Of a stretch of DNA of 64,000 nucleotides, positions 1 to 64,000 are shown one piece after another (position 1 is the stretch's first letter; each line of letters begins with the position of its first letter). Below the pieces are notes generated by a model. The model saw only the letters and a program-made list of their open reading frames with translations. It searched no databases and was not told where the DNA came from. The stretch is from Candidatus Moraniibacteriota bacterium. GTDB taxonomy: Bacteria; Patescibacteriota; Minisyncoccia; Moranbacterales; UBA1568. The stretch covers positions 468,466 through 532,465 of the forward strand of contig CP064974.1 in assembly GCA_016699385.1 (NCBI GenBank). Direction: 5' to 3'. The position numbers and the translations under genes are program-made.

Positions 1-23
1 AAATAAGAAATTATCAGGCATCT

Positions 24-1079
24 ATGAAGAACGGGGTTACACTAAAAGTTATCATCGAAAAAAGGTCGGATGCCATATATGTATATAGCAAAGCCATTAT
101 CCAGAAATTAAAAGAAAAGTATCTCGGCATTGAAGTTATCACTGTCGATAATAGGAAGTTTAAGAGCCCTTTTCTTAATATACTTCTCGAGGTCCTAAAT
201 ACGATCAAGATTATATTCCTCATCCGCCGTAAGGATATAGTTCTGTTTACCGATCCACTTCCACTCAACTTTCTCTCGTCTCTTTTCATCAAGAACAAGA
301 AGTTTTCGCTTTTTTTTCACTATGAAGAGAGTCCTCTCTATTATAAATTCCTTCCGTTTCTATCTTTTAAAAATACATTGGATTTATTTGATGGTATTAT
401 ATGCAGTTCCAACTATTCACTATCACAATTACATGCGCTTGGTATAAACAATAAAAGATGCCGCGTAATCTATGGCGGAATCGATCATCAACTTTTCAAG
501 CCAGTTTCAAAAAAATTCTATCCGTTCGAATATATCCTCAGTGTAGGTTCCGAAGAGCCAAGAAAGAATATGGAAAATATCTTGAAGTCCTTCAAAATAC
601 TGATAAAGGACTTTCCTCAAATTAAGTTACTGAAGGTTGGAAAGGCAAGTGAGAAGAACAGAAGAGACACGATGCATTGGATAGAGAATCTCCAACTTAC
701 AGAGAGTGTCGTATTCACTGACTACGTGCAAGAGGATAAGCTTTCTTCTATATATTCCGGTGCGAAGCTCCTTTTATTCCCGTCATTTCTTGAAGGATTC
801 GGACTCCCGGTTGTGGAAGCCATGGCATGCGGATGTCCTGTGGTAACTTCCAACCTGAACCCTCTTCAGGAGCTCATCGGCACAAAACAACGCGCCGTGA
901 ATCCAAATAATCCAAGAGAGATTGCACAAGAATGCAAGAACATTCTTACAAACCAGAGGTACCGGAGCACCATCATTAAGAACGGCCTCTTAAGAGTAAA
1001 GGAATTCAACTGGGAGGAAACTGCAAGTGGCATATACGATTACGTGACAAAAAAAGATAAGACTCACTACAAAAATTGA
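24..1079 (+). CDS. glycosyltransferase family 4 (GT1-like, GT-B fold)
   Basis: 351-aa ORF; C-terminal EGFGLPVVEAMACGCPVVTS motif typical of retaining GT4/GT1 glycosyltransferases. Confidence 0.8.
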   Translation: MKNGVTLKVIIEKRSDAIYVYSKAIIQKLKEKYLGIEVITVDNRKFKSPFLNILLEVLNTIKIIFLIRRKDIVLFTDPLPLNFLSSLFIKNKKFSLFFHYEESPLYYKFLPFLSFKNTLDLFDGIICSSNYSLSQLHALGINNKRCRVIYGGIDHQLFKPVSKKFYPFEYILSVGSEEPRKNMENILKSFKILIKDFPQIKLLKVGKASEKNRRDTMHWIENLQLTESVVFTDYVQEDKLSSIYSGAKLLLFPSFLEGFGLPVVEAMACGCPVVTSNLNPLQELIGTKQRAVNPNNPREIAQECKNILTNQRYRSTIIKNGLLRVKEFNWEETASGIYDYVTKKDKTHYKN

Positions 1080-1100
1080 TCTCACTCACTCCGTTTCCGG

Positions 1101-1838
1101 CTACTTTCTCGCTATCGCAAGAAGGCTTGGGGTGTGCACCTCTTGTTTCCCATGCCCCAAAATCTGAATAAAAATTTCGAATACGAACAACGCTATTTTT
1201 CGTAACGGATTCAACCATACATTACCAACTCCGAAGAAATTTCGTATTTCGCTATGTCTAAACCCTGCCACGGTGAGCACTTGCCTCATGCTGATACTAG
1301 TAAAGCCAAGTTCATGAGTGATGTCGCCATATCTATTTGCCGAACCATTAAAATAAGCAGCGCAATTTGGCACAACAACTATAAACATACCATCATTTGT
1401 CAAGATTCTCCGTACCCCCTCAAGGAAATCAAAGAGGTCTTCTTTTCTTATATGTTCTAGTACGTGCGATAAGTAAATCACATCGAATCTTTCGCTCGTA
1501 GCATGGATATATTCATTTATGTCAGTTTGGTGAAATTTATATGACTTGAATAGCCTCCTACATACAGCAAGTTCTTCCGTCGATATATCAACACCGGTCA
1601 CGTCCTGATAGCCACGCGATTGCAAAAAAAACAAGAAATTTCCATAACCACATCCAAGATCAAGAATCTTACCTCCACTGTGAACCCCTTTCTCGAACAC
1701 CTCTCCCAAGTTATCCTCTATAGGAATTTTATTCTTCCGTAATAATGCTAGAACTTGTTTTTCATCAGTAAAATCCGTTCCCTCACAATGAGAATATTGA
1801 TTCGTGAGATAGTTATCAAATACGTCTTTGTTATTCAT
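1101..1838 (-). CDS. class I SAM-dependent methyltransferase
   Basis: 245-aa ORF; glycine-rich SAM-binding motif ILDLGCGYGNF followed by acidic residue (DVTGVDIS). Confidence 0.75.
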   Translation of the reverse strand: MNNKDVFDNYLTNQYSHCEGTDFTDEKQVLALLRKNKIPIEDNLGEVFEKGVHSGGKILDLGCGYGNFLFFLQSRGYQDVTGVDISTEELAVCRRLFKSYKFHQTDINEYIHATSERFDVIYLSHVLEHIRKEDLFDFLEGVRRILTNDGMFIVVVPNCAAYFNGSANRYGDITHELGFTSISMRQVLTVAGFRHSEIRNFFGVGNVWLNPLRKIALFVFEIFIQILGHGKQEVHTPSLLAIARK

Positions 1839-1852
1839 TGTAATCTATTAGC

Positions 1853-2689
1853 TTATTTAACAATTCTTCCCCTTACATAGATCCTGTTCAGTCCAAGATA
1901 CAAATATACCAGATACAAAAATTGCTCAAGAATGTGTCTATATCCACGCGCAGTAAACCGTATATGATACAAAAATATTGCCTTAAGATTAATCTTAAGC
2001 ATTATATAAACCTGACGCTTGATATTTGATATACTCACAGATCCAACATGAGCTCTCTTTTTATACAACACTTCATGCATATTCTCGAAATAGACCCCGA
2101 GTGAGAACCAACGAAGCCATAATTCATAATCTTCAGCATCGTCGTACGTCCTATCGTAATATCCGTACTCAACGAAGGTCTTCCGTTTAATCATGCAAGT
2201 AGGATTGTGCACCGGCGGAGTTCCATTGCGCAAATCGTTAGAATCGGCAGACACCACTGTTTCACATTTATCTTCCACATCTTCGAAAAATAAACAGTAG
2301 GACGTCCCAAGAACATCAATGCTAGGATTAACCCTAAAAAAATAGACTTGCTTCTCAAATCTATCATGAAGACATATATCATCCGAATCAACTATTACTA
2401 TATACTCTCCTTTCGAAAATCTAATCGCCTTATTTCTCGTTTCGGATTGTCCTAAATTTTTCTCATTCCTCAGGTAGACAATCCGATTATCCTTTCCAGC
2501 GTATTCCTGAATAATGTTCTCACTCATATCAACAGACCCATCATCCACAATGATAAACTCGAAGTTTCTATATGTCTGAGCTAAAACACTTTCAATTGAT
2601 TTTCGAAGAAATTTCTCGCTGTTGTAGACAGCCATGACTACAGAGAGAAGGGGTTCCATTCTTGCAACTATCACGTCAACAGAGTTCAT
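1853..2689 (-). CDS. glycosyltransferase family 2
   Basis: N-terminal LSVVMAVYNSEKFLRKSIESVLAQTY...FIIVDDGS, classic GT2 signature. Confidence 0.8.
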   Translation of the reverse strand: MNSVDVIVARMEPLLSVVMAVYNSEKFLRKSIESVLAQTYRNFEFIIVDDGSVDMSENIIQEYAGKDNRIVYLRNEKNLGQSETRNKAIRFSKGEYIVIVDSDDICLHDRFEKQVYFFRVNPSIDVLGTSYCLFFEDVEDKCETVVSADSNDLRNGTPPVHNPTCMIKRKTFVEYGYYDRTYDDAEDYELWLRWFSLGVYFENMHEVLYKKRAHVGSVSISNIKRQVYIMLKINLKAIFLYHIRFTARGYRHILEQFLYLVYLYLGLNRIYVRGRIVK

Positions 2690-2695
2690 ATAAAA

Positions 2696-3670
2696 TCATT
2701 TTTTTGATAGCCTTTCCATATCTGCATCAACCATCATCTTAACTAGCTCCTCGAATTTTACCTTTGGCTTCCACCCAAGCACCTTCTTCGCTTTATTGTT
2801 CGTTCCATGCAAAGCAAAAAGCTCGGCAGGTCGCTTGAATCGCGGATCCAACTTTACATATCGACTCCAATTATCAATACCAACCCGCTTAAAAGCAAGA
2901 TTGAGGAAATCCCTGATTGAGTGCGTTTCTCCAGTTGAAACGATGTAATTATCAGGCTGTTCCTGTTGCAGCATAAGCCACATTGCCTCCACATAGTCAC
3001 CAGCGAATCCCCAATCACGTTTGCTCTCAAGATTCCCAAGTCGTATATCTTTCGCCAGCCCTAATTTTATACGAACTACTCCGTCAGTTATTTTCCTCGT
3101 AACGAATTCCATCCCCCGAATCGGTGATTCATGATTGAAAAGTATCCCATTTGCACAGTACATCCCATAACTCTCCTTGAAATTGATAGTCATCCAGTAC
3201 GCGTAGAGCTTGGCGATGGCGTACGGACTCCTCGGGTGAAATGGTGTCTCCTCGGTCTGCAATCCGTTCTTGTGGCTGTTGCCGAACATTTCGCTCGTCG
3301 ATGCCTGATAGAATTTTGTCGTTGGGGAGAAATACTTGATCGCGTTGAGCAGATACAGAACACCGAGCGCGTTGATTTCAGTCGTAACCTTTGATTGGTC
3401 CCACGACGCCCCGACAAAGGACTGGGCGGCTAGATTGTATACTTCGTCTGGATGGATGGTCTTGATGAGATTGATCATCGATGATTCGTCTGTCATATCT
3501 CCGGATACAAATTCTATTCCATCCGTCACATCGAGATAATCGGTATTGCTGAAATTCGGATTAGCATAACGCCGGATAAGCCCGTAAACCTTGTAATCCT
3601 TCTCCAACAGGAGTTTGGCAAGGTAAGGGCCATCTTGCCCTAAGATTCCGGTGATAAGTGCCGTCTTTTT
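2696..3670 (-). CDS. gmd: GDP-mannose 4,6-dehydratase
   Basis: KTALITGILGQDGPYLAKLL Rossmann N-terminus; SEMFG and LFNHESPIRG motifs diagnostic of Gmd. ORF extends to 3709 but the homologous start is the internal MKKTALITG. Confidence 0.85.
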   Translation of the reverse strand, partial: KKTALITGILGQDGPYLAKLLLEKDYKVYGLIRRYANPNFSNTDYLDVTDGIEFVSGDMTDESSMINLIKTIHPDEVYNLAAQSFVGASWDQSKVTTEINALGVLYLLNAIKYFSPTTKFYQASTSEMFGNSHKNGLQTEETPFHPRSPYAIAKLYAYWMTINFKESYGMYCANGILFNHESPIRGMEFVTRKITDGVVRIKLGLAKDIRLGNLESKRDWGFAGDYVEAMWLMLQQEQPDNYIVSTGETHSIRDFLNLAFKRVGIDNWSRYVKLDPRFKRPAELFALHGTNNKAKKVLGWKPKVKFEELVKMMVDADMERLSKK

Positions 3671-3727
3671 CATACTCTCTGAAATATCAATGGTTACTTG
3701 CACAGACAATTAAGCTCTCATATCCTA

Positions 3728-4867
3728 TCACAAACCATCCTCTATATACACCCAGAAAACGCAGTCTTCACGAGCAGACAGAGCATGCGGGATATTTGCA
3801 GTAATCCATGCCGACTGCCCCGCATCCAGGACAAATGATTCCTTGATTGATGATATCTCCATAGATCCCCTTTTAATGTGAATATACTTCATTGGCAAGT
3901 TCTGAACCCTGCTTACATCGGGGCAATACTGATAGTTGCCACTTTGGCCTTTCGCTAGCTCATATTCCTTTCCATCTGTCGGTCTCGGCATGACCCGACC
4001 CTCAACGCGAAGACGCTCCGGGTACAGACCGCGCTTTATCAATGACGAGTTGCTCAGCTTGTTGTCATCATCCCAATTCGCGAAAAGCTCTTCCTTTAGG
4101 CCTCCGACTTTCAAGGGCAACAATTCCGGGTCACAATCAAACAATGATCTTTCTAAATTAAACGGAGTAGCGGAAGGATAGATACCGAATCGGACGCCAA
4201 AAGGCGAAATCAGTCTATTTACACTGAACCAAAATGCCCGGTCGCGCGGATAAAAGAAAAGAGTGTTCTCCATAAGTGCGCGTAAAAGAAAGGGCACTTG
4301 TATGAGAAGCTTCTTTTCAATTGTCAACAGCTTTTGAAAATACTTTCTCGTACAGATACCCGCCAATGAATAGGGGTAGAAATGGCGATTACTCTTCTTA
4401 AGATTCTCAATATCCTTCTTACCAAATCGGAAAGAAAAGAAATGTTTTGAGTAATCAGGATAAAGCCCTTCGGCACTTCCCATGCTTAAACCGATATTAA
4501 AGAAGGAATACGAAAAATACTCTATTTTGGAATCGATCATGTCTTGAATGACATCTTTGAAATGATCGAGTGGCTTCAGAAGGAAGTGATCCTCGAGAAA
4601 AATGTAAACGCAACCATACTTCGAATATTCGAGCATCTTCTCCGTGCTCTTCGCCCAATTATCATCGTAAAGACTGGAGAAAAAAATACAATTCTTTGTG
4701 GAGTCATCGAAATTCTCCCTGATGTATTCCAGTACGGCCTCGCGGTGCTTTCCTCGTATATTGACCAGCCAATTGTCGGAAATACCATACACACGAGGAA
4801 ACGTCTGTTTGAATAATTCGAACTTAAGATCCGAATTTATGAAGACATTGCAGACCGCAGTAAGCAT
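3728..4867 (-). CDS. hypothetical protein, possible C-terminal cupin-like domain
   Basis: Long ORF in glycan cluster; no confident family. C-terminal ~100 aa has cupin-like spacing (HIKRG...NIPHAL). ORF-track start at 4927 overlaps the upstream gene by 56 nt, so I trimmed it to the internal Met. Confidence 0.4.
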   Translation of the reverse strand: MLTAVCNVFINSDLKFELFKQTFPRVYGISDNWLVNIRGKHREAVLEYIRENFDDSTKNCIFFSSLYDDNWAKSTEKMLEYSKYGCVYIFLEDHFLLKPLDHFKDVIQDMIDSKIEYFSYSFFNIGLSMGSAEGLYPDYSKHFFSFRFGKKDIENLKKSNRHFYPYSLAGICTRKYFQKLLTIEKKLLIQVPFLLRALMENTLFFYPRDRAFWFSVNRLISPFGVRFGIYPSATPFNLERSLFDCDPELLPLKVGGLKEELFANWDDDNKLSNSSLIKRGLYPERLRVEGRVMPRPTDGKEYELAKGQSGNYQYCPDVSRVQNLPMKYIHIKRGSMEISSIKESFVLDAGQSAWITANIPHALSAREDCVFWVYIEDGL

Positions 4868-4871
4868 ACCT

Positions 4872-6005
4872 CTACTCGAAAATAACGACCTCTGAATTGA
4901 TTTCCTGCAGTTGCTTGAGGATTTCATCCCTGTATATACCCACTTTCAGGACCACACCAACCTTCCCCTTGCCTCTCAAAGCCTTCGGATTCTGAACCAT
5001 GAACGGCGTTCCGTAGAGACGCCTCCCCTGCTTCAAGGAAGAATTATCCAGCAGGGCGACAATCTTTTCCTTCTTCAATCCGAATTCAAACAAGTATTGC
5101 GCGAAGATATGCGCCCCGAACACATATACCTCCCCTCCTCCAAAAGCATCTATTTTTTTGTTGAGCTCCGCTACAAGCCCCGTGTAGTACTCTATGTAGT
5201 TGTTGAAAATTTTTCTATATTCCTGGTATTTGTTCTCGAATGATACGCCCGTTTCCGGAGTCGAGAGCTTCTCAACTGTATAGAATACGCTGTGATCCTT
5301 GTAGAAATATTTGTCCGCAATACGAAAACCATGTTTACGGAAAAGGTAATCGACGAAGTAGTCGGTTAAGAACATCGTGTGTTCGAAGTTGATGGCATTC
5401 GTATATTTGTTTTCAAGCCACAGCTTGAGATTCGGATAGGCACAGATAAGTTTCTGTCCGGGTTTCAGAAATTTCGCTATAGATTCCACGAATTGATTCG
5501 GATCGTATGCATGCTCCATGACTTGTGAAAATACCACTGTATCCACTCCCCCCTCGTACTTGAAACTTTCGTCAAAAAAAGAGCGCTTTATTTTTACCCG
5601 ATCATTCCCTGGATGCAACGGATTCGGCTCAACAAGAGTCCACGATGTCCCCTCGGTGATGCCCGTGAAGATATCAGCCAGTTTTCCCGCGCCACCTCCG
5701 ATTTCAAGGATATCCTTTGAAGGTTGTTTCTTTATATAATCCGCGAAATCATGATAATACTGTTCCCATGTCGGCCCAGTTCCATCGACATGCTGTTCCT
5801 GATAGAGGATATCGAGCGGTATGAGTTTATCAAGCTGGATTACCCCAGATTCCGGGCAGATAGCCCAACTCATATCCGCCTTCAAATCTCTTTCATGACC
5901 ATGTTCCACGCAACCGAAAAATACCGGAAAATCTCTGAAGGTATATAACTGCTCAAGATTCTCCTTCCCGGTAACAACGCTCTCGTTTCTGATAACGTAT
6001 TCCAT
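4872..6005 (-). CDS. SAM-dependent methyltransferase (sugar C-methyltransferase-like)
   Basis: LEIGGGAGKLAD SAM motif and VVFSQVMEHAYDPNQF motif; N-terminal Cys/His-containing region as in TylCIII-like C-methyltransferases. ORF to 6050 trimmed to internal Met to avoid overlap with the HAD gene. Confidence 0.7.
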   Translation of the reverse strand: MEYVIRNESVVTGKENLEQLYTFRDFPVFFGCVEHGHERDLKADMSWAICPESGVIQLDKLIPLDILYQEQHVDGTGPTWEQYYHDFADYIKKQPSKDILEIGGGAGKLADIFTGITEGTSWTLVEPNPLHPGNDRVKIKRSFFDESFKYEGGVDTVVFSQVMEHAYDPNQFVESIAKFLKPGQKLICAYPNLKLWLENKYTNAINFEHTMFLTDYFVDYLFRKHGFRIADKYFYKDHSVFYTVEKLSTPETGVSFENKYQEYRKIFNNYIEYYTGLVAELNKKIDAFGGGEVYVFGAHIFAQYLFEFGLKKEKIVALLDNSSLKQGRRLYGTPFMVQNPKALRGKGKVGVVLKVGIYRDEILKQLQEINSEVVIFE

Positions 6006-6018
6006 AAAATTCAGATAA

Positions 6019-6552
6019 TTACTCGGTTTTCTTCCACGCACCCGAACCATCCTTCAGATCAAGCGAATGCACATCGAACGGTTCATCGAAGAATTTCTCC
6101 AGGATATGAAGACAAGCTTCTGCGACCGCACCCTCCCCTCCCTGGGAATTTGTCACGAAATCAGCCATCTCTTTCGTCCTGAAGAACGAATTTGCAGGCG
6201 CGATGCTATAAGCGACATACTTGAAGACGAGCGGATCAAATATCCCATCCCCCATATAAATCGTCTCCTCCGGATCGAATCGTTCACGAATCCATTCTAT
6301 CCGCTCAAACGTACTTACCTGATCGAGCGGGAGCTTCATGTCGTTGGAAATCCGCCTCTTGGTTATCGCGAAGCCGTTTTTGTCCCCGGAAACCGCATGA
6401 ATATAAAGCTTTCCTTTGAGAAGAGTAAGGGCGTCATTATCTTCCGGTCCGAACTTCTTCATCACTTTCCCATCAACGGTATAGTAAAATTTCCCATCGG
6501 TGAAAACACCATCGACATCAAGGATAAAGTTTTTGATCATTTTCTTTTCCAT
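6019..6552 (-). CDS. HAD-IIIA family sugar-phosphate phosphatase (KdsC-like)
   Basis: 177 aa; ILDVDGVFTDGKFYY motif as in Kdo8P-phosphatase KdsC/YrbI. Confidence 0.7.
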   Translation of the reverse strand: MEKKMIKNFILDVDGVFTDGKFYYTVDGKVMKKFGPEDNDALTLLKGKLYIHAVSGDKNGFAITKRRISNDMKLPLDQVSTFERIEWIRERFDPEETIYMGDGIFDPLVFKYVAYSIAPANSFFRTKEMADFVTNSQGGEGAVAEACLHILEKFFDEPFDVHSLDLKDGSGAWKKTE

Positions 6553-6557
6553 AATCC

Positions 6558-8141
6558 CTATTCTTCGTTAAGCGCACGCCATAAATTCAATTTCCCAAAA
6601 TAAAAGAGGAAGAGATCGAACGGATGATGGTGCAATGGCGACATATTGAGCCAAATAATCGCAGTGAGAACCATTACCTTCTTCCTATCATATTCGTTTC
6701 GGTCAAGAAAATCTAACAAGATTTTCTGACATTGCACAAGATTCTCCTTACGGAGAATATCACACGCAATCTCCTCCCTATCAATATCAATTGTAAAGAG
6801 ATTTTTATTCACAATGCTGTGATTCACAGTAAGATTGTGATTAAGCTTAGCAAAATCGTAATACATATCCCCAGAGCGGAGTAATCCTCCAAAGTTCTGC
6901 CTCCAGTCCAGAAGCGAAAATCCAGTCTTTGTCCTAATAATATTGTCAAGGATGAAATCACCATGAAAATGGCTCTGCTCTGCATTGCAAAGCCAGTCAA
7001 AATTCACCTTCTTCAAAATATCCCTCACCGAAGGAACATCCTCGCCATTAATAACACTTTTTCCATCCTTCACGCTGCGAGAGGTCATAAACGTCTTAAT
7101 CCGCTCTTCCGTCTTGGTCACATAAAAGTCATGACATATTTCCTTGAATCTCTTCCGAGACACTTCATCCTCCTTCTTCCAAAGATTCTTCTTTGACCAA
7201 TTGAGAAATTCTTTAAAATTTTCTGGAGCAGCAACATCCGAATACAGGTCTCCATTCACATACCGATACTGATAGAAATTTTCTTTCTGCCCTTCGATTC
7301 TTGGAACAAGTTTCCCAAGTACCTTCGCTCGTTCAACTCGCTCCGTCACATTCCGTTTTTCCGCAAAGAATTTCACAACAAACTTCTCAAAAATAAAGAT
7401 AGACTCATCTACCTTGTCGAGTATATGAAAGGAGTCACTAATATCTGTACGAGCCCAATGAAGGCTTTCGACATTTCCAATATCGTACCATTTTTTGAAT
7501 TCGACTGCCTGAAACGATACGCCACTTTCAATCATGTCCCGAATCGCATAGACATCGCCAAGTGCGCTATCATTCGGATTTCGTTTGTACATTTTCCGAA
7601 GACTCTTCCAGAAATCAGCATAACCGGAAATACCAATCAGTCCGATATGGAGAAAGTCCGGGTCAATCGTCCCCTTATCATACATCTGCTGAACCACCTG
7701 CCCATCATATACATCGAAGGAAGCATAGTGCGAAGATCCCTCGCCACGAAATCCGCCAATCCAATTCCTCCTTGGTGTAGGGATCTTTCCAATAACAATC
7801 GTATCGCAAGCATGATAGATAAATGGGCATTGGAGCAATGATTCCGCTTGGAGCATCGAGTAACCGAGACTCGTCCCAGGACCTTCATATTTCCCAACCT
7901 CCACAAATTCGAATTTTCTGTCTGGATAAACCAGACTAAGAAAATCCCGGACATGATCCGCAAAGTATCCAATCGTGATGACAAATTCAATATTCTTGGG
8001 GTATGCCTCGATTATATATGAAATAACAGGCTTTTTTCCAATTTTCACCAATGATTTATTGGTATACTTCGTGATATCCCCAAGCCGCGATCCGGTACCG
8101 GAAGTTGTAATGAGAACTTTGTATGCCGATTTCTCTTTCAT
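6558..8141 (-). CDS. bifunctional nucleotidyltransferase / APH-choline-kinase-fold kinase (LicC-LicA-like fusion)
   Basis: N-terminal NTP-transferase motif VLITTSGTGSRLGDITKYTNKSLVKIGKKPVI (G-x-G-x-R-L). C-terminal kinase catalytic HGDFILDNII (H-x-D-x4-N) as in choline kinase LicA / aminoglycoside phosphotransferases. Confidence 0.65.
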   Translation of the reverse strand: MKEKSAYKVLITTSGTGSRLGDITKYTNKSLVKIGKKPVISYIIEAYPKNIEFVITIGYFADHVRDFLSLVYPDRKFEFVEVGKYEGPGTSLGYSMLQAESLLQCPFIYHACDTIVIGKIPTPRRNWIGGFRGEGSSHYASFDVYDGQVVQQMYDKGTIDPDFLHIGLIGISGYADFWKSLRKMYKRNPNDSALGDVYAIRDMIESGVSFQAVEFKKWYDIGNVESLHWARTDISDSFHILDKVDESIFIFEKFVVKFFAEKRNVTERVERAKVLGKLVPRIEGQKENFYQYRYVNGDLYSDVAAPENFKEFLNWSKKNLWKKEDEVSRKRFKEICHDFYVTKTEERIKTFMTSRSVKDGKSVINGEDVPSVRDILKKVNFDWLCNAEQSHFHGDFILDNIIRTKTGFSLLDWRQNFGGLLRSGDMYYDFAKLNHNLTVNHSIVNKNLFTIDIDREEIACDILRKENLVQCQKILLDFLDRNEYDRKKVMVLTAIIWLNMSPLHHHPFDLFLFYFGKLNLWRALNEE

Positions 8142-8149
8142 GATGGTAG

Positions 8150-8821
8150 TTATAACAGAGTCGATCTGAATTTAACAATTCTATCCTCAAGATTGGCTGG
8201 TGGCTGAAAAATCGTTCCGGTTCCACATACAAGTATATTCGCGCCGGATTGCTTCATTTGCACACCGCTCTCCGGTGTTACGCCGCCATCTATCTCTATC
8301 AAGATGTTTCTTTCTATTTCATCTATTCTCTTCCGCAAATCAGCAATTTTCCGCATCGTCCCAGGAATCAATTTGTGTCCAACTATCCCAGGATTGATTG
8401 CCATAAGCATCACAATATCAAGATCCTCAAGGATATAATCCAGCACCGAAAGCGACGTCCCATAGTTAAGTGCCAGTCCTACTTGAACCCCAGCATCCTT
8501 AATATGCCTGACAGTCCGATGTACATGCTGGAGTGGCTCGATATGTGGCGTCAACGCTGTCGCTCCAGCATCAGCAAAGTCCTTTATATATGGTTCCGGA
8601 TCTTGCACCATCATATGAACTTCTATCGGCAAATTAGTTTTTGAGCGAATCGCCTTCAGATATTCCGGAAACAGACCGTATCGAGGGACAAACACCCCGT
8701 CCATTACGTCAAAGTGGATGGAGTCGACTCCTCCTTTCTCAAGTGCAGCCAAATCAACCTCGAGATTAAGTGGATTTCCACAAATAATCGACGCCGCCAG
8801 TTGACACTGGTGATTAAACAT
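8150..8821 (-). CDS. rpe: ribulose-phosphate 3-epimerase
   Basis: SIHFDVMDGVFVP...VHMMV...MLMAINPG...IEIDGG motifs co-linear with E. coli Rpe. Confidence 0.8.
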   Translation of the reverse strand: MFNHQCQLAASIICGNPLNLEVDLAALEKGGVDSIHFDVMDGVFVPRYGLFPEYLKAIRSKTNLPIEVHMMVQDPEPYIKDFADAGATALTPHIEPLQHVHRTVRHIKDAGVQVGLALNYGTSLSVLDYILEDLDIVMLMAINPGIVGHKLIPGTMRKIADLRKRIDEIERNILIEIDGGVTPESGVQMKQSGANILVCGTGTIFQPPANLEDRIVKFRSTLL

Positions 8822-8829
8822 AGATTTGA

Positions 8830-9384
8830 TTATTCAAGATTGGAGTGACGATTCCACATAGTGTCATGAGTCTCGCTCATCCTTTCCATAAGTTCAAGAA
8901 TGATTGCGTCATAGAATATGCCGAGACATTGTTCATTAAGCGTCGTCATCGGTTGAATAGAGGTGAATCCTTCAATTGGTTTTGTTTTCGACGGCGCCTT
9001 AACCTCAACAATCGTATCAGCAATTTTCCCCATCCTCGACGCCGTGTTTCCCGTAACAAGAGCTATTTTCGCACCATTTTTCTTAGCAATCTCAACAAGA
9101 TCATAAATCGTCTGTGTCTCTCCTGACCCGGAACTCACAAGAAATAAATCACCCTTCCCTATGGAGGGGACAATCGAATCTCCTAAGGTAAATGCCTCCA
9201 AACCAAGATGTCCTAAGCGCATACCAAACCCTCTTGTAGCCATACCAACACGCCCAGCCCCACAAACGACGATTTTTCTTGCATTAAGAATATCATTCAC
9301 AAGTCTTCCAGCTTCTTTTTCGTCGAGTTTTTCCAAGACAGACTCAATTTCCCTAAGAATTTTTTTCACATTTTCTTTCAACAT
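8830..9384 (-). CDS. SIS-domain sugar-phosphate isomerase (6-phospho-3-hexuloisomerase / arabinose-5-P isomerase-like)
   Basis: 184 aa; VVCGAGRVGMATRGFGMRLGHLG matches SIS isomerase GAGRSG...FAMRLMHLG core. Confidence 0.65.
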   Translation of the reverse strand: MLKENVKKILREIESVLEKLDEKEAGRLVNDILNARKIVVCGAGRVGMATRGFGMRLGHLGLEAFTLGDSIVPSIGKGDLFLVSSGSGETQTIYDLVEIAKKNGAKIALVTGNTASRMGKIADTIVEVKAPSKTKPIEGFTSIQPMTTLNEQCLGIFYDAIILELMERMSETHDTMWNRHSNLE

Positions 9385-9395
9385 ATCCAGAACAG

Positions 9396-10748
9396 TTAGA
9401 GAATACCTACCCCGTCATTATACACTCCTAGTTTTTCCTTGCCAATAAGCCTTCTTTGAAAGAAGACTGCTATCCCAATATTCGCGATGAACATATACAC
9501 AAGAGCAAGAATGCTCACTCTTTCAAAGAAAATCAATACAAAATACCCAACCAGATGAACAAGATTTATACCATTAAATATAATGACATACTTTTTATAG
9601 AGGTCCTTCGATAATGCCATAATTGTCGACGAATACACAGTCAACACAATCTGAAGTGTAGCCAGAAGTCCAAAACTCACGATATAGACTAAACTCTGCC
9701 CATACTGACTCCCAAAAAGAAACATAATGAAATAGATGATAAGGCACAGCAACAGAAAAATCGGAGCTGCTCCGAGAAGGAATACCCGGTCAAGCTTCTT
9801 TATAAACAAATTATCGGATATTCTTGATATAGCTGGGAAATAGACATTCACAAACATTTGAGTCGCCTGTGCAATAAGATTGGTTGAAGCAGTAAAATAC
9901 GCCATGTAAATCCCCAACTCTTGGATACTCAGATATTGCACGATAATAATCTTATCCATAACATTGAATGCTACCCCTAGAGAGGAACTCAGTACAACGA
10001 CCCATGCATATGATAATTGATGTTTCAAAACACTAAAACGAAACTTCGAGAAATACGTTCTGAATGTCCCTACCCCGTAGATGATAAAACCGATATACCC
10101 GATAAACAAAACGAAAACATAAGAACGATAGGATGCTTCCTGCAAGAAGAAAAAAATAGCGACAAAAGAAAAAACCGTAAGGAAAACCTCCGCTATTCTT
10201 GAAAAAAACTGCTCCTTAAAAAGATGGAGTCCGCGAAAAAAAATATCAGTTATTGATCTGAATATCAAAGCAATGGAATATACAATCGTGACCACCAGAA
10301 ATATGGCGTCAAAGTGAAAATTCTGTCTGAAAAAGAAAAATACTAAAAAAGTCGATAAGACTGTCACAATACTCGAAAAGCTAACAAAAATTAGTGTCGT
10401 AGTGAGATTATCGGATTGATCTTCTCTTTTCTGACTTCTTGAAAGGAAATGGAGGCCAGCGATATCCATCCCGAATACCGCTGGCAACATCACTATCTGA
10501 CTAACTGCAAGTACAAGACCATAAAGCCCGTATTGTTCCGGTCCCATATACCGTCCCCCAAGTACGTTTACAAAAAGCATCGCTATGGAGGCAAAAATCC
10601 CGCCGGAAAACGACCAGGAAAGATTTCCTAAAAATCCCTTCATTGTATCGCTCATCGCGTGTCCAAAAAGCCGGAGATGGACAATCTCCGCGAGACGAAA
10701 AAGATTTTCCTGTAATTTTACACTTGTCATCGGAGAAATAAACGCCAT
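9396..10748 (-). CDS. polysaccharide biosynthesis flippase (Wzx/MOP family)
   Basis: ~450-aa highly hydrophobic multi-TM protein in glycan cluster. ORF-track start 10916 overlaps rfbA, so I trimmed it to an internal Met. Confidence 0.6.
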   Translation of the reverse strand: MAFISPMTSVKLQENLFRLAEIVHLRLFGHAMSDTMKGFLGNLSWSFSGGIFASIAMLFVNVLGGRYMGPEQYGLYGLVLAVSQIVMLPAVFGMDIAGLHFLSRSQKREDQSDNLTTTLIFVSFSSIVTVLSTFLVFFFFRQNFHFDAIFLVVTIVYSIALIFRSITDIFFRGLHLFKEQFFSRIAEVFLTVFSFVAIFFFLQEASYRSYVFVLFIGYIGFIIYGVGTFRTYFSKFRFSVLKHQLSYAWVVVLSSSLGVAFNVMDKIIIVQYLSIQELGIYMAYFTASTNLIAQATQMFVNVYFPAISRISDNLFIKKLDRVFLLGAAPIFLLLCLIIYFIMFLFGSQYGQSLVYIVSFGLLATLQIVLTVYSSTIMALSKDLYKKYVIIFNGINLVHLVGYFVLIFFERVSILALVYMFIANIGIAVFFQRRLIGKEKLGVYNDGVGIL

Positions 10749-10755
10749 TAAGTAT

Positions 10756-11553
10756 CTATCGCTCTCGAGCAACATTCCTCTTGAATTCTCGATTGAAATC
10801 ATCGAGTGCGGACGTGACAATTGGGTCGAAACGATCGCTAAAATTCTTCTCCCGAACATAGTTCGCTGCTGCAAGAAGAGACTCGTGCGTTCCGGCATCG
10901 AAATACGCCCCGTCAATCAATCTAACATCAAGCTCGCCCCTCCCGAGATACGCTCGATGCATATCGACGATTTCAAGCTCGCCTCGCTTAGAGAGCGAAA
11001 GTGTTTTTGCAATATCTGACGCGCGCCCGTCGAAAATATACATGCCGGGAATCGCAAAATGACTTTTTGGATGTTTTGGTTTTTCTTCAATCGAAATAGC
11101 CCGCCCACTCTCCTGGTCAAACTCAACGACCCCAAATCGCTCCGGATCAACGACTTCCTTTGCAAATATCCGTCCACCTGATTGAAAACTTCGAACCGCT
11201 TCACTGAAATCATCTTCGAAAATATTATCACCCAAAATGAGTGTTGACGCACCCTCATCAAGGAAGTCTTCCGCCAAAAGATACGCCTCCGCAATACCTC
11301 TCGGCTCTTTCTGTACCACAAAGGAGATATTCACCCCTTGCCCGCGAAATATCGATCCCAGGAGATTGAGAAAGCTCCCCGAATATTCTGGTGCGACAAT
11401 AATAAGGATATCTCGAATACCCGCTGATACGAGCGTATTGAGCGGGTAGAAAATCATCGGTCGGTCATAGATCGGGAGGAGTTGTTTCGAAATGACCGCC
11501 GTGAGCGGAAGGAGTCGCGTGCCATTTCCTCCAGCAAGAATAATACCTTTCAT
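10756..11553 (-). CDS. rfbA: glucose-1-phosphate thymidylyltransferase
   Basis: MKGIILAGGNGTRLLPLT...SKQLLPIYDRPMIFYPLNTLVSAGIRDILII and DPERFGVVEFD nearly identical to the RfbA consensus. Confidence 0.85.
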   Translation of the reverse strand: MKGIILAGGNGTRLLPLTAVISKQLLPIYDRPMIFYPLNTLVSAGIRDILIIVAPEYSGSFLNLLGSIFRGQGVNISFVVQKEPRGIAEAYLLAEDFLDEGASTLILGDNIFEDDFSEAVRSFQSGGRIFAKEVVDPERFGVVEFDQESGRAISIEEKPKHPKSHFAIPGMYIFDGRASDIAKTLSLSKRGELEIVDMHRAYLGRGELDVRLIDGAYFDAGTHESLLAAANYVREKNFSDRFDPIVTSALDDFNREFKRNVARER

Positions 11554-11672
11554 ACAGGAATAATCCCCCAAAGTATACTGTCAAATCAGAAAAGTGCCAT
11601 TTTAAAGCATCTGTAGTATACTCTTATTAAACCTTTCCTCAAAGACACTTCCAAAAGTACTCTTCCTTCATC

Positions 11673-13127
11673 ATGAAAATCGTTCGTCATCCAGCATTTC
11701 TCATCACCCTCCTCCTCACCGTCTTTTTCCTTAAGGGCGTGTTCTTGGCGACGCTTTTCCCGATATTCACCGGGCAAGACGAAGCGCGACACTACAATAC
11801 GCTTCAGTACCTCAATCAACCCGAGATACCCACCGAGCAGACAACTCACCGCCTTCACATTCAAAACAAAGAAGATTTCTCCGATTACAATTTCTCTGAG
11901 GAAATCGTCAATACTGGGAAAACTGCCGGAATAGATGATTTACGCCACGGACTCTTCGATACCCAACGGTTCGTCCCGGAGAGCTTCGATGGAGCAAATG
12001 AATCAGAGATTACCCGACAAACCTGGAAGCCCTATAATTTCACCACGCCAGCAGACGTCGTCGGATCGAAAAGTCTCTATCACACGATTGCCGGCGCTAT
12101 CGAGTCAACGCTCTCACAACAAGACATTCTCACCCGATTCTATGCCATTCGAATTTTCTCCGTCCTCCTTGGGACAATCGCCGTATTTCTCACTTTCCTT
12201 ATTGCAAGATCACTTCAATTTGACCATTTTATCAGCACTCTCTTGGCAGCGCTCGTCGCCTTCCAGCCAAAGTTTTCGATGTACCTGACCAATATCAATT
12301 ATGATGCCCTCCTTATCCCAACATTCTTTCTCTTCACCTGGGGAGGTGTCATAAGTATACAGAAGGGACTCAACTGGAAAAATTTCAGCATCATGTTCCT
12401 CGCTGTTGTTATCGGACTCCTCACCAAAGGCACGGCAATCGTGCTTCTCATGGCTTTCCTCGGAATCATTTTCTATCATTCCTACCGCTTTATACGCGCC
12501 CGGCATCAGTTCAAGATTACCTTCCTTAGAAGCGTATTTGCAGCACTTTTTATCATTGGCATCGTTGCATTATCAAGCGGACGATATCACTACACAACGC
12601 TCATCCCAATCGGCACGTCATTCTCCGTCACCGCAACATCACTCGGACAATATCTCGACAAAAGCCTCACCTTTGGACGATTCGGACTCTCGTCTCGCAC
12701 CTATTGGGGATCCCTCGGATGGAATGACGATTTCCTAGCACGCCACTTCACAGATATACTTTGGCCACTCGAGGAAATCGCCATCGTCGGTATCATTCTC
12801 TTCCTTTTCAGCAAGAAAAAACCCAACTTCCTCCCAGAGAAAAAGCCTGTCATATTTCTTATTGCCATGATTATCGCGCTTCAGTTTGGCATTCGCGTAG
12901 CAGATTGGAATGTATTCGCACATACCGGATCGCTCGACCTCGGCACGCCCGGGCGCTATTTCCTCCCCAATCTCGCAACTCATCTCATTCTTGTTTTCCT
13001 CGGAATCGGCACGCTTCTCGGAACACGCGAACGATTCAAAAATATTCTGCTCGGCGGAGTTATCTTCATGTGTTTCTTCTCAATGTTTCTCACTCTCGAT
13101 ATCATTCTCCCGAGATTCTATCTCTAA
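11673..13127 (+). CDS. polytopic membrane protein (GT-C-like glycosyltransferase candidate)
   Basis: 484 aa with >10 hydrophobic segments and a periplasmic loop, in glycan cluster; family assignment uncertain. Confidence 0.5.
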   Translation: MKIVRHPAFLITLLLTVFFLKGVFLATLFPIFTGQDEARHYNTLQYLNQPEIPTEQTTHRLHIQNKEDFSDYNFSEEIVNTGKTAGIDDLRHGLFDTQRFVPESFDGANESEITRQTWKPYNFTTPADVVGSKSLYHTIAGAIESTLSQQDILTRFYAIRIFSVLLGTIAVFLTFLIARSLQFDHFISTLLAALVAFQPKFSMYLTNINYDALLIPTFFLFTWGGVISIQKGLNWKNFSIMFLAVVIGLLTKGTAIVLLMAFLGIIFYHSYRFIRARHQFKITFLRSVFAALFIIGIVALSSGRYHYTTLIPIGTSFSVTATSLGQYLDKSLTFGRFGLSSRTYWGSLGWNDDFLARHFTDILWPLEEIAIVGIILFLFSKKKPNFLPEKKPVIFLIAMIIALQFGIRVADWNVFAHTGSLDLGTPGRYFLPNLATHLILVFLGIGTLLGTRERFKNILLGGVIFMCFFSMFLTLDIILPRFYL

Positions 13128-13198
13128 GAAATCACTAGAGAAACATCAAAAGGTTATTCTTTTGAAAGACAACCCGCTTTCCTTAAGAGACGCTAAAA

Positions 13199-13918
13199 AT
13201 GAAGAACCAGTCAACTATGTTTCAGAACCTCTCACAAAAAATATTCCTCATCTCCATCATTGGATTCACGGCTATCGTGATTGTAAACCTTGCACACCAA
13301 TGGGGATTTCCTGATACGCAGTTCCCACTCGAAAAGAGCGAGAAAGTAAAGCTCGATGAAACCGGAGCAACACAAACATTTATCGCCACTCGTAACGAGC
13401 TCTCAGGCATAAACATTCTCTTCGGCGGATCACAGACCAAGAACGGTGGGATGCTGTCAATTGCCCTTCTCGATGCATCTTGCCAAGAAAAAATTGTTGA
13501 GCAGAAAGGTTTCACAACATCATTTGATACAGAAAATTCCTTTCGATTCTCTTTTCCTTCCATCTCTGATTCCAAAGGAAAAACATTCTGCCTCACAACA
13601 CACTTCGCACCAGCAAAAGGCTCCAAGAAAGCTGCTATCTTTGTCACCACCAACACTCTCCCTCAAGAAGCACTCTCGCTTTCCATAAACGGGGAGATAC
13701 GCCCCAATGAATCACTCTCATTTCGCCCCGTCTATCGAAACAAAACGCTCCTTGCTGATTTCGTCGAGCTCAATCAGAGAATATCACAGTACAAACCCTG
13801 GTTTCTGAAAGGCGTCCCTCTTGCAATCATCACCATATTCTCAATAGGACTTACCCTCGTCTTCCTTATACTGGCAATCACCAAAGATTCAGCCAAAGAA
13901 AGTAGCAAAGAAAAATAG
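13199..13918 (+). CDS. hypothetical membrane-anchored protein
   Basis: 239 aa; N-terminal and C-terminal hydrophobic helices; no recognizable family. Confidence 0.4.
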   Translation: MKNQSTMFQNLSQKIFLISIIGFTAIVIVNLAHQWGFPDTQFPLEKSEKVKLDETGATQTFIATRNELSGINILFGGSQTKNGGMLSIALLDASCQEKIVEQKGFTTSFDTENSFRFSFPSISDSKGKTFCLTTHFAPAKGSKKAAIFVTTNTLPQEALSLSINGEIRPNESLSFRPVYRNKTLLADFVELNQRISQYKPWFLKGVPLAIITIFSIGLTLVFLILAITKDSAKESSKEK

Positions 13919-14021
13919 TTCTTTCCCAGTACATCCATTCGAAATTTATACGAATACACAAAAGAGGTGGCATCAACCACCTCTTTTTTCATCCCGAATT
14001 CCTCTCAAAAAGAGAAGTCTC

Positions 14022-14972
14022 CTACACCTGATAATATTCCCGGTACCAATCAACAAAGTTCTTTATACCAACATCAATGCGAGTGGTTGGCGCCCAACCA
14101 AGCATGCGCAGTTTCGAAATATCGGCAACGGTCGAAGGCACATCGCCTGGTTGCATGGGCATCATTTTCTTCTCCGCGGTCTTCCCAATATTCTTTTCAA
14201 TAACTTCGATAAACCGTGTCAATTTTTCCTCCGCATCACCACCAATATTCATAACCCCAACAGGAAGATTAGCATCCAAAACCGTAATCGTCCCCGAAAC
14301 AATGTCATCAATATAGGTGAAATTCCTTGTCATCTTCCCAAAATTGTATACCTCTATAGGCTTCTCCTCAAAGATATTCTTCGTAAAGTTGAAGAGTGCC
14401 ATATCAGGGCGTCCCCATGGACCATAGACCGTAAAGAATCGCAGTCCCGTTGTTGGAAGTCCATAGAGATGACTCCATGTGTGAGCAAAAAGCTCATCTG
14501 CCTTTTTACTTGCAGCATATGGTGAAATCGGACTATCCACAGAATCATTCTCGGAAAACGGGATTTTCTCATTACCACCATAAACCGATGATGAAGAGGC
14601 GTAGACAAAATTCTGTACATCATGTTTCCGAGCCGCCTCGAGCAAAACGAGAGTTCCATTTATATTCACATCCGCATACAAAAACGGATCCTTGATTGAA
14701 TTCCGCACTCCCGCCATTGCCGCCAAGTGCACCACCTTCTCTATTTTTTCTTCCAAGAATATATTTTCAACCAACGCTGTATCACGGATGTCACCTTCGT
14801 ACAATTTGAAGTCAACGCCCTTCAAAAATACAGCGATACGATCCCGCTTGAGCTGCGGGTCATAGTAGTCATTGAAATTATCGAGAATCACCACGCGATC
14901 ACCACGCTCAACCAATCGCTTCGTCACCGCCGAACCGATAAACCCCGCCCCTCCAGTCACCAAAATATTCAT
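14022..14972 (-). CDS. NAD-dependent nucleotide-sugar epimerase/dehydratase (UDP-glucuronate 4-epimerase-like)
   Basis: MNILVTGGAGFIGSAV Rossmann motif; YxxxK region (YAASKKADE). Confidence 0.8.
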   Translation of the reverse strand: MNILVTGGAGFIGSAVTKRLVERGDRVVILDNFNDYYDPQLKRDRIAVFLKGVDFKLYEGDIRDTALVENIFLEEKIEKVVHLAAMAGVRNSIKDPFLYADVNINGTLVLLEAARKHDVQNFVYASSSSVYGGNEKIPFSENDSVDSPISPYAASKKADELFAHTWSHLYGLPTTGLRFFTVYGPWGRPDMALFNFTKNIFEEKPIEVYNFGKMTRNFTYIDDIVSGTITVLDANLPVGVMNIGGDAEEKLTRFIEVIEKNIGKTAEKKMMPMQPGDVPSTVADISKLRMLGWAPTTRIDVGIKNFVDWYREYYQV

Positions 14973-16162
14973 AGTCGCGCTCTTAGAAAATTATCATACT
15001 CAGTGTCAATTACCGTATCAGTGATATATTTTTGCACAGCTGTCTCTCGAGCTTTCTCCCCTAGACGTTTCCGCAAACGTTCATCGCAAATAAGTTCGAC
15101 AAGCCTTTCATACCATCCCTGTTCATCTTTGGCAACGAATCCATCTACGCCATCGGAAATCGCTTTTCGAAACGTCTGCGTTGCCGAAGCAACCGTCGGA
15201 ACACTCACAATACCCGCTTCAAAAAATTTCAGTTCGCTCTTCGCCTCGCAAAACGGGTCGCCGATTTCAAGGGGGGCAATATTGATATCGACACGCGCAA
15301 TATTCTTGAAATTCTCGGCACGCGGTACAAAAGAAACGCGATCAATACGGGCGAAATATGCATCAAGCGTATTGGGAAGCACTAATGGTCCACCGATAAA
15401 AAGTCGCAGGTGTGAGAACTCGTCAAGAAGCCGCTTCAGCACCGGCACAACAACCATGAAATCCCGGTCATGCCCCGTTGATCCGCTGAAATATCCTATC
15501 GAGACCTCATTCAAAGACTCGCTTCGCTCCCGATGCTTCTTAGGATTCGATGCCAAAATTTCATCCGCTCTCTCCACATCCTCTCTATTCAATCGGTTTG
15601 GTAGCACAAATACGGGTTTCCCAAAAACACAAAGCCTCTTGGCAAGAAACTCCGTACTCGTTGTCAGGGCGCCAACAGAGGAGTCGTTAAGAAATTCGGC
15701 ACCGACGCCGTGTGCATATTGTCTTCTCTCAAGTGCATTCATCGCCCCATAAGCAGCAGTTTGTTTGAAAAGCACCTCATCAAATACCAAATCATCCGTA
15801 TCGAATATCACTGTCTTTTTTAGTGTCTTCAATCTATCGACAAATGCGGCAATCGTCGGCGTCCACGAAGTTCGGTGAAATACAAAAACCGAAAACTTGC
15901 CCGCAAATCGCGAGAGATACGGAGTATCCTGTGGAGTCACCGCCACGCGGAAACCCCGCAAGCGCAAAGACTCTGCGATATGATGGCAGCGATAGCGAGC
16001 GCTATCGCCGACGCCACTTGCGATAAACAAGACCTCTCCCGAACCGACCCGATGAAAAAACATCGGTATCGAAGCAAGAATCCTTCGACTCCCCTGAACT
16101 ATTCCGTCACGCCGAAGCAATGACCATACCTTGCCGAGTTTTATAAGAAAAGCATTCATCAA
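14969..16162 (-). CDS. glycosyltransferase (GT1/GT4-like)
   Basis: 397 aa; GT-B C-terminal half (GYFSGSTGHDRDF...FFEAGIVSVPTVAS...E-rich helix); 4-nt overlap with epimerase gene. Confidence 0.6.
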   Translation of the reverse strand: MMNAFLIKLGKVWSLLRRDGIVQGSRRILASIPMFFHRVGSGEVLFIASGVGDSARYRCHHIAESLRLRGFRVAVTPQDTPYLSRFAGKFSVFVFHRTSWTPTIAAFVDRLKTLKKTVIFDTDDLVFDEVLFKQTAAYGAMNALERRQYAHGVGAEFLNDSSVGALTTSTEFLAKRLCVFGKPVFVLPNRLNREDVERADEILASNPKKHRERSESLNEVSIGYFSGSTGHDRDFMVVVPVLKRLLDEFSHLRLFIGGPLVLPNTLDAYFARIDRVSFVPRAENFKNIARVDINIAPLEIGDPFCEAKSELKFFEAGIVSVPTVASATQTFRKAISDGVDGFVAKDEQGWYERLVELICDERLRKRLGEKARETAVQKYITDTVIDTEYDNFLRARL

Positions 16163-16170
16163 GAGAATCG

Positions 16171-17484
16171 CTAGAGGTATTTCGCAGGATTGATATGGGC
16201 ACCGGTTGGGATTAAGAGCCCCTTTACACTACTTGATTTAACTATCTCAAACGACTCGCTCGTGTAGACGCCGAAATGCACATGAGATCCTGTTGAATAT
16301 CCCGTCGAACCCATGAGCCCAATCTTTTCTCCGCGATTGACCTTCTCTCCGTTTTTCACCAGTTGTTTGCTCATATGACCATAGAGCGTCGTCAGACCAT
16401 TCTTGTGTTCAATAGCAATCCATTTCCCATAGGCATATTTCCCTTCGTCACCCATGCCAACCACTTTCCCATCTTCAGCAGCGAGAATCGGCGTCCCGAC
16501 CGCATCGGCAAAATCCATGCCGTTATGAAAAGTATACCATTTGGTAAATGTCGTTTTCCCATATTTCTGACTCATGCGCGGATTTTTAACAGGATATCCT
16601 AAAACTCCCGAGCTAAAATTTGGTATGGAACTTAAGTCTATCTTCCCGGCACGTGCCGCATCCAACTGTTCAATTTCATCTTCTATCGCCTTGCGTTGCT
16701 TCTCCAAGTCGGAAACGATATTGCTATACTTCGCCTGATCGGCTGCTGCCTGTGCAGCAAGCGTTTCCTTGTTGCGTCGAGAATTTTCCAGATAGGCATT
16801 TTGCTGTTCGAGTTGGAATTTCACACTGGCGATTTCCACCTTCTTTTCACTTGCCAGTTCATGCTCATTGATGAGCGCATTTCGAAGGTTCGTTATACCG
16901 GAAAGCGTTTCTCTGACACCTGCACCTGCCTCGAAGAGGTGGTCGCGACCAAGTATGAGACGACCGAAATCCTCCGAAGATGAGAGAAAGAGTGACGGTA
17001 CGCCCGTTGCCTGCGTCTGAGAGTCGTAGTATGAGCGGAGAATATCCGCAAGGAGACTCTTCTGAACAGTAATTATCTTTTCCTTTTCATCCACTCGAGA
17101 TTCGAGCGATTCGATTTGCTGTCCCAAATCAGCCAATCGGCGTTCATTGCCCGTAATATCTTCTTGAAGAGCATCCGCCTGAACCGCCAAATTCTCTGCC
17201 TGAGTAGACAGCTGGTCACGCTCTTTATCCTTTAGGCTAACTATTTTTTGGTATGTCTTTATCTTATCTTTCAGCGCATCTAATATATCTTGTTTCTCAT
17301 TCTGTGCTTTCTTGAGTGCGTCTTCTTGCGCTTGGTTAGGCGGGTTAATCGTTGTGCTAGCGCGAGAAACATTCGGAATGAAAACGAAATACCCAACAGC
17401 AACAAACACTGTCGCCATCGCAAAAGAAAGCCCAAAAAGAAGTTTCTGTATTTTTTTGTCTGATTTTGCTTTCATCCTCACCAT
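16171..17484 (-). CDS. M23 family metallopeptidase with N-terminal coiled coil (EnvC-like)
   Basis: Signal/TM then long coiled coil; C-terminal HNGMDFADAVGTPI...GHMSK...GSTGYSTGSHVHF M23 zinc-binding motifs. Confidence 0.8.
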   Translation of the reverse strand: MVRMKAKSDKKIQKLLFGLSFAMATVFVAVGYFVFIPNVSRASTTINPPNQAQEDALKKAQNEKQDILDALKDKIKTYQKIVSLKDKERDQLSTQAENLAVQADALQEDITGNERRLADLGQQIESLESRVDEKEKIITVQKSLLADILRSYYDSQTQATGVPSLFLSSSEDFGRLILGRDHLFEAGAGVRETLSGITNLRNALINEHELASEKKVEIASVKFQLEQQNAYLENSRRNKETLAAQAAADQAKYSNIVSDLEKQRKAIEDEIEQLDAARAGKIDLSSIPNFSSGVLGYPVKNPRMSQKYGKTTFTKWYTFHNGMDFADAVGTPILAAEDGKVVGMGDEGKYAYGKWIAIEHKNGLTTLYGHMSKQLVKNGEKVNRGEKIGLMGSTGYSTGSHVHFGVYTSESFEIVKSSSVKGLLIPTGAHINPAKYL

Positions 17485-19001
17485 TATAGCACTTTCTCGA
17501 GAAGTGTCCGCGCACTATCAATTCGCCGAAGGGTCGCCTCTTTTCCTATGACCCACGCAATCTCGAAGGGTGGCGGAGACTGTTTCTCACCCGAAAGCGC
17601 CACACGAAGTGGCCAGAGGAAATCCCCACGCTTCTCCCCTGCCGTTTCAAGGAGCGATGATTCCAATCGCTCTCTTGTCCATTCGCTCTCCGGCACCATC
17701 TCAAGCGCCATATGCATTTTCCCAAGCGCAGCAATCGTTTCTTCGCGAGTATTTTTCTTCCAAGGAAGAAGTGACACATCAACAGTCGGCTCAACAAAGA
17801 GGAATTGTACCGCCTCTCCAACATCAGAAAACTTTTGCAATCGATCCTGCTCGATAATCAACACCCGCTCTACATATTCCGACTCTTTCCGTAAAGCATC
17901 AACCGCTTCGAACCATGGTTTCTTTGCGAGAAATGGGAGTGCTCGTGTAAACAAATCTTCAAGAGGGAGATCCTTGATATACTGCGCATTGAGCCAATCA
18001 AGCTTCTTGGTATCAAACACGGCACCCCCTTTGTGAACATGTGAGAGATCAAATGCATCAACAAGTTCACCAAGTGAGAAAATTTCCTGAGTTTTCCCAT
18101 CACCCGGATTCCACCCCAAAAGCGCCACGAAGTTGAGCAAGGCTTCCGGAAGATATCCCTTAGCAAGATAGTCCTCAACTGCCACATCTCCCTGCCGTTT
18201 TGAGAGCTTTGACCGATCCGGATTGAGGAGAAGGGGCAGATGCGCAAACTGCGGAACACTCCACCCAAATGCCTCATAGAGCAAAATATGTTTCGGCGTT
18301 GACGGGAGCCATTCTTCGCCGCGAATCACATGCGTGATGCCCATCAGATGATCATCCACTACATTCGCCAAATGATACGTAGGGAATCCGTCGGATTTCA
18401 TAAGCACCTGATCATCGATTGTCTTGTGGTCAAAGGATACCCGCCCGCGTATCATATCGTCAAACACCACCTCATTCCCTCCTGCATCAACACGCAGTCG
18501 GACGACATGCGCTATGCCAGATGCCAGATTCTCTGTCACAGCATCACCCGACAGATCACGGCAATGCCCGTCATAGCGCGTCGGTTCCTTGCGTGCCTCT
18601 TGCTCTTTGCGAACTGATACCAGTCGCTCTGACGTGCAAAAACACACATACGCCTTGTCAGACCTCACCAATTCATCGACATACTGTTTGTAAATATCCA
18701 GTCGCTCCGACTGCACATACGGTCCACATTCCCCACACGCTTCTCCGCCCTTGGCGGGAATCTTCTGAATTCCCTCATCCCAACCAAAGAACATGCCAAG
18801 TGTCTCGAGAAGCCTCGCTGTCGCATCTTCCACGAAGCGTTTCTGATCGGTATCCTCTATGCGAAGAATAAAGCTCCCGGAATTCTTCCTGGCAAAAAGA
18901 TAATTGTAGAGTGCTGTCCGCAAACTCCCGACATGCAAATACCCCGTCGGCGACGGCGCAAACCGAACACGCACTTCACCTGATTCTATATGATGAGACA
19001 T
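17484..19001 (-). CDS. gltX: glutamate--tRNA ligase
   Basis: VRVRFAPSPTGYLHVGSLRTALYNYLFAR (HIGH-type motif) and KLSKRQG (KMSKS motif). Confidence 0.9.
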   Translation of the reverse strand: MSHHIESGEVRVRFAPSPTGYLHVGSLRTALYNYLFARKNSGSFILRIEDTDQKRFVEDATARLLETLGMFFGWDEGIQKIPAKGGEACGECGPYVQSERLDIYKQYVDELVRSDKAYVCFCTSERLVSVRKEQEARKEPTRYDGHCRDLSGDAVTENLASGIAHVVRLRVDAGGNEVVFDDMIRGRVSFDHKTIDDQVLMKSDGFPTYHLANVVDDHLMGITHVIRGEEWLPSTPKHILLYEAFGWSVPQFAHLPLLLNPDRSKLSKRQGDVAVEDYLAKGYLPEALLNFVALLGWNPGDGKTQEIFSLGELVDAFDLSHVHKGGAVFDTKKLDWLNAQYIKDLPLEDLFTRALPFLAKKPWFEAVDALRKESEYVERVLIIEQDRLQKFSDVGEAVQFLFVEPTVDVSLLPWKKNTREETIAALGKMHMALEMVPESEWTRERLESSLLETAGEKRGDFLWPLRVALSGEKQSPPPFEIAWVIGKEATLRRIDSARTLLEKVL

Positions 19002-19033
19002 ACAAAAAACTTGTTATATATCAAGATACGATA

Positions 19034-19795
19034 TCATCCTCCATTTTTTCCAAAACAACTCTCCTTCAAAACCACCAAGGGGAACACAACAACTGCTCGC
19101 CATATTCTCCGCCATCGCTTTGGTTGGAGGAGAAGTCGCCAGAGCCATTCAATACCAATCATACGAAAAAGTCGTGGCGCCCGAATGACATTGCCGGTCA
19201 AAAAATCAAAAGCGCCACCCACTCCCATTACCAGTCTCACAGATTTCGTGCGTCCCCGCAAGGACTCCAAGAAATATTCTTGTTCTGGCGCCCCAAAGTT
19301 GCAAAGCACAATATGGGAAGATGAAGCATCGAGAAAAATATCACCACCTTTCGCTCTCCATTTTCCATTTTTCAAAACTTCAAACTCATTTCCAACGACA
19401 TTCAACTGCGGATACTTCCTACGAAGCGCTTTCCGAATTTCCTCGAAAGAAGAAAGTCCGTCTTTCCAAATGGCAAGAAACACGCTCAAGTGTCGCCGCT
19501 CTGCCTCTTGCAGAATATCCTCCATCAAATCGGATCCTGGATATCGATGAATCCATTTCCTTCCAAACCATCCCACAAGAGTCACTCCGAAACCGTCCGG
19601 AATACACATATCCGCCGCCAACAAATTCCGCCTGAACAATTCCGATTCCCGAGCAAGAAGTAAGAACTCCGGACCAACCGTCGCAATACGATGGAAAGAA
19701 TTCCCCTTAAGAAACAAGCGAGCGCGAAAGGTAACTTCTCTTTTCGAAAGAACATCAAGAGGGATACCAAAGATGCTGGCGTACATACTACTCAT
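19034..19795 (-). CDS. WecB/TagA/CpsF family glycosyltransferase (GT26)
   Basis: IFGIPLDVLS...PDGFGVTLVGWFG...VFLAIWKDG...NFGAPEQEYF...GVGGAFDFLTGNVIRAPRLFRMIGIEWLWRLLLQPKRWRR match TagA/WecG family; ORF-track 5' extension to 20089 removed. Confidence 0.75.
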   Translation of the reverse strand: MSSMYASIFGIPLDVLSKREVTFRARLFLKGNSFHRIATVGPEFLLLARESELFRRNLLAADMCIPDGFGVTLVGWFGRKWIHRYPGSDLMEDILQEAERRHLSVFLAIWKDGLSSFEEIRKALRRKYPQLNVVGNEFEVLKNGKWRAKGGDIFLDASSSHIVLCNFGAPEQEYFLESLRGRTKSVRLVMGVGGAFDFLTGNVIRAPRLFRMIGIEWLWRLLLQPKRWRRIWRAVVVFPLVVLKESCFGKNGG

Positions 19796-19820
19796 TCGCG
19801 TTATCGCTAAATCGCATCCC

Positions 19821-20384
19821 CTATTCTCCGAGTGGAAATTCTTCAAGCACTTCGTAGTGCAGGCCTTCTGCTTTTGAGAACACGCTTTCGAAAAGCACCA
19901 GACTCGAAACCGGAATGAGTGCTCGCCATGACGACTCCATATCCGGCTTCTCAGGAAGCGCTTCCCATTTCTCTCGACGGACACGAGCAAGGGTAATATG
20001 CGGACGAAAACTCTTCCGAGGTGCAGTCGCAATATCGAGTGCTTCTTCGAGGCGATTGGAAAGTGCGAGCAACTCAGCGCTTTCTTCACCCATAAACCAT
20101 ATCATATTTCCCGTCCCCACAGGCTCACTCTCCTTTGGTGAGAATCCTATTTGATCGAGTATAATATCAAACACTTCGAAAGTCGGGCATATCCCCGCGA
20201 CACGCGAAACAACCGTCGCAATATCCTCATCGCCACGAAAACCGATAAAGAGCACAGTCACATGCAAATTCCGCTCCTTGGTCAAACGAAGGGGGAGCGT
20301 TTTCCACGATTCCATACGAGCCGCAAGTCGCCGCGCCACATCCGCCGGAATACGAATCCCCAAAAATATTTTTCGCGCTTTCAT
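19821..20384 (-). CDS. thpR: RNA 2',3'-cyclic phosphodiesterase (2H phosphoesterase, LigT/ThpR)
   Basis: Two H-x-T-x motifs (HVTVLFIG and HITLAR) with LigT spacing; start taken at internal MKARKIFLGIRIP. Confidence 0.7.
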   Translation of the reverse strand: MKARKIFLGIRIPADVARRLAARMESWKTLPLRLTKERNLHVTVLFIGFRGDEDIATVVSRVAGICPTFEVFDIILDQIGFSPKESEPVGTGNMIWFMGEESAELLALSNRLEEALDIATAPRKSFRPHITLARVRREKWEALPEKPDMESSWRALIPVSSLVLFESVFSKAEGLHYEVLEEFPLGE

Positions 20385-20472
20385 ATCAGGAAATGCAGAT
20401 TCATAATTTACAAAAAGTAAGGCAAAGATTCTTTTTGAGATAGGCTCTAGAAACTCACTCAACTCTCTTATC

Positions 20473-21555
20473 CTATTTCTCGATTTCCCGAAGTGCTTCA
20501 AATAACTTCCGCTCTTCGCGAGAGAGATGCTTCGGAATACGCACGGTCACCGTCACCAAATGATCCCCTCTTCCCCACGAGCTCCCTACAGGGAGGAGCC
20601 CTTTGCTTCGCACGCGGAATACTTCACCAGACTGTGTGCCTGCAGGAATCTTCATAGAAATATCCCCCTCAATAGTCGCGACACTCACTGTGTCACCAAG
20701 TGCGGCACGAACGGAAGAAATCGAGATATTCGAAAGCACATCATTTCCCCGTCGCGAAAAAGTCGGATGCGGTCGCACATGAATTGCAATCAGAAGATCG
20801 CCCGACTGACTCCCTGCTTCACCCGCCTCACCCTCTCCCGAGAGGGAGAGCATCTGCCCATCCTCAATGCCCGCGGGAATATCCAAGGGAATCTCCTCCG
20901 ACTTTTTCACATGTCCTGACCCGCGACATTCTGAACATTTCTCCGCATACACTTTTCCTCGACCCTGACAGTCACCGCAGACATCCGCCTGCTGAAACGT
21001 CCCCAGGATACTCCGCACTGTTCGTCGTATCTGTCCTGTTCCATGACATGTCGAGCAGTCTTTTTCTTTCGATCCTCGCTTCCCGCCTGTCCCCGAGCAT
21101 GATGAACACGATACTTCTCGTCGAAGCGAAATCGTCTTCCGTACGCCGCTCGCCATTTCCTCAAACGAAATTTCAACATCAACCTGAATATCCGAACCGC
21201 GTCGCCGAGACCGCCCCCGCCCCGATCGACCACCGCCAAAAATATCCGAAAATATATCCTCAAAGCCCCCTTCAAAGTGGAAATTGCCATTTGAGAAACC
21301 CTCGAAACCGCCAAAGCCAGCTCCTCCACCACCTCCGCCCCCTTGCGAAAATGTTTCTCCGAACTGGTCATATTGCGCCCGTTTCTCCTTGTTCGAGAGC
21401 ACCTGGTACGCCTCATTTATCTCTTTGAACTTCGCCTCGTCGCCCCCCTTTTTGTCTGGGTGATGCGCGTGCGCGAGCTTTCGATACGCCTTCTTGATCT
21501 CATCCGCCGACGCACCCCGAGCGACGCCAAGCATCTGATAGTAGTCTTTCGCCAT
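20473..21555 (-). CDS. dnaJ: molecular chaperone DnaJ
   Basis: J-domain KDYYQMLGV...HPDK, G/F-rich linker, four CxxCxGxG zinc-finger repeats, C-terminal domains. Confidence 0.9.
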   Translation of the reverse strand: MAKDYYQMLGVARGASADEIKKAYRKLAHAHHPDKKGGDEAKFKEINEAYQVLSNKEKRAQYDQFGETFSQGGGGGGGAGFGGFEGFSNGNFHFEGGFEDIFSDIFGGGRSGRGRSRRRGSDIQVDVEISFEEMASGVRKTISLRREVSCSSCSGTGGKRGSKEKDCSTCHGTGQIRRTVRSILGTFQQADVCGDCQGRGKVYAEKCSECRGSGHVKKSEEIPLDIPAGIEDGQMLSLSGEGEAGEAGSQSGDLLIAIHVRPHPTFSRRGNDVLSNISISSVRAALGDTVSVATIEGDISMKIPAGTQSGEVFRVRSKGLLPVGSSWGRGDHLVTVTVRIPKHLSREERKLFEALREIEK

Positions 21556-21750
21556 AATCAGAAAATATACATACAATGTCCCCAGTATAAACCAAAATAA
21601 AAAAATTAGCAATCACCGAAAGTGAGTGCTAATTCCAAGCATTCAAACATCCAGAAACCCCAAAAAAGAAAAGAAAACCCGCCAACAGTCCAAAGACATG
21701 GCGGGCAAAGTATACCAATCAATCCGCTCAAAACCTTATCCAAACAATCG

Positions 21751-23724
21751 TCATTCAGACTCGCCGGATACCTCCCCTTCCAGAATCGTGAAAGTAAATG
21801 AGAAAACTGTCGTGGAGCGATCGCTCTGTGTGACAATTTCCGTATAGTCAACTTCCGCAGTAACGGTATAGGCGCCAGGTGTTGTCGGCACAACGAAGGA
21901 AAACTGCTCGTTGGCAATATCTCCCGTCCGAAGATGATCGCGCCGCGTCTGGTCGAATCCGATGATAACTGGATTTTCTCCGTATTCCGGTCCTTGGATC
22001 CGATACTGCGTATAGACGTAATCCTGCCCAAATGGCGTCCCAGTATTGGAAATCGTCACCGCCACGTCTACAGTCTGTCCCGAAACCACTTCATTCAAGA
22101 AGTAAAACTGAATGCCCAAATGAGCATTTTCCTTGATAACGAACGAGTAGGCATTGCTCTTGTTATTCGTCATCTTCGATTCCCCAAACGACTTGTCCGA
22201 ATTGGCAACCGCCGTGAAGCTATACCGACCCGGATACGCCGGGTAGTCACCATCCTTGAATCCAACACAATGACTCACGTTCTTGGACTTCCCAGTCCGC
22301 ATATCCTTTTTACTGATCATTTCGTAACCGAAATGTCTCGGACTTCTGTCTTCATTGTAGCCTTTGGACAGGTAGAAACTCAGCTTGACATCCTTTGGCG
22401 CATCGCCATCACCTTTGCTCTTGACGTATGCCGTGGGACAGAGTGTGCTCCCCCAGTCGACATCGTCATGTTTGCGTCCACTACTTCGCTCGAACCACTC
22501 ACCGGATATGCCAATATCCGGAAGTTTCCTACCACTCGAAGGAGTAAGTCCAGTCTCAAGAGTCTCCGAAGGATCTGGCTGATACCCTGAGTACGGGTCA
22601 ATAGCCTTGTCGCCATTCATGCCCGGACCATCCGTAAGTACCAATATTTCCCGATTCGTTCCGGCGATGGCATACGCGACACCAGAACGTTCAACAGATA
22701 ATGACTGCTGAATATATTGATCTGCTGCCTGAGCTGGATATGTCCAAGTGAACATTGCTTTAATTTCAGACACCACCGACGAAAGCCACGAGATAACAGC
22801 CGAACTAGCCCGTTTCCACCTACTGTCCACAACCTGGTCAGTTTTAACGACTCCATTATTCTCTTCACTAGACCGGAGCATCCGCTCCACCGTATCGGTG
22901 ACTCCCTGACAGGCTTCGTTCTGAGAAACAACTTCCGTCACCCAGTAGTCATCTCGAGAAGAATCCACAGTCCGATACCAGGCGTTGGCATTCGGACAAT
23001 AATCAGATCCTTGAAAGAGATATTGTCCCAATGAAGCAATCGATTTCTCGCCTTTCGAGATGAGTGTGGCAGGATAATTAGATGCAAGGAACTGAGTCGG
23101 TTCAACCCAGCCACAATTGTCAGAAAGAGTTCCTCCATCCTTACCCACACAGCCATTGCCACGAAACTCTTTGTCGGGATCCTTAGCATCCAGATGAATG
23201 CCGGAGTGGAGATGATCCATTCGCTCCCCATTATCCGTAAATACGGCTACGGAAGCGATTCGATCGCCCGCCTTAACTTTCGTCAAGGAGTCTTTCTTGC
23301 ATCTCCTCTCATTAAGATATGAATCATCAAAGGAAATATGCCCGTACAACGCGAAGAAAACTCTCCCTTCCACGGTGTAGTGGCGAAGAAGAATCGCCCC
23401 ACCAGGAATGTCATAGGCGCTAGGATCCGGCTTCGCTTTACCGGATCTACCTCCGAATCCTCTCAATCCCGACCCGTAGTTTTCGACACAGCCATCAGCT
23501 ATAGCAACGACTGCAGTATCAAAAGAACGACAGAAATCATCCCCAACATGACCGGGATATTGACCAAATTGGTAACAATCTTCGGCATGACGATATCCAA
23601 CCGGAGCATTCCATCCATTAGAACGATAATCAATGACATTGCCGTTGCCAGCACTCCAAGAGAAGCTGGCGGGAAACATCCATAAGACCAGAATGAACAT
23701 CGCAATAAACGAGTGTCTATTCAC
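21751..23724 (-). CDS. secreted M23/LytM-domain peptidase with large C-terminal beta-rich (Ig/CARDB-like) region
   Basis: Signal peptide; YPGHVGDDF...YGHIS...HLHSGIHL zinc-ligand pattern of M23 peptidases; 657 aa. Confidence 0.6.
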   Translation of the reverse strand: MNRHSFIAMFILVLWMFPASFSWSAGNGNVIDYRSNGWNAPVGYRHAEDCYQFGQYPGHVGDDFCRSFDTAVVAIADGCVENYGSGLRGFGGRSGKAKPDPSAYDIPGGAILLRHYTVEGRVFFALYGHISFDDSYLNERRCKKDSLTKVKAGDRIASVAVFTDNGERMDHLHSGIHLDAKDPDKEFRGNGCVGKDGGTLSDNCGWVEPTQFLASNYPATLISKGEKSIASLGQYLFQGSDYCPNANAWYRTVDSSRDDYWVTEVVSQNEACQGVTDTVERMLRSSEENNGVVKTDQVVDSRWKRASSAVISWLSSVVSEIKAMFTWTYPAQAADQYIQQSLSVERSGVAYAIAGTNREILVLTDGPGMNGDKAIDPYSGYQPDPSETLETGLTPSSGRKLPDIGISGEWFERSSGRKHDDVDWGSTLCPTAYVKSKGDGDAPKDVKLSFYLSKGYNEDRSPRHFGYEMISKKDMRTGKSKNVSHCVGFKDGDYPAYPGRYSFTAVANSDKSFGESKMTNNKSNAYSFVIKENAHLGIQFYFLNEVVSGQTVDVAVTISNTGTPFGQDYVYTQYRIQGPEYGENPVIIGFDQTRRDHLRTGDIANEQFSFVVPTTPGAYTVTAEVDYTEIVTQSDRSTTVFSFTFTILEGEVSGESE

Positions 23725-23872
23725 GACCTATTCCTTTTCTGTTGTGCAGATATGTTAAACAACTATCCGGAATATTTCTCCGAATCCCTACCTCTCTCAA
23801 AGATATTTGAAAGAGGATGAGGAATCTAAGAACAGCGTTTACCAAGAAACACAACTAATAAGAAAACACTAC

Positions 23873-24502
23873 TCAAAAAATCTTCAAAGAATCTAGAAAT
23901 CTCTGAAAAACTGCTTCGGATTCTTTCGAAGTTGAAAACTGATATCCATCGAAAGTAATCCTCCGAATGTCATAATACCAATCTTTTTTATCAAGGAAAA
24001 TTATTGCCTCACCAGGAATAGGGCAATACCCTTCCCCAGCTCCACATGATTGCTTCTCCTTGCTAAGGAATATATCATTACTCCCGATGTGGATGCGTGA
24101 CCAGTCCTTCAAAAAAGATCTGTCGAGTGGCGCACCCCCTTCAGAAGAACTACCCGTAGGAGCTACATATACCTGAATGTCACCGTACGCCCTCTTCAAA
24201 TCATCTGTCTTTGCAACAAAAGAGACCATTGGGATATAATCCTTGTCTTTTACAGTGTAGACATTTGAAGGATACTGTACTTCGAAGCCGTATCGATTAC
24301 TCCTATATGTTTCCCAATCCGCGGAATCCGCTACCATTAGAACTCCTTCTGGGGCAGATACTGATTGAGATTGATCTTGAGATACCAGTTCCGAACGAAA
24401 AGAAGACTTTTTAGTATAAAGAAAAGCTAACCCAAGAATGGGAATGATTACCGCTCCTGCGATGCTAACGATAGTTGTCCTCTTTGACATAAAAACTGAC
24501 AT
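23873..24502 (-). CDS. hypothetical membrane-anchored/secreted protein
   Basis: 209 aa; N-terminal TM helix; no family recognized; lies immediately distal to the CRISPR array. Confidence 0.4.
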   Translation of the reverse strand: MSVFMSKRTTIVSIAGAVIIPILGLAFLYTKKSSFRSELVSQDQSQSVSAPEGVLMVADSADWETYRSNRYGFEVQYPSNVYTVKDKDYIPMVSFVAKTDDLKRAYGDIQVYVAPTGSSSEGGAPLDRSFLKDWSRIHIGSNDIFLSKEKQSCGAGEGYCPIPGEAIIFLDKKDWYYDIRRITFDGYQFSTSKESEAVFQRFLDSLKIF

Positions 24503-24954
24503 AGAAATAGAAGGCGTGTCCAGTTCCCTCTTTGAGAAAGAGTACTACAAACACTGGGAAACGTCAATATTATGTATGCGTCCACCCATCTTTGCACTCC
24601 CCGGTCAGAAAAGGATTATCGCCACTCGTTTGGCCTGCGATGAATTGTAGCGGAGAACATTTGTTTCCAAAAGCGAAGTGTACCCGTTCGGTATTGAACC
24701 AGAGGAGATACTCCACAAGCTTCTGATTGAAAACCTGAATATCCTAAGAATCTATCTCAATCCCCCCCCTCAAAGATATATGATTCTTGCCAGAGCTTTA
24801 TCTAAAACAAAACTATGCCAAGAAAAATCTATCCGAGTGATATCACTCGAGAACAGTTTGAGACCATTTATTTCGTTCTCAAATCAGACAAAAAGAAAAC
24901 CAAACCAAGAAAACATAATCTCTACGATATCTTTTGTGCTCTGCTCTACATCCT

Positions 24955-26599
24955 GAAATCGTGTTGTCAGATTGTGTAGGTCTTATTGCGTGTACGGCTA
25001 CACGGTAGTATTCGGATATCTACAAAAGTAGAAATTGTGTAGGTCTTATTGCGCCGAATACTCCGAAAGAAACTTTGAAATCTACAAAAGTAGAAATTGT
25101 GTAGGTCTTATTGCGCTCCGAACGGGGAACTACTACTTTTACATCTACAAAAGTAGAAATTGTGTAGGTCTTATTGCGGGTTCTGTGGATAATGTGGCAA
25201 CGGAATCTACAAAAGTAGAAATTGTGTAGGTCTTATTGCGAAGAGATGATATTCTTTGCTTTACTATCTACAAAAGTAGAAATTGTGTAGGTCTTATTGC
25301 GATACACCAAAGAAAATAACCAAACTAATCTACAAAAGTAGAAATTGTGTAGGTCTTATTGCGAACCAAGCAAAGAAACTTGAGAAGAATCTACAAAAGT
25401 AGAAATTGTGTAGGTCTTATTGCGGCGCGTGAATAACTCTCTCTATTAAATCTACAAAAGTAGAAATTGTGTAGGTCTTATTGCGATACGCGAGCATAAC
25501 AAAGCCTTCAATCTACAAAAGTAGAAATTGTGTAGGTCTTATTGCGGTCACCATTTTCAGTGCCGATTTTGATCTACAAAAGTAGAAATTGTGTAGGTCT
25601 TATTGCGAGGGAACACCCGGGCTTGTTTCCGAAATCTACAAAAGTAGAAATTGTGTAGGTCTTATTGCGTTCGATTTCTGGGAAGTTCTCACTGTTATCT
25701 ACAAAAGTAGAAATTGTGTAGGTCTTATTGCGAGGAGATGGATGGTGGTATGCTAGAATCTACAAAAGTAGAAATTGTGTAGGTCTTATTGCGTAAAAAT
25801 CCTTGATAGCAATAATGAAATCTACAAAAGTAGAAATTGTGTAGGTCTTATTGCGCAACTGGAATTAACCAGCATCGTCCCATCTACAAAAGTAGAAATT
25901 GTGTAGGTCTTATTGCGGTGAGGAATATGGATACAGTGATGGAATCTACAAAAGTAGAAATTGTGTAGGTCTTATTGCGGATCTTTGAGAAAAACGAACT
26001 CGTATATCTACAAAAGTAGAAATTGTGTAGGTCTTATTGCGGTGCGGTCATTGGGTACTGGATCAAAATCTACAAAAGTAGAAATTGTGTAGGTCTTATT
26101 GCGGCGTGTCGAACGAGAGAAGCAGGCTATCTACAAAAGTAGAAATTGTGTAGGTCTTATTGCGGTCTGCTTTCTTACTGCTTCGGCGAGGATCTACAAA
26201 AGTAGAAATTGTGTAGGTCTTATTGCGCGTCGAAGAAATAAAGAGCAGTCAAATCTACAAAAGTAGAAATTGTGTAGGTCTTATTGCGCCGATGTGGCTA
26301 AAGCCATATCGTTGTATCTACAAAAGTAGAAATTGTGTAGGTCTTATTGCGATGGATTCATCCAGCCCGTCGTCATATCTACAAAAGTAGAAATTGTGTA
26401 GGTCTTATTGCGATGATAACGCCTACCGAAGACGCACTATCTACAAAAGTAGAAATTGTGTAGGTCTTATTGCGATGTCCATGTAAACCTGACCACCCAT
26501 ATCTACAAAAGTAGAAATTGTGTAGGTCTTATTGCGAGTATAGATATTGGGTTGATAAGTCGAATCTACAAAAGTAGAAATTGTGTAGGTCTTATTGCG
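24955..26599 (-). CRISPR. type V-A CRISPR array: 26 identical 36-nt repeats plus 1 degenerate terminal repeat, spacers 25-27 nt
   Basis: Plus-strand repeat ATCTACAAAAGTAGAAATTGTGTAGGTCTTATTGCG at 25018, 25080, 25143 ... 26564 (period 61-63 nt). The reverse complement, CGCAAUAAGACCUACACAAUUUCUACUUUUGUAGAU, ends in the canonical Cas12a crRNA handle (UCUAC-UUUU-GUAGA stem-loop), so the array is transcribed on the minus strand from the cas2-proximal leader. The repeat at 24955-24990 keeps only the leader-proximal 20 nt (ATTGTGTAGGTCTTATTGCG). Confidence 0.95.
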
Positions 26600-26801
26600 A
26601 GCCATAAAGGCTTGGATAAGCCAAGAATATACAAATCCCGAAAAAATAGGGACGAACTCTTGGCTTATCCATGCAAAACCCAGATATTCAGGTCGGGGTT
26701 TTGCGTTTTTCTGAATACAGACGCAATAAAAAATATAAGGCCCATTTCAATTTCCACCTAAAAGGTGATTGAATTGTCAAGGTTCTTCTTGCGGGGAAAA
26801 G
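26600..26801 (-). promoter_or_regulatory. CRISPR leader (about 200 nt, AT-rich) with candidate -35 TTGACA
   Basis: Region between the cas2 stop and the first repeat. Minus-strand TTGACA at 26780..26775. No clean -10 identified. Confidence 0.5.
26609..26675. repeat. inverted repeat in CRISPR leader abutting the first repeat (two copies of palindromic CTTGG-ATAAG-CCAAG motif, 16/17 bp complementary, 32-nt spacer)
   Basis: GGCTTGGATAAGCCAAGA (26609-26626) versus TCTTGGCTTATCCATGC (26659-26675). Each arm is itself palindromic. The loop contains the small hairpin TCCC-GAAAAAATA-GGGA. Confidence 0.55.
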
Positions 26802-27092
26802 TCATGAGATCATGATAACCGTCTCTTCTTCACGTTTTGCATACCCGTAGCGCTTCACCTTCTTGGCGCATCCTTCGCACACCTGGAACACCACGATGCT
26901 ATCCGCTCCGGTAAACGTCTTCTTGTACTTCAATTCTATCTCAATCAGCACATTTTGCAAGACCCGATCGCTCTCGCGCAACTGGAATACGCTGTATTGG
27001 ATTCGCCTACCGTATTTCTCCAGAAACTTGGAAAAACGAGTGCGCGTTCGATTATCTTCAAAGTCGTAGGAAACTATTAGCATAAATATCAA
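26802..27092 (-). CDS. cas2: CRISPR-associated endoribonuclease Cas2
   Basis: 96 aa; MLIVSYDFEDNRTRTRFSKFLEKYGRRIQYSVFQ typical Cas2 N-terminus; ATGA overlap with cas1. Confidence 0.85.
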   Translation of the reverse strand: MIFMLIVSYDFEDNRTRTRFSKFLEKYGRRIQYSVFQLRESDRVLQNVLIEIELKYKKTFTGADSIVVFQVCEGCAKKVKRYGYAKREEETVIMIS

Positions 27093-28060
27093 CGGATGAT
27101 AAACGACTGAAAACTTTCTTCATCGTCATTCAATACTCGGTAATAATATCCTCGGACGAAATCGTATATTTCGTTCTTGTGTTTCAAAATTTCTTCGAGA
27201 AATATCTTCGTATATCGCGCGCCACTTTGATAGTTCAACTGATAATTTCCATTTTTTACGGAAAAGTCCTTTGAATCAAAACGGTTCAAAGTGTGAATCT
27301 TGAGAAGTGAACGATCAACGATGCACCGAAACGGCTCCATCATATCGCATGCAAGCGACTTACGTTGGAAAAACAACTGATGATACACGCCCTTATAGGT
27401 ATCAAATCCAAAGAGACGCAAGAGCGAATCAGTGAAATGAAAGAGGTAGGTATATCCCATATCGAGCAATATATTATTCTCATCCACTTTGCCACGTGGC
27501 ACTCGCCGATACCAACCAAGCGACCCGAAATACTCACGAAAATACATCCGCCCCACCGTCCCCTCTATACCGCGAAGCGTTGCCAAATCCTCTGCACTCG
27601 CTATTTTTTCTTCCCATTCGCGCTTCCGATCAAGTAGCGACTTCCCCGAGAGTGACTCCTTGCCAATCGAGCGAATCAATGCAATCTGATTTCTAATTTT
27701 GTTCGAAACAATCTTGCGAGAAATTTCCAGGCATGCATTCAAAGAAAGATTGTATTGTTTTTGTCGCAACAAATAATTTCCTTCGGCATACGGACAGACA
27801 GAGGCGTATGTTCGAAACGACCGGTCAAGCAGGAACAGTGATACGCCGTTCTTCGAACAATTCGCAACGAGCTTTGTCGTCAAAGTCGCCTCTCCGTGAA
27901 GAAATATAGCCACAAGCAACTGAAGTGGCACTTTTTCTTTCGTTCCCTCTTCATTCGCAATAACAATATTTTCATTTCGAAACGAAAGATCGCACTCACC
28001 GAGTGTTGCGGTACTGATAAAGGCGATCTGTTTTTTCTCGAAATCCGGAGCAGTCAGCAT
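27089..28060 (-). CDS. cas1: CRISPR-associated integrase Cas1
   Basis: 323 aa; Cas1 fold and length; positioned between cas4 and cas2 as in V-A loci. Confidence 0.85.
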   Translation of the reverse strand: MLTAPDFEKKQIAFISTATLGECDLSFRNENIVIANEEGTKEKVPLQLLVAIFLHGEATLTTKLVANCSKNGVSLFLLDRSFRTYASVCPYAEGNYLLRQKQYNLSLNACLEISRKIVSNKIRNQIALIRSIGKESLSGKSLLDRKREWEEKIASAEDLATLRGIEGTVGRMYFREYFGSLGWYRRVPRGKVDENNILLDMGYTYLFHFTDSLLRLFGFDTYKGVYHQLFFQRKSLACDMMEPFRCIVDRSLLKIHTLNRFDSKDFSVKNGNYQLNYQSGARYTKIFLEEILKHKNEIYDFVRGYYYRVLNDDEESFQSFIIR

Positions 28061-28075
28061 AGGGTATGAAGTCGA

Positions 28076-28651
28076 CTATGAATTTTCTTCCAAAACAACA
28101 CGAGGAGCATCACCACGACACAACGTCCGATAAATACACCCGGCACATTTCTTCTCGTCGGCTATCGGATGCGTCTTTGATATATCGAAAGTCCGAATTC
28201 GATCGATCAAACCGAGAAACGACTCCCAGTCCTCAGCAGAAATATCGACGGGATATTTCTTGTTATCCGAAAGCGAGTGCAACACCGCCTCCCGAACTTC
28301 GTATCCTATTTCTTCGAGACAGAGGATTTGCCCCAAGACTTGCCACTTGTACCCGGGATATACAAATCGAATCTTCGTCTTCCGCTCAATGAGCGTCTTT
28401 GTCTCCACATCGTATATATCAATCTTCCCGACCAACCCGTATTTCTCGGACGAGACGCTCATCCCCTGCCGATACCGACTCCGCGAAGAATACGCGCCCG
28501 CATCCGAAGCCGAATGCCGAAGTGTCCCCATCTTTTGCGGAGACGCTTTGTAGTGTCCTTCGCCAATCGCTTCATATACGCCATGAAAATACAGCGACCG
28601 CGGACAAAATGCAAAATCGTTGAGCGCTGTTATTGGAATTTCGGAAAACAT
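28076..28651 (-). CDS. cas4: CRISPR-associated exonuclease Cas4 (RecB-like nuclease with Fe-S cluster cysteines)
   Basis: 191 aa; N-terminal FAFCPRSLYF and C-terminal CAGCIYRTLC cysteines (Cx...CxxCxxxxxC cluster pattern) plus RecB-nuclease core (D...E.K). Confidence 0.85.
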   Translation of the reverse strand: MFSEIPITALNDFAFCPRSLYFHGVYEAIGEGHYKASPQKMGTLRHSASDAGAYSSRSRYRQGMSVSSEKYGLVGKIDIYDVETKTLIERKTKIRFVYPGYKWQVLGQILCLEEIGYEVREAVLHSLSDNKKYPVDISAEDWESFLGLIDRIRTFDISKTHPIADEKKCAGCIYRTLCRGDAPRVVLEENS

Positions 28652-31600
28652 TTATTTCTTTTCTTTCCATTTCAAATCCTTTTCGTTTTCCTCTATCCAT
28701 TTCCGCCAACTGCTCTCGCCAGAAAGCCACGCAGACCATTCCTCATCGGAAATATACGTTTTATATCCAAGACGAATATGCTCCGCCATAACGATTCCTT
28801 TACGCGCAATGTTGTACGCACCATTGCTATCGCCAGAACTCGGCAAAGCTAGCTTCTCATCCCTCTGCTCAGCATCCCAATACTTCCGCGAATCGAAATG
28901 CTCTCCGGTGTGCTCATTGCGAACTGGAGAAAGAAGAAAATCAGAATCGCGCTCATTTTCCTTTTCCCCAGTATTCCTGATCTGTTGGATGAGATCGATG
29001 CAATGGCGAAGCGACTCATATGCCGGGTATTCTGAAATTTTCACAAGTTCTCCGCCCCCCTTCATTTGTGTAAAAAGCGATCGATTCCTGTCTTTTTTGT
29101 CGAGGTTTGCAAAAAGTGAGTCAAGCATTTCGACGACATCCTCCTTTTCTACCTTCCACTCATTCTTGTCCGTTCCACGCTTCCCGCGAAAACGATCGAG
29201 ACTTTCGCCATTCTTTCCCGAGTAGAGTGTCCACGTTTTTCCATTTCGTATCTCCCTATTATTCTCTTTCTTTTTCCCCTTTTCTATTCGTACTTTTATT
29301 TTCTCAACATATGTAAATGCATAATCTTTCCCATCGAAGACGATATCCGAGAAAGTTTCGAGAATTTCTCTCTTGATACTTTCTTCCGAACCGCGCTTCA
29401 AATAAACTGTCTTGCGCCATCCGGTAAGCGGATCGGTTTGCGACGTATAATTGGCACGAGTATACAGCATGATGCCGAATTGCTTGGAGTTGATATCGCC
29501 GAAATTATTGACTGGTGGCGTCAATTGAAAGGCTTTTGTGACAGAGCCAATTTCACCAATTTTTGCAGACTTATCAACAAGAAAGTTTAATTTTTTCGCA
29601 AGTGCAAGTTCAAGCTTCTGATAAACCTGCTTTTCTATTTTCTGGCGCCCGCGCTTGAAACCAATATTCAAATCCTCCAACACAATAAGTGCGCCCTTTT
29701 CGACAGCAATATCAACAATTTTCCGAACAACCTGAGAAATATACCCCTCCTTCAAGTCCTTGATTGTCCCGATGGTCTTCCAATTTTTTCGTGCAAAATC
29801 CCGCTCACCAGCTCGCGCTTCAAGCAATGCATTGTAATCTTTTCCGCCAACAACATTAAAACTTCCTTGATCCAACAGTTCTCCTTTTTCACTTACAAGC
29901 GACCAATATGCCAAGTGCTTTTCCCCGCGGTCGATACCGAGGAAAATACATTGCGCTCCATCCCTAAGTTTTTCAGAGATTTCCCTATTGACAGCTCGAT
30001 TCTTCATACAAAAATTAAGCGTAATCGGAACATGAAAAAGAAATTTTTCTTTCGAAAATCGGAAGTTCTTGATAATGCTCTTCCCACTATTATCATCCGC
30101 TCTTTGCTGTTTCTCCTCAGGAAGCGCTGATCTGTAAAATACCTCAGCCTCTCCATTCAATTTCGGACGATTTTCGATATCACGAAACATCGCGTCCCAA
30201 TACATCGTGTGCAGATTATTTTTGTGCCCTTCTTTTTTTCCGCTATTTGAATCCTGATTGTGAATCTCAAAGAGATAGAGCCTTCCCTCGCTAACCCAAG
30301 AGTCAACAACAGTCTTATTTACGGAAACAAAAGAATTCTTATACCCTTGCTTCTCAACATCCAGATAAAATTGGCTAATATCAACATATTCTTCAGTCGG
30401 ACGAAATGAAAAGTCAAAACAATTCCACTCCTCATATTTTTGAAGTCCTGATTTATAGAAATCAATGATCTTTCCAAGGCTTTCTCTCGAGAATCCGTCA
30501 GAGCCTTTCTTGAAATCGCCATGATCATATATTTTTAGTATTTCATCTGTAGCACCGTATTTTTTTCGATTAGATTTCGGCAAAAGACACTTCGGAAGCA
30601 TCTTGTTCGGTCCAGGAAGAAGCTTGTACTCCATCTTTGAAAAAATTTCACCCTTTTCAACAACATACAACTTATTCTCTTTTTGCTTTTTGAAGAGAGA
30701 ATTATATCCTTTTTCTTTTCTCTTTGAGATAATACCAAGAAAATATTTTTCATCCCTATCTCGAAAGATGACACAGAGATTATCGGACTCTTTATTCATA
30801 TCCCACCCGCTAGCGAGCGTGCTTTGTCCAAAATTCAATTTCAACTTGTTTTTCTTTGCATCGTCTTGAGGCTTCTTGGTAAGGAAATTTCGTGTCGCGT
30901 CATAATATCGAAACCAATTCGTCTCATCTTTTTCCGAATCCAAAAATACTTTCAGATATTCGGCAAGAACGGAATCGAGAGCTTCGCCTTTTATCTTGCT
31001 AGGACGAACGACAAAGTATTTAATCATTTGCGTCGCCGAAAGCATCTCATCAAGCCACGACTTAATTGCTTCCTTACTCGTCTCACTTGTGTACTCCGAA
31101 AGATGCGCGATATTTCCCGATTCACGCACAAACGACTCTACATGCTCTCCAATGTCCGACAGAATCATTTCCAAAAGCGCCCGCGACGGCTTCTGTGCAT
31201 TTTGCACAATCGACGAGTATCGCTCATTTCTTTTCTTTCGTCGTTCACATTGTTCGTAGTCGATATCTTCCTTCCGTTCGCATTCAATTGTTTCCGTAAG
31301 ACTTTCCTTAAAGAATACGCCCGAATCGCGCCAATGCCATTCTTCTTCAAGAGATTCCGGCTTAGAATCGAGAACTGTGAAGAAATCTTCAAGATCAATA
31401 GCTTCGGGAATCCTCACATCTTCTTGACTTCCTTTTACTGAATCTTGAAATACCTTTGCCGTTTTAAGTCTATCTTTCAAGCTGTGCCAATCCGAAAAGT
31501 ACCGATTTGATATCGTATTCATTGCTGCTTTCGACCAATAGAAACCAGTGAAGTTCTCTCGTGATCGAATATACGCAATTAAGTCTGGCAGTGAGCCAAG

Positions 31601-32791
31601 AGAAGCGACATCTATATCAGATACATCCCCACGGTCAGATGCTCGAAAATACCTCCCTCCAGCTTCCGATACATCATGAAGCAACTCTTCCAAAGAATAA
31701 AATTTCTTCTTCGATTGATTCGCTCGTTTCTTTTCGGCCTCGGATTTCTTCTCGTCTGTCAATTCGAAGAACAGAGCATCTCGCCTTCCACATCCAATCT
31801 GCCTGTAAAGCGTTTTGAAAAATTTGAGCTTCTCGCTTTTTTCACCATGAGCTTGATTGTAACGGTTTATAAGGAAATTTGCATTTCCGACTGCCTCGTT
31901 ATACGATTCTATCTCTGTTTGGGACAGACACTCAGTGAAGTACTCGATACGAAAAAGATTCGGATCAATCGAAATACACGGTGTTTCTTTCTTGTCCTTT
32001 CCCTTCATGACAAGCGGGTCTCCAAGCTTTCTTAAGGATTCAAAAATATCTTCATACACTCTCTGTCTCCCTCGAAATATGAGAACATTGTCGCAAAATA
32101 TTGGAAGATTCTCATGTACAATACGCGTGGCGACTGCCGTAGCCTTCTCGTCCCTTGTTACATAATAATTTTCCCGATTTTGGTTGAACCCAGAAAAATA
32201 AGTAAAAAATCCTTCGAAGATATTCAGATACTTATGAATTTCATCCAGTGAAAGAATATCGGAAAAACGATCAGCATTCTTTCGGATATATTCCAAAATT
32301 CCAACTTCAGTAAGAATTTTGAAACCACTCCCACTAAATATTTCCTTTCCTTTTTCTGTTTTCCCTGCCACATTTTTCCAGGATTCAGCGACTTTTATAT
32401 ATGCATCACCAAAGGCACTTCGCATTTTTTTCTCCTCAACCTCGAAAGCTTTCTCTTTTATATCGCTCTTCCTTTCGTATAAATCCAGATAAGAAGAAAA
32501 TTTTATACTTTTGACAGATTCAGACTCAAGACTTTCAGTTATAAAGTCCTCATGAATTTTATCGAATATTGGCTTGAGTGCCTGATAGGCATCCTCGATA
32601 TTTTGATCCGAAAGAAACGTGCGTAGATTTTCATCATACCCGAATTGCGTCCGCATATTCTCAAGAGTCTTCCCTATTGGCTTCAATTCAAACCGCAATG
32701 TTTTTGACAATGAATACTTCCCAGTAAAATCATCAAAAATGCCCTTCCTGTTTTCTCCATTCATAGGAAAAATGTGAAACGATTTATACAA
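28652..32791 (-). CDS. cas12a: type V-A CRISPR effector Cas12a (Cpf1)
   Basis: 1379-aa ORF. N-terminal [19 protein letters not shown], then [12 protein letters not shown] and [12 protein letters not shown]. RuvC-I [12 protein letters not shown], RuvC-II [26 protein letters not shown], RuvC-III [13 protein letters not shown]. All are co-linear with FnCas12a and Parcubacteria PbCpf1. ORF-track start 32791 is a TTG; the likely true start is ATG at 32764 ([20 protein letters not shown]). Confidence 0.95.
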   Translation of the reverse strand: [1379 protein letters not shown]

Positions 32792-32812
32792 TAAAAAATA
32801 CGAATTTCCCGC

Positions 32813-32901
32813 AAAAAAGCCGAAAAGGGACAGCGGCCGTCGCCCAGCAGAGCATCATGCCAAACGGCAATGTGTTGCCAGAACCGCTATCCCTTTTCGG
32901 C
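32813..32901 (-). promoter_or_regulatory. large stem-loop (18-bp stem) plus U-tract immediately upstream of cas12a start: putative attenuator/terminator-like leader element
   Basis: Arms 32819-32836 (GCCGAAAAGGGACAGCGG) and 32884-32901 (CCGCTATCCCTTTTCGGC). The single mismatch is C.A on the plus strand but a U.G wobble on the minus (cas12a-sense) strand. The 47-nt loop has an inner hairpin GGCAA-TGTG-TTGCC. On the minus strand a T6 run (32813-32818) follows, 22 nt before the cas12a start. Confidence 0.45.
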
Positions 32902-32980
32902 TTGAATACAAATTCAACCAGGAGGATTTCGGCATGATACTGCAAAACTGAGCGACACCCGCATTCTACACGACCGCAAT

Positions 32981-32994
32981 ATCTTGCGCAAGAT
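32981..32994. promoter_or_regulatory. perfect 14-bp palindrome ATCTTGCGCAAGAT upstream of cas12a (candidate operator)
   Basis: Exact self-complementary 14-mer in the mltG-cas12a intergenic region. Confidence 0.3.
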
Positions 32995-33019
32995 GCCAAA
33001 CTGACAGCAACTTCCGTCC

Positions 33020-33058
33020 CCACAAAAAAACTCCCCCTGCAAAAATGAGAGGGGAGTT
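33020..33058 (-). terminator. rho-independent terminator downstream of mltG
   Basis: Minus strand: AACTCCCC / GGGGAGTT 8-bp GC-rich stem (33029-33058) followed by TTTTTTT; 22 nt after the mltG stop. Confidence 0.6.
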
Positions 33059-33080
33059 ACAAAAAACCAAAGAAAAAATT

Positions 33081-34169
33081 CTACAGCCCATTTGCTGCTT
33101 TATTCTTCACGTGTTCTTCGAAGGTTTTGGAGAAGAAGGTTTGTCCGGTCTTTGGGTTATTGAGGAAAAAATAGAAGTCATTTGCTATCGGGAAGAGAGC
33201 TGCTCGAAGCGAAACAAGTCCCGGATTCGATATCGGTCCGGGCGGAAGCCCTTTATTCACATAGGTATTGTAGGGCGAAACGACCGCAATATCATCGAGT
33301 GAGTGCTGCACCTTTGCCTCGCCACCTCTTGCGTATTGCACCGTTGCATCACTCTCGAGCGCATGCCCATCAGCAAGCCGCCGCCAAAAAAGATCGCTTA
33401 CCATTCCCCGTTCACGCGCGATATCCGATGTAGACTGATTTGCTGTCCCAATTTCCCGCTCGATGATACTCGCCATCGTCACAATATCCAAAATGCTCTT
33501 TCCTTGTCGCAATGTCTCATCTCTCATATCCTGCGTAAACCGCGTCTCGAAATTTTGCAACATCTTGGCAAGAATATTTTCCGGCGTCGCCGAAAGAAGA
33601 AAGGTATAGGTATCAGGAAACAAGAAACCCTCAAGCGAAGCTCCTTCCGGCAAACTCGCCAAAGTAGGATATTTCTCTTTCCATTTAGGGAGCGGATTTG
33701 CGACGAGTGCCAAGAATCCGTCGCCATCAAACCCATTTCCCGAGAGTCGTGCTGCCATCTTCTTGGCATCCCACCCTTCGGGAAAGGTGAGCGTCATTTC
33801 CTTTGGCTTTCCATCATTGGCGAGGAATATCGAGACCACATCCGGCGAAGTGAGCTTCCCCGGAATCACAAAGTCCCCAGCATGAATCTTCCCCTGAAGT
33901 CCGCCCGTCCACGCACTCCACAAGAAATACCCTTGCCATACCACAAGCCGTTCATCCTCAAGCCGCTTCGCGACCGAAAACACATTCTCGTGCTCATTTA
34001 TATGAAAAAGCTTTTCCCCGACAAACTCACTCTTCACCGATTTCGCGCGAAAGACAAAAATACCGGCACCTACGCCAGCAAGCAGACACACGCCAAACAA
34101 TCCAAAAAGAGACTTCCGCAACATGTCGCGTTTCCGATAAAAGTCGATTAGAGTTTCTCTTGCACTCAA
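33081..34169 (-). CDS. mltG: endolytic murein transglycosylase MltG (YceG family)
   Basis: N-terminal TM, YceG-like domain with SPYNTYVNKGLPPGPI motif. Confidence 0.85.
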   Translation of the reverse strand: MSARETLIDFYRKRDMLRKSLFGLFGVCLLAGVGAGIFVFRAKSVKSEFVGEKLFHINEHENVFSVAKRLEDERLVVWQGYFLWSAWTGGLQGKIHAGDFVIPGKLTSPDVVSIFLANDGKPKEMTLTFPEGWDAKKMAARLSGNGFDGDGFLALVANPLPKWKEKYPTLASLPEGASLEGFLFPDTYTFLLSATPENILAKMLQNFETRFTQDMRDETLRQGKSILDIVTMASIIEREIGTANQSTSDIARERGMVSDLFWRRLADGHALESDATVQYARGGEAKVQHSLDDIAVVSPYNTYVNKGLPPGPISNPGLVSLRAALFPIANDFYFFLNNPKTGQTFFSKTFEEHVKNKAANGL

Positions 34170-34606
34170 ATTCCCAACACCTGCACAATTACATCGCGTT
34201 TCCGTGCACCATCGAATTCGAGTGCAAAGATACTCTGAAGTGGCGAGAGAATGAGATCGCCACGCTCCACCAGGACAGTCTCACTCGATCCGACGAGCAA
34301 TGCTTTGCAATGAGAGTGCCCATTGCTCCGTCCATCCGAAGGACGCTCTTTACGGAGTTCGAAAAGATCATGGGAGTAATGATCATCAATCGGCGCCACT
34401 TTGTAGAGAATTCGCATGAAATCCTGCAAAAGAAGCGGTTCATTATGATTGATGACGATACTCATCGTCGTATGCGCTGCAAAAATAGTCACCTGCCCTT
34501 GTCGAATACCAGACTCGCGCACAATATCGCGAACACGATCCGTAATATCGACAAAATCAACCTGCGTCCGACTTTCAAAGGGGACGACTTGTTTGTGTAT
34601 TCTCAT
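34166..34606 (-). CDS. yjbQ: YjbQ/UPF0047 family secondary thiamine-phosphate synthase-like protein
   Basis: 146 aa; FVDITDRVRDIVRESGIRQGQVTIFAAHTTMSIVINHNE matches YjbQ family. Confidence 0.7.
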   Translation of the reverse strand: MRIHKQVVPFESRTQVDFVDITDRVRDIVRESGIRQGQVTIFAAHTTMSIVINHNEPLLLQDFMRILYKVAPIDDHYSHDLFELRKERPSDGRSNGHSHCKALLVGSSETVLVERGDLILSPLQSIFALEFDGARKRDVIVQVLGI

Positions 34607-34653
34607 ACCCTCCTTGTGTATTTATGGAACGCACCAAACATTGGCGCTCGTGT

Positions 34654-34968
34654 TTACGCTTTCGACAACGCGTCCTTGAGCACTTCTTTCTGTTGAAGAC
34701 CCATGAACTCCTTCACTACTTTTCCTCCTTTGAAAATTTTGAGACTCGGAATAGACAGGATGCCATATTCAGATGCTTGCTTGGGATTCTCATCGACATC
34801 AAGCTTGCCCACTTTTGCTGTTGCCTTCACTTCTTCGGCAAGCTCTTCGATAACAGGACCCATCGCCTGACACGGTCCGCACCACTGTGCCCAAAAATCA
34901 ACCAAAACCGGCTGTTCACTCTTCAATACCTCTTCTTCGAAATTTGCATCGGTAAATGTGTGTGCCAT
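34654..34968 (-). CDS. trxA: thioredoxin
   Basis: 104 aa; VLVDFWAQWCGPCQAMGPVIEELA with WCGPC active site. Confidence 0.9.
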   Translation of the reverse strand: MAHTFTDANFEEEVLKSEQPVLVDFWAQWCGPCQAMGPVIEELAEEVKATAKVGKLDVDENPKQASEYGILSIPSLKIFKGGKVVKEFMGLQQKEVLKDALSKA

Positions 34969-35015
34969 AAAATTATGCTTTTGAAATTAGAAGATGCGCT
35001 ACCAAATACTATAAT

Positions 35016-35363
35016 CTAGTGAGATTTCTGGAGAATATCACCACCCTTCCCTTCACTACCGAGGAAATCTGACAGCTCATGAGCAAAGATTGAGTCATGC
35101 TTACCAATCCACGCAAGAAGCATAGCTGCGTGCTCCTTCTCCTCATCTCGATTGTGTCTGAGAATGCCACGAAGTTCTTCATCGACCGCTCCCTCCGCTC
35201 GCTGATTGTACCAATCAATTGCCTCTAATTCTTCTCGAAGAGAGTCGATTGCCCGTTTCATATCAAGTGAATCGGGACTCAACATCCCTCGTTCTTCATG
35301 CAACATAGACGTGTCATTACTCGAATTACCCCCTCCTAATGCTGACAGTATAGCACAAAGCAA
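35016..35363 (-). CDS. small ferritin-like (E-x-x-H motif) protein, hypothetical
   Basis: ~100 aa with EELEAIDWY...EEKEHAAML reminiscent of ferritin-like diiron helices; low confidence. Confidence 0.35.
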   Translation of the reverse strand: MLCAILSALGGGNSSNDTSMLHEERGMLSPDSLDMKRAIDSLREELEAIDWYNQRAEGAVDEELRGILRHNRDEEKEHAAMLLAWIGKHDSIFAHELSDFLGSEGKGGDILQKSH

Positions 35364-35395
35364 AACAAGCGAGAAACAATCGAATCAATAGGTTC

Positions 35396-37279
35396 CTACC
35401 CATCATTTTTCCGCAAGACATCAAGAAATGCTTTGGGCGGAATCGTCACGCCACCGATAGCGCGCATTTTTTTCTTCCCCTTCTTTTGCTTTTCGAGGAG
35501 CTTCCGCTTGCGCGTCACATCGCCACCATAGAGCTTCGCAATCACATCCTTGCGAAATGCCGATATCGTCTCGCGCGCAATCACCTTACCACCCACCATC
35601 GCCTGAATTGCCACCGCGAAATTGTGCCGCGGAATAACGGTCTTGAGTTTCTCAACTGTTTCTTTTCCCTCCGAGAAGGCTCGCGACTTTGGTACCATAC
35701 GAGAAAACGCTTCGACTGGCTCATTGGCAACCATAATATCCAGACGAACTACATCCGACTTCCGATATCCTATCGGCTCATAGTTCATAGAAGCAAATCC
35801 CGACGAAACGCTTTTCAAGCGATCATGAAAGCTTACGATCACATCCATAAGCGGCGCATCGAAAGAAAGAAGCACGCGTTCTTCATCAAGATATTCGGTA
35901 TTCCGATACTCTGCACGAATAGATGCCGAGAGATCCATAAGCGCGCCGAGAAACGATGCTGGCGCAACCACCTTGAGATCGACATACGGTTCATAGATAG
36001 TTTCTATCGAAGCCGGATCCGGCATGTCCATAGGCGAGTAGAGTGGCACTCGTCCTTCACTTTCACGAAGTTCAAGTTCATAGATAACAGAGGGCGTTGT
36101 AATCGTTGGCGTGAGCGAAAACTCACGCTCGAGACGCGCTTGGATGATTTCGAGATGGAGCAACCCCAAAAATCCGCATCGAAATCCTCGCCCAAGAGCA
36201 GCGTTGCTTTCCGGCTCGAAGACAAACGCCGCATCATTGAGTTTCAATTTATCAAGCGCGTCACGCATCTCCGCATAGTCGTCACCATCAACCGGATAGA
36301 GACTCGCATACACCATCGGCTTCACTTCTTGATACCCTGGAAGTGCTTCAATAGACGATGAACTCCCCGACTGCCGATCGCCTCGAGAAACCGTTGTGAT
36401 AGTATCGCCGACACGGCACGAGGCGACATCCTTCTGCCCCGTCGCAATATAGCCGATATCACCAGCGGACAATTCTTCCGTTGGCGTAAGCTCCGGTTTC
36501 ATAACACCCACCTCGATTGCCAAGCTCTCCGTCGAGGTTGCCATCATGCGAAGCATATCGTCCCGCCGAACCGCGCCATCCACAATGCGCACAGACGCGA
36601 CAACACCCTTGTACGTATTGTAAGCAGAATCAAAGATAAGCGCGCGAAGTGGTGCTTCCTCGCGACCCTCAGGCGCCGGCACTCGTTCAACAACCGCCCG
36701 AAGAATCTCCGAGACACCAATGCCTGTCTTCCCGGATGCAAGGAGAATGTCTTCTTCCTGACAACCGAGAACATGGAGAATTTCCTTCTTCGTCTTCTCG
36801 ACATTTGCTGCAGGCAAATCGACTTTATTGACAACCGGAATAATTGCCAATCCTTCCTCGATTGCGAGATACAAATTGGCAAGTGTCTGCGCCTGCACGC
36901 CCTTGGTCGCATCGACCAAGAGAATAGCCCCCTCGACCGCTGCCAAAGACCGCGACACTTCATAGTGAAAGTCCACGTGCCCAGGTGTATCAATCAGATT
37001 GAGTGTATACCTCCCCACTTCTGGAAAATCGTGCGCGCCTTCCCCTATCAAATCTTCTCCCCCCACGTTTCGATGCTCGTACTCATACCGCATCCGAACT
37101 GGCTGGAGTTTGATGGTAATGCCACGCTCGCGTTCCAAATCCATCTGATCAAGAAGTTGTGCCTTCATCTTCCGCTTCTCAACCGTCCCCGTCTCCTCCA
37201 AAAGCCGGTCTGCCAAGGTCGACTTTCCATGGTCGATATGCGCAATAATGCAAAAATTCCTGATAAACCGTTGATCCAT
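35396..37279 (-). CDS. lepA: translation elongation factor 4 (LepA)
   Basis: IRNFCIIAHIDHGKSTLADRLLEETG G1 motif, DTPGHVDF, NKVDL; LepA-specific C-terminal domain. Confidence 0.9.
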   Translation of the reverse strand: MDQRFIRNFCIIAHIDHGKSTLADRLLEETGTVEKRKMKAQLLDQMDLERERGITIKLQPVRMRYEYEHRNVGGEDLIGEGAHDFPEVGRYTLNLIDTPGHVDFHYEVSRSLAAVEGAILLVDATKGVQAQTLANLYLAIEEGLAIIPVVNKVDLPAANVEKTKKEILHVLGCQEEDILLASGKTGIGVSEILRAVVERVPAPEGREEAPLRALIFDSAYNTYKGVVASVRIVDGAVRRDDMLRMMATSTESLAIEVGVMKPELTPTEELSAGDIGYIATGQKDVASCRVGDTITTVSRGDRQSGSSSSIEALPGYQEVKPMVYASLYPVDGDDYAEMRDALDKLKLNDAAFVFEPESNAALGRGFRCGFLGLLHLEIIQARLEREFSLTPTITTPSVIYELELRESEGRVPLYSPMDMPDPASIETIYEPYVDLKVVAPASFLGALMDLSASIRAEYRNTEYLDEERVLLSFDAPLMDVIVSFHDRLKSVSSGFASMNYEPIGYRKSDVVRLDIMVANEPVEAFSRMVPKSRAFSEGKETVEKLKTVIPRHNFAVAIQAMVGGKVIARETISAFRKDVIAKLYGGDVTRKRKLLEKQKKGKKKMRAIGGVTIPPKAFLDVLRKNDG

Positions 37280-37390
37280 ATATTTTCCCCTCATTCAAAA
37301 CAAAAAAAGAAGCTCCCAACAGCTCCTTCACGGTAGTATAAACCCGAAGAAAAGGCAATTTTCTGCAGAAGCGCTCACATTAACACAATA

Positions 37391-39055
37391 TCAGACCATC
37401 GGGCGAGAGGATTCTTCTTCGGCTTCTTTGAGAAGCTGGGGTTGCTTGAGAAAACGAGAAACGATAAATCGACGCACGCTTTCGAGCTCCTCTATCTTGA
37501 GCATCCACGCAACAGCGATAAACGTGGCAACGCCCAGTGTGCCAGAAAGGAGCAACTCCGAAAATACGACAAAGAAAGTATCCAGTTCGACATTCCCGAG
37601 TCCGAAAGAGAACTTTCCAAACTGCACTGCGAGAAGTGCGGCAAGAGAAGCGAGCGTCACCTTGCTCGTAGAAATGAAAAACTCACGATCATTCCACCCC
37701 TCGACACGTTTTCGCAAGAATAAATAGAGGAGCGCAGCATTCACGGTGCTCGCCACTGAGAATGACACTGCGAGCGAAATCGGTCCCCATTTCCCGACAA
37801 AGAAAGCGAGAACGGCAATGTGGATTGCCTCCGAGAAAGCAGCAAGCAAGAGTGGCGTCTTCGTATCCTGCAACGAAAAGAATGCTCGAGCAAAAAGCGG
37901 TATGAGACTCTGCGCAAAAAGACTCAAGGAGAGCGCGCCAAGAATTTCAAAAGTGATACGCGTATCTTCCCAGTCAAAATGCCCCGTCCCCAAGATAACG
38001 CGCACAATTTGTGCGCGAAGCGCGATCATCATAAAACTCACGGGGATAACAAAGAACAGCACCTTCCGAGAGGTCTTCATGAGCATGTCGGAAAATCGAC
38101 GACGTTCGTCTTTAACGGCAAATCCCGACAGCGCTGGAAAAGCAGCAAGAGAAAATGCAACACCAAAAAGCCCAATCGGCACGCTCTGTATATTATTGGC
38201 AAGGGTAAAAGCAGACAGTGTCCCAGAAGCAAGTACAGAGGCGAAAAACGTGACGACAAGAAAGCTCACCTGCCCCACAGCAATACCGAGTGAGCGTGGC
38301 ACCATGAGCCGCACAACACGCCAAACTTCACGGTTTGTAGCAATTGCCGCCCGGAAAGAAAAAGCGAAACCCGCCTTCCGTACACTCGGATACTGCACAA
38401 GCGCATGGAGTAGTGTCCCCAACACGACACCCATCGCCAAACCAATCGGCCCGAAGAATCGAGAGAACACTACTGCACCGAGAATAATACCGACATTATA
38501 GAAAACTGGCGCCAGTGAAAAAACAATGAAGTTCCGAAAGGACACCAACACACTCCCAAAAACAGCACTCATGCCGAGAAAGAGTGGTCCAAGTAACATG
38601 ACCCGCGTAAGACTTGTCGAGAGCAACTGTTTCTCCGGCGAAAAACCGGGAACGATAGCACGTATAATCGGCGCCGCAAAAATTGCCGAGAAAAGCGATA
38701 CTACACCCAGAAGCAAAAGGAGTAGAAGAAGTACGCCGCTGGCAAGCTCCCAGGCAGACTTCTCATCTTTTTTCTCACGAAGCTCGGTAAAAACTGGAAC
38801 AAAAGCCGCCGAGAGTGCCCCTGCAACGAGAAGACCGTACAAAAAATCTGGGATACGAAATGCGGCATAGTAGGCATCGAGCACATCGCCCGCACCAAAT
38901 GTACCGGCCAAAATCCGATCCCGAACGAAGCCAAGCAATCGGCTCACCACACCAAAAACCGCGATAACCAAAGCAGCACCGCCTACCGTCCTATTTGCTC
39001 TCCCATGAAACAGCGAAACGACAAGCATTCGCATCCGATACAAAGTCCCCCTCAT
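37391..39055 (-). CDS. murJ: lipid II flippase MurJ
   Basis: 554 aa polytopic; LLGFVRDRILAGTFGAGDVLDAYYAAFRIPDFLYGLLVAGALSAAFVPVF matches MurJ/MviN N-terminus. Confidence 0.85.
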   Translation of the reverse strand: MRGTLYRMRMLVVSLFHGRANRTVGGAALVIAVFGVVSRLLGFVRDRILAGTFGAGDVLDAYYAAFRIPDFLYGLLVAGALSAAFVPVFTELREKKDEKSAWELASGVLLLLLLLLGVVSLFSAIFAAPIIRAIVPGFSPEKQLLSTSLTRVMLLGPLFLGMSAVFGSVLVSFRNFIVFSLAPVFYNVGIILGAVVFSRFFGPIGLAMGVVLGTLLHALVQYPSVRKAGFAFSFRAAIATNREVWRVVRLMVPRSLGIAVGQVSFLVVTFFASVLASGTLSAFTLANNIQSVPIGLFGVAFSLAAFPALSGFAVKDERRRFSDMLMKTSRKVLFFVIPVSFMMIALRAQIVRVILGTGHFDWEDTRITFEILGALSLSLFAQSLIPLFARAFFSLQDTKTPLLLAAFSEAIHIAVLAFFVGKWGPISLAVSFSVASTVNAALLYLFLRKRVEGWNDREFFISTSKVTLASLAALLAVQFGKFSFGLGNVELDTFFVVFSELLLSGTLGVATFIAVAWMLKIEELESVRRFIVSRFLKQPQLLKEAEEESSRPMV

Positions 39056-39066
39056 ACATACAAAGA

Positions 39067-41490
39067 TTATCGTTTTTGATTCGAGAAGAGAAGACCAACA
39101 AATCGATCATAACTCAGATCTGTCTGCAGATGAACACCCCGCTGAAACGGTACCAGATTTCCCTCAGATTGCCAAACATTTTGGAAGCGTTCTGGAAAAG
39201 CTATTTCGGAATCGAGCAAACTTCCCCTCGAACCGGATTGCTTCTGAAAAACAATCGAATACGAATCAAGTGAATTCTCGGTTTGACTTGGATCAACGTG
39301 AAATGGAAGCAGGTACGTATAGGAAACCTCAACACTCTCACCAGGACTCACGTATACCCAATTCCCAAATACCGTTTTCTCTGCATCGTCTGAAATGCGC
39401 GTCCCCGAAGCGGGATCGATGTGCATCCCCAGTCGTTCGTGCTCGACATCCTGATCGCGAGAGAAGTGTAACGCATCATAGTCAAGCGGCGGATCAACCG
39501 TTTCTCGAGTATACCCTTCGGCAGAGAGGAGGGTCGACCCAAGTGGCACATAGACACGCATATAGTCAGCATTCACCCGATCCCACCACTCTCGCCCGGT
39601 ATGCCCGCCCATATGCATTCGCTTCACGGAAACCGTATCAACAACACTCCCGTCATCCTTTATTTCTGCACGGTGCGTAATCGTTTCATTGATAACACCG
39701 TCCGTCTTGTAGCCGTTTATATTCGAGTGTATGACACTGAGATAATCGCGATCCGCCGAAAGCACTTCTCCTGACCATCCGACATTTCGAATGAGTCGCT
39801 CCATATCACTATTGCGAGAATAAAAGAGCATCTGTTTCTCCGAAAGCCCGGACTCAACCGCCGAAAGCGCCTTCCCAAACGCTCCAGGAGGAGCCCCTTC
39901 CCCAAAAATACGCTCGAGGAGTATTGGTGCCAAATCAGAGAGAATCTGTTTCGGCTTATTTACTTCCCTATCATAAGCAACCTCAACCTGATACTGAATA
40001 GTCTCAAGGAAGTTATCTTCATCGACCGTCACGCCGTAGTCCTCCATTCGAATCGGTCCCGTTATCGCGAGAAACTTCCTGAGAATTTCCGGCGTAAAAG
40101 CGATAACCCCATCGACTGTCGGACCACCAGTTTTCTCGTAAAATGAAATTGCTTTCTCTGCCGAAACGGGAAAATCAGGAAACCAGTTACTATCATGAAG
40201 ACTCCACCCGGCGCTAATCTTCTGTATCGGTTCGGGCGGCACGATATTTGTATGAAGCTGACCGTCAGGATTAAAGATGCCATCAACAAAAAACTTTCGC
40301 ACTCGTCCATCATTCATATCAAGAAAAGCATAGCTCCCGATAAAACCGCCGGTCGCGCGCATTTCCTGATTATTTTCAAAAAGAAAGAGGAATTTCCGCG
40401 GTCCATTTCCTCCCAAGATATCCGCAAAGACATCCCCATGAGCAAGAAAGAGTCGCATGCCAGAGAGCACTTCCGGCAGCTTTGTCTTGAGTCCCAAGAA
40501 CTGATCACGCTTATCTTCCGGAAGGTCGGAAATCGATACCTTGTCGAGATTCTCAAGAGCACTTGAAAGAAGCGTTTCTGCGTGTTCGATTGTTCCGCGC
40601 GTCTCTCGGAATACGGAAAGGAATGAGATATTCTGATTACCCGCCAACGGATTCCCGAGCGAAAAAATCGAACCTCCAACTTTTGATATCGACTCACCTG
40701 CCGCTGAAATATCTCGCGCAGCGTCCACAAGATATTTTCCCGATGACAATTTCGAAACAAGCGGAAGAAATCGCGCTGTCTCAATTACTGTTCCATTCCA
40801 GCTATCAAACAAATCAGACGCCGCCGAAAATGAAATGAACGCTTCTTGAAAAAGTTGATTCGATTCCGCAAAGTTTTTTGTCTTTGCTGTCTCGACCGCC
40901 TGCGAGAGCTCCCCGTAGCCCTCAGTGCTCACGCCAAGCACTTCCCCCTTCATTTTCATTCCCTTTTCAAAGAGCCCAATTCCAAGCCACACGCCCCCCA
41001 AAAGAAGAATGCCGAAAAAAGAAGTGGGGATGATGCGACGATTGCCGAAAACACCATTAAATATCTTCGAAAGAAAAGAAAGCGACGAAGCAAAAGAAAA
41101 CCACCACAAAGAGAGTCGCTCCCGAAACAACTGGCGTGGCGACTTAGTAGACAAGCGCGCATCAACATCAGGAAAAGAATCCGATATTGATGCCTGCGTC
41201 AAAGAAGTTTCGTGATAGGAATCACTTTCGCCAAATTCATCAGAAACAAATTCATCTTGTAATGGCTCCGTCTGTCGATTCAATGTCACCTGAACAGACT
41301 CATCAGGATGCTGACTCTGTTGAGTACGCTCACGATGAATTGTCGGCACTGGCGAAACGAGAGGACGGGGCGATACCGCACAAGAAGACTGCCCCACAGA
41401 AACAGTTTTCTTCACTACTCTAATATCCGACATGCGTCGAAAAGAATCCCTTCTCATGAGTGTAAATTGAAAAAAACAGCAAAAGGACAT
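39067..41490 (-). CDS. large membrane-anchored extracytoplasmic protein (DUF4012-like)
   Basis: 807 aa; TM segment near residue 150; central FLFLFENNQEMRATGGFIGSYAFLD motif, which I recall from DUF4012 proteins. Family call is tentative. Confidence 0.45.
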   Translation of the reverse strand: MSFCCFFQFTLMRRDSFRRMSDIRVVKKTVSVGQSSCAVSPRPLVSPVPTIHRERTQQSQHPDESVQVTLNRQTEPLQDEFVSDEFGESDSYHETSLTQASISDSFPDVDARLSTKSPRQLFRERLSLWWFSFASSLSFLSKIFNGVFGNRRIIPTSFFGILLLGGVWLGIGLFEKGMKMKGEVLGVSTEGYGELSQAVETAKTKNFAESNQLFQEAFISFSAASDLFDSWNGTVIETARFLPLVSKLSSGKYLVDAARDISAAGESISKVGGSIFSLGNPLAGNQNISFLSVFRETRGTIEHAETLLSSALENLDKVSISDLPEDKRDQFLGLKTKLPEVLSGMRLFLAHGDVFADILGGNGPRKFLFLFENNQEMRATGGFIGSYAFLDMNDGRVRKFFVDGIFNPDGQLHTNIVPPEPIQKISAGWSLHDSNWFPDFPVSAEKAISFYEKTGGPTVDGVIAFTPEILRKFLAITGPIRMEDYGVTVDEDNFLETIQYQVEVAYDREVNKPKQILSDLAPILLERIFGEGAPPGAFGKALSAVESGLSEKQMLFYSRNSDMERLIRNVGWSGEVLSADRDYLSVIHSNINGYKTDGVINETITHRAEIKDDGSVVDTVSVKRMHMGGHTGREWWDRVNADYMRVYVPLGSTLLSAEGYTRETVDPPLDYDALHFSRDQDVEHERLGMHIDPASGTRISDDAEKTVFGNWVYVSPGESVEVSYTYLLPFHVDPSQTENSLDSYSIVFQKQSGSRGSLLDSEIAFPERFQNVWQSEGNLVPFQRGVHLQTDLSYDRFVGLLFSNQKR

Positions 41491-41514
41491 CGATCAAAGC
41501 ACTCCACATTCATA

Positions 41515-42699
41515 TCACGAATGACCTTTAAAATGTGTTTTATATACAGAAAGCGTTTCTTTTGCCATATTCTCCCATGAAAAACGGGCCACCTGTGCAA
41601 ATCCCCGAGCACGAAGCGACGTTCGAAGCGCCTCATCATTCCAAATCGATACCAGTGCTGTTTGGAATGCCGACGAATCATGCGGATCAAACAATATCGC
41701 CGCATCACCCAATACTTCAGGAAACGTTGTTGCACGCGCCGCAATAACCGGAGAGCCTTTTGCCATCGCTTCAAGGGGCGGCAACCCAAATCCCTCATAC
41801 AGAGAAGAAAACACTGAAACGCGCGCATACCGATACAAGAGGTCAAGCTGCTCATCTGAGACAACGCCTGCAAAGATTATCCGGTCCATATTTCGCCGTT
41901 TTGCATACATCTTGAGACGACGGTAAAAATAATCATCTCCGCCGACCAAGACTAAGCGTGCGGTCGTATCAGGAAACTGATCAAATGCCGAGAGCAAAAA
42001 TTCGAGATTCTTGTGCGGATAGGCATTCCCTACGTAGAGAGCATACGGCTTCAGTATATCATGAAACGAACTGTATTTCCTTTTGACAGATACTTCCGGA
42101 GGAAGAATGCCAATTGATGCAAAAAATTGTACCGCTCTTTCATACGGTAATATTCGACAAACAGGACTCGCTGCCTCATAGGTGACCGTCAACTTATCAG
42201 GGGTAATATTATAGCAACTGAGAATATCCCGTTTTGTATATTCTGAAATAGTGATGAGGGAGTCTGAACGAAAAATGGCATTCCGAATTACAAGACGATA
42301 GGCGAGGAATTTCAAACGGTAGAGGAGAGGACTGAGCGTCGTCGCACGCAATGTAGGAAATCGCAAAAGAATAAGATCATGCACAGTGACAACAAACGGA
42401 CGCCTATAAAGAAGTGGCACATTGAAGTGCGGGAAATGTACTAAATCAAGTCGCTCCCGAAAAAGCGCGAGCGGAAAGAGGAATTGTTCTGCACAAGAAT
42501 ACCACCGAAAGTCCGCCAGCACTTTTCGGAAGTGACGATTCGTCGGCACGTAGTGATCAAAATTCTCACGACGCAAAAAAATCACATAGTCATTTTCTGT
42601 ATCGAGAACCTCGAGCTCTCGAATAAGTTCCGCCGTATACCGCCCGAGACCACCTCGACCAGCCGATCCGTAGAACCGAGCATCAATGCCAATTTTCAT
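41515..42699 (-). CDS. glycosyltransferase family 4
   Basis: SSLYEGFGLPPLEAMAKGSPVIAARATTFPEVLGDAAILFDP GT4 C-terminal signature. Confidence 0.8.
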   Translation of the reverse strand: MKIGIDARFYGSAGRGGLGRYTAELIRELEVLDTENDYVIFLRRENFDHYVPTNRHFRKVLADFRWYSCAEQFLFPLALFRERLDLVHFPHFNVPLLYRRPFVVTVHDLILLRFPTLRATTLSPLLYRLKFLAYRLVIRNAIFRSDSLITISEYTKRDILSCYNITPDKLTVTYEAASPVCRILPYERAVQFFASIGILPPEVSVKRKYSSFHDILKPYALYVGNAYPHKNLEFLLSAFDQFPDTTARLVLVGGDDYFYRRLKMYAKRRNMDRIIFAGVVSDEQLDLLYRYARVSVFSSLYEGFGLPPLEAMAKGSPVIAARATTFPEVLGDAAILFDPHDSSAFQTALVSIWNDEALRTSLRARGFAQVARFSWENMAKETLSVYKTHFKGHS

Positions 42700-43427
42700 G
42701 ATTTCGCACCTACAGTCTCTGACGATTTCTCTTCCTCTTGTTTCTTTGTAGCGATTTGTTCTTGCTCGGCAGAAAATAAGAAAAGTGCCTGCGCAGCAAG
42801 TGCCTTGAAAATCTCAGGGTCTTCTACGGTGCCTGTTTTCTTGCGAAGCACGACAAATGCAAGACTTCCTTTCACTCGCCGAGGCGAACGAATAATACAA
42901 TAGTCTCCCTCGCGTATCACTGTTTCAGTGCGTTTGGCAAGCTCTTGATAATTTAGTACGGGACATCGCTTTCCGCGTACATCGAATTTCTTTTTGATCA
43001 CTCCTGAGCGAAGATCGACCACGCACAGAAAGAACACGTCGGTTTTTCCAAGAAGCCCGAGCGCTTCCATGATAGATTCATAGACTTCTTTGAGGCGTTC
43101 CGGAGTAATGGCGGCAGTTTCAGGAAGCCCAAGTGCAATATTTTTTACAATTTCCATCTTTCGATTAATCTCCGCGATATAGGAATACGAATCGGCAAGA
43201 TCACGAGAAACGCGAGAAGTTTCCTTTTGGAGCTTCACTTTCTCGCTCAATTGGAAGCGAAGCTGATTCTCCTTCCACAAATAGATGAGAAGACCTATTG
43301 CTCCAACGAAGAAGATGAGAAGCGACTCCTGGTCATCCTCTGCGAGAAACAGGCGATCGCCGTTTATCACCTTTGGAACAAGCACGATAAACACGAAGAG
43401 TGTGAGATATATCCAATACATAGGCAT
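42696..43427 (-). CDS. hypothetical membrane-anchored protein
   Basis: 243 aa; two N-terminal TM helices; 4-nt overlap with downstream GT4 gene suggests co-translation. Confidence 0.4.
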   Translation of the reverse strand: MPMYWIYLTLFVFIVLVPKVINGDRLFLAEDDQESLLIFFVGAIGLLIYLWKENQLRFQLSEKVKLQKETSRVSRDLADSYSYIAEINRKMEIVKNIALGLPETAAITPERLKEVYESIMEALGLLGKTDVFFLCVVDLRSGVIKKKFDVRGKRCPVLNYQELAKRTETVIREGDYCIIRSPRRVKGSLAFVVLRKKTGTVEDPEIFKALAAQALFLFSAEQEQIATKKQEEEKSSETVGAKS

Positions 43428-43481
43428 GCTCCATCAAGAGTTTTCAGAAAATTTTGAAACACTCTCTCTTCATTACAAATA

Positions 43482-44366
43482 TCAGAATTCGCGAGTCAAT
43501 TGCTTCAAATGCTCACGAAGTTTCGGTCCTGTTTCAGGATGCTGAAGACCAAAATGCAATGTCGTCTTGAGAAAATTGAACTTATCGCCCGTATCAAACC
43601 ATTCTCCTTCGAGAATGCGCCCATGAATCGGTTTCCCCTCGCGAAGCATGATATTGAAAGCGTCGACAAGTCGTATTTCACCCGAATCACCCTCAGTCAT
43701 CGTAGAGAGTGTCCGAAAAACATCATTCGTCAAAATATATTTCCCCGGCGCAACAATCGTACTCGGAGCCGCCTCGACAGATGGTTTCTCTACAATTTCT
43801 CGTACACGGACATCTCGAACATTGAGGCTCTCCCCTGCCACCACACCAAACTTCGATACTTCTTCACGAGGAATATCTGCAAGTCCAATAATTGGCGTCT
43901 TATACTCGGCATACGCCTCAATAAGCTGGCGAGACGCCGGTATAGCGCTATCATAAATGCAGTCACCAAAAATCACCAAAACACTCTCATCATCATCAAC
44001 CAAATGCGCCGCCTGAAAAAGCGCATGTCCATCTCCCAAAGGAATCGGCTGCCGCACATACGAAAATTTCGCCAAACCCGAAATTTTCTGCACCGCTTCA
44101 AGCAAATCAAGTTTATTCTTCTCAACAAGCGTGTCCTCAAGCTCATATGAGACATCGAAGTGATCTTCAATGGCGCGCTTTCCACGACCCGTCACAAAAA
44201 TAATCTCTTCGATGCCAGAAGCAACCGCCTCTTCGACCAAATATTGAACAACCGGTTTATCGACAACGGGCAACATCTCTTTCGGCTGAGCCTTCGTCGC
44301 TGGCAAAAAACGCGTCCCAAATCCCGCAACCGGAAGAATCGCTTTCTTAATTTTTGTGTGCTCCAT
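43482..44366 (-). CDS. galU: UTP--glucose-1-phosphate uridylyltransferase
   Basis: KAILPVAGFGTRFLPATKAQPKEMLPVVDKPVVQYLVEEA matches the GalU signature. Confidence 0.85.
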   Translation of the reverse strand: MEHTKIKKAILPVAGFGTRFLPATKAQPKEMLPVVDKPVVQYLVEEAVASGIEEIIFVTGRGKRAIEDHFDVSYELEDTLVEKNKLDLLEAVQKISGLAKFSYVRQPIPLGDGHALFQAAHLVDDDESVLVIFGDCIYDSAIPASRQLIEAYAEYKTPIIGLADIPREEVSKFGVVAGESLNVRDVRVREIVEKPSVEAAPSTIVAPGKYILTNDVFRTLSTMTEGDSGEIRLVDAFNIMLREGKPIHGRILEGEWFDTGDKFNFLKTTLHFGLQHPETGPKLREHLKQLTREF

Positions 44367-44435
44367 ATTCGTATACCTAAAGTTCATTCAAGAAGACATC
44401 CTGCAAAAAATAAATTGAGAAATTCAAAATAACGC

Positions 44436-45680
44436 CTATTGATACAACGGGAACCGCTTACATAACACGCGGACTTCTTTTCGCAATACCTTCAAACAAC
44501 GCTCGTCACCCTTCGACCGAAGCGCTTGATCCATCCATTCGACGATTTTCTGAATATCTCGCTCTTTCATACCGCGCGTTGTCACCGCTGGCACACCAAT
44601 TCGTATGCCAGACGGATCCATTGGACTTCGTGTTTCATCTGGTATCACGTTCTTGTTAATCGTAATACCGATTGCATCGAGCAATGTCTCAGCCTCTCGC
44701 CCACTCACACCGAGTGTCCTCCACACATCTATCAAGATCATGTGATTTTCCGTCCCCCCAAAGAGCACATGGTATCCGCGACGTTGAAACTCGACCGAAA
44801 GCTTCGTGGCATTTTTGAGCATCTGCGACGCATATTTCTTGAAACTTGCCTTTGATGCCTCCTGGAACGCAACCGCTTTCGCAGCGATGATATTCATATG
44901 GGGACCACCCTGAATACCGGGAAATACCGCCTTGTCGATATCTTTTGCAAACTGCTCTCGCGAGAGAATCATGCCTCCACGAGGACCTCGAAGTGTCTTG
45001 TGTGTCGTTGTCGTCACAATATCAAAATACTCAACTGGATTCGGCACGACACCTCCCGCAACCAACCCCGCGATATGCGCCATATCCATCATGGTGATAG
45101 CGCCCACCTTCTTCCCAACGGCTACAAATTTCGCGTAGTCAATCTGTCGCGTATACGAAGAGAATCCTGCAAGGAGAAGCTTTGGTTTTTCCACTTTTGC
45201 AAGTGCCTCAAGTTTTCGATAGTCAATGCTTCCGTCCGCTTCCGTCTTGTACCGAACGAAGCGAAAAATCTTCGAAGTAAACGTCACCGGATGTCCATGC
45301 GTCAAGTGCCCCCCATGAGAAAGATCCATACCGAGCACCGTATCGCCCGGCTGAAGCAGGGCGGCGTAGGCAGACATATTCGCCGAAGCGCCCGAAAGCG
45401 GCTGAACATTCACATGTTCTGCTCCAAAGAGCTTCTTTGCTCGATCAATCGCGAGCGTCTCAACCACATCAGTAAACTCCTGCCCACCATAATAACGACG
45501 CCCCGGATACCCCTCGGAATATTTATTGGTAAATACGGTTCCGAGTGTCTCGATAACCGCAGGCGAAGCATAATTCTCCGATGCAATCATTTCCAAACCC
45601 TCCTCCTGCCGCTTCATCTCCCCAGCTATTGCGAGCATCACCTTTCCATCTGTTTTCTTGAGTTCTGTATATCGAAACAT
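44436..45680 (-). CDS. glyA: serine hydroxymethyltransferase
   Basis: IASENYASPAVIETLGTVFTNKYSEGYPGRRYYGG...TTTTHKTLRGPRGG (PLP-lysine region). Confidence 0.9.
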   Translation of the reverse strand: MFRYTELKKTDGKVMLAIAGEMKRQEEGLEMIASENYASPAVIETLGTVFTNKYSEGYPGRRYYGGQEFTDVVETLAIDRAKKLFGAEHVNVQPLSGASANMSAYAALLQPGDTVLGMDLSHGGHLTHGHPVTFTSKIFRFVRYKTEADGSIDYRKLEALAKVEKPKLLLAGFSSYTRQIDYAKFVAVGKKVGAITMMDMAHIAGLVAGGVVPNPVEYFDIVTTTTHKTLRGPRGGMILSREQFAKDIDKAVFPGIQGGPHMNIIAAKAVAFQEASKASFKKYASQMLKNATKLSVEFQRRGYHVLFGGTENHMILIDVWRTLGVSGREAETLLDAIGITINKNVIPDETRSPMDPSGIRIGVPAVTTRGMKERDIQKIVEWMDQALRSKGDERCLKVLRKEVRVLCKRFPLYQ

Positions 45681-45807
45681 ATCGTTACGTTACATCACAG
45701 ATAAGCCAATCCTCTATCCGGAGAGTATACCAAATAAGCCGGAAAAACAAAAGGAAACCCATTGCAAGCGGGTTTCCAAGAAATACAAACGTCAGATTTT
45801 TTCTCTA

Positions 45808-46314
45808 CTATCGCTTGCTCCACTGCGGAGCGCGACGAGCTTTGTTGAGACCAGGTTTCTTGCGCTCCACTTTTCGAGCATCTCGAGTCAAGAAACTCCC
45901 AGCCTTGAGAAGCGGGCGGTACTCTCCACTAGCAACAACGAGTGCACGAGCAAGTCCCAATCCGGAAGCGCTTGCCTGCCCCGAAGGACCACCTCCACGG
46001 ACATGGACGGAAATACGGAATTTGTTCTCCATTCCCACAGCGCGAATTGAATCAAGAAGAAGATTCTGCAGGCGAACCGTCGGAAAGTATTCCTTTGCCG
46101 TCTTACCATTCACAGAGACCTCGCTTTCACCTTCAGCGGCGTCTTCAAAAATTCGCACCGTAGCAACTGCCGTCTTCCGGCGACCAACACCAGCAAAATA
46201 TTTCTGCATTGCTGCCACTTCAATCGCCGGTTCCATCTCCACTTTCTTTTCATCGGAAACAGTCTCCTTTGGTTCATGAACGGCTTTCTTCGTAATTTCT
46301 TTCTTGGTTGCCAT
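45808..46314 (-). CDS. rpsI: 30S ribosomal protein S9 with Lys/Glu-rich N-terminal extension
   Basis: C-terminal GGGPSGQASASGLGLARALV...KAGSFLTRDARKVERKKPGLNKARRAPQWSKR. Confidence 0.9.
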   Translation of the reverse strand: MATKKEITKKAVHEPKETVSDEKKVEMEPAIEVAAMQKYFAGVGRRKTAVATVRIFEDAAEGESEVSVNGKTAKEYFPTVRLQNLLLDSIRAVGMENKFRISVHVRGGGPSGQASASGLGLARALVVASGEYRPLLKAGSFLTRDARKVERKKPGLNKARRAPQWSKR

Positions 46315-46329
46315 AAAAAAGCAGAAAAG

Positions 46330-46734
46330 TTAGAGGGTAAGCGTTTCATCAATAGCATGCTTCTGCTCTGCATTCGGATAGAAAAGCAGTCGAGTCATCA
46401 TACGATCACGAAGTTTGTTCTTCGGAAGCATGCCATACACCGCCATCTCAAGCACCTTACGCGAATCCTTCTTCATCTGATCTTTGAGACGGATAGAAGT
46501 GATGCCGCCAGGATAGCCACTAAAGCGATGATAAATCTTATCTTCAAGCTTTTTGCCGGTCACCACCATGCCATCGGTATTCACCACAACCACGAAGTCT
46601 CCACCATCAATGTGTGGAGCAAAATTTACTTTCCCTTTTCCAGAGACTGCTTTCGCAACTCGTGTTGCCAGGCGACCGAGAATCTGTCCCTGTGCATCGA
46701 TAAGAAAATGTTTCCGTTGAGACTGTTCTTTCAT
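46330..46734 (-). CDS. rplM: 50S ribosomal protein L13
   Basis: QRKHFLIDAQGQILGRLATRVAKAVSGKG; internal Met start chosen. Confidence 0.9.
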   Translation of the reverse strand: MKEQSQRKHFLIDAQGQILGRLATRVAKAVSGKGKVNFAPHIDGGDFVVVVNTDGMVVTGKKLEDKIYHRFSGYPGGITSIRLKDQMKKDSRKVLEMAVYGMLPKNKLRDRMMTRLLFYPNAEQKHAIDETLTL

Positions 46735-46738
46735 ACAA

Positions 46739-47110
46739 TTAGTCAACAAATTCAAGAATAGCCACTTTTGCTCCGTCAGTTTTCCGAGGAGCAAGTTTTA
46801 CCACACGAGTAAATCCGCTCGTTCGCGTCCCAAACTTTTTCAGAAAATCCACATCACAGAGACGATCGAGCGTCACTTCAGACACGCGCTTCTTCAGAAG
46901 TCGGATAGTCGCCACGCGTCGATCAGGAACATCAACGCCCTCCTTGGCAATATTCACCAGACGATCAATACGAGATTTCATCTCCTTGGCACGCGCCTCC
47001 GTCGTCCGGATGCGTCCATGGAGCACCAAACCCTCAGCAAGACTTTTCACAAGTGCTCGCCTCTGGCTTCGATTTCGTTCGAGTTTTCGTCCTGAGTTCT
47101 GATGATTCAT
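46739..47110 (-). CDS. rplQ: 50S ribosomal protein L17
   Basis: MNHQNSGRKLERNRSQRRALVKSLAEGLVLHGRIRTTEARAKE. Confidence 0.9.
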   Translation of the reverse strand: MNHQNSGRKLERNRSQRRALVKSLAEGLVLHGRIRTTEARAKEMKSRIDRLVNIAKEGVDVPDRRVATIRLLKKRVSEVTLDRLCDVDFLKKFGTRTSGFTRVVKLAPRKTDGAKVAILEFVD

Positions 47111-47134
47111 AGTCGTCTCGTTCCTTTCGGAAAA

Positions 47135-48043
47135 TTATGCCGATACCGCAAAAGAAAGTCCCGCTTCCTTCAAAGCATGCTCCACTTCTTCAAAACCCTT
47201 CTCACCCATACCAGAAAAATCGCGAACTTCCGCTTCGGAAAGTGCAGCAATATCTGAAAGTGTGTGTATCTCATACGCCGCAAGCACCTTTCTCGTTCTC
47301 GCTGAGAACGCGCCGAACTCCGCATCTCCCAATTTCTCCTGCTCCTTCTGAATAACTTCTTCACTACGCAATGCCGAGAATTGACCCATCAAAATAGCAA
47401 CAGCTCGCTGAAAAGCTTCTTCTGGAGTAATACTCCCATCAGTCAGTACTTCGAGAGTAATGCGATCAAAGTCAGTCCGTTTTCCAACACGCATGTTTTC
47501 CACCGTATAGTTTACACGCTCAATCGGCGTATAAATAGCATCAATGGCAATAACACCAATTTCCTTCTCACGTCGAACCTGGTGTTCAACAGCAATATAT
47601 CCAAGACCGCGCTCCACTGTCAATTCGAGTTCAAGTTCGGCTTTCTTGTCAGTCAGCGTAGCAATCAACTGGTCGCCATTCACGATTTCCAAAGAGGAAG
47701 GCGTATGAATTTTCTCGGCGCATACCGCACCCTCGCCCTTTGCCTTCAAAGTTATCTTGACCAATTCATCATCACCATGCATGCGAAAGCGCACCTTCTT
47801 GAGATTCAAGATAATTTTTACCATATCCTCGAGAACACCCGGGAGCGTCGAGAACTCATGCGAAACATTCAGAATCTTTACAGAAGTAATCGCTGCTCCT
47901 TCGAGGGACGACAACAACACTCGGCGAAGCGCATTCCCCAAAGTAGCGCCATACCCTGGATAACATCCGTCAATTTCAAATTTCCCGAAATGTTCGCCGA
48001 TCGCCGTATACTTTGGCTCCTGCGGAAGAGATATAGTCTGCAT
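47135..48043 (-). CDS. rpoA: DNA-directed RNA polymerase subunit alpha
   Basis: GYGATLGNALRRVLLSSLEGAAITSVKI N-terminal domain; alpha-CTD at C-terminus; canonical position between rpsD and rplQ. Confidence 0.9.
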   Translation of the reverse strand: MQTISLPQEPKYTAIGEHFGKFEIDGCYPGYGATLGNALRRVLLSSLEGAAITSVKILNVSHEFSTLPGVLEDMVKIILNLKKVRFRMHGDDELVKITLKAKGEGAVCAEKIHTPSSLEIVNGDQLIATLTDKKAELELELTVERGLGYIAVEHQVRREKEIGVIAIDAIYTPIERVNYTVENMRVGKRTDFDRITLEVLTDGSITPEEAFQRAVAILMGQFSALRSEEVIQKEQEKLGDAEFGAFSARTRKVLAAYEIHTLSDIAALSEAEVRDFSGMGEKGFEEVEHALKEAGLSFAVSA

Positions 48044-48158
48044 ACCGTTTTCCGTTCCTCCTGAGACACACCTCTCCAGAAAAATGTCAGCATTCAGCTG
48101 TCAGTATCAAGAGAGATACGCTAGAAAGCGGTTAAGAGTAAATCAACAAAACACTAAC

Positions 48159-48788
48159 CTATTTTGAATAATATTCAACAACTGCCTGCGGATCAACATG
48201 GATACCGATATCAGTCCGCGTCGGCACGCCTATCACTTTGCCAGACATTGTAGCCGCATCGAGCTCAAGCCACTGCGGCACATCTTTCTTGTTAATCATC
48301 TCACCTTTCTTTTTCTTGAAATATTCTTTTTCAGCCTTTGTGGAAGCAATGGAAATAGTGTCACCAACACGCACTTCCGCCGATGGAATCGACAGGAGTT
48401 TCCCATTAACCCGAAAGGCTCGGTGAGAAACAAGCTGACGAGCAAGTGCTCTCGATGAGGCAAATCCGAGACGATACACAGCGCTGTCGAGCCGCATTTC
48501 CAAACGAGCAAGCAAGAGATCGCCAGCAACACCCTTTCTGCGACTCACATCTTCATAGTGTTTGCGGAATTGTTTCTCCAAGACGCCATAAATTCGCTTG
48601 ATGCGCTGCTTCATGGCAAGCTGCTTGCCATATTCGCTCTGCCCTCTCGACACAGTCTTTCCATGAACACCCGGCGCATAAGCCTTCCGCACCATAGCGC
48701 ACTTCGGAGAAAAACACCGCTCTCCTTTCAGGAAGAGCTTCTCCCCTGCTCGTCGACACAGCTTGCATTTGTCCAAATTTCTCGCCAT
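48159..48788 (-). CDS. rpsD: 30S ribosomal protein S4
   Basis: MARNLDKCKLCRRAGEKLFLKGERCFSPKCA zinc-ribbon N-terminus; S4 domain. Confidence 0.9.
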   Translation of the reverse strand: MARNLDKCKLCRRAGEKLFLKGERCFSPKCAMVRKAYAPGVHGKTVSRGQSEYGKQLAMKQRIKRIYGVLEKQFRKHYEDVSRRKGVAGDLLLARLEMRLDSAVYRLGFASSRALARQLVSHRAFRVNGKLLSIPSAEVRVGDTISIASTKAEKEYFKKKKGEMINKKDVPQWLELDAATMSGKVIGVPTRTDIGIHVDPQAVVEYYSK

Positions 48789-48833
48789 AAAACCCGTGCT
48801 ACAAAATTCAATAGAGAATCCCTTTCTAAAAAA

Positions 48834-49304
48834 CTACACTCGACGCGGCTTCCGCGGACGACACCCTCCATGAGGAAGTGGAGTAATGTCACGAATAGAC
48901 AGCAATGTCAATCCATTGTTTGCCAATGCACGAACCGCAGCCTCTCGACCACTTCCAACACCACGAACAAACACCTCAACTTCCTGGAGTCCGAATTTCC
49001 GAGTCTTCTCAACCACTTCGCTCACTACCTGCGTCGCAGCATACGGCGTTGACTTCTTGGCGCCTTTGAAACCCATATGTCCAGAACTTGACCATGCAAG
49101 GGTTGCTCCGTTCATATCAGCGAGCGTCACAATCGTATTGTTGTAACTACACCGCACATTCGCGCGACCACGGGCAATCTGATTCTTCCATTTCTTTTTC
49201 TTCTTTGCTGCCGCTCCGTCAGAATCAGAAGGTGCCTCTTTCGATGCGACCACCTCCTCAATATCTTCGGTTGACTGCTTTACTTTGTCCTTTTCTCCAG
49301 TCAT
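48834..49304 (-). CDS. rpsK: 30S ribosomal protein S11 (Lys-rich N-terminal extension)
   Basis: CSYNNTIVTLADMNGATLAWSSSGHMGFKGAKKSTPYAAT. Confidence 0.9.
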   Translation of the reverse strand: MTGEKDKVKQSTEDIEEVVASKEAPSDSDGAAAKKKKKWKNQIARGRANVRCSYNNTIVTLADMNGATLAWSSSGHMGFKGAKKSTPYAATQVVSEVVEKTRKFGLQEVEVFVRGVGSGREAAVRALANNGLTLLSIRDITPLPHGGCRPRKPRRV

Positions 49305-49414
49305 AAAATATGTCTCGTAGAGGTAAACTTGTTTCCTACATTCCTCATCTATTTTTACTCATCAAATTCCGTGGAATTGGCAGATACTCTCAGACCACAA
49401 ACACACTCCTAACT

Positions 49415-49804
49415 CTATGTCTTTTCTGCCGCCTTACGACGTCCACTTCCCATAGTTTTTCGGACATTTCCGCGAATGGTTCGCGTATTTGTCTTGGTGC
49501 GCTGCCCACGAACGGGAAGACCTTTCTGATGGCGGATACCACGGTAACAAGAAATCTCCTTGAGTCGCTTTACATTCATTTTGACCGCATGTCGAAGTTC
49601 TCCTTCAACGCGATATTTCTTCTCAATGAAGTCTCGCAAACGGTTTGCATCTTCAATCGGAAGGTCTTTTGATCGAGTATCTGGATTGAGGGACAACTCC
49701 TGAAGGATCTTTCGACTCGTAATGAGTCCGATACCATAAACAGAGGTAAGCGCAATTTCAATGCGCTTTTGATCGGGAATGTTGATACCAGCTATGCGAA
49801 CCAT
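49415..49804 (-). CDS. rpsM: 30S ribosomal protein S13
   Basis: MVRIAGINIPDQKRIEIALTSVYGIGLITSRKIL. Confidence 0.9.
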   Translation of the reverse strand: MVRIAGINIPDQKRIEIALTSVYGIGLITSRKILQELSLNPDTRSKDLPIEDANRLRDFIEKKYRVEGELRHAVKMNVKRLKEISCYRGIRHQKGLPVRGQRTKTNTRTIRGNVRKTMGSGRRKAAEKT

Positions 49805-49841
49805 AGAATTCTCTCTTATCAGTAAAACGGGAAGTGAAAAA

Positions 49842-49955
49842 CTATCCCTGTCGTTGCTTATGTTTCTTCACGGCACAAATAACATAAAGATGCCCTCTTC
49901 GCTTTACCACCTTACAGTGTGCACATATTTTTTTGACTGATGCTCTCACTTTCAT
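49842..49955 (-). CDS. rpmJ: 50S ribosomal protein L36 (not in ORF track)
   Basis: Manual minus-strand translation gives [37 protein letters not shown] (37 aa, C-x2-C...C-x4-H zinc ribbon) in the canonical infA-rpmJ-rpsM slot. Confidence 0.85.
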
Positions 49956-50021
49956 ATCGATAGAGTAAAGAGGGAACCAATGCGGAAAATAACCAATTGA
50001 ACATTTTTCGATATCGTCTTT

Positions 50022-50249
50022 CTATTTGAGACGATGGACAATACGTCCACGGTTCAAATCATACGGGCTCATTTCGAGAGTCACACGGTCTCCCGGAAGC
50101 AAGCGAATATAATTGACTCGCATCCTCCCAGAAATATGCGCCAGTACCTCATGTCCATTCTCGAGTCGTACCCGAAACGAGGTACTCGGAAGCGACTCTA
50201 TCACCTCCCCTTCAACACGAATGATTTCTTTGTCTTTGTTCGAACCCAT
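50022..50249 (-). CDS. infA: translation initiation factor IF-1
   Basis: 75 aa; [64 protein letters not shown]. Confidence 0.9.
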
Positions 50250-50566
50250 ATACGCCCCATGGGCAATGCTGGAAATTAGAAATGCTTCTCTCTCTTCAAA
50301 TGTCTGTTCGGGAACTATACAGGAAACTGTTTAGAAACGCAAATAGGCGCAAAGAAACGGCAGGTATTTTCTGCCGCCGACGAACACACAAGCAAGGGAC
50401 CGGTCTACCGAGAAAGTCATTCCTCATGCTAGCGTTTCTTTCGCGCGTCGATCCGAACGTCTCCGTTCCGATTACAAACTTAGGTTTTTTGAGAGCACTG
50501 AGTATTCTAGCTAATGGTTGGAATTTTGTCAACAGCACCTTTCTCTCGACCACAATGAAAGAAAAT

Positions 50567-51505
50567 TCACCGCTCCCATCGGGCAGAAGAGCCGCATGGC
50601 AGGATAATATTTTCTCTCTGTGTCGCAAGTCCAAGCTCAAATGAAGAACAGTTACCACCATACTTCTTCCCCACTGTGAGCGCCAACATATTGTGTATCA
50701 CCTGCGGAGAAAGTCCGGTTGTATAGGAGTTGACCAAAACAAAGAGTGGCTGATCAGAGAGGATGTCTGTCGAACGATCAAGCAACGAAAAAAGTTGTTC
50801 CTCTACCTTCCATATTTCCCCTTTGGGCCCACGGCCAAATGAAGGTGGATCCATAATAATAGCGTCATACTTATTCCCGCGACGAGCCTCTCGCTCGACA
50901 AACTTGAGCGCATCATCGGGAATGAGACGAACGGACGCATGAGCAAGTCCGCTCAATTCAAGGTTTTCTTTCGCGCGCGTCGTCATACCCTTCGAGGCAT
51001 CCACGTGACAAACTTCCGCGCCGGCATATGCCGCCGCAACCGTCGCGCCGCCAGTATAGGCGAAGAGATTTAGAACACGAACTGGCTTCGACGCCGATTG
51101 AATTTTCTCAATCATCCAATCCCAATTCACTGCCTGCTCAGGAAAAAGACCTGTGTGCTTGAACCCCATGAGTTCGATACGAAAACGTAACGCTTTGTAT
51201 GAAATAGTCCACATCTTTGGCAAAGTCTCTGCAGATTCCCAAGCGCCACCTCCATCACTGCTTCGGCGATACTGTGCATCGGGCACATTCCACCGTTTAT
51301 CCTCCCCCTGCGGCCATATCGCCTGCGGATCCGGACGTCGCAAGACAAACTCCCCCCAACGTTCCAACTTCTCTCCTCCACTTGCATCACCACGCGGAGT
51401 ATTGCGAGCATGTCCGCCCACAACATGTGGAGCAGTGCCTCGATCGACAGATACCACGCCAGCATCAATCAATTCGTAGTCCGTCCAATCAGTAGCGATT
51501 CGCAT
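50567..51505 (-). CDS. class I SAM-dependent RNA methyltransferase (RlmI/YccW-like, COG1092)
   Basis: LNLFAYTGGATVAAAYAGA SAM motif and IIMDPPSFGRGPKGEIWK (DPPxF catalytic motif). Confidence 0.7.
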   Translation of the reverse strand: MRIATDWTDYELIDAGVVSVDRGTAPHVVGGHARNTPRGDASGGEKLERWGEFVLRRPDPQAIWPQGEDKRWNVPDAQYRRSSDGGGAWESAETLPKMWTISYKALRFRIELMGFKHTGLFPEQAVNWDWMIEKIQSASKPVRVLNLFAYTGGATVAAAYAGAEVCHVDASKGMTTRAKENLELSGLAHASVRLIPDDALKFVEREARRGNKYDAIIMDPPSFGRGPKGEIWKVEEQLFSLLDRSTDILSDQPLFVLVNSYTTGLSPQVIHNMLALTVGKKYGGNCSSFELGLATQRENIILPCGSSARWER

Positions 51506-51553
51506 AAGGTCAATCAGAAATATATATCGTCGTTCATCTACAAAAACATGAGT

Positions 51554-52978
51554 CTAGACATTCCTCCGTCGTCGCAAGAGCACGCGGAGTGTCTTGAGAC
51601 AAATGGAAATATCAAGCCACAATGACCAATTCTCGATATAGAAAATATCAAGCTTATACTCCCCTTCAAATGAAAGATCCGAACGACCCGAAACCTGAGC
51701 CATACCAGTAATGCCCGGCTTAATCGTAAGCAGACGTCGATGGTACTCCTTGTATTTTTCCACCTCTCTTGCCTGATGCGGTCGAGGCCCAACCAAACTC
51801 ATAGAGCCCAGGAAGGCATTGAAAAACTGCGGCAATTCATCGATTGAAAATCGCTCGATAAACGCGCCAACATTCGTTTTCCGAGGATCGTCTTTAATCT
51901 TATAGAGCACCTCATCACGCACATTTCGCTCGGCAATAAGTTGCTGTTCATAGGCAAGCGCCTGTTCAAAATTGGGATTCTCTTTCGTAATGCAATACTT
52001 CCATCGTATATAGCGAAACTTGTACACAAAAAACTCCTTTCCATCTTCACCGATTCGTTTGTTTTTATAAATAACCGGACCAGCTGAATCCTCAAGCTTG
52101 ATGAGCAAAGCAACTACAAGCATAAGTGGCGAGAACACCACAATAAGTATCGCCGAAGCAATAATATCAAACGCGCGCTTCAAAATCTTACCCCACCCGT
52201 CAAGTGGCGTATGCTCCGCCTCAATAAATGGCTCTCCTTCAAACATGCGTATAGAAAATCGCGATGTTTGAAGTGTCGTCGGAAGATATTTGTAAACAAT
52301 ATTATTCACCTGGCAATAATCAAGAAGCTTCGTCTGCTCCTCATCAGGAACAGACGGATCGCAAACAATAATTTCATCGACACCTCGTGTTTTCCGAATC
52401 TCTTTAATTTCGCGAATACTTGCCGAGCCAATCGTCGCAGAAAGCCGATACCCGAGCCAGGGCTTCTCTCTGAATATTTTTGAGAGACGAGCAAGGACGC
52501 CATTTCGTCCTACAAGCAAAATACGATGCACCCCAATACCTCGATGTATCAGGAGCCACTGTTGCGCCGAATGAATCAAGAATCGACCAATAACAACGAA
52601 GACAACCGAGAGTGTCCACGCAAGTAAGATAATAAACCGAGAAGAGAACCATTCGCGCTTCAAGAAGACCGCAATAATCAATACTACAAGCGCAAGCGAT
52701 GTCGCAGAGAAAACCTTGTAAGCTTCCTGCCAAAACTTCCGTGTTGTGCGAATATCATAGAGCCCTTCAAACGCATAGAGAAGCAAGAAAAACGGTGCAA
52801 CGAAAAGCGTAATCGTAAAATATTCATTGAAGGAAAATACTCCGCCAATGCGCCCCAGTTCAAAAAACATACGCGTCTCCGGGAGATCGCGAATCATAAA
52901 CGCCGCAAGCGCCGCACCGACTATCATGCAGTAGTCCATCGGCACGCGAATAGCGCTGAAAAAAAGTTCCGATCGTTT
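51554..52978 (-). CDS. undecaprenyl-phosphate sugar phosphotransferase (WbaP/bacterial sugar transferase family)
   Basis: N-terminal TM helices; C-terminal DELPQFFNAFLGSMSLVGPRP...TIKPGITGMAQVSGRSDLSFE. ORF-track start 53038 is a TTG overlapping the RNase P RNA; ATG at 52978 preferred. Confidence 0.8.
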   Translation of the reverse strand, partial: KRSELFFSAIRVPMDYCMIVGAALAAFMIRDLPETRMFFELGRIGGVFSFNEYFTITLFVAPFFLLLYAFEGLYDIRTTRKFWQEAYKVFSATSLALVVLIIAVFLKREWFSSRFIILLAWTLSVVFVVIGRFLIHSAQQWLLIHRGIGVHRILLVGRNGVLARLSKIFREKPWLGYRLSATIGSASIREIKEIRKTRGVDEIIVCDPSVPDEEQTKLLDYCQVNNIVYKYLPTTLQTSRFSIRMFEGEPFIEAEHTPLDGWGKILKRAFDIIASAILIVVFSPLMLVVALLIKLEDSAGPVIYKNKRIGEDGKEFFVYKFRYIRWKYCITKENPNFEQALAYEQQLIAERNVRDEVLYKIKDDPRKTNVGAFIERFSIDELPQFFNAFLGSMSLVGPRPHQAREVEKYKEYHRRLLTIKPGITGMAQVSGRSDLSFEGEYKLDIFYIENWSLWLDISICLKTLRVLLRRRRNV

Positions 52979-53039
52979 CATAGAAGATACTTCTAAATCT
53001 TGATCTTGCCTAAAGGTTTTCGGAAAGAGATATATCAAG

Positions 53040-53540
53040 ACGGGCGATAAGCCGGATTCTGTTCCTCATTTCCTCGAAAGAAAACAAGGTGCAACCATTT
53101 CTCTTGCTGTTGTGTTGCCACAACAATCATTTGCGGCACACCCTCTCTCACCGAAGCGAGACAGGGTACGGCCTTGCACACCGGTAAGGATTTAGCCGTT
53201 TCACTCCCACCCCCATTTCAAGAACGATTTGCAGAGAGCGCAAACAAAAAGTGAATTGATTTCACCTTTATTGCTATCAACAACACCAATCTTTCCAAAA
53301 ATAGGGGCAGGACTCCACTTCGAATATTACTACTCGAAATGCCTCAATTGGTTTCCCCATTGAGCGTCTCTGTTCGCACCTCTCCTGCATCGAAACACAG
53401 GCGACGGGTATTACCCGCTACCATCTTTTTCTTTCAAAAGCATACGCTCTCGAAAGAAAGCGTGTCCGGACTTTCCTCCCTCCCCGCGCCTCTTTCAGGA
53501 AAGATTTATGAATCAGCAAGCACGCAAACGAATCAGCTTC
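53040..53540 (-). ncRNA. rnpB: RNase P RNA (bacterial, divergent/expanded)
   Basis: The minus-strand RNA begins GAAGCUGAUUCG and carries both P4 strands in the correct order: GGAGGGAGGAAAGUCCGGACACG near the 5' end (plus 53461-53483) and ACAGAAUCCGGCUUAUCGCCCG near the 3' end (plus 53041-53062). GUGAAACGGC and GCAAGGCC conserved patches lie in between. P1 pairing is not obvious and P4-to-P4 spacing (~450 nt) is longer than in E. coli. Confidence 0.65.
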
Positions 53541-53746
53541 GCCTTTGTACTCGTAACTGTTTCGGGTTTCCTTAAAAAGGTGCGGGGTCGGGCGATTGCC
53601 TGCCCGCCTTGATATATTTCCTTGTTGTCAAAGATCGATTCCTGCTACGAAATACTACTACAAAACAAGAGAAATGTCAACGCATCCTCACAGAAAAATA
53701 GAGGCGAAACAGCTCATTTCAGGCATTTTTTGAATCACAAGAACGC

Positions 53747-56125
53747 TCATGAAAGACGGATTGTCCCTCCAAGACGAGATTCAATGCCTCGGGTGATTTC
53801 TAAGAAAACAGCATCAGCTTCTTCTCCGGTAAGTGCTCGATCTTCACGTCCGAGGCGTATATGAAAGGCGAGACTCCGTCCCTCATCAGGACTCACATAT
53901 CGATCAAAGACTTCAACACCCAGCACAAGACCCTGCCCCGAAGAAATCATGCAATCTTTCACCTCAGAAACAGTTGTACGCGGAGGAACGAAACAGGAAA
54001 GATCACGCAACGTCTCGGGGTATTTCCGAATTGGCGTAAAGATTGTATCTGTCGAAATTGCAGAAAGCAATTTCCGAGTGTCACATTCGAAAAGAGCGAC
54101 GCGTCCCGATATTCCCATCGCTTTCACGAGTAAGGGATGTGCTTCTCCTACCATGCCAATACACTCATTATGAAAAGTGACAATATCCGCCGTGCGCGCA
54201 GGATGCCACAAGGACAACTCAGTACCCTGGTGTGGACGAATCGAATACGACACGCGTAAGGCGCCCAAGAGACGCGCCACATCCGAAGTCAATGTCGAAA
54301 AAGAAACAGCCTCATCATGCTTCGATGAAATCCGGACCGCCCCGGACACGAATCGGGTTTCCAAAACAACTCCTTCGGAGAGCTTATACGCTTTCCCCAG
54401 CTCAAACATTCTGATGTTCTGAAAGCGTCGCCCATTAAATTGAATATTCTTGAGAAGCCCCGGAAGAAGACTCTGCCGAACAAGTGCCTGATCAGGATTC
54501 ATTGGATTTTCCAGAGAGAGATGTTCGTCGCGATTGAGATGCAATTGCTTCGCATCCGATTCGCTATAGAAAGAATAGTTGAGAGTTTCCGTAAATCCAT
54601 TTGCCGAGAGATGCGCTCGCACAGATGCTTCGTGAGAACGAATAGGGTCTTCGAGAGTAGATGCGAACAGAAAGTTTGGAGCCCCACTCTCTATGCGGTC
54701 ATAGCCGATGCCTTTTCCAATCTCTTCTGCGATATCCGCAACTGATTCGACGTCAATCCGATACAAAGGCGGGGTGACGGATATATTTTTCCCCGCAAGA
54801 GACACCCCAAAACCGCGAAGCTTGAGCAGTGTCATCATCTCTTTTGTTGAAATATCTGCGCCAAGAAGTGTCGTCACTTCGTGCGGAGAAAACTCGATTG
54901 ATTTCAATACTGCAAGGATTTTATGTTCATCGACAATAGAAGTCTCTTCACTTCCAGCAATATGCGCCACTACCTCCAAGAGTCGCACTAGAGCGCGTTC
55001 AGTCAAATCAGACGAAAGTCCCTTCTCAAATCGAGCTGACGCATCACTCTCGATACCAAGTTGCGTCCGTGTTCGCCGGATAGAAACGGGGTCAAAATGC
55101 GCCGCTTCAAAAAAGACATTTTTTGTCTCCACTGTCACACCCGAATCCGCCCCACCCATAATACCGCCAAGAGCAAGCGCTCGATCCTCATCTGCAATTA
55201 CAATATCTTCCGCGCCAAGCACATACGACTTCCCATCCAGAAGCGTCAGTGTTTCTCCAAACTTCGCAAAACGTGGACCTATTACTTTCTGTTCCGAGCC
55301 GGCAATTATGTCCCAATCAAATGCATGGAGCGGTTGTCCCAACTCAAGCATGATAAGATTGGTCGCATCGACAATGTTGTTGATGGAGCGCATTCCGAAA
55401 ACACTCAAGCGATCAACGAGCCACTTCGGCGAGGTACCGACAGTGACATCTCGAACAAGCGCCCCAATGTACCGAAGACTCTTCTCTCCAGCATCAAGCG
55501 AAATGGTAAAGGAATGTTTGTCGTTTGATTTCGGCAGGATGAGCCCGTCATAATCATAGTCGAAGACACGTCCTTCAAGTGCCGCAATCTCACGCGCAAG
55601 CCCCACATGCGACAAACAATCATGCCCCCGATCCGGCAAGATCTTTACATCAAGAACCGAGTCAGCCGAGGAAAGAAAGTCCGTAAGAGAAATGCCCACT
55701 TCAGCCCCTTCTGGCAATACAAGAATGCCATCATGATTCTCTCCAAGCTCAAGTTCTTTCTCAGAACAAATCATGCCATCTGAAGAAGCTCCTCGAATTT
55801 CCGTTTTCTTGATAGCGACATCTCCAGGAAGAATCGCACCAGGAAGTGCCACAGCTACCTTCTGACCCAACTCGAGATTTGGCGCACCGCAGACAATAGT
55901 CTTCTCGCCCATCCCGCCGATATCGACACGGGCAACACGCAAACGATCAGCATTTGGATGTCCCTCAACCGAAAGAACCTGCCCAACAAACACTTCCGGA
56001 ACCGCAAATCCGACAGGAATCACCTCTTCCACCTCAAACGCCCGCATCGTCAAAAATGCCGCGAGTTCCTCGGGAGTTTTCTCCGTACCAGAAAGTTCCT
56101 TGAGCCAACGATAGCTAAATTTCAT
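53747..56125 (-). CDS. pheT: phenylalanine--tRNA ligase beta subunit
   Basis: 792 aa; MKFSYRWLKEL N-terminus, tRNA-binding, B3/4, B5 and FDX-ACB domains in order. Confidence 0.9.
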   Translation of the reverse strand: MKFSYRWLKELSGTEKTPEELAAFLTMRAFEVEEVIPVGFAVPEVFVGQVLSVEGHPNADRLRVARVDIGGMGEKTIVCGAPNLELGQKVAVALPGAILPGDVAIKKTEIRGASSDGMICSEKELELGENHDGILVLPEGAEVGISLTDFLSSADSVLDVKILPDRGHDCLSHVGLAREIAALEGRVFDYDYDGLILPKSNDKHSFTISLDAGEKSLRYIGALVRDVTVGTSPKWLVDRLSVFGMRSINNIVDATNLIMLELGQPLHAFDWDIIAGSEQKVIGPRFAKFGETLTLLDGKSYVLGAEDIVIADEDRALALGGIMGGADSGVTVETKNVFFEAAHFDPVSIRRTRTQLGIESDASARFEKGLSSDLTERALVRLLEVVAHIAGSEETSIVDEHKILAVLKSIEFSPHEVTTLLGADISTKEMMTLLKLRGFGVSLAGKNISVTPPLYRIDVESVADIAEEIGKGIGYDRIESGAPNFLFASTLEDPIRSHEASVRAHLSANGFTETLNYSFYSESDAKQLHLNRDEHLSLENPMNPDQALVRQSLLPGLLKNIQFNGRRFQNIRMFELGKAYKLSEGVVLETRFVSGAVRISSKHDEAVSFSTLTSDVARLLGALRVSYSIRPHQGTELSLWHPARTADIVTFHNECIGMVGEAHPLLVKAMGISGRVALFECDTRKLLSAISTDTIFTPIRKYPETLRDLSCFVPPRTTVSEVKDCMISSGQGLVLGVEVFDRYVSPDEGRSLAFHIRLGREDRALTGEEADAVFLEITRGIESRLGGTIRLS

Positions 56126-56178
56126 AAATCAAGAACCTGTTGAAAAAATATCGTAACGAACCTTTCTATAAGCACTCT

Positions 56179-57249
56179 CTAAAACTGAGTAAGAAATCGC
56201 AAGTCGCCACTCTGAAAAAGACGGATGTCGGGAATTTTGTATTTCATCATAGCGAGGCGATTCGTTCCAAACCCCCAAGCAAATCCCTTCCATCGATCAC
56301 GCTCGTACCCAGCCGCCTCAAAAACATTTTGATGCACCATTCCCGCGCCACCTACCTCAAGCCAACCTGTCCCATGACACGACGAGCATCCCTTGCCATC
56401 GCAAACGGTACAGGCAATATCAAATTCGAAACCTGGCTCGACAAAAGGAAAATAGCTCGGACGAAGCCGGACATCGATATGCTTCCCAAAGAAGCGGCTG
56501 AAGAAGAGCTCCGCAATATACTTAAAATTTCCGACAGACACGTCAGCATCGACAAAAAGCGATTCGAACTGATAGAACGTGTGCTCATGCGACGCATCGG
56601 TCGCCTCCGAACGAAAAATCCGCCCCGGCACAATAATGCGAAAAGGCGGCGTATGCGTTTCCATATACCGCACCTGAACCGGCGACGTGTGCGTCCGCAA
56701 CAAGAGACGGCCGCTTTTGTTGTTGGTTGTTGGTTGTGTGTTGTTGGTAGCCTCTTGGCGGAGCCAGAAGGTGTCTTGCATGTCCCGCGCCGGATGATCC
56801 GCAGGCACATTGAGCGCATCGAAATTATAAAACTCCGTCTCCACCTCAGGACCATCAGCGATGTCGAAACCAAGCGAACGGAAAATATCGCAAATCTCCT
56901 GCTCGACCTGCGTCAAAATATGGATGTGTCCAATCGGAAGCACTTCCCCCGAATCCGTCACATCGATCCATTCTTTCTCCGCATCAAAACTCGCCGCCTC
57001 CAGTCGAACCCTCGCCATCTCGCTTGCTTCGGCAATCTCTTGCTTTGCCATATTGGCACGACTCCCCAGCTCGCGCCGTTCATCAGGCGAGAGCGTTGCA
57101 AGACTTTTCAAAAATTGTGTGAGTGCACTCTTGCGCCCCAAGAATTCTACTTGTTTCTCGCGAAACGCATCCAAATTCCCCACCCCCTCAAATGCAAGGA
57201 GTGCCGACCGCTTCAGCTCATCCAAAGTATCCATATTCATACCCCTCAT
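56179..57249 (-). CDS. pheS: phenylalanine--tRNA ligase alpha subunit
   Basis: Class II motifs (FPFVEPGFEFDIAC, GWLEVGGAGMVH, GFAWGFGTNRLAMM). Start uncertain, between 57234 and 57249 (MRGMNMDT). Contains low-complexity insert TNNTQPTTNNK. Confidence 0.9.
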   Translation of the reverse strand: MRGMNMDTLDELKRSALLAFEGVGNLDAFREKQVEFLGRKSALTQFLKSLATLSPDERRELGSRANMAKQEIAEASEMARVRLEAASFDAEKEWIDVTDSGEVLPIGHIHILTQVEQEICDIFRSLGFDIADGPEVETEFYNFDALNVPADHPARDMQDTFWLRQEATNNTQPTTNNKSGRLLLRTHTSPVQVRYMETHTPPFRIIVPGRIFRSEATDASHEHTFYQFESLFVDADVSVGNFKYIAELFFSRFFGKHIDVRLRPSYFPFVEPGFEFDIACTVCDGKGCSSCHGTGWLEVGGAGMVHQNVFEAAGYERDRWKGFAWGFGTNRLAMMKYKIPDIRLFQSGDLRFLTQF

Positions 57250-57276
57250 TGTAGCCACACCCTCCCCCGCTGTCAA
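57248..57276 (-). promoter_or_regulatory. sigma70-like promoter TTGACA-N17-TACAAT for pheST
   Basis: Minus strand: TTGACA (57276..57271), 17-nt G-rich spacer, TACAAT (57253..57248). Followed by GAGGGG and the ATG start candidates. Confidence 0.55.
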
Positions 57277-57305
57277 AAAAAGACCTCGCCACACCGGCAA
57301 GGTCA
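57275..57305 (-). terminator. rho-independent terminator of upstream small gene, fused to pheS promoter -35
   Basis: Minus strand: GACCTTGCC-GGTGT-GGCGAGGTC hairpin (9-bp stem, 1 mismatch, overlapping the stop codon at 57303-57305) followed by TTTTTTT. The T-tract runs directly into TTGACA. Confidence 0.55.
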
Positions 57306-57671
57306 AAGGTCAACCAAATACATTCGATTCTTTCGTTTCTTCCTTAAGTCAAGGTGATTTACCGCGGTCTTCCGATATACCAAAATCTCCAGCGTACTCG
57401 AATCATACCCGACAGGCACACTCAATCCCATTTCCTGAGCCTTCATGATAATGCCTGTCCATAGTGTTACCGTATTGACCGACGGCCAATCGTAGTCTGG
57501 ATTCGCCTGCAAAGCCTGCCCATTCGCTTCTGGCACGCCCCAGAGTTCCAAGACACCTTCACTCGTCACGTCGTACCAAAGCACGCTCGGATTGAACATG
57601 GCTTCAGCCGACTGAGCTGCGTTGGCAATCATAGTGAAAGCCAACAGAATGATAACATGGTATTTCTTCAT
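57303..57671 (-). CDS. small secreted hypothetical protein
   Basis: 122 aa; N-terminal signal peptide MKKYHVIILLAFTMIANAAQSAEA. Confidence 0.45.
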   Translation of the reverse strand: MKKYHVIILLAFTMIANAAQSAEAMFNPSVLWYDVTSEGVLELWGVPEANGQALQANPDYDWPSVNTVTLWTGIIMKAQEMGLSVPVGYDSSTLEILVYRKTAVNHLDLRKKRKNRMYLVDL

Positions 57672-57690
57672 CTCTTTTCACTCCGCTCTT

Positions 57691-59397
57691 TCAGTTGAAC
57701 AGCAATTGCAATGCCGCAGGACTCGCCTTCTTGGTAGATGGCGTCCGCAATGGCGCTACATTCGGATCCGGACCGGTGACGGGCGAGGACGACATGTCTC
57801 GAACAAGAAAGGTTGATTCCCTGCAGTCATTTGTCTCATTCGTCTCCGAAATCTGGCTGTCGTAGTCGATACATGCCCGAGCGGCATGCACGCCGATTTC
57901 GGCAACACCCTGGGATATATCGACACTTTCCACTTTAGTCATACCTCCTTTGAGGTTTTCCCGCCTCACTTGATCAAACCCAACAAAGACGCCGTCGATG
58001 GCATAGGATATGCGGACTACATCTGGACCAAAATTTTCTCCGAGATTGGCAACGGTCACCTCGAAGGTAAATGCTTCGTTCGGATCGAAAATCGCTTCGC
58101 CCAAATTCAGATTCGTCACAGCAACATCGGGATCACTTACCACGTCAAAACGATATTCGTCATGGCAGTTGTCTCCTTCATCAGATTCCGCAATCTTTTT
58201 GTCGCCGTCATTGCCATCCGTATCTGCACAGGCAGTGATATTGAACTTTCCCGGATATTCGAAAGCGGGAATGATTTGATAGACTCGACGGGATTGTCCC
58301 GCCGACAAATCAGTCATGCTCTCGTGTCCCAGGTTGTCGGGATCGTGATCACGATAGTTTCCTTTGGACAAGTAGCAGCGATTCGCCCAGGTGCCCCAAG
58401 CTCCGGCTTCTCCGGTATTCTTGACCTGGATGTTGCAGTAGCTTCGTTCTCCGATATGGATTTGGGAAAGATGCGGGCTGTCCCTATCGGCTTCTTTCAC
58501 CAGATACAGTTCGTGAACGATGAGATTGGGGAGGTCGCCCGGGTGTTTGCCTCCGGTGATGGGAGGGGGATTGAAGACTTCAACTCCGCCACTGCCCGAC
58601 TGGAGAGCATTTTCGTCCAGGATTGTCCCGTAACCACCGCCCTGACTGCCTAGACTGCCTATTGGCGACGTCGGACACGAAGATGAAGAGAGAGTGTAGA
58701 ATTTTCCATTCTTCTGGTCAAAGTAGTACCAGTTGGTTGCGTGTTCGCAAAGCGCACTGTACTGTCCGTGAACCCAGCAAAATGGACAGTAACCATCGCC
58801 TGGAAGAGCCCTTGCGTCCTTGGTAATGCAGGTAGCCCTCGAAATATCTCCTCCAACCTTATCTTCGAAATGCAGAAAACGACCGGGGTACTTATTCTCT
58901 CCAGGAATAAGAGTGCGCGTTTGATACAACCAATCTCCTTTACCGTTATACTCGGCAATTTCAACCGAAGCCAAAGACCCGTCACTATGAACATTGATTT
59001 TGTAGACAAATGCCACGTGACCAACGCTACCAGCTCCAGGCTCGTACGAATTCCATTGCGCCACACTACCCACTGCCGGATACTGATCGATACGAATGCC
59101 TACCATGCCAGCTCGGTCCGAATCATCCCAGAGATTAGCATTGCCCCACTTAGCAACCCCGCCATACTGATTAGTGAATTGCACACCACTAAGGTTGAGG
59201 CGATAGGCGACATACGAGGTACAGTTGCAAACAGCGAAGTTCCATGCATCGGGCTGATCATGATTACTCGGGCACAACCCACTCACCTTCTTTGCCTGTT
59301 CATATCCCGAATCTAATTCGGCAGACACATTCCACGAAATCACGGCCAAACAAACAGCCGAGATGGCCGATTGTTTCAATGTTAACGAACCTTTCAC
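57691..59397 (-). CDS. secreted CHAP-domain (Cys/His amidohydrolase/peptidase) protein with C-terminal beta-rich repeats
   Basis: Signal peptide; CHAP-like Cys...His pattern (AVCNCTSYVAYRL ... GHVAFVYK ... EIAEYN); long C-terminal Ig/CARDB-like region. Confidence 0.6.
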   Translation of the reverse strand: MKGSLTLKQSAISAVCLAVISWNVSAELDSGYEQAKKVSGLCPSNHDQPDAWNFAVCNCTSYVAYRLNLSGVQFTNQYGGVAKWGNANLWDDSDRAGMVGIRIDQYPAVGSVAQWNSYEPGAGSVGHVAFVYKINVHSDGSLASVEIAEYNGKGDWLYQTRTLIPGENKYPGRFLHFEDKVGGDISRATCITKDARALPGDGYCPFCWVHGQYSALCEHATNWYYFDQKNGKFYTLSSSSCPTSPIGSLGSQGGGYGTILDENALQSGSGGVEVFNPPPITGGKHPGDLPNLIVHELYLVKEADRDSPHLSQIHIGERSYCNIQVKNTGEAGAWGTWANRCYLSKGNYRDHDPDNLGHESMTDLSAGQSRRVYQIIPAFEYPGKFNITACADTDGNDGDKKIAESDEGDNCHDEYRFDVVSDPDVAVTNLNLGEAIFDPNEAFTFEVTVANLGENFGPDVVRISYAIDGVFVGFDQVRRENLKGGMTKVESVDISQGVAEIGVHAARACIDYDSQISETNETNDCRESTFLVRDMSSSPVTGPDPNVAPLRTPSTKKASPAALQLLFN

Positions 59398-59490
59398 GAT
59401 AAATCTCCTTCTGTTTCATTGAACAAGATATTCTCTTGAAGCCCCTAACTGTTTCGGAAACTTCTTTGAGAATACCTTCCAGAAAAATTC

Positions 59491-60114
59491 TCATTTTTTC
59501 AATTCACGGACTTTGCTATGCCATTCTTCAACGTTAAGACCAAGCCCCGCTGGGTTAAAAATAGAACCAAACACCTGAGCAACCCCGTAAGTGGCGTCAT
59601 AAACTCTTTGATCAAAGGCGCAGGGAGATTGAGAACTTTCATAATATACAAAGAATGAATCAAATCTTATAACTGCAACTGTTTCGTTCGCGTAAGAATC
59701 TTTGTATTCTAAATCAGATTGCTTCCCCTCCATCCGAGTTACAATACCCCCTGGAAATTCTTCTTGAGAACAATTCTCTTTATCAAGTCCTATCAATGTC
59801 TTTGTTGAAAATAAAGTTGACTTTCTGATAGCGCCCTTTATAGGCACTTCCTTCCCATCGACAAGCTCTGTCACAGGACTCTCCTTGTATTTATACACCA
59901 AATCATCTGCAATATCCTTGGGAAGCTGAATCTCTATTCCCAATTCAGGAATCGGATACCACACTTGTTCCTGCTCAACAACAGGAATCTCTTGCTGTTT
60001 CGGTAGTGCTTGCGTCTTCTCTTTTTTTCCATACCAAACCACTCCACTTGCAATTACAGCAAGAAGAAGTGCAAGGCAGACAACGATAATGACCGAGTTT
60101 CGTTTCAACTTCAT
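59491..60114 (-). CDS. hypothetical membrane-anchored protein
   Basis: ~207 aa; N-terminal TM (MKLKRNSVIIVVCLALLLAVIA); ORF-track start extended by 10 codons. Confidence 0.4.
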   Translation of the reverse strand: MKLKRNSVIIVVCLALLLAVIASGVVWYGKKEKTQALPKQQEIPVVEQEQVWYPIPELGIEIQLPKDIADDLVYKYKESPVTELVDGKEVPIKGAIRKSTLFSTKTLIGLDKENCSQEEFPGGIVTRMEGKQSDLEYKDSYANETVAVIRFDSFFVYYESSQSPCAFDQRVYDATYGVAQVFGSIFNPAGLGLNVEEWHSKVRELKK

Positions 60115-60184
60115 ATCGATGAAGCCTATCGGAAGGCGACACATCCGTCAAATCTCCGGGTTATCTCCCTGCCCCCCCGCTGTC

Positions 60185-60227
60185 AAAAAAAGGCGAAAGA
60201 AAACCGCCTTGGAATTTCCAGGCGGTT
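60185..60227 (-). terminator. rho-independent terminator plus conserved -35 module (second copy)
   Basis: Minus strand: AACCGCC-TGGAAATTCCA-GGCGGTT hairpin (or the alternative AAGGCG/CGCCTT hairpin), then TTTCTTTCGCCTTTTTTT running into TTGACAGCGGGGG; immediately after the stop at 60231. Confidence 0.5.
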
Positions 60228-60230
60228 GGG

Positions 60231-61076
60231 TCATGAGAATAAGTCAACAAGGAGAATAAAGTCTTCGCCTCTCCCTGAATCATCTAGGAGAACAACTCCC
60301 GCTATCGGGTTTATAGAAAATATACAACCCGATGCCCTATGTAACAAGCTGGCAATATCGGGAGACATTGGAAATCTCTTGAGGATATCCGCTCCACAAA
60401 TATCACTTTCATCGCAATAAAGCAATTGTGCTGCAACACAGAGAAGCACCCGAAAGAATACACCCAACTCAACAGGAGAAAAACCTCTGGAGAACATCTG
60501 GAGCGCATTATCCTGACGATACGTCACTCGTTTGGGAAGTGTCGACAGATTACATCCTGCAATATGAGTACTCAGACCAAATGATAATCGCGCCGATGAA
60601 ACAACCGAACTTTGGTCAGGATCCTTTCTGCGAAAGGTAACTACCCCCCGACATCGTGTCGTACGAATCCTCTGCACATCAACAACACTATCGATAGAGC
60701 TATGCGGACCTGTCTTAGCAATGACAAGAACCACGCCAGAAAGACCCACATACTGAACGACCATGTCGTCACTTATTCCAAAAGGAGCGAGAAGCTCTCT
60801 CGGCGGCAACTTTGGCTGACGAAATCCATGATCCTCCTCATACTTGCGAACCGCTCCCAAAAAAAGACGGAGAAATGCAGGGACTCCACACTGAATGCCA
60901 AACGTTCGCAATGTTTCTTTCATCTCCCATGAGATAGGAACATGCGAAGGTAATTCATGATAGAGAAATGCATTCCCAACCTTTCGCAAGAACTCATAAA
61001 AGTGAGAATCATCCCCCTCTTCGTCATCTCTATCAGAGCAACCGAAGAGCCAGTTCAAACTTGAACGTTCCACCAT
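60231..61076 (-). CDS. hypothetical protein
   Basis: 281-aa ORF with good coding continuity, flanked by a terminator; no family recognized. Confidence 0.4.
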   Translation of the reverse strand: MVERSSLNWLFGCSDRDDEEGDDSHFYEFLRKVGNAFLYHELPSHVPISWEMKETLRTFGIQCGVPAFLRLFLGAVRKYEEDHGFRQPKLPPRELLAPFGISDDMVVQYVGLSGVVLVIAKTGPHSSIDSVVDVQRIRTTRCRGVVTFRRKDPDQSSVVSSARLSFGLSTHIAGCNLSTLPKRVTYRQDNALQMFSRGFSPVELGVFFRVLLCVAAQLLYCDESDICGADILKRFPMSPDIASLLHRASGCIFSINPIAGVVLLDDSGRGEDFILLVDLFS

Positions 61077-61133
61077 ATCGGTACCTCTCGTAGGTCGTAG
61101 AAAATCTGGTTGTTAAGAAACTGGCACCTCCGC

Positions 61134-62309
61134 TCAAAACACTACCCGGGCAAAATCTTTTTTGCCACACTTCACTATCGATGATTTTCCGTTATTTGTC
61201 AATACGAAGTCTCTATCGAGCACCTTGGTGCCATCTACCTCGACACCACCCTGCTCAATCTTCCGCCGCGCATCACCCCGACTCGTAGCAAATCCTTCCT
61301 GCGCAAGAAAATCGAGCAAACTCATCTCCTGAGAAAGCGTCACCTCTCGAATATCACTCGGAACCTCACGCCGCGAAAATGTCGAGACAAAATACTCCTG
61401 TGCCTCGCGCGCCGCTTCTTCACCGTGATATATTTTCACAATTTCAAAGCCAAGCCGGATTTTCGCATCGCGAGGATTCCCTACCTCCATGATATTTCCA
61501 ACTTCTTCCATCGGCATGCGCGTACAATGAACAAAATAGCTTTCAATCAATTCATCAGGCACGCTCATAACCTTTCCAAACATATCATTCGGCGCATCCG
61601 TAAGATTGATTGTATTCCCCCAACTCGAGCTCATCTTGCGCCCATCGATACCGAGAATAAGATTGGTTGTGAGTATATCCTGTGGAGACTTCCCTGCCCG
61701 CTCTTGGAGGCGCCGTCCGGCAAGCAAATTAAACCGCTGATCCGTCCCGCCAATTTCTACATCCGCGGAAACAGCGAGACTATCATGTCCCTGCATCAAA
61801 GGATAGAGCATTTCCCGAAGCGACACGCGCTTGCCAGTATCAAGACGCTTCCGGATATTTTCACGAGCGATGAATTCCGCTACCGAGAAGACATCTGCTT
61901 CTTTCCCAATCTCACCAAATCCCAAATGTGAAAGCCAGGTAGAATTGGCATGAATCTCTACGTGAGTCATGTCAAGGATTTTCCCCGCCTGCTCCGCATA
62001 GGTCGCCATGTTGGCATGCACATCCGATTCAGAAAGCATTGGGCGCTCGGATTCCTTATCACTCGTATCACCAATTTGCCCCGTAAAATCACCCACGATA
62101 AAAACGATTGTGTGCCCGAGATCCTGAAAATCACGAAGTTTGAGAAGCGGCACGGATCGTCCGAGATGAATATTCTGACTCGTCGGGTCAATACCAAATT
62201 TCACACGAAGATTCTCTCCCGAAAGAAGTCGTAGTCGTAAATGTTCCCGATCAATCACCTCCGAAACCCCACGTGTGAGAAGATTATCTATTTGTTTTTC
62301 TTTGTCCAT
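61134..62309 (-). CDS. tyrS: tyrosine--tRNA ligase
   Basis: IHLGRSVPLLKLRDFQDLGH (HIGH-like), LYPLMQGHDSLAV, GGTDQRFNLLAGRRL, KMSSS (KMSKS variant), C-terminal S4 domain; 5' extension trimmed to MDKEKQID. Confidence 0.85.
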   Translation of the reverse strand: MDKEKQIDNLLTRGVSEVIDREHLRLRLLSGENLRVKFGIDPTSQNIHLGRSVPLLKLRDFQDLGHTIVFIVGDFTGQIGDTSDKESERPMLSESDVHANMATYAEQAGKILDMTHVEIHANSTWLSHLGFGEIGKEADVFSVAEFIARENIRKRLDTGKRVSLREMLYPLMQGHDSLAVSADVEIGGTDQRFNLLAGRRLQERAGKSPQDILTTNLILGIDGRKMSSSWGNTINLTDAPNDMFGKVMSVPDELIESYFVHCTRMPMEEVGNIMEVGNPRDAKIRLGFEIVKIYHGEEAAREAQEYFVSTFSRREVPSDIREVTLSQEMSLLDFLAQEGFATSRGDARRKIEQGGVEVDGTKVLDRDFVLTNNGKSSIVKCGKKDFARVVF

Positions 62310-62331
62310 AAGAGAGGAAGTAAACCTACTT

Positions 62332-62670
62332 TTATATCCCCATTTTCCGTCTTGCCAAACGATACTGGTCATCGGACATTTGACCGCTTTTCCGCGCATG
62401 TTCGAGTTGCGCCAAAATTTCATCTTTGTGCTTCATGATATTCTTCGGCGTCATCGCTTTCTTGAGCACTTTTTCACGCTCTGCGGGCGACATCTTCATG
62501 AGCTGTTTCATGGCGAATTTCTGGAACATGCCCATGTCTTTCGGATCCGGCGCACCCGGCATAGAAGCAAGTTGTTCCTCAAAGCTCCGTTCGTCTTTCT
62601 TCTCGACAACAGTTGGCTTCTTTTCTTTATCATCTTTTGACTTCTTTGAAAATGGATTCCACATAAGCAT
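62332..62670 (-). CDS. small Lys-rich hypothetical protein
   Basis: 112 aa, highly charged (K/E/M-rich), between tyrS and secF; coding status uncertain. Confidence 0.35.
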   Translation of the reverse strand: MLMWNPFSKKSKDDKEKKPTVVEKKDERSFEEQLASMPGAPDPKDMGMFQKFAMKQLMKMSPAEREKVLKKAMTPKNIMKHKDEILAQLEHARKSGQMSDDQYRLARRKMGI

Positions 62671-62845
62671 AGAAAATACGTGTGTTATTACCTATTGAGA
62701 AATTCTCTTTTTTGTCATCCCAACCAAAGTAACGAGGGAATGCTACGGAAAGATTTCTACCCGCGAGAAGGAATCTTTGTGCAATAGGTAGAGAATGTTT
62801 CCGGAAAGATTGAGATTTCTCGACTTCGCTCGGAATGACGCAGGA

Positions 62846-63985
62846 CTATTTTCTCTTCATACCCTTCTTTCTCTTTTTCTGATGGCGCTTCGGAACAGAA
62901 GCTATTTGAGCAGGAACTGTATTGAGAGCAACTGGAGCTGATCCCAGAGCACCACTTTCAGCTTCATTGCCCAGAGAAATCGCTTGCGACGCGGCATGAC
63001 GCGACTCTTTCTTTCCTTCATGCTTTTCCTTTTTTTCTTTCTTCTTTCCGCTATTTGTCAAAGAGGTTTCTGCTTTTCGAAGAAGGCGATTTTTTCGAAA
63101 GATATTCCCTGATACGAGAAGTGCTGTTGCAATATAAATAGAAGAATATGTTCCTGCTGTCACACCGACAAGGAGTGCCAGTGAAAATGACCGGATAGAT
63201 TCGCCCCCAAGAACACTAATAGCAATGAGTACAATAATAACCGTAAATGATGTATTGAAAGATCGTGCAATAGTTTGATTAAGTGAATGATTCACCACCT
63301 CTTCAAAATCTTCTGTACCGCCGGAGCGGATGAGATTTTCTCGGATACGATCATACACGACGATAGTATCATTAACCGAATATCCAAGAATAGTGAGGAG
63401 TGCCGCGATAAACGGCGCACCCACTTCCATTCCATAAAAATGACCGAACAAAGAAAATGCTCCGAGAGTAATGATAATGTCATGAGCAAGTGCTACGGTC
63501 GCCTGAAAGCCATAGTGCCATGATGACACCGGGCGCGACACACCGCGAAACGCCCATGCGATATAGAGAATAATGCCAATCACCGCCAAGAAGAGTGCTG
63601 TTATGGCGTTCTTTTTGATACTCTCCGAAACCGATGCGCCAATGAATTCGGAGCGAACAAGCTCGACCGATTCATCGGTTTTCTTCAACTCAGCAAGAAC
63701 GGCTTCATTTACCGTCTCGTCCGACGAAGCATAGCGGATAAACATCGTGCGATCCCCAGACGGCTGGACAACCAAACTCTCAACACGAGGAACTTCTTTC
63801 AAGTGCGTTTCGATAACACCGCGATCTGGGACTTTCCCTTCACTCCACGAGACCTCGAGCAGTGTCCCTCCTCGGAAATCAATACCGAGCTTGAGTCCCC
63901 AGACAGAAAGCATGGCAATGCTCGCAATCATGAGCGCCATTGAAAAGGCGTAGAAATATTTTCGTTGTTGGATGAGTCGCTTCAT
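62846..63985 (-). CDS. secF: protein translocase subunit SecF (with Lys-rich C-terminal tail)
   Basis: LKLGIDFRGGTLLEV SecF signature and the six-TM SecD/F core; C-terminal KKEKKEKHEGKK...KKRKKGMKRK tail. Confidence 0.85.
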   Translation of the reverse strand: MKRLIQQRKYFYAFSMALMIASIAMLSVWGLKLGIDFRGGTLLEVSWSEGKVPDRGVIETHLKEVPRVESLVVQPSGDRTMFIRYASSDETVNEAVLAELKKTDESVELVRSEFIGASVSESIKKNAITALFLAVIGIILYIAWAFRGVSRPVSSWHYGFQATVALAHDIIITLGAFSLFGHFYGMEVGAPFIAALLTILGYSVNDTIVVYDRIRENLIRSGGTEDFEEVVNHSLNQTIARSFNTSFTVIIVLIAISVLGGESIRSFSLALLVGVTAGTYSSIYIATALLVSGNIFRKNRLLRKAETSLTNSGKKKEKKEKHEGKKESRHAASQAISLGNEAESGALGSAPVALNTVPAQIASVPKRHQKKRKKGMKRK

Positions 63986-64000
63986 AAAGAGGGTGAGGAA

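Follow-up and report, generated by a model that had tools for sequence, protein, structure and literature searches.

A type V-A CRISPR-Cas locus of Candidatus Moranbacteria with a noncanonical Cas12a WED loop and a putative attenuator RNA upstream of cas12a

Locus organization

The minus strand of the window (the whole stretch of 64,000 nucleotides that was analyzed) carries a type V-A (Cas12a) CRISPR-Cas locus in the order cas12a-cas4-cas1-cas2-leader-array, almost certainly an intact class 2 type V-A adaptive immune system of a Candidatus Moranbacteria (Patescibacteria) genome. We are confident of the joint reading in which this intact locus has a Cas12a with a noncanonical WED loop and an RNA leader that would act as an attenuator of the cas operon. 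The locus is ordinary and previously annotated, not a new discovery. Its cas12a product, put forward as a candidate new ortholog in an earlier note on this DNA, is identical to GenBank QQR77962.1, an entry already named Cas12a (the 1370-aa version) from a contig of 1,111,322 bp of Candidatus Moranbacteria, and the neighboring genes are also in GenBank under their names (Cas4, QQR77961.1; Cas1, QQR77960.1). The less ordinary part is a conserved RNA leader directly upstream of cas12a, which is apparently undescribed. The features of the locus are as follows.

28652..32764, minus strand: cas12a, 1370 aa from the ATG at 32764 (TIGR04330, Pfam, PDB, QQR77962.1)
28076..28651, minus strand: cas4, 191 aa (TIGR04328, type V Cas4, 174.6 bits against a cutoff of 70; Pfam Cas_Cas4)
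27089..28060, minus strand: cas1, 323 aa (TIGR04329, type V Cas1, 314.7 bits against a cutoff of 300; Pfam Cas_Cas1, E = 1e-55)
26802..27092, minus strand: cas2, 96 aa from a TTG (TIGR01573, 52 bits against a cutoff of 24.5; Pfam CRISPR_Cas2)
26600..26801, minus strand: putative CRISPR array leader, 202 nt (alignment with the leader of locus L002)
24955..26599, minus strand: CRISPR array, 26 full 36-nt repeats, 26 spacers and a decayed terminal repeat

NCBIfam, Pfam and PDB matches agree with the anatomy of the array on a complete type V-A locus, as the earlier note had claimed; the orientation that it gave to locus and array is correct, and its attribution to a candidate-phyla (CPR-like) genome matches the lineage of the contig (Patescibacteria/Parcubacteria). 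All four cas ORFs are full length. The cas4 gene abuts the cas12a stop (0-nt gap), cas1 follows cas4 after 15 nt, and the overlap of cas1 and cas2 depends on the start chosen for the latter: the TTG gives a 4-nt TTGA overlap with the cas1 stop, and the alternative is an ATG at 27083 (93 aa). Given the 15-nt gap and the uncertain start of cas2, the earlier description of genes without gaps or overlapping is nearly, not literally, true. The Cas4 translation has one N-terminal Cys and a C-terminal CxxCx5C.

Cas12a effector

The 1379-aa effector described previously is a real ORF (28652..32791), but its TTG start at 32791, which adds 9 codons, is less likely than the ATG at 32764. The latter is the likely start of cas12a, since the 1370-aa form and not the TTG form is the exact database entry, and alignments with homologs begin at about this position. 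The product scored 700 bits with the TIGR04330 equivalog (cutoff of 300) and matched 27 Cas12a chains in the PDB search. The Pfam domains REC1, Cpf1_PI-like and RuvC_1 were found; the NUC model had no match, though it matches many relatives, and the Nuc arginine motif is alignable despite this. The RuvC-I, -II and -III motifs (IDRGE, D945; LEDLN, E1030; DSNGAY, D1312; 1370-aa numbering here and below), as the earlier note had read by eye, align to the same motifs of Fn, Lb and ReChb, and QIRN (R1263) aligns to their Nuc motif. These four motifs presumably correspond to the published catalytic residue numbers, and D945, E1030, D1312 and R1263 are invariant in a 28-sequence clade alignment. The PAM-contact motifs of the PI region are also conserved (GWDMNK for GWxxxK; PNKMLPK for NKMLPK), and since they are kept, a T-rich PAM would be expected.

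Cas12a is common, not rare, in candidate phyla, contrary to the earlier statement that few such orthologs exist. At least 1,381 homologs were found at E ≤ 1e-30, and 456 GTDB species representatives carry one, many of them from candidate phyla. The best matches among GTDB representatives were largely from Ryan-, Gracili-, Peri-/Peregrini-, Magasanik-, Pacei-, Dojka- and Saccharibacteria.

CRISPR array and adaptation

The array has 26 identical repeats (CGCAATAAGACCTACACAATTTCTACTTTTGTAGAT) between 26599 and 25018, followed by a decayed terminal repeat (24990..24955) keeping just the first 20 nt. The 26 spacers counted, as many as previously claimed, are all unique and 25 to 27 nt long. The canonical Cas12a handle is present in 26 exact copies (the 19-nt handle is expected 0.02 times by chance), and its hairpin UCUAC-UUUU-GUAGA is the minimum free energy (MFE) fold of the repeat (-4.8 kcal/mol, z = -2.7). 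A blastn-short search revealed no repeat-like or anti-repeat sequence in the window outside the array (best match of 14 nt, E = 1.3), in line with the earlier observation that a tracrRNA-like anti-repeat is missing. Outside the array, the window also had no handle-like sequence at up to 3 mismatches and no spacer match (self-target) at up to 5.

The stretch 26600..26801 would function as the array leader. TTGACA occurs at 26780-26775, and the two arms of a 12-bp inverted repeat are GGATAAGCCAAG at 26670-26659 and CTTGGCTTATCC at 26625-26614. Over its full length the stretch can be aligned with the 201-nt leader of L002, with most of the divergence located between these arms; from cas4 to the leader, the two loci are 81% identical overall. 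From what is known of the families, Cas4, Cas1 and Cas2 would insert the 25- to 27-nt spacers beside this leader, and array transcription would run from it towards 24955. Cas12a would then bind the 3' UCUAC-UUUU-GUAGAU pseudoknot handle of each repeat, and the crRNA would direct cleavage of DNA by the single RuvC site of the protein beside a 5' PAM. For the spacers tested, the databases searched gave no convincing protospacer from which a PAM or targets could be read. Such a lack of phage matches is what one would expect there for bacteria of candidate phyla. The repeat of locus L007 is identical to this one at 35 of 36 positions and none of its 25 spacers is shared, implying spacer turnover.

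WED loop and pre-crRNA processing

The pre-crRNA RNase triad of FnCas12a lies in the WED domain and consists of H843, K852 and K869, with roles as described in PMC11127173. The alignment placed the FnCas12a residues "ithpa" and "nkn" opposite gaps, leaving a WED loop 15 residues shorter and devoid of histidine, in which H843 and K852 have no counterpart and K899, the equivalent of K869, is the sole remaining member of the triad. As judged from this alignment, our Cas12a does not carry the canonical Fn/As/Lb-type RNase triad. The effector had been called intact, which holds for the DNase residues; the RNase site, unchecked by the earlier note, is noncanonical. With the canonical histidine and first lysine missing, autonomous pre-crRNA processing is not assured.

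The short loop is common to all 119 closest homologs, none of which has a histidine in the H843 column, and the K869 column holds K in 53, E in 40 and D in 12 of 120 aligned sequences (the 119 homologs and the Fn reference). The canonical loop is kept in 24 of the 69 loci sampled. The short-loop clade includes a known Peregrinibacteria ortholog. Self-processing, if retained, must presumably rely on another set of basic residues across the whole clade.

The loss of H843 and K852, a K869 column with lysine in less than half of the sequences and the lack of protospacers for the tested spacers might together indicate a decaying or nonfunctional locus, whose Cas12a has lost pre-crRNA processing and whose array is out of use. 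This is quite improbable. The short loop occurs in dozens of species whose arrays reach 60 repeats, as would be expected of a working alternative rather than of decay. Moreover, the four ORFs are full length with invariant DNase residues, all 26 full repeats are identical with decay limited to the distal one, a close relative (L007) has entirely different spacers, and missing phage matches are, as noted, to be expected. An intact system with a noncanonical processing site is the reading that we retain.

Conserved RNA upstream of cas12a

A structured RNA element lies immediately upstream of cas12a; the region covered by the earlier note ended 20 nt short of it. Its parts are listed below.

32812..32959, minus strand: leader RNA, 148-nt structured 5' leader of cas12a (covariance model, covariation)
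32986..32991, minus strand: promoter-like -35 hexamer TTGCGC, 17 nt upstream of TAGAAT (sequence inference)
32963..32968, minus strand: promoter-like -10 hexamer TAGAAT (sequence inference)
32958-32948, minus strand: leader RNA 5' box a
32933-32921, minus strand: leader RNA x
32903-32884, minus strand: leader RNA b
32883-32877, minus strand: leader RNA helix-2 5' strand
32872-32856, minus strand: leader RNA helix-3 hairpin
32847-32839, minus strand: leader RNA a'
32836-32817, minus strand: leader RNA b'
32818-32813, minus strand: leader RNA U tract

The motif was found upstream of cas12a in 17 loci (covariance-model matches of 85 to 139 bits), whose Cas12a are 33 to 99% identical to this one; the loci were chosen through cas12a, and the association is to be read within such loci. 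It occurs once per locus, always on the same strand as cas12a, and ends 12 to 188 nt before the start codon (at most 50 nt in 13 of the 17 loci; 12 to 21 nt in 7). In the window its 3' end, a long hairpin with a U tract, lies 47 nt before the ATG. Most of the 17 loci have TTGCA/TTGAC -17- TAnnnT pairs ending 3 to 8 nt before motif position 1, and the hexamers TTGCGC and TAGAAT may likewise serve as a promoter-like element for the leader RNA and the cas operon. Such boxes directly upstream and the 12 to 21 nt to the start codon in 7 loci suggest that the motif is part of the cas12a mRNA. Its strand is fixed by many G-U pairs and by much weaker scores on the reverse strand.

The leader RNA is 97% identical in nucleotides in L002 and L007, whose Cas12a are only about 60% identical, and in this closest group its sequence is conserved beyond any cas gene; distant members keep the structure and not the sequence. 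In alignments fitted to the covariance model, 96% of the cells were paired and 19 of 34 pairs showed compensatory change (slid controls, 34 to 54% paired), and a model-independent RNAalifold analysis of a MAFFT alignment gave 12 compensatory pairs. Compensatory change affects 13 of the 21 bp of helix 1, which leads into a U-rich tail. For a:a', in competition with helix 2, 94% is paired and 3 pairs are compensatory. Of 16 distinct sequences, 13 have the antiterminator x:b, and there is three-way covariation among x, b and b'. The window copy has an MFE of -71.6 kcal/mol (z = -5.7), and the terminator and antiterminator conformers differ by 0 to 12 kcal/mol. The nucleotides of the junction and helix 3 are invariant (CGGUUC...CCGUUUGG.A.G), which is consistent with a binding pocket. 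None of the 4,227 families of Rfam 15, known aptamers included, matched the RNA.

This covariation supports both a terminator and an antiterminator that competes with it, and the leader RNA is probably a cis-acting transcription attenuator: the 5' UTR carries a hairpin and its U tract, together with a conserved alternative pairing incompatible with the terminator. It would adopt two exclusive folds. The first would be the terminator, formed by b:b' and helix 2; the second a three-way junction of the 5' box a:a', x:b and helix 3, sequestering the 5' strand of the terminator. Such an attenuator, riboswitch-like or protein-dependent, would set the expression of cas12a-cas4-cas1-cas2 in response to a signal. 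Given the high stability of helix 1, and an MFE structure that is the terminator fold in some members, the RNA could also be constitutively terminated.

The motif was detected in 13 of 45 loci with a noncanonical WED loop and in 0 of 24 with the canonical one (Fisher test on the 69 sampled loci, phylogeny ignored; P = 0.003). Its confinement, among sampled loci, to Cas12a without the canonical RNase loop would fit a stand-alone trans-acting small RNA accessory to this Cas12a clade rather than a cis leader, for example a scoutRNA- or tracrRNA-like helper making up for the missing histidine, as would its own promoter-like boxes, its strong terminator-like hairpin with U tract and the conservation of its sequence above that of the cas genes in the closest group. 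We consider this unlikely: two thirds of the noncanonical-loop loci lack the motif, complementarity to the cognate repeat was no better than to shuffled repeats (9 loci; z of -0.3 to +1.4), and the repeat already has a complete Cas12a handle. Furthermore, the conserved, covarying x:b would be purposeless in a constitutively terminated small RNA, and the 12 to 21 nt between RNA and start codon in 7 loci leave no space for a separate cas12a promoter.

Two other explanations are far less credible than an attenuator. A 79-aa ORF (32784..33023) overlaps the element, was called by the gene caller on the sister contig L001 and shows 96% and 94% translated identity in L002 and L007 (tblastn). That the conserved stretch encodes a small protein is nevertheless most improbable: the ORF has no Pfam match and overlaps the promoter-like boxes, and distant loci conserve base pairing (compensatory changes, G-U pairs) and not the reading frame, with indels of many sizes in the variable region and no common frame kept. 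The window copy folds as a rod-like hairpin of about 125 nt that weakly resembles miRNA-precursor models, and together with the 97% identity between otherwise diverged loci this could point to a miniature mobile element or recombination site, a long palindrome present by chance. We give this very little credence, as there is a single copy per locus, always on the same strand and 12 to 188 nt before the cas12a start codon, no additional copy in the window or its flanks, and structure rather than sequence is retained in distant members. A cis-acting attenuator remains our preferred reading.

Comparison with known systems

The systems of Fn, As and LbCas12a (structures 5ng6, 5b43 and 5xus) have the same gene order, cas12a-cas4-cas1-cas2-array, the same 36-nt repeat ending in AAUUUCUAC-N4-GUAGAU and likewise no tracrRNA. 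The RuvC D/E/D, the Nuc Arg, GWxxxK and the PI lysine motif are common to their effectors and ours. E-values ranged from 1e-113 to 1e-147 (FnCas12a, 6e-147), As and Lb being alignable over part of the sequence only; the REC lobe is longer here, the WED RNase loop 15 aa shorter, and the structured leader RNA sets this locus apart from the canonical-loop systems sampled. The best match of solved structure was ReChb, a resurrected ancestral Cas12a (PDB 8qwd; E = 1.4e-163, residues 18 to 1341). Unlike our Cas12a, ReChb retains the canonical RNase loop IVHKANE...NKN...IIKDRRY.

Locus L040 encodes PeCpf1, which is the Cas12a from Candidatus Peregrinibacteria bacterium GW2011_GWA2_33_10 and reportedly counts among the 16 orthologs of Zetsche et al. 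(2015). It falls in our clade of short WED loops without histidine, with 54% identity in the best segment, and the repeat handle has the same UUUU loop, a type also found in PMC7093978. Upstream of L040, in contrast to our locus, no leader RNA motif was detected, and the repeat 5' halves and spacers differ. Cas12a of candidate phyla are reviewed in PMC6509639. A candidate structured RNA, CRISPRCas_110, was described in V-A systems of groundwater Moranbacteria, Berkelbacteria and Parcubacteria (RNA Biol 2022, PMC9067536, Table S1). The table gives it a length of 60 nt and 7 instances, in the bin for overlap with coding sequence; its comparison with our 148-nt leader RNA covers length, hosts and bin.

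CreR/crRNA-like mini-CRISPRs upstream of cas12a in Moraxella bovoculi control cas expression, CreR combining a pseudo-spacer that matches the cas12a promoter with a degenerate repeat in which the Cas12a 5' handle is retained (bioRxiv 10.1101/2023.03.10.532045). Both RNA elements lie directly upstream of cas12a, the control of cas genes by the leader being predicted here. We rejected the leader RNA as a CreR/crlRNA on the lack of any handle outside the array (up to 3 mismatches) and of any spacer match (up to 5); unlike CreR, it is a putative terminator/antiterminator leader. It differs from riboswitches in matching no Rfam 15 family and in its unusual association with a CRISPR effector gene. 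With riboswitches and intrinsic-terminator attenuators it shares the 5' UTR position, the GC-rich hairpin with a U tract and the mutually exclusive antiterminator, and its P1-like helix closing a three-way junction with highly conserved junction nucleotides is riboswitch-like.

Gene content and type of the locus

The minus strand of the window carries a type V-A CRISPR-Cas locus, in which every testable defining feature of this type was found. Its moderate interest lies in a conserved, putative terminator/antiterminator leader and in the absence, throughout its clade, of the RNase histidine of canonical Cas12a.

Genes and array of the CRISPR-Cas locus
28652..32791, minus strand: cas12a ORF as first described, 1379 aa, TTG start (ORF calling)
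28076..28651, minus strand: cas4, 191 aa
27089..28060, minus strand: cas1, 323 aa
26802..27092, minus strand: cas2, 96 aa, from TTG
26599..25018, minus strand: full repeats (repeat finder)
24990..24955, minus strand: terminal decayed repeat, only the first 20 nt kept

Among NCBIfam models, Cas12a matched cas_Cpf1 with 700 bits (cutoff 300), Cas4 the type V Cas4 with 174.6 bits (cutoff 70), Cas1 the type V Cas1 with 314.7 bits (cutoff 300), and Cas2 the Cas2 model with 52 bits (cutoff 24.5). Cas12a showed the Pfam domains REC1, Cpf1 PI-like, and RuvC_1, and all its significant matches in a PDB search were Cas12a proteins, the best being the resurrected ancestral Cas12a ReChb (1.4e-163), followed by FnCas12a (6e-147). 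The alignment of the effector with the RuvC regions of Cas12a, reported in the earlier note, was confirmed: the RuvC-I (IDRGE), RuvC-II (LEDLN), Nuc (QIRN), and RuvC-III motifs lie opposite their counterparts in FnCas12a, LbCas12a, and ReChb. D945, E1030, R1263, and D1312 (numbering of the 1370-aa protein) were invariant across an alignment of 28 clade members, and the protein keeps both PAM-contact motifs, GWDMNK and PGPNKMLPK. The Pfam model of the Cas12a NUC domain (PF18510) matched many relatives and neither the window Cas12a nor its 99% twin. The C-terminal Nuc region (28652-29400) has lysine-rich insertions, yet the arginine motif QIRN is present.

The 1379-aa ORF of the earlier note exists, but translation almost certainly begins at ATG 32764, giving 1370 aa, because this version, and not the one from TTG, is an exact database entry. 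The genes had also been described as gapless or overlapping. This holds for cas12a and cas4, whose stop and ATG directly abut, and for cas1 and cas2, where the cas1 TGA overlaps the cas2 TTG (TTGA; an alternative cas2 ATG lies 9 nt downstream), but not for cas4 and cas1, which are separated by 15 nt. Since the checks of ORF, array, and handle agree, the first description of the locus was accurate, with the start codon as one correction. In Taylorbacteria-type relatives, an ORF of 81 to 93 aa with no Pfam match lies between cas12a and cas4 (loci L092:7054-7299, L093:4452-4733, and L094:4407-4652); this small ORF is absent from the window locus.

Of the long ORFs in the window (1-64000), nearly all have minus-strand orientation, and GC skew stays below zero over the whole length (cumulative -5.0). 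Both suggest a single replichore with a strong gene-strand bias. The GC content at 24-28 kb is 0.39-0.42, vs 0.46-0.50 in the flanks. The 209-aa ORF just beyond the array (23873-24502) had no Pfam match. Two other minus-strand ORFs, at 21751-23724 (657 aa, with only a CARDB domain) and 39067-41490 (807 aa, with only DUF4012), probably encode surface proteins.

Relatives of the effector and the adaptation module

The exact Cas12a, Cas4, and Cas1 proteins are in GenBank (QQR77962.1, QQR77961.1, and QQR77960.1), titled [quoted passage not shown] and encoded on a contig of 1,111,322 bp, so the effector is not the new ortholog that had been proposed. A contig from another sequencing run (L001) is 98.4% identical; SRR12762285 and ERZ937806 are the sources of related contigs. 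The genome had been called CPR-like, and its phylum indeed falls in the Parcubacteria/Patescibacteria group. Cas12a orthologs of candidate phyla were said to be few, a claim unsupported because relatives are abundant: at least 1381 proteins among the scored candidates matched at E<=1e-30, and 456 GTDB species representatives, the source genome not among them, carry a relative. The best GTDB matches were mainly in Ryan-, Gracili-, Peri-/Peregrini-, Magasanik-, Pacei-, Dojka-, and Saccharibacteria, and Cas12a has been known in candidate phyla since 2015 (PMC6509639). As a Cas12a system, the locus is ordinary and already annotated. It adds little, being one more uncharacterised Cas12a among hundreds from uncultivated bacteria. 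The nearest Cas12a after the identical and twin sequences is 65% identical, and an ortholog at <=65% identity to all non-identical sequences may still be of use in a screen of PAMs or temperature properties.

One relative, L002, has an identical repeat, Cas4, Cas1, and Cas2 proteins with 89-94% amino acid identity (window 26458-28999 vs L002:6550-9096), and a 201-nt array leader largely alignable to that of the window. Its Cas12a is 62% identical, and the REC lobe only 24-48%. This mosaic pattern of conservation suggests that the Cas12a effector either was exchanged or is diverging far more rapidly than the adaptation module. In a second relative, L007, amino acid identity was 58% for Cas12a, 72% for Cas4, 78% for Cas1, and 89% for Cas2.

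Array, spacers, and PAM

The 36-nt repeat, CGCAATAAGACCTACACAATTTCTACTTTTGTAGAT in minus-strand reading, occurs in 26 identical copies spaced by 61-63 nt (repeat finder). The array has 26 spacers of 25-27 nt, all unique, which agrees with the number first counted. On folding, the repeat gave the Cas12a handle UCUAC-UUUU-GUAGA, also as claimed. The 19-nt handle occurs 26 times (0.02 expected by chance), with no copy in the window outside the array at up to 3 mismatches. A repeat search of the window outside the array found no anti-repeat or tracrRNA, in accordance with the earlier note. The repeat fold and this negative result, together with the NCBIfam, Pfam, and PDB matches and the motifs, uphold a real locus of type V-A.

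The array leader, which is the interval between cas2 and array, contains a perfect inverted repeat of 12 bp, GGATAAGCCAAG...CTTGGCTTATCC (26614-26670, minus strand), 14 nt ahead of repeat 1. The array leader of L002 retains its arms (one mismatch) around a different 33-nt loop. This inverted repeat may be an integration or leader-recognition signal. The arrays of the window and L007 have no spacer in common.

A blastn search of 50,697 phage records with the complete array gave only chance matches (E >= 2), the first 22 nt of spacers 1-6 had no match in IMG/VR, and no spacer targets the window itself at <=5 mismatches. Spacer 7 (26165-26191) matched exactly over nt 1-22 of its 27 nt to one sequence in four JGI metagenome contigs (L003:3251-3272, and also L004, L005, and L006), for which about 0.06 matches per 22-mer scan are expected by chance, given a rough estimate of the size of the JGI collection. 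All last 5 nt are mismatched, AGAA stands in the 5' flank in place of a T-rich sequence, and L003, the sole contig examined, has few long ORFs. These 3' mismatches and the flank make the match a probable chance one, and no PAM was drawn from it. For lack of credible targets, the PAM could be only inferred, from the conserved contact residues.

The pre-crRNA RNase site

Pre-crRNA cleavage by FnCas12a involves H843, K852, and K869 (roles summarised in PMC11127173). In the pairwise alignment with the window Cas12a, the Fn segments ITHPA and NKN lie opposite gaps. The WED loop of the window protein (residues 876-903 in 1370-aa numbering; ~30070-30150) is 15 aa shorter than that of Fn and has no histidine; of the Fn triad, only the equivalent of K869 (K899) is left. 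When the 119 closest homologs were aligned with the Fn reference (MAFFT), the H843 column held histidine in 0 of 119 homologs (89 have lysine and 12 arginine), and the K869 column held lysine in 53, glutamate in 40, and aspartate in 12. The canonical loop xHxAN...NKN...IIKDxRF was found in 24 GTDB loci, mostly of Bacteroidota, Clostridia, and similar groups, and a noncanonical loop in 45, including L040, the locus of the Peregrinibacteria GW2011_GWA2_33_10 ortholog PeCpf1. The canonical triad is thus not family-wide, since these 45 loci and the 119 closest homologs lack the canonical loop or its histidine. Both groups have the same repeat handle.

We found nothing direct on histidine-less Cas12a in the literature, and to our knowledge the His/Lys/Lys site underlies all mechanistic work on Cas12a crRNA maturation. 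The large natural clade that lacks this histidine either processes RNA in another way or relies on host RNases, which bears on the use of such orthologs with multiplexed arrays.

A conserved leader RNA upstream of cas12a

A 79-aa ORF (32784..33023, minus strand), which a gene caller had predicted on the sister contig L001, brought to light a 148-nt structured element 5' of cas12a, hereafter the leader RNA. This ORF covers both the leader RNA and its promoter-like boxes; no Pfam family matches it, its conservation tracks base pairing and not frame, and it is probably not a gene. At the DNA level, the leader has 96-97% identity in L002 and L007 (96.5% in L007), the Cas12a proteins of which are only ~60% identical to that of the window. 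The predicted fold has an energy of -71.6 kcal/mol (z = -5.7 vs shuffles).

Weaker nhmmer matches lay upstream of cas12a in four more loci. The RNAalifold consensus of a seven-sequence MAFFT alignment contained 12 compensatory pairs, and the covariance model built from it recovered the element in 14 distinct loci at 69-139 bits, with much lower scores on the reverse strand. Further loci, reached through close homologs, had the element in four of five cases, the fifth being without upstream DNA. In all 17 loci, the leader has the orientation of cas12a and lies immediately 5' of it. The alignment of 14 sequences had 96.4% of cells paired (34-54% in slid controls) and compensatory changes in 19 of 34 pairs.

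A second-round covariance model (R2) revealed no additional members in 85 loci, and two degenerate motif patterns gave 0 and then 10 chance matches in IMG/VR, 0 of them confirmed by the covariance model. Rfam 15, at gathering and permissive thresholds, had no family at the motif in the window and three other loci; weak matches to miRNA precursors reflect only the long hairpin. Our literature search found nothing direct on a cas12a leader RNA. CRISPRCas_110, a candidate of 60 nt that a 2022 survey listed for the V-A systems of Moranbacteria, Berkelbacteria, and Parcubacteria, was binned there as "coding" (PMC9067536). Among the sampled loci, the leader RNA was present in 13 of the 45 with a noncanonical loop vs 0 of the 24 with a canonical one, an association confounded by phylogeny.

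Copies and segments of the leader RNA
Copies: window 32812-32959 (minus strand), L002:2650-2797, L007:5810-5957, L008:3127-3264, L058:5798-5932, and 12 more loci
32991-32963, minus strand: promoter-like boxes TTGCGC-17-TAGAAT
32958-32948, minus strand: 5' box a, GUGUCGCUCAG
32933-32921, minus strand: segment x
32903-32884, minus strand: segment b
32883-32877, minus strand: 5' strand of helix 2
32872-32856, minus strand: apical helix-3 hairpin, with invariant CCGUUUGG
32847-32839, minus strand: segment a', CUGGGCGAC
32836-32817, minus strand: segment b'
32818-32813, minus strand: U tract

Two alternative folds, 0-12 kcal/mol apart by their MFE and terminator energies, are predicted from these segments. 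Fold 1 has the shape of an intrinsic terminator and combines b:b' (21 bp) with helices 2 and 3 ahead of the U tract. Fold 2 is a three-way junction of a:a', x:b, and helix 3 that sequesters the 5' strand of the terminator. The a:a' helix (10 bp) is 94% paired, with three compensatory pairs, including GUCUCCC/GGGAGAC in locus L012. Of 16 distinct sequences, 13 are predicted to form the x:b helix, and where b varies, x and b' both change to match. The cas12a mRNA must begin with the leader, because the promoter-like -35/-10 boxes are just upstream, ending 3-8 nt before its first position in nearly all loci, and because in seven loci cas12a starts only 12-21 nt after it.

The structure is well supported, and from it we infer that the leader attenuates transcription of the cas operon, either in the manner of a riboswitch or with the help of a factor. 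The three-way junction would be the sensor, in which P1 (5' box:a') and the antiterminator x:b would compete with the intrinsic terminator before cas12a, and a small molecule or a cellular factor would turn CRISPR immunity on. That a riboswitch-like leader not described before gates the Cas12a operon in a mostly candidate-phyla clade, where the histidine-free processing site was rebuilt, is a tentative proposal that we rate as rather doubtful. The leader is a candidate new class of riboswitch or attenuator in bacteria with very small genomes. Conserved among Cas12a proteins as little as 33% identical to that of the window, it would be a separate layer of CRISPR regulation based on RNA structure.

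We also considered CreR, the crRNA-like mini-CRISPR that regulates cas12a. The leader has no Cas12a handle, which excludes this identity, and its complementarity to the repeat was no better than that of shuffles. CreR guides are the known crRNA-like control of cas12a, whereas the leader is a covarying terminator/antiterminator.

What the first reader, a model, noticed from the sequence alone, without database searches (positions are those of the whole stretch)
24955..26599. CRISPR array architecture: 26 perfect 36-nt repeats, 25-27-nt spacers, degenerate leader-distal repeat that has lost the crRNA handle
All 26 full repeats are identical, which suggests a recently active or strongly maintained array. 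Spacers are 25-27 nt, at the short end for Cas12a arrays. The terminal repeat (24955-24990) keeps only the half that in the crRNA-sense strand is the 5' non-handle part (CGCAAUAAGACCUACACAAU), while the handle half is scrambled. This fits it being the leader-distal trailer repeat.
Basis: seen in the sequence. Interest (0 to 1): 0.55.

Follow-up and report, generated by a model that had tools for sequence, protein, structure and literature searches.

The report
Cas12a CRISPR array, IS-truncated trailer repeat
This is an ordinary, intact-looking Cas12a (type V-A) CRISPR array read from the minus strand; its last, half-length repeat did not decay by mutation but was cut off where a fragment of an IS5-family insertion sequence now abuts it, so it matters only as a tidy example of known biology.

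Summary
There are 26 identical 36-nt repeats at 25018-26599. The 26 spacers are 25-27 nt. A partial repeat matches the consensus only over 24971-24990.

The array lies directly downstream of cas12a-cas4-cas1-cas2 and a leader, all on the minus strand. In that sense each repeat ends in the Cas12a handle AAUUUCUACUUUUGUAGAU.

Two points need refining:
- **Spacer length.** Spacers of 25-27 nt are about 2 nt shorter than in Francisella (27-29). They are normal for this clade: five relatives with multi-spacer arrays have 25-29 nt.
- **The "scrambled" half of the terminal repeat.** It is not decayed repeat. It is in-frame coding sequence of the first 52 codons of an IS5-family transposase. Homology to the transposase stops exactly at 24970|24971. 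This is a breakpoint joining a truncated IS to a truncated repeat, most simply one deletion that removed the old trailer end.

All five related arrays whose trailer end was readable also have terminal repeats altered at the 3' end, four by loss of 3-11 nt. Handle-disrupted terminal Cas12a repeats that prevent an "extraneous crRNA" are already published (Liao 2019).

No protospacers were found and there is no self-targeting within the window. Verdict: a new member of a known kind, of low interest.

The parts
28652..32764 (-). cas12a (1370 aa counted from the ATG at 32764; the ORF lister starts at a TTG at 32791)
   Evidence: NCBIfam TIGR04330 cas_Cpf1, E 6e-210. Pfam REC1, PI and RuvC_1. FnCas12a structures match at E about 1e-146. 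RuvC motifs GIDRGE, LEDLN and GDSNGAYNIA and the RNase-site motif FLFHVPITLNF are present. 99% identical to P0001.
28076..28651 (-). cas4
   Evidence: Pfam Cas_Cas4, E 5e-13.
27089..28060 (-). cas1
   Evidence: Pfam Cas_Cas1, E 1e-55.
26802..27092 (-). cas2
   Evidence: Pfam CRISPR_Cas2, E 2.5e-14.
26600..26801 (-). Leader (39.6% GC). It contains a conserved inverted repeat, 26614-26626 / 26658-26670.
   Evidence: Nearly identical to the leader of L003, whose contig ends in the first repeat. Alignable to the leaders of L001, L002, L004, L006 and L009; 12 of 25 predicted pairs show compensatory changes. GC.
25018..26599 (-). 26 identical 36-nt repeats and 25 spacers of 25-27 nt. crRNA-sense repeat: CGCAAUAAGACCUACACAAUUUCUACUUUUGUAGAU.
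   Evidence: The 3' hairpin UCUAC/GUAGA folds at -4.8 kcal/mol, z -2.7.
24991..25017 (-). Oldest (leader-distal) spacer, 27 nt. It still has an intact handle on its 5' side.
24971..24990 (-). Truncated terminal repeat. Only the first 20 nt (crRNA sense) remain, so there is no handle or hairpin.
   Evidence: 20/20 identity, then 2/16. The sequence no longer folds: -0.4 kcal/mol, z 0.2.
24746..24970 (+). 5' fragment (about 225 of about 800 bp) of an IS5-family insertion sequence. The ORF at 24815-24970 encodes the first 52 residues of the DUF4096 transposase N-terminus and reads toward the array.
   Evidence: NCBIfam NF033580 IS5 transposase, E 9.5e-8, residues 6-52 matching profile positions 1-47 of 258. 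Pfam DUF4096, E 9.5e-4. 53 homologues, best 71% identity. Protein and DNA alignments show homologues continuing ...CQ-WRMLP / TGGAGAATG where the window switches to repeat sequence. The left boundary near 24746 is approximate.

Best explanation
This is the CRISPR array of a complete type V-A (Cas12a) system in an uncultured bacterium, probably of the Patescibacteria/CPR group.

**How it most likely works**
- The array is transcribed from the leader at 26801-26600 on the minus strand.
- Cas12a itself cuts the pre-crRNA upstream of each repeat hairpin. This gives crRNAs that start AAUUUCUACUUUUGUAGAU, followed by the 25-27-nt spacer, which is then trimmed at its 3' end.
- Cas4-Cas1-Cas2 add new spacers at the leader end. 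In this clade their ruler gives 25-29-nt spacers.

**The leader-distal end**
- This end is not an eroded repeat. It is a breakpoint at 24970|24971.
- On one side, a repeat is cut after its 20th nucleotide. On the other, an IS5-family element is cut after codon 52 of its transposase.
- The most parsimonious history is that an IS inserted at or near the old trailer, possibly inside the array. A single later deletion, with one end inside the IS and the other inside a repeat, then removed the rest of the IS and an unknown number of older repeat-spacer units.

**Consequences**
- In Cas12a crRNAs the handle lies 5' of its spacer. The last spacer (24991-25017) therefore keeps a functional handle.
- The handle-less stub cannot seed an 'extraneous' crRNA guided by the flanking chromosomal sequence.

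**Shown versus inferred**
- Shown: sequence architecture, gene content, the homology break points and the pattern in relatives.
- Inferred: transcription, processing, current activity and the order of the IS and deletion events.
For: - **Array and spacers:**
- **cas operon on the minus strand, with an intact Cas12a:**
- **Handle hairpin:** present in the full repeat, absent in the stub.
- **Leader:** homologous to the leaders of related loci, and L003 has the same leader-repeat junction.
- **IS5 N-terminal fragment ending exactly at the repeat boundary:** (translation ...LKSCCQ|IV*; family hits; 53 homologues; W53 conserved in at least 90% of homologues, replaced here; DNA alignment: L012 and L013 continue TGGAGAATGTTGCC where the window reads ATTGTGTAGGTCTTATTGCG).
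- **No second half:** no DDE domain, no second IS part and no further repeat or half-repeat anywhere in the 64 kb.
- **Relatives:** terminal repeats keep the 5' end exactly and are altered at the 3' end. L002 keeps 25 nt, L006 29, L004 31 and L010 32-33. L001 keeps 35 of 36, differing only at the final base, and is followed by a further partial repeat.
- **Literature:** a consensus terminal Cas12a repeat yields a functional extraneous crRNA, and 11 of 14 native terminal repeats are disrupted in the handle (PMC6610086).
- **Spacer lengths in relatives:** 25-29 nt.
Against: - There are no expression data, so strand, processing and activity are inferred from family knowledge.
- No full-length copy of this particular IS was found (best homologue 71% aa, about 73% DNA). 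The IS side of the junction is therefore defined by homology, not by an identical reference copy.
- No sister strain with the ancestral trailer was available. The L003 contig stops in the first repeat. The deletion is therefore inferred, and its extent is unknown.
- Relatives show truncated terminal repeats without any IS. A pre-existing truncated repeat that later came to abut an IS remnant cannot be strictly excluded.
- The consensus promoter scan found no sigma-70-like site in the leader. CPR promoters may simply not fit that consensus.
Confidence: 0.8

Rival explanations
1. The terminal repeat is an old repeat whose handle half decayed by accumulated point mutations. The resemblance of the flank to a transposase would then be irrelevant.
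For: Degenerate terminal repeats are common in CRISPR arrays in general (established knowledge). The Pfam hit on the fragment is below the gathering cut-off: 19.8 bits against 34.3.
Against: Identity is 20/20 and then 2/16, a step rather than a gradient. The non-matching part lies in frame within a 52-codon ORF. That ORF matches IS5-family transposase N-termini (NCBIfam E 9.5e-8; 53 database homologues up to 71% identical with E down to 2e-14). Homology ends at exactly the same nucleotide.
Confidence: 0.05
2. The IS/repeat junction is an assembly artefact: a chimeric join of two repetitive elements in a metagenome-assembled contig. The real array would then continue or end differently.
For: Both CRISPR arrays and IS copies break or tangle short-read assemblies. 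L003, L005, L008 and L014 all end inside a repeat or an IS.
Against: No shared k-mer or microhomology is visible at the junction that could seed a false join. The 26 identical repeats assembled cleanly through 1.6 kb, which suggests long reads or a well-resolved assembly. The flanking sequence continues into ordinary genes.
Confidence: 0.07
3. The repeat was already truncated at nucleotide 20, as terminal repeats are truncated in relatives. An unrelated event later placed an already-truncated IS remnant next to it. The array would then have lost no units.
For: Four of the five relatives whose trailer end was readable have sharply 3'-truncated terminal repeats with no IS nearby, and the fifth differs at its last base.
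Against: This needs two independent breakpoints to coincide at one nucleotide, whereas a single deletion explains both truncations. The stub here (20 nt) is shorter than any seen in relatives (25-35 nt).
Confidence: 0.08

Closest known systems
Type V-A CRISPR-Cas arrays of Francisella novicida U112 and other characterised Cas12a systems (FnCas12a, AsCas12a, LbCas12a)
   Same: The gene order cas12a-cas4-cas1-cas2-leader-array is the same. Repeats are 36 nt with the 3' handle AAUUUCUAC-loop-GUAGAU. From my own knowledge of the Fn repeat, it differs from FnCas12a only in the loop (UUUU against UGUU). There is no anti-repeat or tracrRNA. Cas12a carries the RuvC and RNase-site motifs.
   Different: Cas12a is a distant orthologue whose closest named relatives are from CPR/Patescibacteria MAGs. 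Spacers are 25-27 nt against 27-29 in F. novicida (PMC13034035). No standalone repeat-like unit lies upstream of cas12a, unlike about half of V-A loci.
Handle-disrupted native terminal repeats of Cas12a arrays that prevent extraneous crRNAs (Liao et al. 2019, Nat Commun, PMC6610086)
   Same: The terminal repeat lacks the hairpin that Cas12a needs. It therefore cannot give a crRNA guided by the downstream flank, while the last true spacer remains usable.
   Different: Here the handle is removed wholesale by a breakpoint with an IS fragment, not altered by a few substitutions. Whether an extraneous crRNA is absent was not measured.
IS-element insertions and IS-associated deletions in CRISPR arrays (for example IS6110 in the Mycobacterium tuberculosis DR locus; from established knowledge, not checked here)
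   Same: A mobile element is associated with loss of part of an array.
   Different: Only a 225-bp internal-breakpoint fragment of an IS5-family (IS427/IS1031-like, DUF4096 N-terminus) element remains. The breakpoint lies inside the IS, not at its terminal inverted repeat. This points to ordinary deletion rather than a transposase-mediated adjacent deletion.
Related uncultured-bacterium V-A loci fetched here (L014 activated sludge; L009/L010 OFQD01; L004 ERZ1757541; L006 JGI 3300025142)
   Same: The repeat is identical (L014) or differs by one base (L004, L009, L010). Leaders are homologous. Spacers are 25-29 nt. Terminal repeats are 3'-truncated.
   Different: No spacers are shared with L009/L010, the only arrays compared. 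Their Cas12a is only 55-58% identical although Cas4, Cas1 and Cas2 reach 90-93% in L014. None has an IS at the trailer.

Membership tests
Type V-A (Cas12a) CRISPR-Cas locus | Single large effector with Cas12a REC/PI/RuvC architecture and no HNH domain | tested here: met
   TIGR04330, E 6e-210. Pfam REC1, Cpf1_PI-like and RuvC_1. FnCas12a PDB chains match at E about 1e-146. RuvC motifs are present.
Type V-A (Cas12a) CRISPR-Cas locus | Adjacent cas4-cas1-cas2 adaptation module on the same strand, followed by leader and array | tested here: met
   The same order is seen in L003, L006, L014 and L016.
Type V-A (Cas12a) CRISPR-Cas locus | Repeat of about 36 nt whose 3' end forms the UCUAC-loop-GUAGA(U) pseudoknot handle | tested here: met
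   The repeat ends AAUUUCUACUUUUGUAGAU. The hairpin is the minimum-free-energy structure at -4.8 kcal/mol.
Type V-A (Cas12a) CRISPR-Cas locus | No tracrRNA or anti-repeat | tested here: met
   No repeat-like or reverse-complement repeat-like sequence lies outside the array in the 64 kb, allowing up to 3 mismatches per half plus a blastn-short search.
Type V-A (Cas12a) CRISPR-Cas locus | Cas12a processes its own pre-crRNA (His/Lys RNase site) | not testable with these tools
   The motif FLFHVPITLNFCMK resembles the As/Fn RNase site as I recall it. Activity needs an experiment.
Type V-A (Cas12a) CRISPR-Cas locus | T-rich 5' PAM on protospacers | tested here: inconclusive
   No protospacer was found. 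Phage database matches all have E >= 2. Plasmids gave none. The 8 newest spacers gave nothing in IMG/VR. One 18-nt hit does not extend.
Handle-disrupted Cas12a terminal repeat (Liao 2019) | The leader-distal repeat deviates from the consensus in the 3' hairpin region needed for Cas12a recognition | tested here: met
   The 16 handle-side nucleotides are replaced, and the stub folds no better than shuffles. Relatives show the same loss or alteration of the 3' end.
Handle-disrupted Cas12a terminal repeat (Liao 2019) | No extraneous crRNA is produced from the terminal repeat | not testable with these tools
   Needs small-RNA sequencing.
IS5-family insertion sequence | N-terminal DUF4096 region of the transposase | tested here: met
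   NF033580, E 9.5e-8 over profile positions 1-47. 53 homologues annotated as transposase or DUF4096.
IS5-family insertion sequence | DDE catalytic domain and two terminal inverted repeats (a complete, mobile element) | tested here: not met
   The ORF stops after 54 codons. There is no DDE domain and no right end. Compare L012, where DDE_Tnp_1 follows. It is a dead fragment, not an IS.

The most novel reading that the evidence does not exclude
The most novel reading the evidence does not exclude has two parts. First, in this CPR-associated Cas12a clade the trailer repeat may be systematically kept handle-less by selection for deletions or rearrangements that remove the 3' part while leaving the 5' part exact. 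Four of five related arrays and this one show clean truncation, and the fifth differs only at its last base. The IS-mediated case here would be one caught-in-the-act example. Second, the covarying 13-bp inverted repeat in the leader (26614-26626 / 26658-26670), conserved down to 40%-identical Cas12a loci, may be an undescribed leader element. It could be an integration-site or regulator-binding structure specific to these V-A systems.
Probability: 0.25. Interest if true: 0.35.

Novelty: new member of a known kind. Interest (0 to 1): 0.15.

Why it matters
It matters little beyond annotation. The finding documents a complete, probably functional type V-A system with a 26-spacer array in an uncultured lineage. 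Its Cas12a orthologue is only about 40-58% identical to the other complete loci fetched here and distant from the characterised enzymes. It uses the widely shared AAUUUCUACUUUUGUAGAU handle and short (25-27 nt) spacers. The IS-truncated trailer is a clean natural example of how a Cas12a array can acquire a handle-less terminal repeat in one step. That fits the published idea that such repeats avoid extraneous, potentially self-targeting crRNAs. It also warns that the array's oldest spacers may have been lost, so the array cannot be read as a complete infection history.

Tried and rejected
- **Exact look-up of the window's Cas12a, with two alternative starts:** not on record.
- **GTDB genome scan with Cas12a:** only two Gracilibacteria loci at about 40% identity. 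The source genome was not found.
- **Metagenome scan with the repeat:** only two contigs of a different organism, with no shared spacers. No sister strain showed the ancestral trailer.
- **L003, the 99%-identical locus:** it stops in the first repeat, so it says nothing about the trailer.
- **Rfam:** no family matched the array or anything else in the window.
- **Protospacer searches:** the phage and plasmid collections and IMG/VR (8 spacers) gave nothing beyond chance.
- **Self-targeting within the window:** the longest off-array match is 16 nt.
- **A second copy of the IS fragment in the window:** none.
- **L008, Moraniibacteriota:** it shares only 73%-identical IS sequence at a contig end, in a different context.
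- **Sigma-70 promoter scan of the leader:** no hit on the minus strand.
- **Rejected: plus-strand transcription.** The handle motif, cas orientation and leader homology all point the other way.
- **Rejected: a complete IS inserted into a repeat.** There is no DDE domain, no right end and no other half-repeat.

Full report
**Observation.**
- An exact-match scan finds 26 copies of the 36-mer ATCTACAAAAGTAGAAATTGTGTAGGTCTTATTGCG between 25018 and 26599. There are none elsewhere in the 64 kb on either strand.
- The repeat finder and TRF give the same picture, with start-to-start spacing of 61-63 nt.
- The 25 internal spacers are 25 nt (9), 26 nt (11) and 27 nt (5). A 26th spacer of 27 nt (24991-25017) separates the first full repeat from a partial repeat.
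Only 2 of the 16 positions of 24955-24970 do.

**Context and orientation.** Four ORFs lie immediately above the array on the minus strand.
- Cas12a: 32764-28652, 1370 aa. TIGR04330 E 6e-210; Pfam REC1, PI and RuvC; FnCas12a structures at E about 1e-146.
- Cas4: 28651-28076. Cas1: 28060-27089. Cas2: 27092-26802.
- Cas12a carries the RuvC motifs GIDRGE, LEDLN and GDSNGAYNIA, and an FLFHVPITLNF motif at the position of the RNase site.
- In minus-strand sense the repeat reads CGCAAUAAGACCUACACAAUUUCUACUUUUGUAGAU. Its last 15 nt form the UCUAC/GUAGA hairpin as the minimum-free-energy structure (-4.8 kcal/mol, z -2.7).
- The 202 nt between cas2 and the first repeat are nearly identical to the corresponding stretch of L003, a Logan contig whose Cas12a is 99% identical and which ends in the first repeat. 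They are alignable to the leaders of more distant loci.
- No anti-repeat or standalone repeat-like unit exists elsewhere in the window.

The cas orientation, handle polarity, leader homology and position of the partial repeat all agree. The array is read on the minus strand, from 26599 down to 24971. This is inference from sequence and family knowledge; there are no expression data.

**Spacer length.** Native F. novicida spacers are 27-29 nt (PMC13034035). A V-A system assayed in E. coli acquires spacers with a mode of 29 nt (PMC9419969). The 25-27 nt seen here is therefore about 2 nt short of the model systems. Related loci show it is the clade norm. All use 36-nt repeats.

| Locus | Spacer length (nt) |
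|---|---|
| L001 | 26-27 |
| L002 | 25-29 |
| L006 | 25-28 |
| L009 | 25-27 |
| L010 | 25-28 |
| L014 | 27-29 (two spacers read) |

The length most likely reflects the ruler of this clade's Cas1-Cas2(-Cas4) complex. It is not a peculiarity of this array.

**The terminal repeat.** The 'scrambled' half is not decayed repeat.
- An ORF starts at ATG 24815 on the plus strand and reads MPRKIYPSDITREQFETIYFVLKSDKKKTKPRKHNLYDIFCALLYILKSCCQ. It then continues IV* inside the repeat stub.
- These 52 residues match the N-terminus of IS5-family transposases. NCBIfam NF033580 gives E 9.5e-8, with residues 6-52 on profile positions 1-47 of 258. Pfam DUF4096 gives E 9.5e-4, below its gathering score.
- A database search returns 53 homologues, up to 71% identical, all DUF4096 or 'transposase'.
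- In the protein alignment the homologues continue ...GCQ-WRMLPxDFPKW. The Trp after CQ is conserved in at least 90% of them and is replaced here.
- In the DNA alignment with two IS copies (L012, L013), homology runs from about 24746 to 24970. There the IS copies read TGGAGAATGTTGCC, and the window reads ATTGTGTAGGTCTTATTGCG, the repeat.
- L012 shows the full element is about 0.8 kb, with a DDE_Tnp_1 part downstream. None of that is present here, and there is no other IS piece or half-repeat in the window.

So 24970|24971 joins an internally truncated IS to an internally truncated repeat. One deletion with an end in each explains both. It implies that the original trailer, and possibly older repeat-spacer units, are gone. 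The junction is shown. The order of events and the amount lost are inferred.

**Comparison with relatives and the literature.** In related arrays the terminal repeat also keeps its 5' part exactly and is altered at its 3' end.

| Locus | Nucleotides of the 36-nt repeat kept |
|---|---|
| L002 | 25 |
| L006 | 29 |
| L004 | 31 |
| L010 | 32-33, followed by a terminator-like hairpin |
| L001 | 35 (only the final base differs), then a further partial repeat |
| This window | 20 |

Liao et al. 2019 showed that a consensus terminal repeat in an FnCas12a array yields a functional 'extraneous' crRNA guided by the downstream flank. They found that 11 of 14 native V-A terminal repeats carry handle-disrupting changes, and that a native terminal repeat abolishes that targeting (PMC6610086). 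The stub here fits this known category. It no longer folds. The last spacer is unaffected because its handle comes from the intact repeat on its 5' side. What differs is the route to handle loss, a rearrangement with an IS. That is unremarkable given how often IS elements disturb arrays.

**Spacer targets.**
- The whole array queried against the phage collection gives only chance-level hits (E >= 2).
- It gives nothing against plasmids.
- The PAM-proximal 18-20 nt of the eight newest spacers give no match in IMG/VR. The single exception is an 18-nt hit that does not extend and lacks a T-rich PAM.
- No spacer has an off-array match longer than 16 nt in the window.

The PAM and the 'recently active' claim therefore remain untested.

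**Source.** Neither the exact Cas12a nor a close genome is in the collections.
- Named relatives of Cas12a are from Patescibacteria/CPR MAGs: Moraniibacteriota (88% identity, partial), Taylorbacteria, Magasanikbacteria, Gracilibacteria and Peregrinibacteria.
- An IS homologue also comes from a Moraniibacteriota MAG.
- The CRISPR-cas stretch is lower in GC (0.39-0.45) than its flanks (0.47-0.50), as is typical of acquired defence loci.

**Verdict.** This is a canonical type V-A array with a correct orientation call. It is a new member of a known kind and of low interest.

Noticed in passing
window 26614-26626 and 26658-26670 (leader, minus-strand sense); L001, L002, L004, L006, L009, L014, L016 leaders: A 13-bp perfect inverted repeat (GGATAAGCCAAGA / TCTTGGCTTATCC) with arms 31 nt apart sits 14 nt from the first repeat. 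Equivalent inverted repeats occur in the leaders of loci whose Cas12a is only 40-58% identical. RNAalifold on six leaders gives 25 pairs, 12 with compensatory changes. The function is unknown. It could be a protein-binding palindrome around the array promoter or an integration-site element.
   Followed up: partly
L014 (ENA ERZ937806, activated sludge) 6905-9096: L014 carries exactly the same 36-nt repeat. Its Cas4, Cas1 and Cas2 are 90%, 93% and 93% identical to the window's, but its Cas12a is only 58% identical. The adaptation module plus array and the effector gene appear to have been shuffled independently.
   Followed up: partly
L004 16894-17850 (ENA ERZ1757541 contig_7543): This array has a one-mismatch version of the repeat but irregular unit lengths (46-109 nt) and variant repeats. 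There is no cas1 and only a cas2 remnant. It looks like a decaying array.
   Followed up: no
L016 about 6186-6221: This is a complete cas12a-cas4-cas1-cas2-leader locus followed by a single repeat and no spacer, that is, a 'naive' one-repeat array.
   Followed up: no
L017 11328-17225: In this relative, an 1123-aa ORF with no Pfam hit, a NYN-domain protein and a PIF1-like helicase lie between cas12a and a weak cas4. No cas1 was called.
   Followed up: no
window 32819-32901, minus strand (between yceG-like gene and cas12a): A very stable 83-nt hairpin (about -57 kcal/mol with flanks) followed by TTTTT lies about 55 nt upstream of the cas12a start. There is no Rfam match. It could be a terminator of the upstream gene or a regulatory or REP-like element.
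   Followed up: partly
window 24833-24850, minus strand: A terminator-like hairpin, TCGAGTGATATCACTCGG followed by ATAGATTTTT, lies about 120 nt past the array end inside the IS fragment. It is formed by a palindrome that is conserved in the IS transposase coding sequence. It could incidentally terminate the pre-crRNA.
   Followed up: no
window 24001-32000: The CRISPR-cas region has lower GC (0.39-0.45) than the flanking 10 kb on either side (0.47-0.51). GC skew is negative across nearly the whole window; only the 24001-26000 bin, which covers most of the array, is slightly positive.
   Followed up: no

Follow-up and report, generated by a model that had tools for sequence, protein, structure and literature searches.

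A conserved leader RNA upstream of cas12a in a Candidatus Moraniibacteriota genome: a probable riboswitch-like transcription attenuator

Overview

The cas12a gene of a Candidatus Moraniibacteriota (CPR/Patescibacteria) genome is preceded by a conserved, apparently undescribed leader RNA, which we interpret, with a probability of roughly 0.6 based on comparative sequence analysis, as a riboswitch-like transcription attenuator in an otherwise canonical type V-A unit whose Cas12a starts at ATG and has an intact RuvC triad. We analyzed a 64,000-nt stretch of DNA (the window) together with homologous loci, and find that the leader has two mutually exclusive folds, a terminator and an anti-terminator, both supported by covariation. 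The leader probably gates transcription of cas12a.

The leader RNA and its promoter

The leader, its structural segments, and its promoter are located as follows.

32813..32957, minus strand, conserved cas12a leader RNA, approximately 145 nt
32957-32948, minus strand, leader region 1, the 5' strand of helix P1
32901-32884, minus strand, 5' arm of the terminator
32872-32856, minus strand, P3 hairpin
32850-32839, minus strand, leader region 3, the shared strand
32838-32819, minus strand, 3' arm of the terminator
32818-32813, minus strand, U-run
32963..32991, minus strand, sigma-70-like leader promoter as read from sequence (-35 TTGCGC at 32991-32986, 17-nt spacer, -10 TAGAAT at 32968-32963)

This region lies outside the coordinates of an earlier sequence-only reading of the cas12a gene, which had passed over it. 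Two covariance models (R1 and R2) recover the leader in 18 distinct loci in approximately 1.1 Mb scanned, and, leaving aside fainter echoes of these sites on the opposite strand and a few matches at E >= 0.65, every match falls on the sense strand within 200 nt 5' of cas12a; the loci were gathered via cas12a, and the statement that the leader occurs only upstream of this gene covers their flanks plus one exact-word metagenome scan. Given the abundance of G-U pairs and the far lower covariance model scores of the reverse strand, we assign the leader to the strand of cas12a. The -10 hexamer stops 5 nt ahead of a conserved UGUCGC, a gap that is kept exactly in 16 of the 18 loci, and a promoter match of at least 8/12 is found in 14 of 18 loci versus 6.8% of random positions. 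Compared with the window copy, the leader is 100% identical over 93 nt in locus L002 and 96.5% identical over 144 nt in locus L003, with locus L084 providing a fourth variant. This conservation of 96-100% is maintained while the downstream cas12a alleles share just 58-65% identity, and the upstream gene neighborhoods of these three leader copies differ. The leader has no match in Rfam (15), and no known aptamer class fits it.

In 7 of 17 loci, the 18-31 nt between the U-run and the cas12a ATG are too few to hold a separate promoter, and transcription of cas12a must therefore pass through the leader. Window-type loci have a -10-like hexamer 17-20 nt ahead of the ATG, so that a second promoter is possible there.

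Two competing folds

In the first fold, a long hairpin followed by the U-run forms an intrinsic terminator. In the second, helix P1 pairs the 5' end of the leader (UGUCGC...) with the strand CUGGGCGAC, which is thereby removed from the terminator, and the terminator 5' arm pairs with an upstream segment. The terminator fold has 97.2% of alignment cells paired, compared with 27-56% in slid controls, and shows changes on both sides in 15 of 24 pairs, a level of support reached by 0 of 500 shuffles; because the window type, with 4 of the 18 sequences, has inherited changes in common, fewer independent events have occurred than the number of compensatory cells suggests. Compensatory changes are also observed at five of the nine core pairs of P1, whose columns 61-67 are common with the terminator fold. 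In the window copy, the two states differ little in energy (-58.8 vs -57.6 kcal/mol), and the P1 state is the more stable at equilibrium in 16/18 sequences.

A canonical type V-A locus

The type V-A CRISPR-Cas unit in the window is complete and canonical, with the gene order cas12a-cas4-cas1-cas2 followed by a 26-repeat array.

28652..32764, minus strand, cas12a (cpf1) coding sequence from ATG, 1370 aa plus stop
28076..28651, minus strand, cas4 (type V Cas4), 191 aa, directly adjacent to the cas12a stop; Pfam Cas_Cas4, NCBIfam cas4_PREFRAN 174.6 bits (cutoff 70)
27089..28060, minus strand, cas1 (type V Cas1), 323 aa; Pfam Cas_Cas1, NCBIfam cas1_PREFRAN 314.7 bits (cutoff 300)
26802..27092, minus strand, cas2, 96 aa, sharing 4 nt with the end of cas1; Pfam CRISPR_Cas2, NCBIfam cas2
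24971..26599, minus strand, CRISPR array of 26 identical 36-nt repeats and 26 spacers of 25-27 nt

The repeat, CGCAATAAGACCTACACAATTTCTACTTTTGTAGAT in the crRNA sense, ends in the canonical Cas12a crRNA handle AAUUUCUACUUUUGUAGAU, and the terminal repeat is degenerate, retaining only its 5' 20 nt (24990-24971). All 26 copies of the handle in the window lie in the array, and a search allowing up to 3 mismatches found no additional copy in the window. No tracrRNA-like partner is present at the V-A unit, and a search for protospacers matching the array spacers found none. By established Cas12a biology, from which we infer the PAM and interference of this system, crRNAs with the 19-nt handle would guide Cas12a to targets beside a T-rich PAM, where the single RuvC site would then cut both DNA strands.

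The start codon of cas12a

The mechanical open reading frame for cas12a begins at a TTG codon (28652..32791, minus strand, 1379 codons), and the sequence-only reading had proposed that the protein instead starts at an in-frame ATG, giving a product of approximately 1370 aa. Both codons, the TTG at 32791 and the ATG at 32764, are present in the sequence, as are all of the motifs that this reading quoted; translation from the ATG yields 1370 aa.

32789..32791, minus strand, TTG codon opening the mechanical open reading frame, in the 5' UTR 22 nt past the U-run, not a start codon

Comparison of loci and homologs places the start of translation at ATG 32764. A start at the TTG, which would give a 1379-aa protein with the extension MYKSFHIFP, offers the longest open reading frame, a Shine-Dalgarno sequence is missing at both candidate starts, and one homolog (P0002) has an N-terminal lead of similar length; however, that lead is unrelated, and the extension is conserved in 0 of 119 homologs. 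It also cannot be encoded in the two nearest distinct loci: L002 has an in-frame TAA 7 codons 5' of the ATG with no start codon between them, and L003 has an in-frame stop 6 codons 5' of the ATG, so that the only upstream candidate is a TTG that precedes the ATG by two codons. The ATG-AAT codons line up in the window, L002, and L003, and the onset of the SKTLRFEL motif, at a median of residue 17.5 in 104 homologs, falls at residue 20 (the mode) when counted from the ATG and at residue 29 when counted from the TTG. Two independent gene calls, on a Logan assembly and in GenBank (QQR77962.1, an identical protein), likewise begin at the ATG, and we consider initiation at the TTG very doubtful.

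Cas12a domains and catalytic residues

The product is the nuclease of type V-A CRISPR systems, an ordinary Cas12a, from a Moranbacteria genome already deposited in GenBank. It matches the Pfam REC1, PI, and RuvC_1 domains and NCBIfam TIGR04330 (700 bits; cutoff 300), and its best PDB matches, which align end to end, are the reconstructed ancestor ReChb (E 1.3e-163) and FnCas12a (E 6e-147), two proteins represented by the solved structures 5NG6, 5MGA, and 8QWD. In ATG numbering, IDRGE lies at 944, LEDLN at 1029, and DSNGAY at 1312, with three further segments quoted in the sequence-only reading at 208, 1096, and 1314. HMMER alignment to FnCas12a chains in native numbering, which was checked by E1006Q mutant chains, places D945/E1030/D1312 on FnCas12a D917/E1006/D1255 and matches R1263 to R1218, the Nuc arginine; none of the four residues varies across a family alignment of 34 sequences. 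The claim of an intact RuvC triad is thus borne out, and because the triad is complete we also predict an active DNase. The PAM-contact lysines (equivalents of FnCas12a K613, K667, and K671) are conserved, as in ReChb, and the REC2 domain is longer than in either protein.

The pre-crRNA RNase site is less regular, a point that the sequence-only reading had passed over. The equivalents of Fn K869 and F873 are present as K899 and F903, but the alignment shows no counterpart of the RNase histidine (Fn H843) in the window Cas12a or its closest homologs, with a shorter His-less stretch standing in place of the FnCas12a segment that carries H843 and K852. Given the missing histidine, crRNA maturation of the FnCas12a type is less certain, and the process may depart from the FnCas12a mechanism.

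Relatives of the window Cas12a

The 1370-aa product is 100% identical over all residues to QQR77962.1, a protein of a Candidatus Moraniibacteriota MAG labeled type V CRISPR-associated protein Cas12a/Cpf1; this annotation is automatic, and our search turned up no biochemical characterization of the entry. Given this identity, the window very probably belongs to the genome of that MAG. The novelty of the protein implied by the sequence-only reading is accordingly lost to an identical and correctly named GenBank entry. The window Cas12a is less than 90% identical to every characterized Cas12a, and its best uncharacterized relatives share 55-65% identity.

A closest relationship to PbCpf1 had also been suggested and does not hold. 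We took as PbCpf1 the homolog P0121, which falls in one cluster at >=90% identity with KKT48220.1 (Parcubacteria bacterium GW2011_GWC2_44_17), presumably the PbCpf1 accession. It is only 29% identical to the window Cas12a (431/1466 columns) and is among the more distant relatives; it is a family member sharing the TAVATRI and YTSxTDPxTG motifs, and the segments that had been likened to it are motifs found family-wide. At the PbCpf1 locus, the leader is reduced to a remnant, UGUCGAAUAU ... AUAUUGGGCGACAACCGUCGUCCUUUUUU (23.6 bits). PeCpf1 (Peregrinibacteria bacterium GW2011_GWA2_33_10), reportedly among the 16 Cpf1 proteins originally surveyed, was read from its own genome contig (L038) and is 53% identical over 685/1292 aligned residues. 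It resembles the window Cas12a in architecture, in the IDRGE, LEDLN, and D(S/A)NGA motifs, and in a His-less lysine-rich segment preceding IIKNxRF; it differs in carrying two extra stretches, 83 and 30 alignment columns long, that the window Cas12a lacks. The covariance-model search detected no leader element at the PeCpf1 locus.

Alternative explanations for the leader

Rather than acting in cis, the element could be a separate small RNA gene that has a promoter and terminator of its own and works in trans, for example, as a regulator or as a scoutRNA-like helper in maturing the crRNAs of a Cas12a clade without the RNase histidine. The promoter and U-run terminator of the element, its conservation far above that of the cas genes, the missing H843 equivalent in the closest Cas12a homologs, and the -10-like hexamer between element and ATG in window-type loci are all in keeping with this idea. 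We nevertheless consider it unlikely: the short distance from U-run to ATG in 7 of 17 loci leaves no other obvious promoter for cas12a, a plain small RNA has no need of a conserved helix that destroys its terminator (P1), complementarity to the repeat does not exceed the level seen with shuffled repeats (z >= -0.4; 10 loci), and the His-less Cas12a group is much broader than the set of element-bearing loci. Rather improbable is a constitutive, partly bidirectional intrinsic terminator that insulates cas12a from upstream transcription, with an incidental second fold. The long GC-rich hairpin between an A-tract and the U-run would suit such a function, as would the location of the element on the 5' edge of a cas cassette that moves horizontally; however, 96-100% identity and a near-invariant 28-nt loop region are abnormal for terminators when the proteins of the loci share 30-65% identity, the element is served by a dedicated promoter at a constant 5-nt offset, covariation links the 5' segment UGUCGCC to the internal strand (e.g., in L008, L053, L084, and L093), and the upstream yceG gene in the window already ends in its own terminator (~33056-33024).

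Standalone repeat-like units are found adjacent to cas12a in ~34% of V-A loci (bioRxiv 10.1101/2023.03.03.530964), and CreR-type autorepression has been reported for V-A systems (bioRxiv 10.1101/2023.03.10.532045). Both kinds of RNA resemble the leader in lying immediately upstream of cas12a, in their conservation within clades, and in their proposed role as regulators of the effector. They derive from the CRISPR repeat, whereas the leader neither resembles nor complements the repeat and contains a switch between terminator and anti-terminator. Beyond the matching position, a crRNA-like repeat unit, CreR, or tracrRNA is already contradicted by our sequence tests and is highly improbable: local alignments between leader and own repeat, in either sense, are at the level of shuffled sequences (10 loci), the complete TCTAC...GTAGA handle stem occurs in 0 of 18 leaders (two carry one half-site each and none carries both), the window contains no extra handle copy, and an anti-repeat duplex is absent. 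A small protein encoded by a 79-aa open reading frame (32784..33023, minus strand) is more improbable still as the cause of the conservation. This frame has a GTG start and spans the element, and a gene was called there on a near-identical Logan contig (L001), but it has no Pfam or NCBIfam match, +1 and -2 indels within the conserved block of L084 relative to the window break any common frame, substitutions track base-pairing rather than codon positions, and the element varies from 106 to 167 nt in other loci with a variable insert.

Implications for control of cas12a

Riboswitches and other attenuators use terminator/anti-terminator platforms, such as the adenine-responsive pbuE-type "ON" switches. 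The cas12a leader resembles these in being a promoter-proximal 5' leader in which the 3' strand of a P1-type helix doubles as a terminator strand, and in having mutually exclusive folds that are both kept by covariation; it differs in lacking a known aptamer class and in that the regulated gene is a CRISPR effector. We found no riboswitch-type control of a CRISPR effector in the literature searched. Under the attenuator reading, the leader's own promoter would drive transcription into the structured RNA ahead of cas12a, and the leader would decide whether RNA polymerase halts approximately 50 nt short of the cas12a ATG or continues into the gene. The balance between the two folds could be tipped by a small molecule, by Cas12a itself, or by another factor.

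Organization of the cas12a Locus

The genes of the locus follow the order cas12a, cas4, cas1, cas2 and adjoin a CRISPR array, which is the operon expected of a type V-A system. Its features are listed here as they succeed one another on the reverse strand.

32991-32963 (-): predicted leader promoter, TTGCGC-17-TAGAAT, called from comparative geometry
32957-32813 (-): leader, an RNA element of about 145 nt located 5' of cas12a
32764-28652 (-): cas12a (Pfam, NCBIfam)
28651-28076 (-): cas4 (type V-specific cas4_PREFRAN, above cutoff)
28060-27089 (-): cas1 (type V-specific cas1_PREFRAN, above cutoff)
27092-26802 (-): cas2 (Pfam, NCBIfam)
26600-26801 (-): array leader of about 200 nt, between cas2 and the first repeat
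26599-25018 (-): CRISPR array of 26 identical 36-nt repeats with 25-27-nt spacers
24971-24990 (-): degenerate terminal repeat at the leader-distal end, with the first 20 nt (CGCAATAAGACCTACACAAT) kept and the handle stem-loop gone

The hallmark of Cas12a systems is a 36-nt repeat that ends in the crRNA 5' handle, AAUUUCUACU(N3-5)GUAGAU, and functions with no tracrRNA. Read in the crRNA sense, the repeat of this array is CGCAAUAAGACCUACACAAUUUCUACUUUUGUAGAU (n = 26), and its 3' end is the canonical handle; no further handle copy was found outside the array in the 64-kb window at up to three mismatches, and the window contains no anti-repeat sequence. Handle-less degenerate terminal repeats are typical of old array ends. 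A long inverted repeat, GGATAAGCCAAGA ... TCTTGGCTTATCC, is found in the array leader immediately 5' of the first repeat, and a 209-aa ORF without a Pfam or NCBIfam match (23873-24502, - strand) lies directly past the array end. Protospacer searches gave nothing above chance: all spacers were compared with the window and some 100 loci, exact 22-mers of spacers 1-4 with IMG/VR, and the complete array, by blastn, with INPHARED.

Family Assignment and Start Codon of the Cas12a Protein

The protein is an ordinary Cas12a, a routine member of its family. It scores 700.1 bits against the NCBIfam equivalog model TIGR04330 cas_Cpf1 (cutoff 300) and exceeds the gathering scores of the Pfam models REC1, Cpf1_PI-like, and RuvC_1, and a Pfam search detects no HNH domain in it. 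Its top matches among solved structures are ReChb (8QWD; E = 1.3e-163), a reconstructed ancestor, and FnCas12a (E = 6e-147). The sequence is already deposited and correctly named: QQR77962.1 ("type V CRISPR-associated protein Cas12a/Cpf1", Candidatus Moraniibacteriota bacterium), encoded on a 1,111,322-bp contig, is 100% identical to the ATG-initiated product, so that the novelty of the protein is low. A Logan assembly contains a variant with 18 substitutions and a partial Moraniibacteriota protein is 88% identical; further full-length relatives do not exceed 65% identity, and the best relative in a set of one genome per GTDB species reaches 58%. The sequence-only reading had placed the protein closest to PbCpf1, which is wrong. 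The PbCpf1 sequence used as a query matched at 99% a 1352-aa database protein whose cluster includes KKT48220.1 (UW39_C0001G0044, Parcubacteria group bacterium) and which we therefore take to be PbCpf1. Its identity to the window protein is just 29%, as against 53% (685/1292 aligned residues) for PeCpf1, taken from its own contig (GW2011_GWA2_33_10, locus L038), and the strings that had suggested the relationship are family motifs. At most, the protein adds a further diverged ortholog, whose identity to any of the Cas12a orthologs compared does not exceed 53%.

The ORF as called on the minus strand (28652..32791) begins with a TTG codon, and an in-frame ATG lies nine codons further on, at 32764. 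The proposal that this ATG is the true start, giving a product of 1370 aa, is borne out by the N-termini of homologs, by the upstream DNA of relatives, and by two independent gene calls, both of which use it. The SKTLRFEL motif begins at a median of residue 17.5 in 104 full-length homologs; the ATG places it at residue 20, which is the mode, and the TTG at residue 29. Conservation of the nine extra residues had been named as the observation that would favor the TTG, and no such N-terminus occurs among 119 homologs (0/119), leaving the TTG unsupported. The upstream DNA bears on the start more directly: the ATG-AAT codons align between the window and two loci with related cas12a genes, L002 (Cas12a 65% identical) and L003 (58%). 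L002 has an in-frame TAA seven codons 5' of the ATG with no start codon between, and L003 has an in-frame stop six codons 5' of it, where the sole remaining upstream candidate is a TTG two codons before the ATG. Taken together, the Cas12a identity and the ATG start are close to certain.

Catalytic Residues and the RNase Site

All motifs quoted in support of an active nuclease are present (in ATG numbering, IDRGE at 944, LEDLN at 1029, and DSNGAY at 1312), as are three longer quoted segments at residues 208, 1096, and 1314. Residues were mapped by HMMER alignment to FnCas12a chains with native numbering, checked on the E1006Q chains 6I1L and 6GTC. The RuvC triad is intact, with D945, E1030, and D1312 corresponding to D917, E1006, and D1255 of FnCas12a, and R1263 corresponds to the Nuc-domain arginine R1218; these four residues are invariant among 34 aligned relatives that are 47-66% identical. 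The PAM-reading lysines K613, K667, and K671 of FnCas12a are also kept (DMNKES, GPNKMLPK). The conservation of the catalytic residues and of these lysines makes it reasonable to predict an active DNase that recognizes a T-rich PAM.

The WED-domain RNase site of FnCas12a (H843, K852, K869) reportedly matures pre-crRNA. In the window protein, K899 and F903 are the counterparts of K869 and F873. No residue aligns with H843, and no histidine occurs between FYRS and IIKNFRF; the H843/K852 segment is replaced by a shorter, histidine-less stretch (residues ~876-899) in which the K852 region is deleted or unalignable. The canonical (I/V)xH(K/P)A motif is also missing from the closest homologs (the best 70 of 119), from PeCpf1, and from many Cas12a loci of Patescibacteria, and it is retained by Bacteroidales-, Leptospira-, and Francisella-type Cas12a. 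The missing histidine is a catalytic detail that leaves family membership unaffected. On these alignments, the canonical RNase histidine appears to have been lost across this group of Cas12a proteins, which raises a testable question about the crRNA maturation route of these enzymes.

A Conserved Leader Precedes cas12a

Comparative evidence indicates that a conserved leader, absent from Rfam and predicted to adopt covarying terminator and anti-terminator folds, precedes cas12a in many Patescibacteria type V-A loci. L002 shares 93 nt with the window at 100% identity (32906-32814), and the homology stops exactly past a run of U residues; three further loci (L003, L083, and L085, Cas12a 58% identical) have 144 nt in common with the window at 96.5%. 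The cas4, cas1, cas2, and cas12a genes of related cassettes are only ~72% identical in DNA. An exact 22-mer scan of metagenomes returned four contigs with the leader, in three of which the cas12a N-terminus was confirmed just 3' of it; the L083 contig, which has the same leader variant as L003 and L085, stops 27 nt into the coding sequence, and two of the four scan contigs (L082 and L084) carry a fourth sequence variant. A conserved single-species flank as the cause of this identity is ruled out, as the upstream genes differ in three contexts: yceG, UPF0047, lepA, and murJ in the window; PRiA4_ORF3-like, macB/ftsX, and dsbD in L003; and a radical SAM gene in L084. Because of these differences, the leader block appears to travel with the cas cassette. 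The G+C content of cas12a (40.4% vs 45.7% for the 64-kb window) and the differing flank genes around the related cassettes of L003 and L084 would both fit a unit that moves horizontally as a whole, with its leader, cas genes, and array.

A covariance model (R1) based on three variants detected 10 further loci at E values of 2e-5 to 0.24 within 1.1 Mb, and two weaker matches, L039 and L017, at E ~2; every match lies on the sense strand at most 200 nt 5' of cas12a. A second model (R2) confirmed these loci at 80-132 bits and found nothing better than E = 0.65 elsewhere, apart from faint echoes of the palindrome on the reverse strand. Contigs of other homologs added three members, for 18 distinct sequences that include four close relatives. 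The Cas12a proteins of these 18 loci are 32-65% identical to that of the window, and the MAG labels include Ryan-, Magasanik-, Taylor-, and Paceibacteria. The loci were gathered via cas12a, and the exclusivity of the leader to this gene thus covers those flanks and one exact-word metagenome scan. R2 did not find the leader in Gracilibacteria- or Peregrinibacteria-type loci, including that of PeCpf1. The PbCpf1 locus (L097, a groundwater metagenome contig) has only a reduced remnant at 1408-1485, UGUCGAAUAU ... AUAUUGGGCGACAACCGUCGUCCUUUUUU, which ends 23 nt before the ATG and overlaps the 3' end of a 103-aa ORF without a Pfam match. No Rfam 15 family matched the whole window at the gathering threshold or the three variants at E <= 10, where only chance-level miRNA and sRNA matches appeared. 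The motif was not found in IMG/VR viral contigs, among which Cas12a relatives amount to just two short fragments. Targeted literature searches, incomplete in coverage, returned no description of such a cas12a leader.

Two Predicted, Mutually Exclusive Folds

The leader consensus is 5'-UGUCGCCCAA-[variable hairpin]-GGGCGACGGUUCCAAUAGCGCUUAACCGUUUGGUAAGCAUAUCUGUUGGGCGACAACCGUCGUCC-U6. In the terminator fold, GGGCGACGG pairs with CCGUCGUCC and UCCAAUAG with CUAUUGGG, capped by an apical hairpin with a GUUU loop and followed by the U-run, which is present in 18/18 sequences. In the alignment of the 18 leaders (A8), 97.2% of the cells of this fold are paired and both sides change at 15/24 pairs; none of 500 shuffles was as good, and slid controls reached 27-56%. 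A compact 3:4 hairpin (GGGCGAC-AACC-GUCGUCC) was considered as the selected terminator and rejected, being broken in L053 and L008 when A8 is inspected by eye; in the pair counts the 2:4 pairing is retained, which identifies the long hairpin as the conserved one. The structure is that of an RNA on the sense strand of cas12a, given the many G-U pairs and the far lower covariance model scores of the reverse strand (29 bits vs 132 for the sense strand). The near-invariant stretch GGUUCCAAUAGCGCUUAACCGUUUGGUAAG, ~28 nt long, is conserved more than pairing requires, which suggests a putative specific binding site.

The alternative, anti-terminator helix (P1) pairs UGUCGCCCAA with UUGGGCGACA, drawing on the UUGGG strand of the terminator. 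P1 joins A8 columns 2-10 with columns 63-71, of which 63-67 are common to the middle helix of the terminator. Compensatory changes occur at five of its nine core pairs (5/68, 7/66, 8/65, 9/64, and 10/63) and are distributed over several lineages: L008 (G-C to U-A), L053 (three positions), L084, and the window type; in L093, the closing pair next to the core has changed from U-A to A-U. The 3' strand of P1 lies just 1-2 nt from the 3' arm of the terminator, a gap so short that we infer from pseudoknot loop geometry that both helices cannot be present together as a pseudoknot. With P1 enforced in constrained folding, an upstream segment pairs with at least 4/9 nt of GGGCGACGG in 16/18 sequences, and the terminator 3' arm is single-stranded in 15/18 and mostly so (6/9 nt) in the other three. 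The P1 state is favored at equilibrium in 16/18 sequences, and the two states of the window copy are almost equal in energy (-58.8 vs -57.6 kcal/mol).

Predicted Promoter and Connection to cas12a

The promoter call rests on comparative geometry across loci: in 16/18 loci exactly 5 nt lie between the end of the best -10 hexamer and UGUCGC, and a -35/-10 pair matching at least 8/12 positions is present in 14/18 loci, compared with 6.8% of random positions. A sigma-70 consensus scan of the region listed no site at the leader or at the cas12a start. The distance from the U-run to the cas12a ATG is only 18-31 nt in 7/17 loci (with AGGAG within it in L049); no separate promoter fits this interval, and transcription of cas12a is therefore predicted to begin at the leader promoter and to pass through the terminator. 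A short intrinsic terminator (~33024-33056, - strand; CUCCCC...GGGGAG followed by U7) lies directly past the yceG stop. As yceG thus has its own terminator, the leader promoter would begin a new transcription unit. The four window-type loci (window 32765-32812, - strand, and the equivalents in L002, L003, and L084) share a -10-like hexamer, (T/C)ATAA(A/T/C), 17-20 nt before the ATG in sequence that has otherwise diverged, and three of the four have GCGUAUG at the start. The shared hexamer may represent a second promoter or, in mRNAs without a Shine-Dalgarno sequence, a signal for translation initiation.

Possible Functions of the Leader

In its layout, the leader corresponds to a transcription attenuator or to the expression platform of a riboswitch. 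RNA polymerase starting at the leader promoter would meet the terminator ahead of cas12a; if P1 formed, it would capture the terminator strand and allow read-through into cas12a. The leader lies between promoter and ORF on the same strand, its terminator covaries, and a covarying alternative helix excludes that terminator; on this basis we assign a probability of roughly 60% to the proposal that it is a riboswitch-like transcription attenuator of cas12a. A tentative suggestion, on which we would not bet, is that the leader belongs to a novel class of RNA switches responding to a ligand or a protein; it would then be an orphan riboswitch, or else an attenuator sensing Cas12a or crRNA, and would turn cas12a transcription on or off. 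As a bolder extension, the leader may be tied to the loss of the RNase histidine, for example by sensing unprocessed pre-crRNA or apo-Cas12a.

Other roles for a conserved element at this position were considered. Control by a leader peptide is improbable, given that transcription is predicted to start at the first base-paired segment. A 79-aa GTG ORF (32784-33023, - strand) overlaps the leader and was annotated as a gene on L001, a near-identical Logan contig; as a small protein it has no family match, and indels between leader variants break its frame, so that the ORF is very probably spurious. A tracrRNA or anti-repeat role is rejected on the leader-repeat RNAduplex energies, which are no better than those of shuffles in 10 loci (z >= -0.4). 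Repeat-like units (SRU) have been reported upstream of cas12a in other lineages (bioRxiv 10.1101/2023.03.03.530964), and CreR is reported for type V-A (bioRxiv 10.1101/2023.03.10.532045). Unlike these elements, the leader neither resembles the CRISPR repeat nor is complementary to it: local alignment is at the level of shuffled sequence in both senses, and the window has no handle copy beyond the array that would mark a repeat-derived element.

Implications for Control of Cas12a

A terminator/anti-terminator switch before cas12a would constitute a separate control point based on RNA structure. If the reading as a responsive RNA switch is true, it would act on the transcription of a class 2 CRISPR effector in CPR bacteria and would be the first riboswitch-type control of cas12a. 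To our knowledge, how the level of class 2 effectors is controlled is largely unknown apart from crRNA-like autorepressors, and gene regulation in CPR bacteria is almost unexplored. The leader is short, sharply bounded, and directly testable, and if its effector is a metabolite or the nuclease itself, it could provide a compact natural part for controlling the expression of Cas12a.
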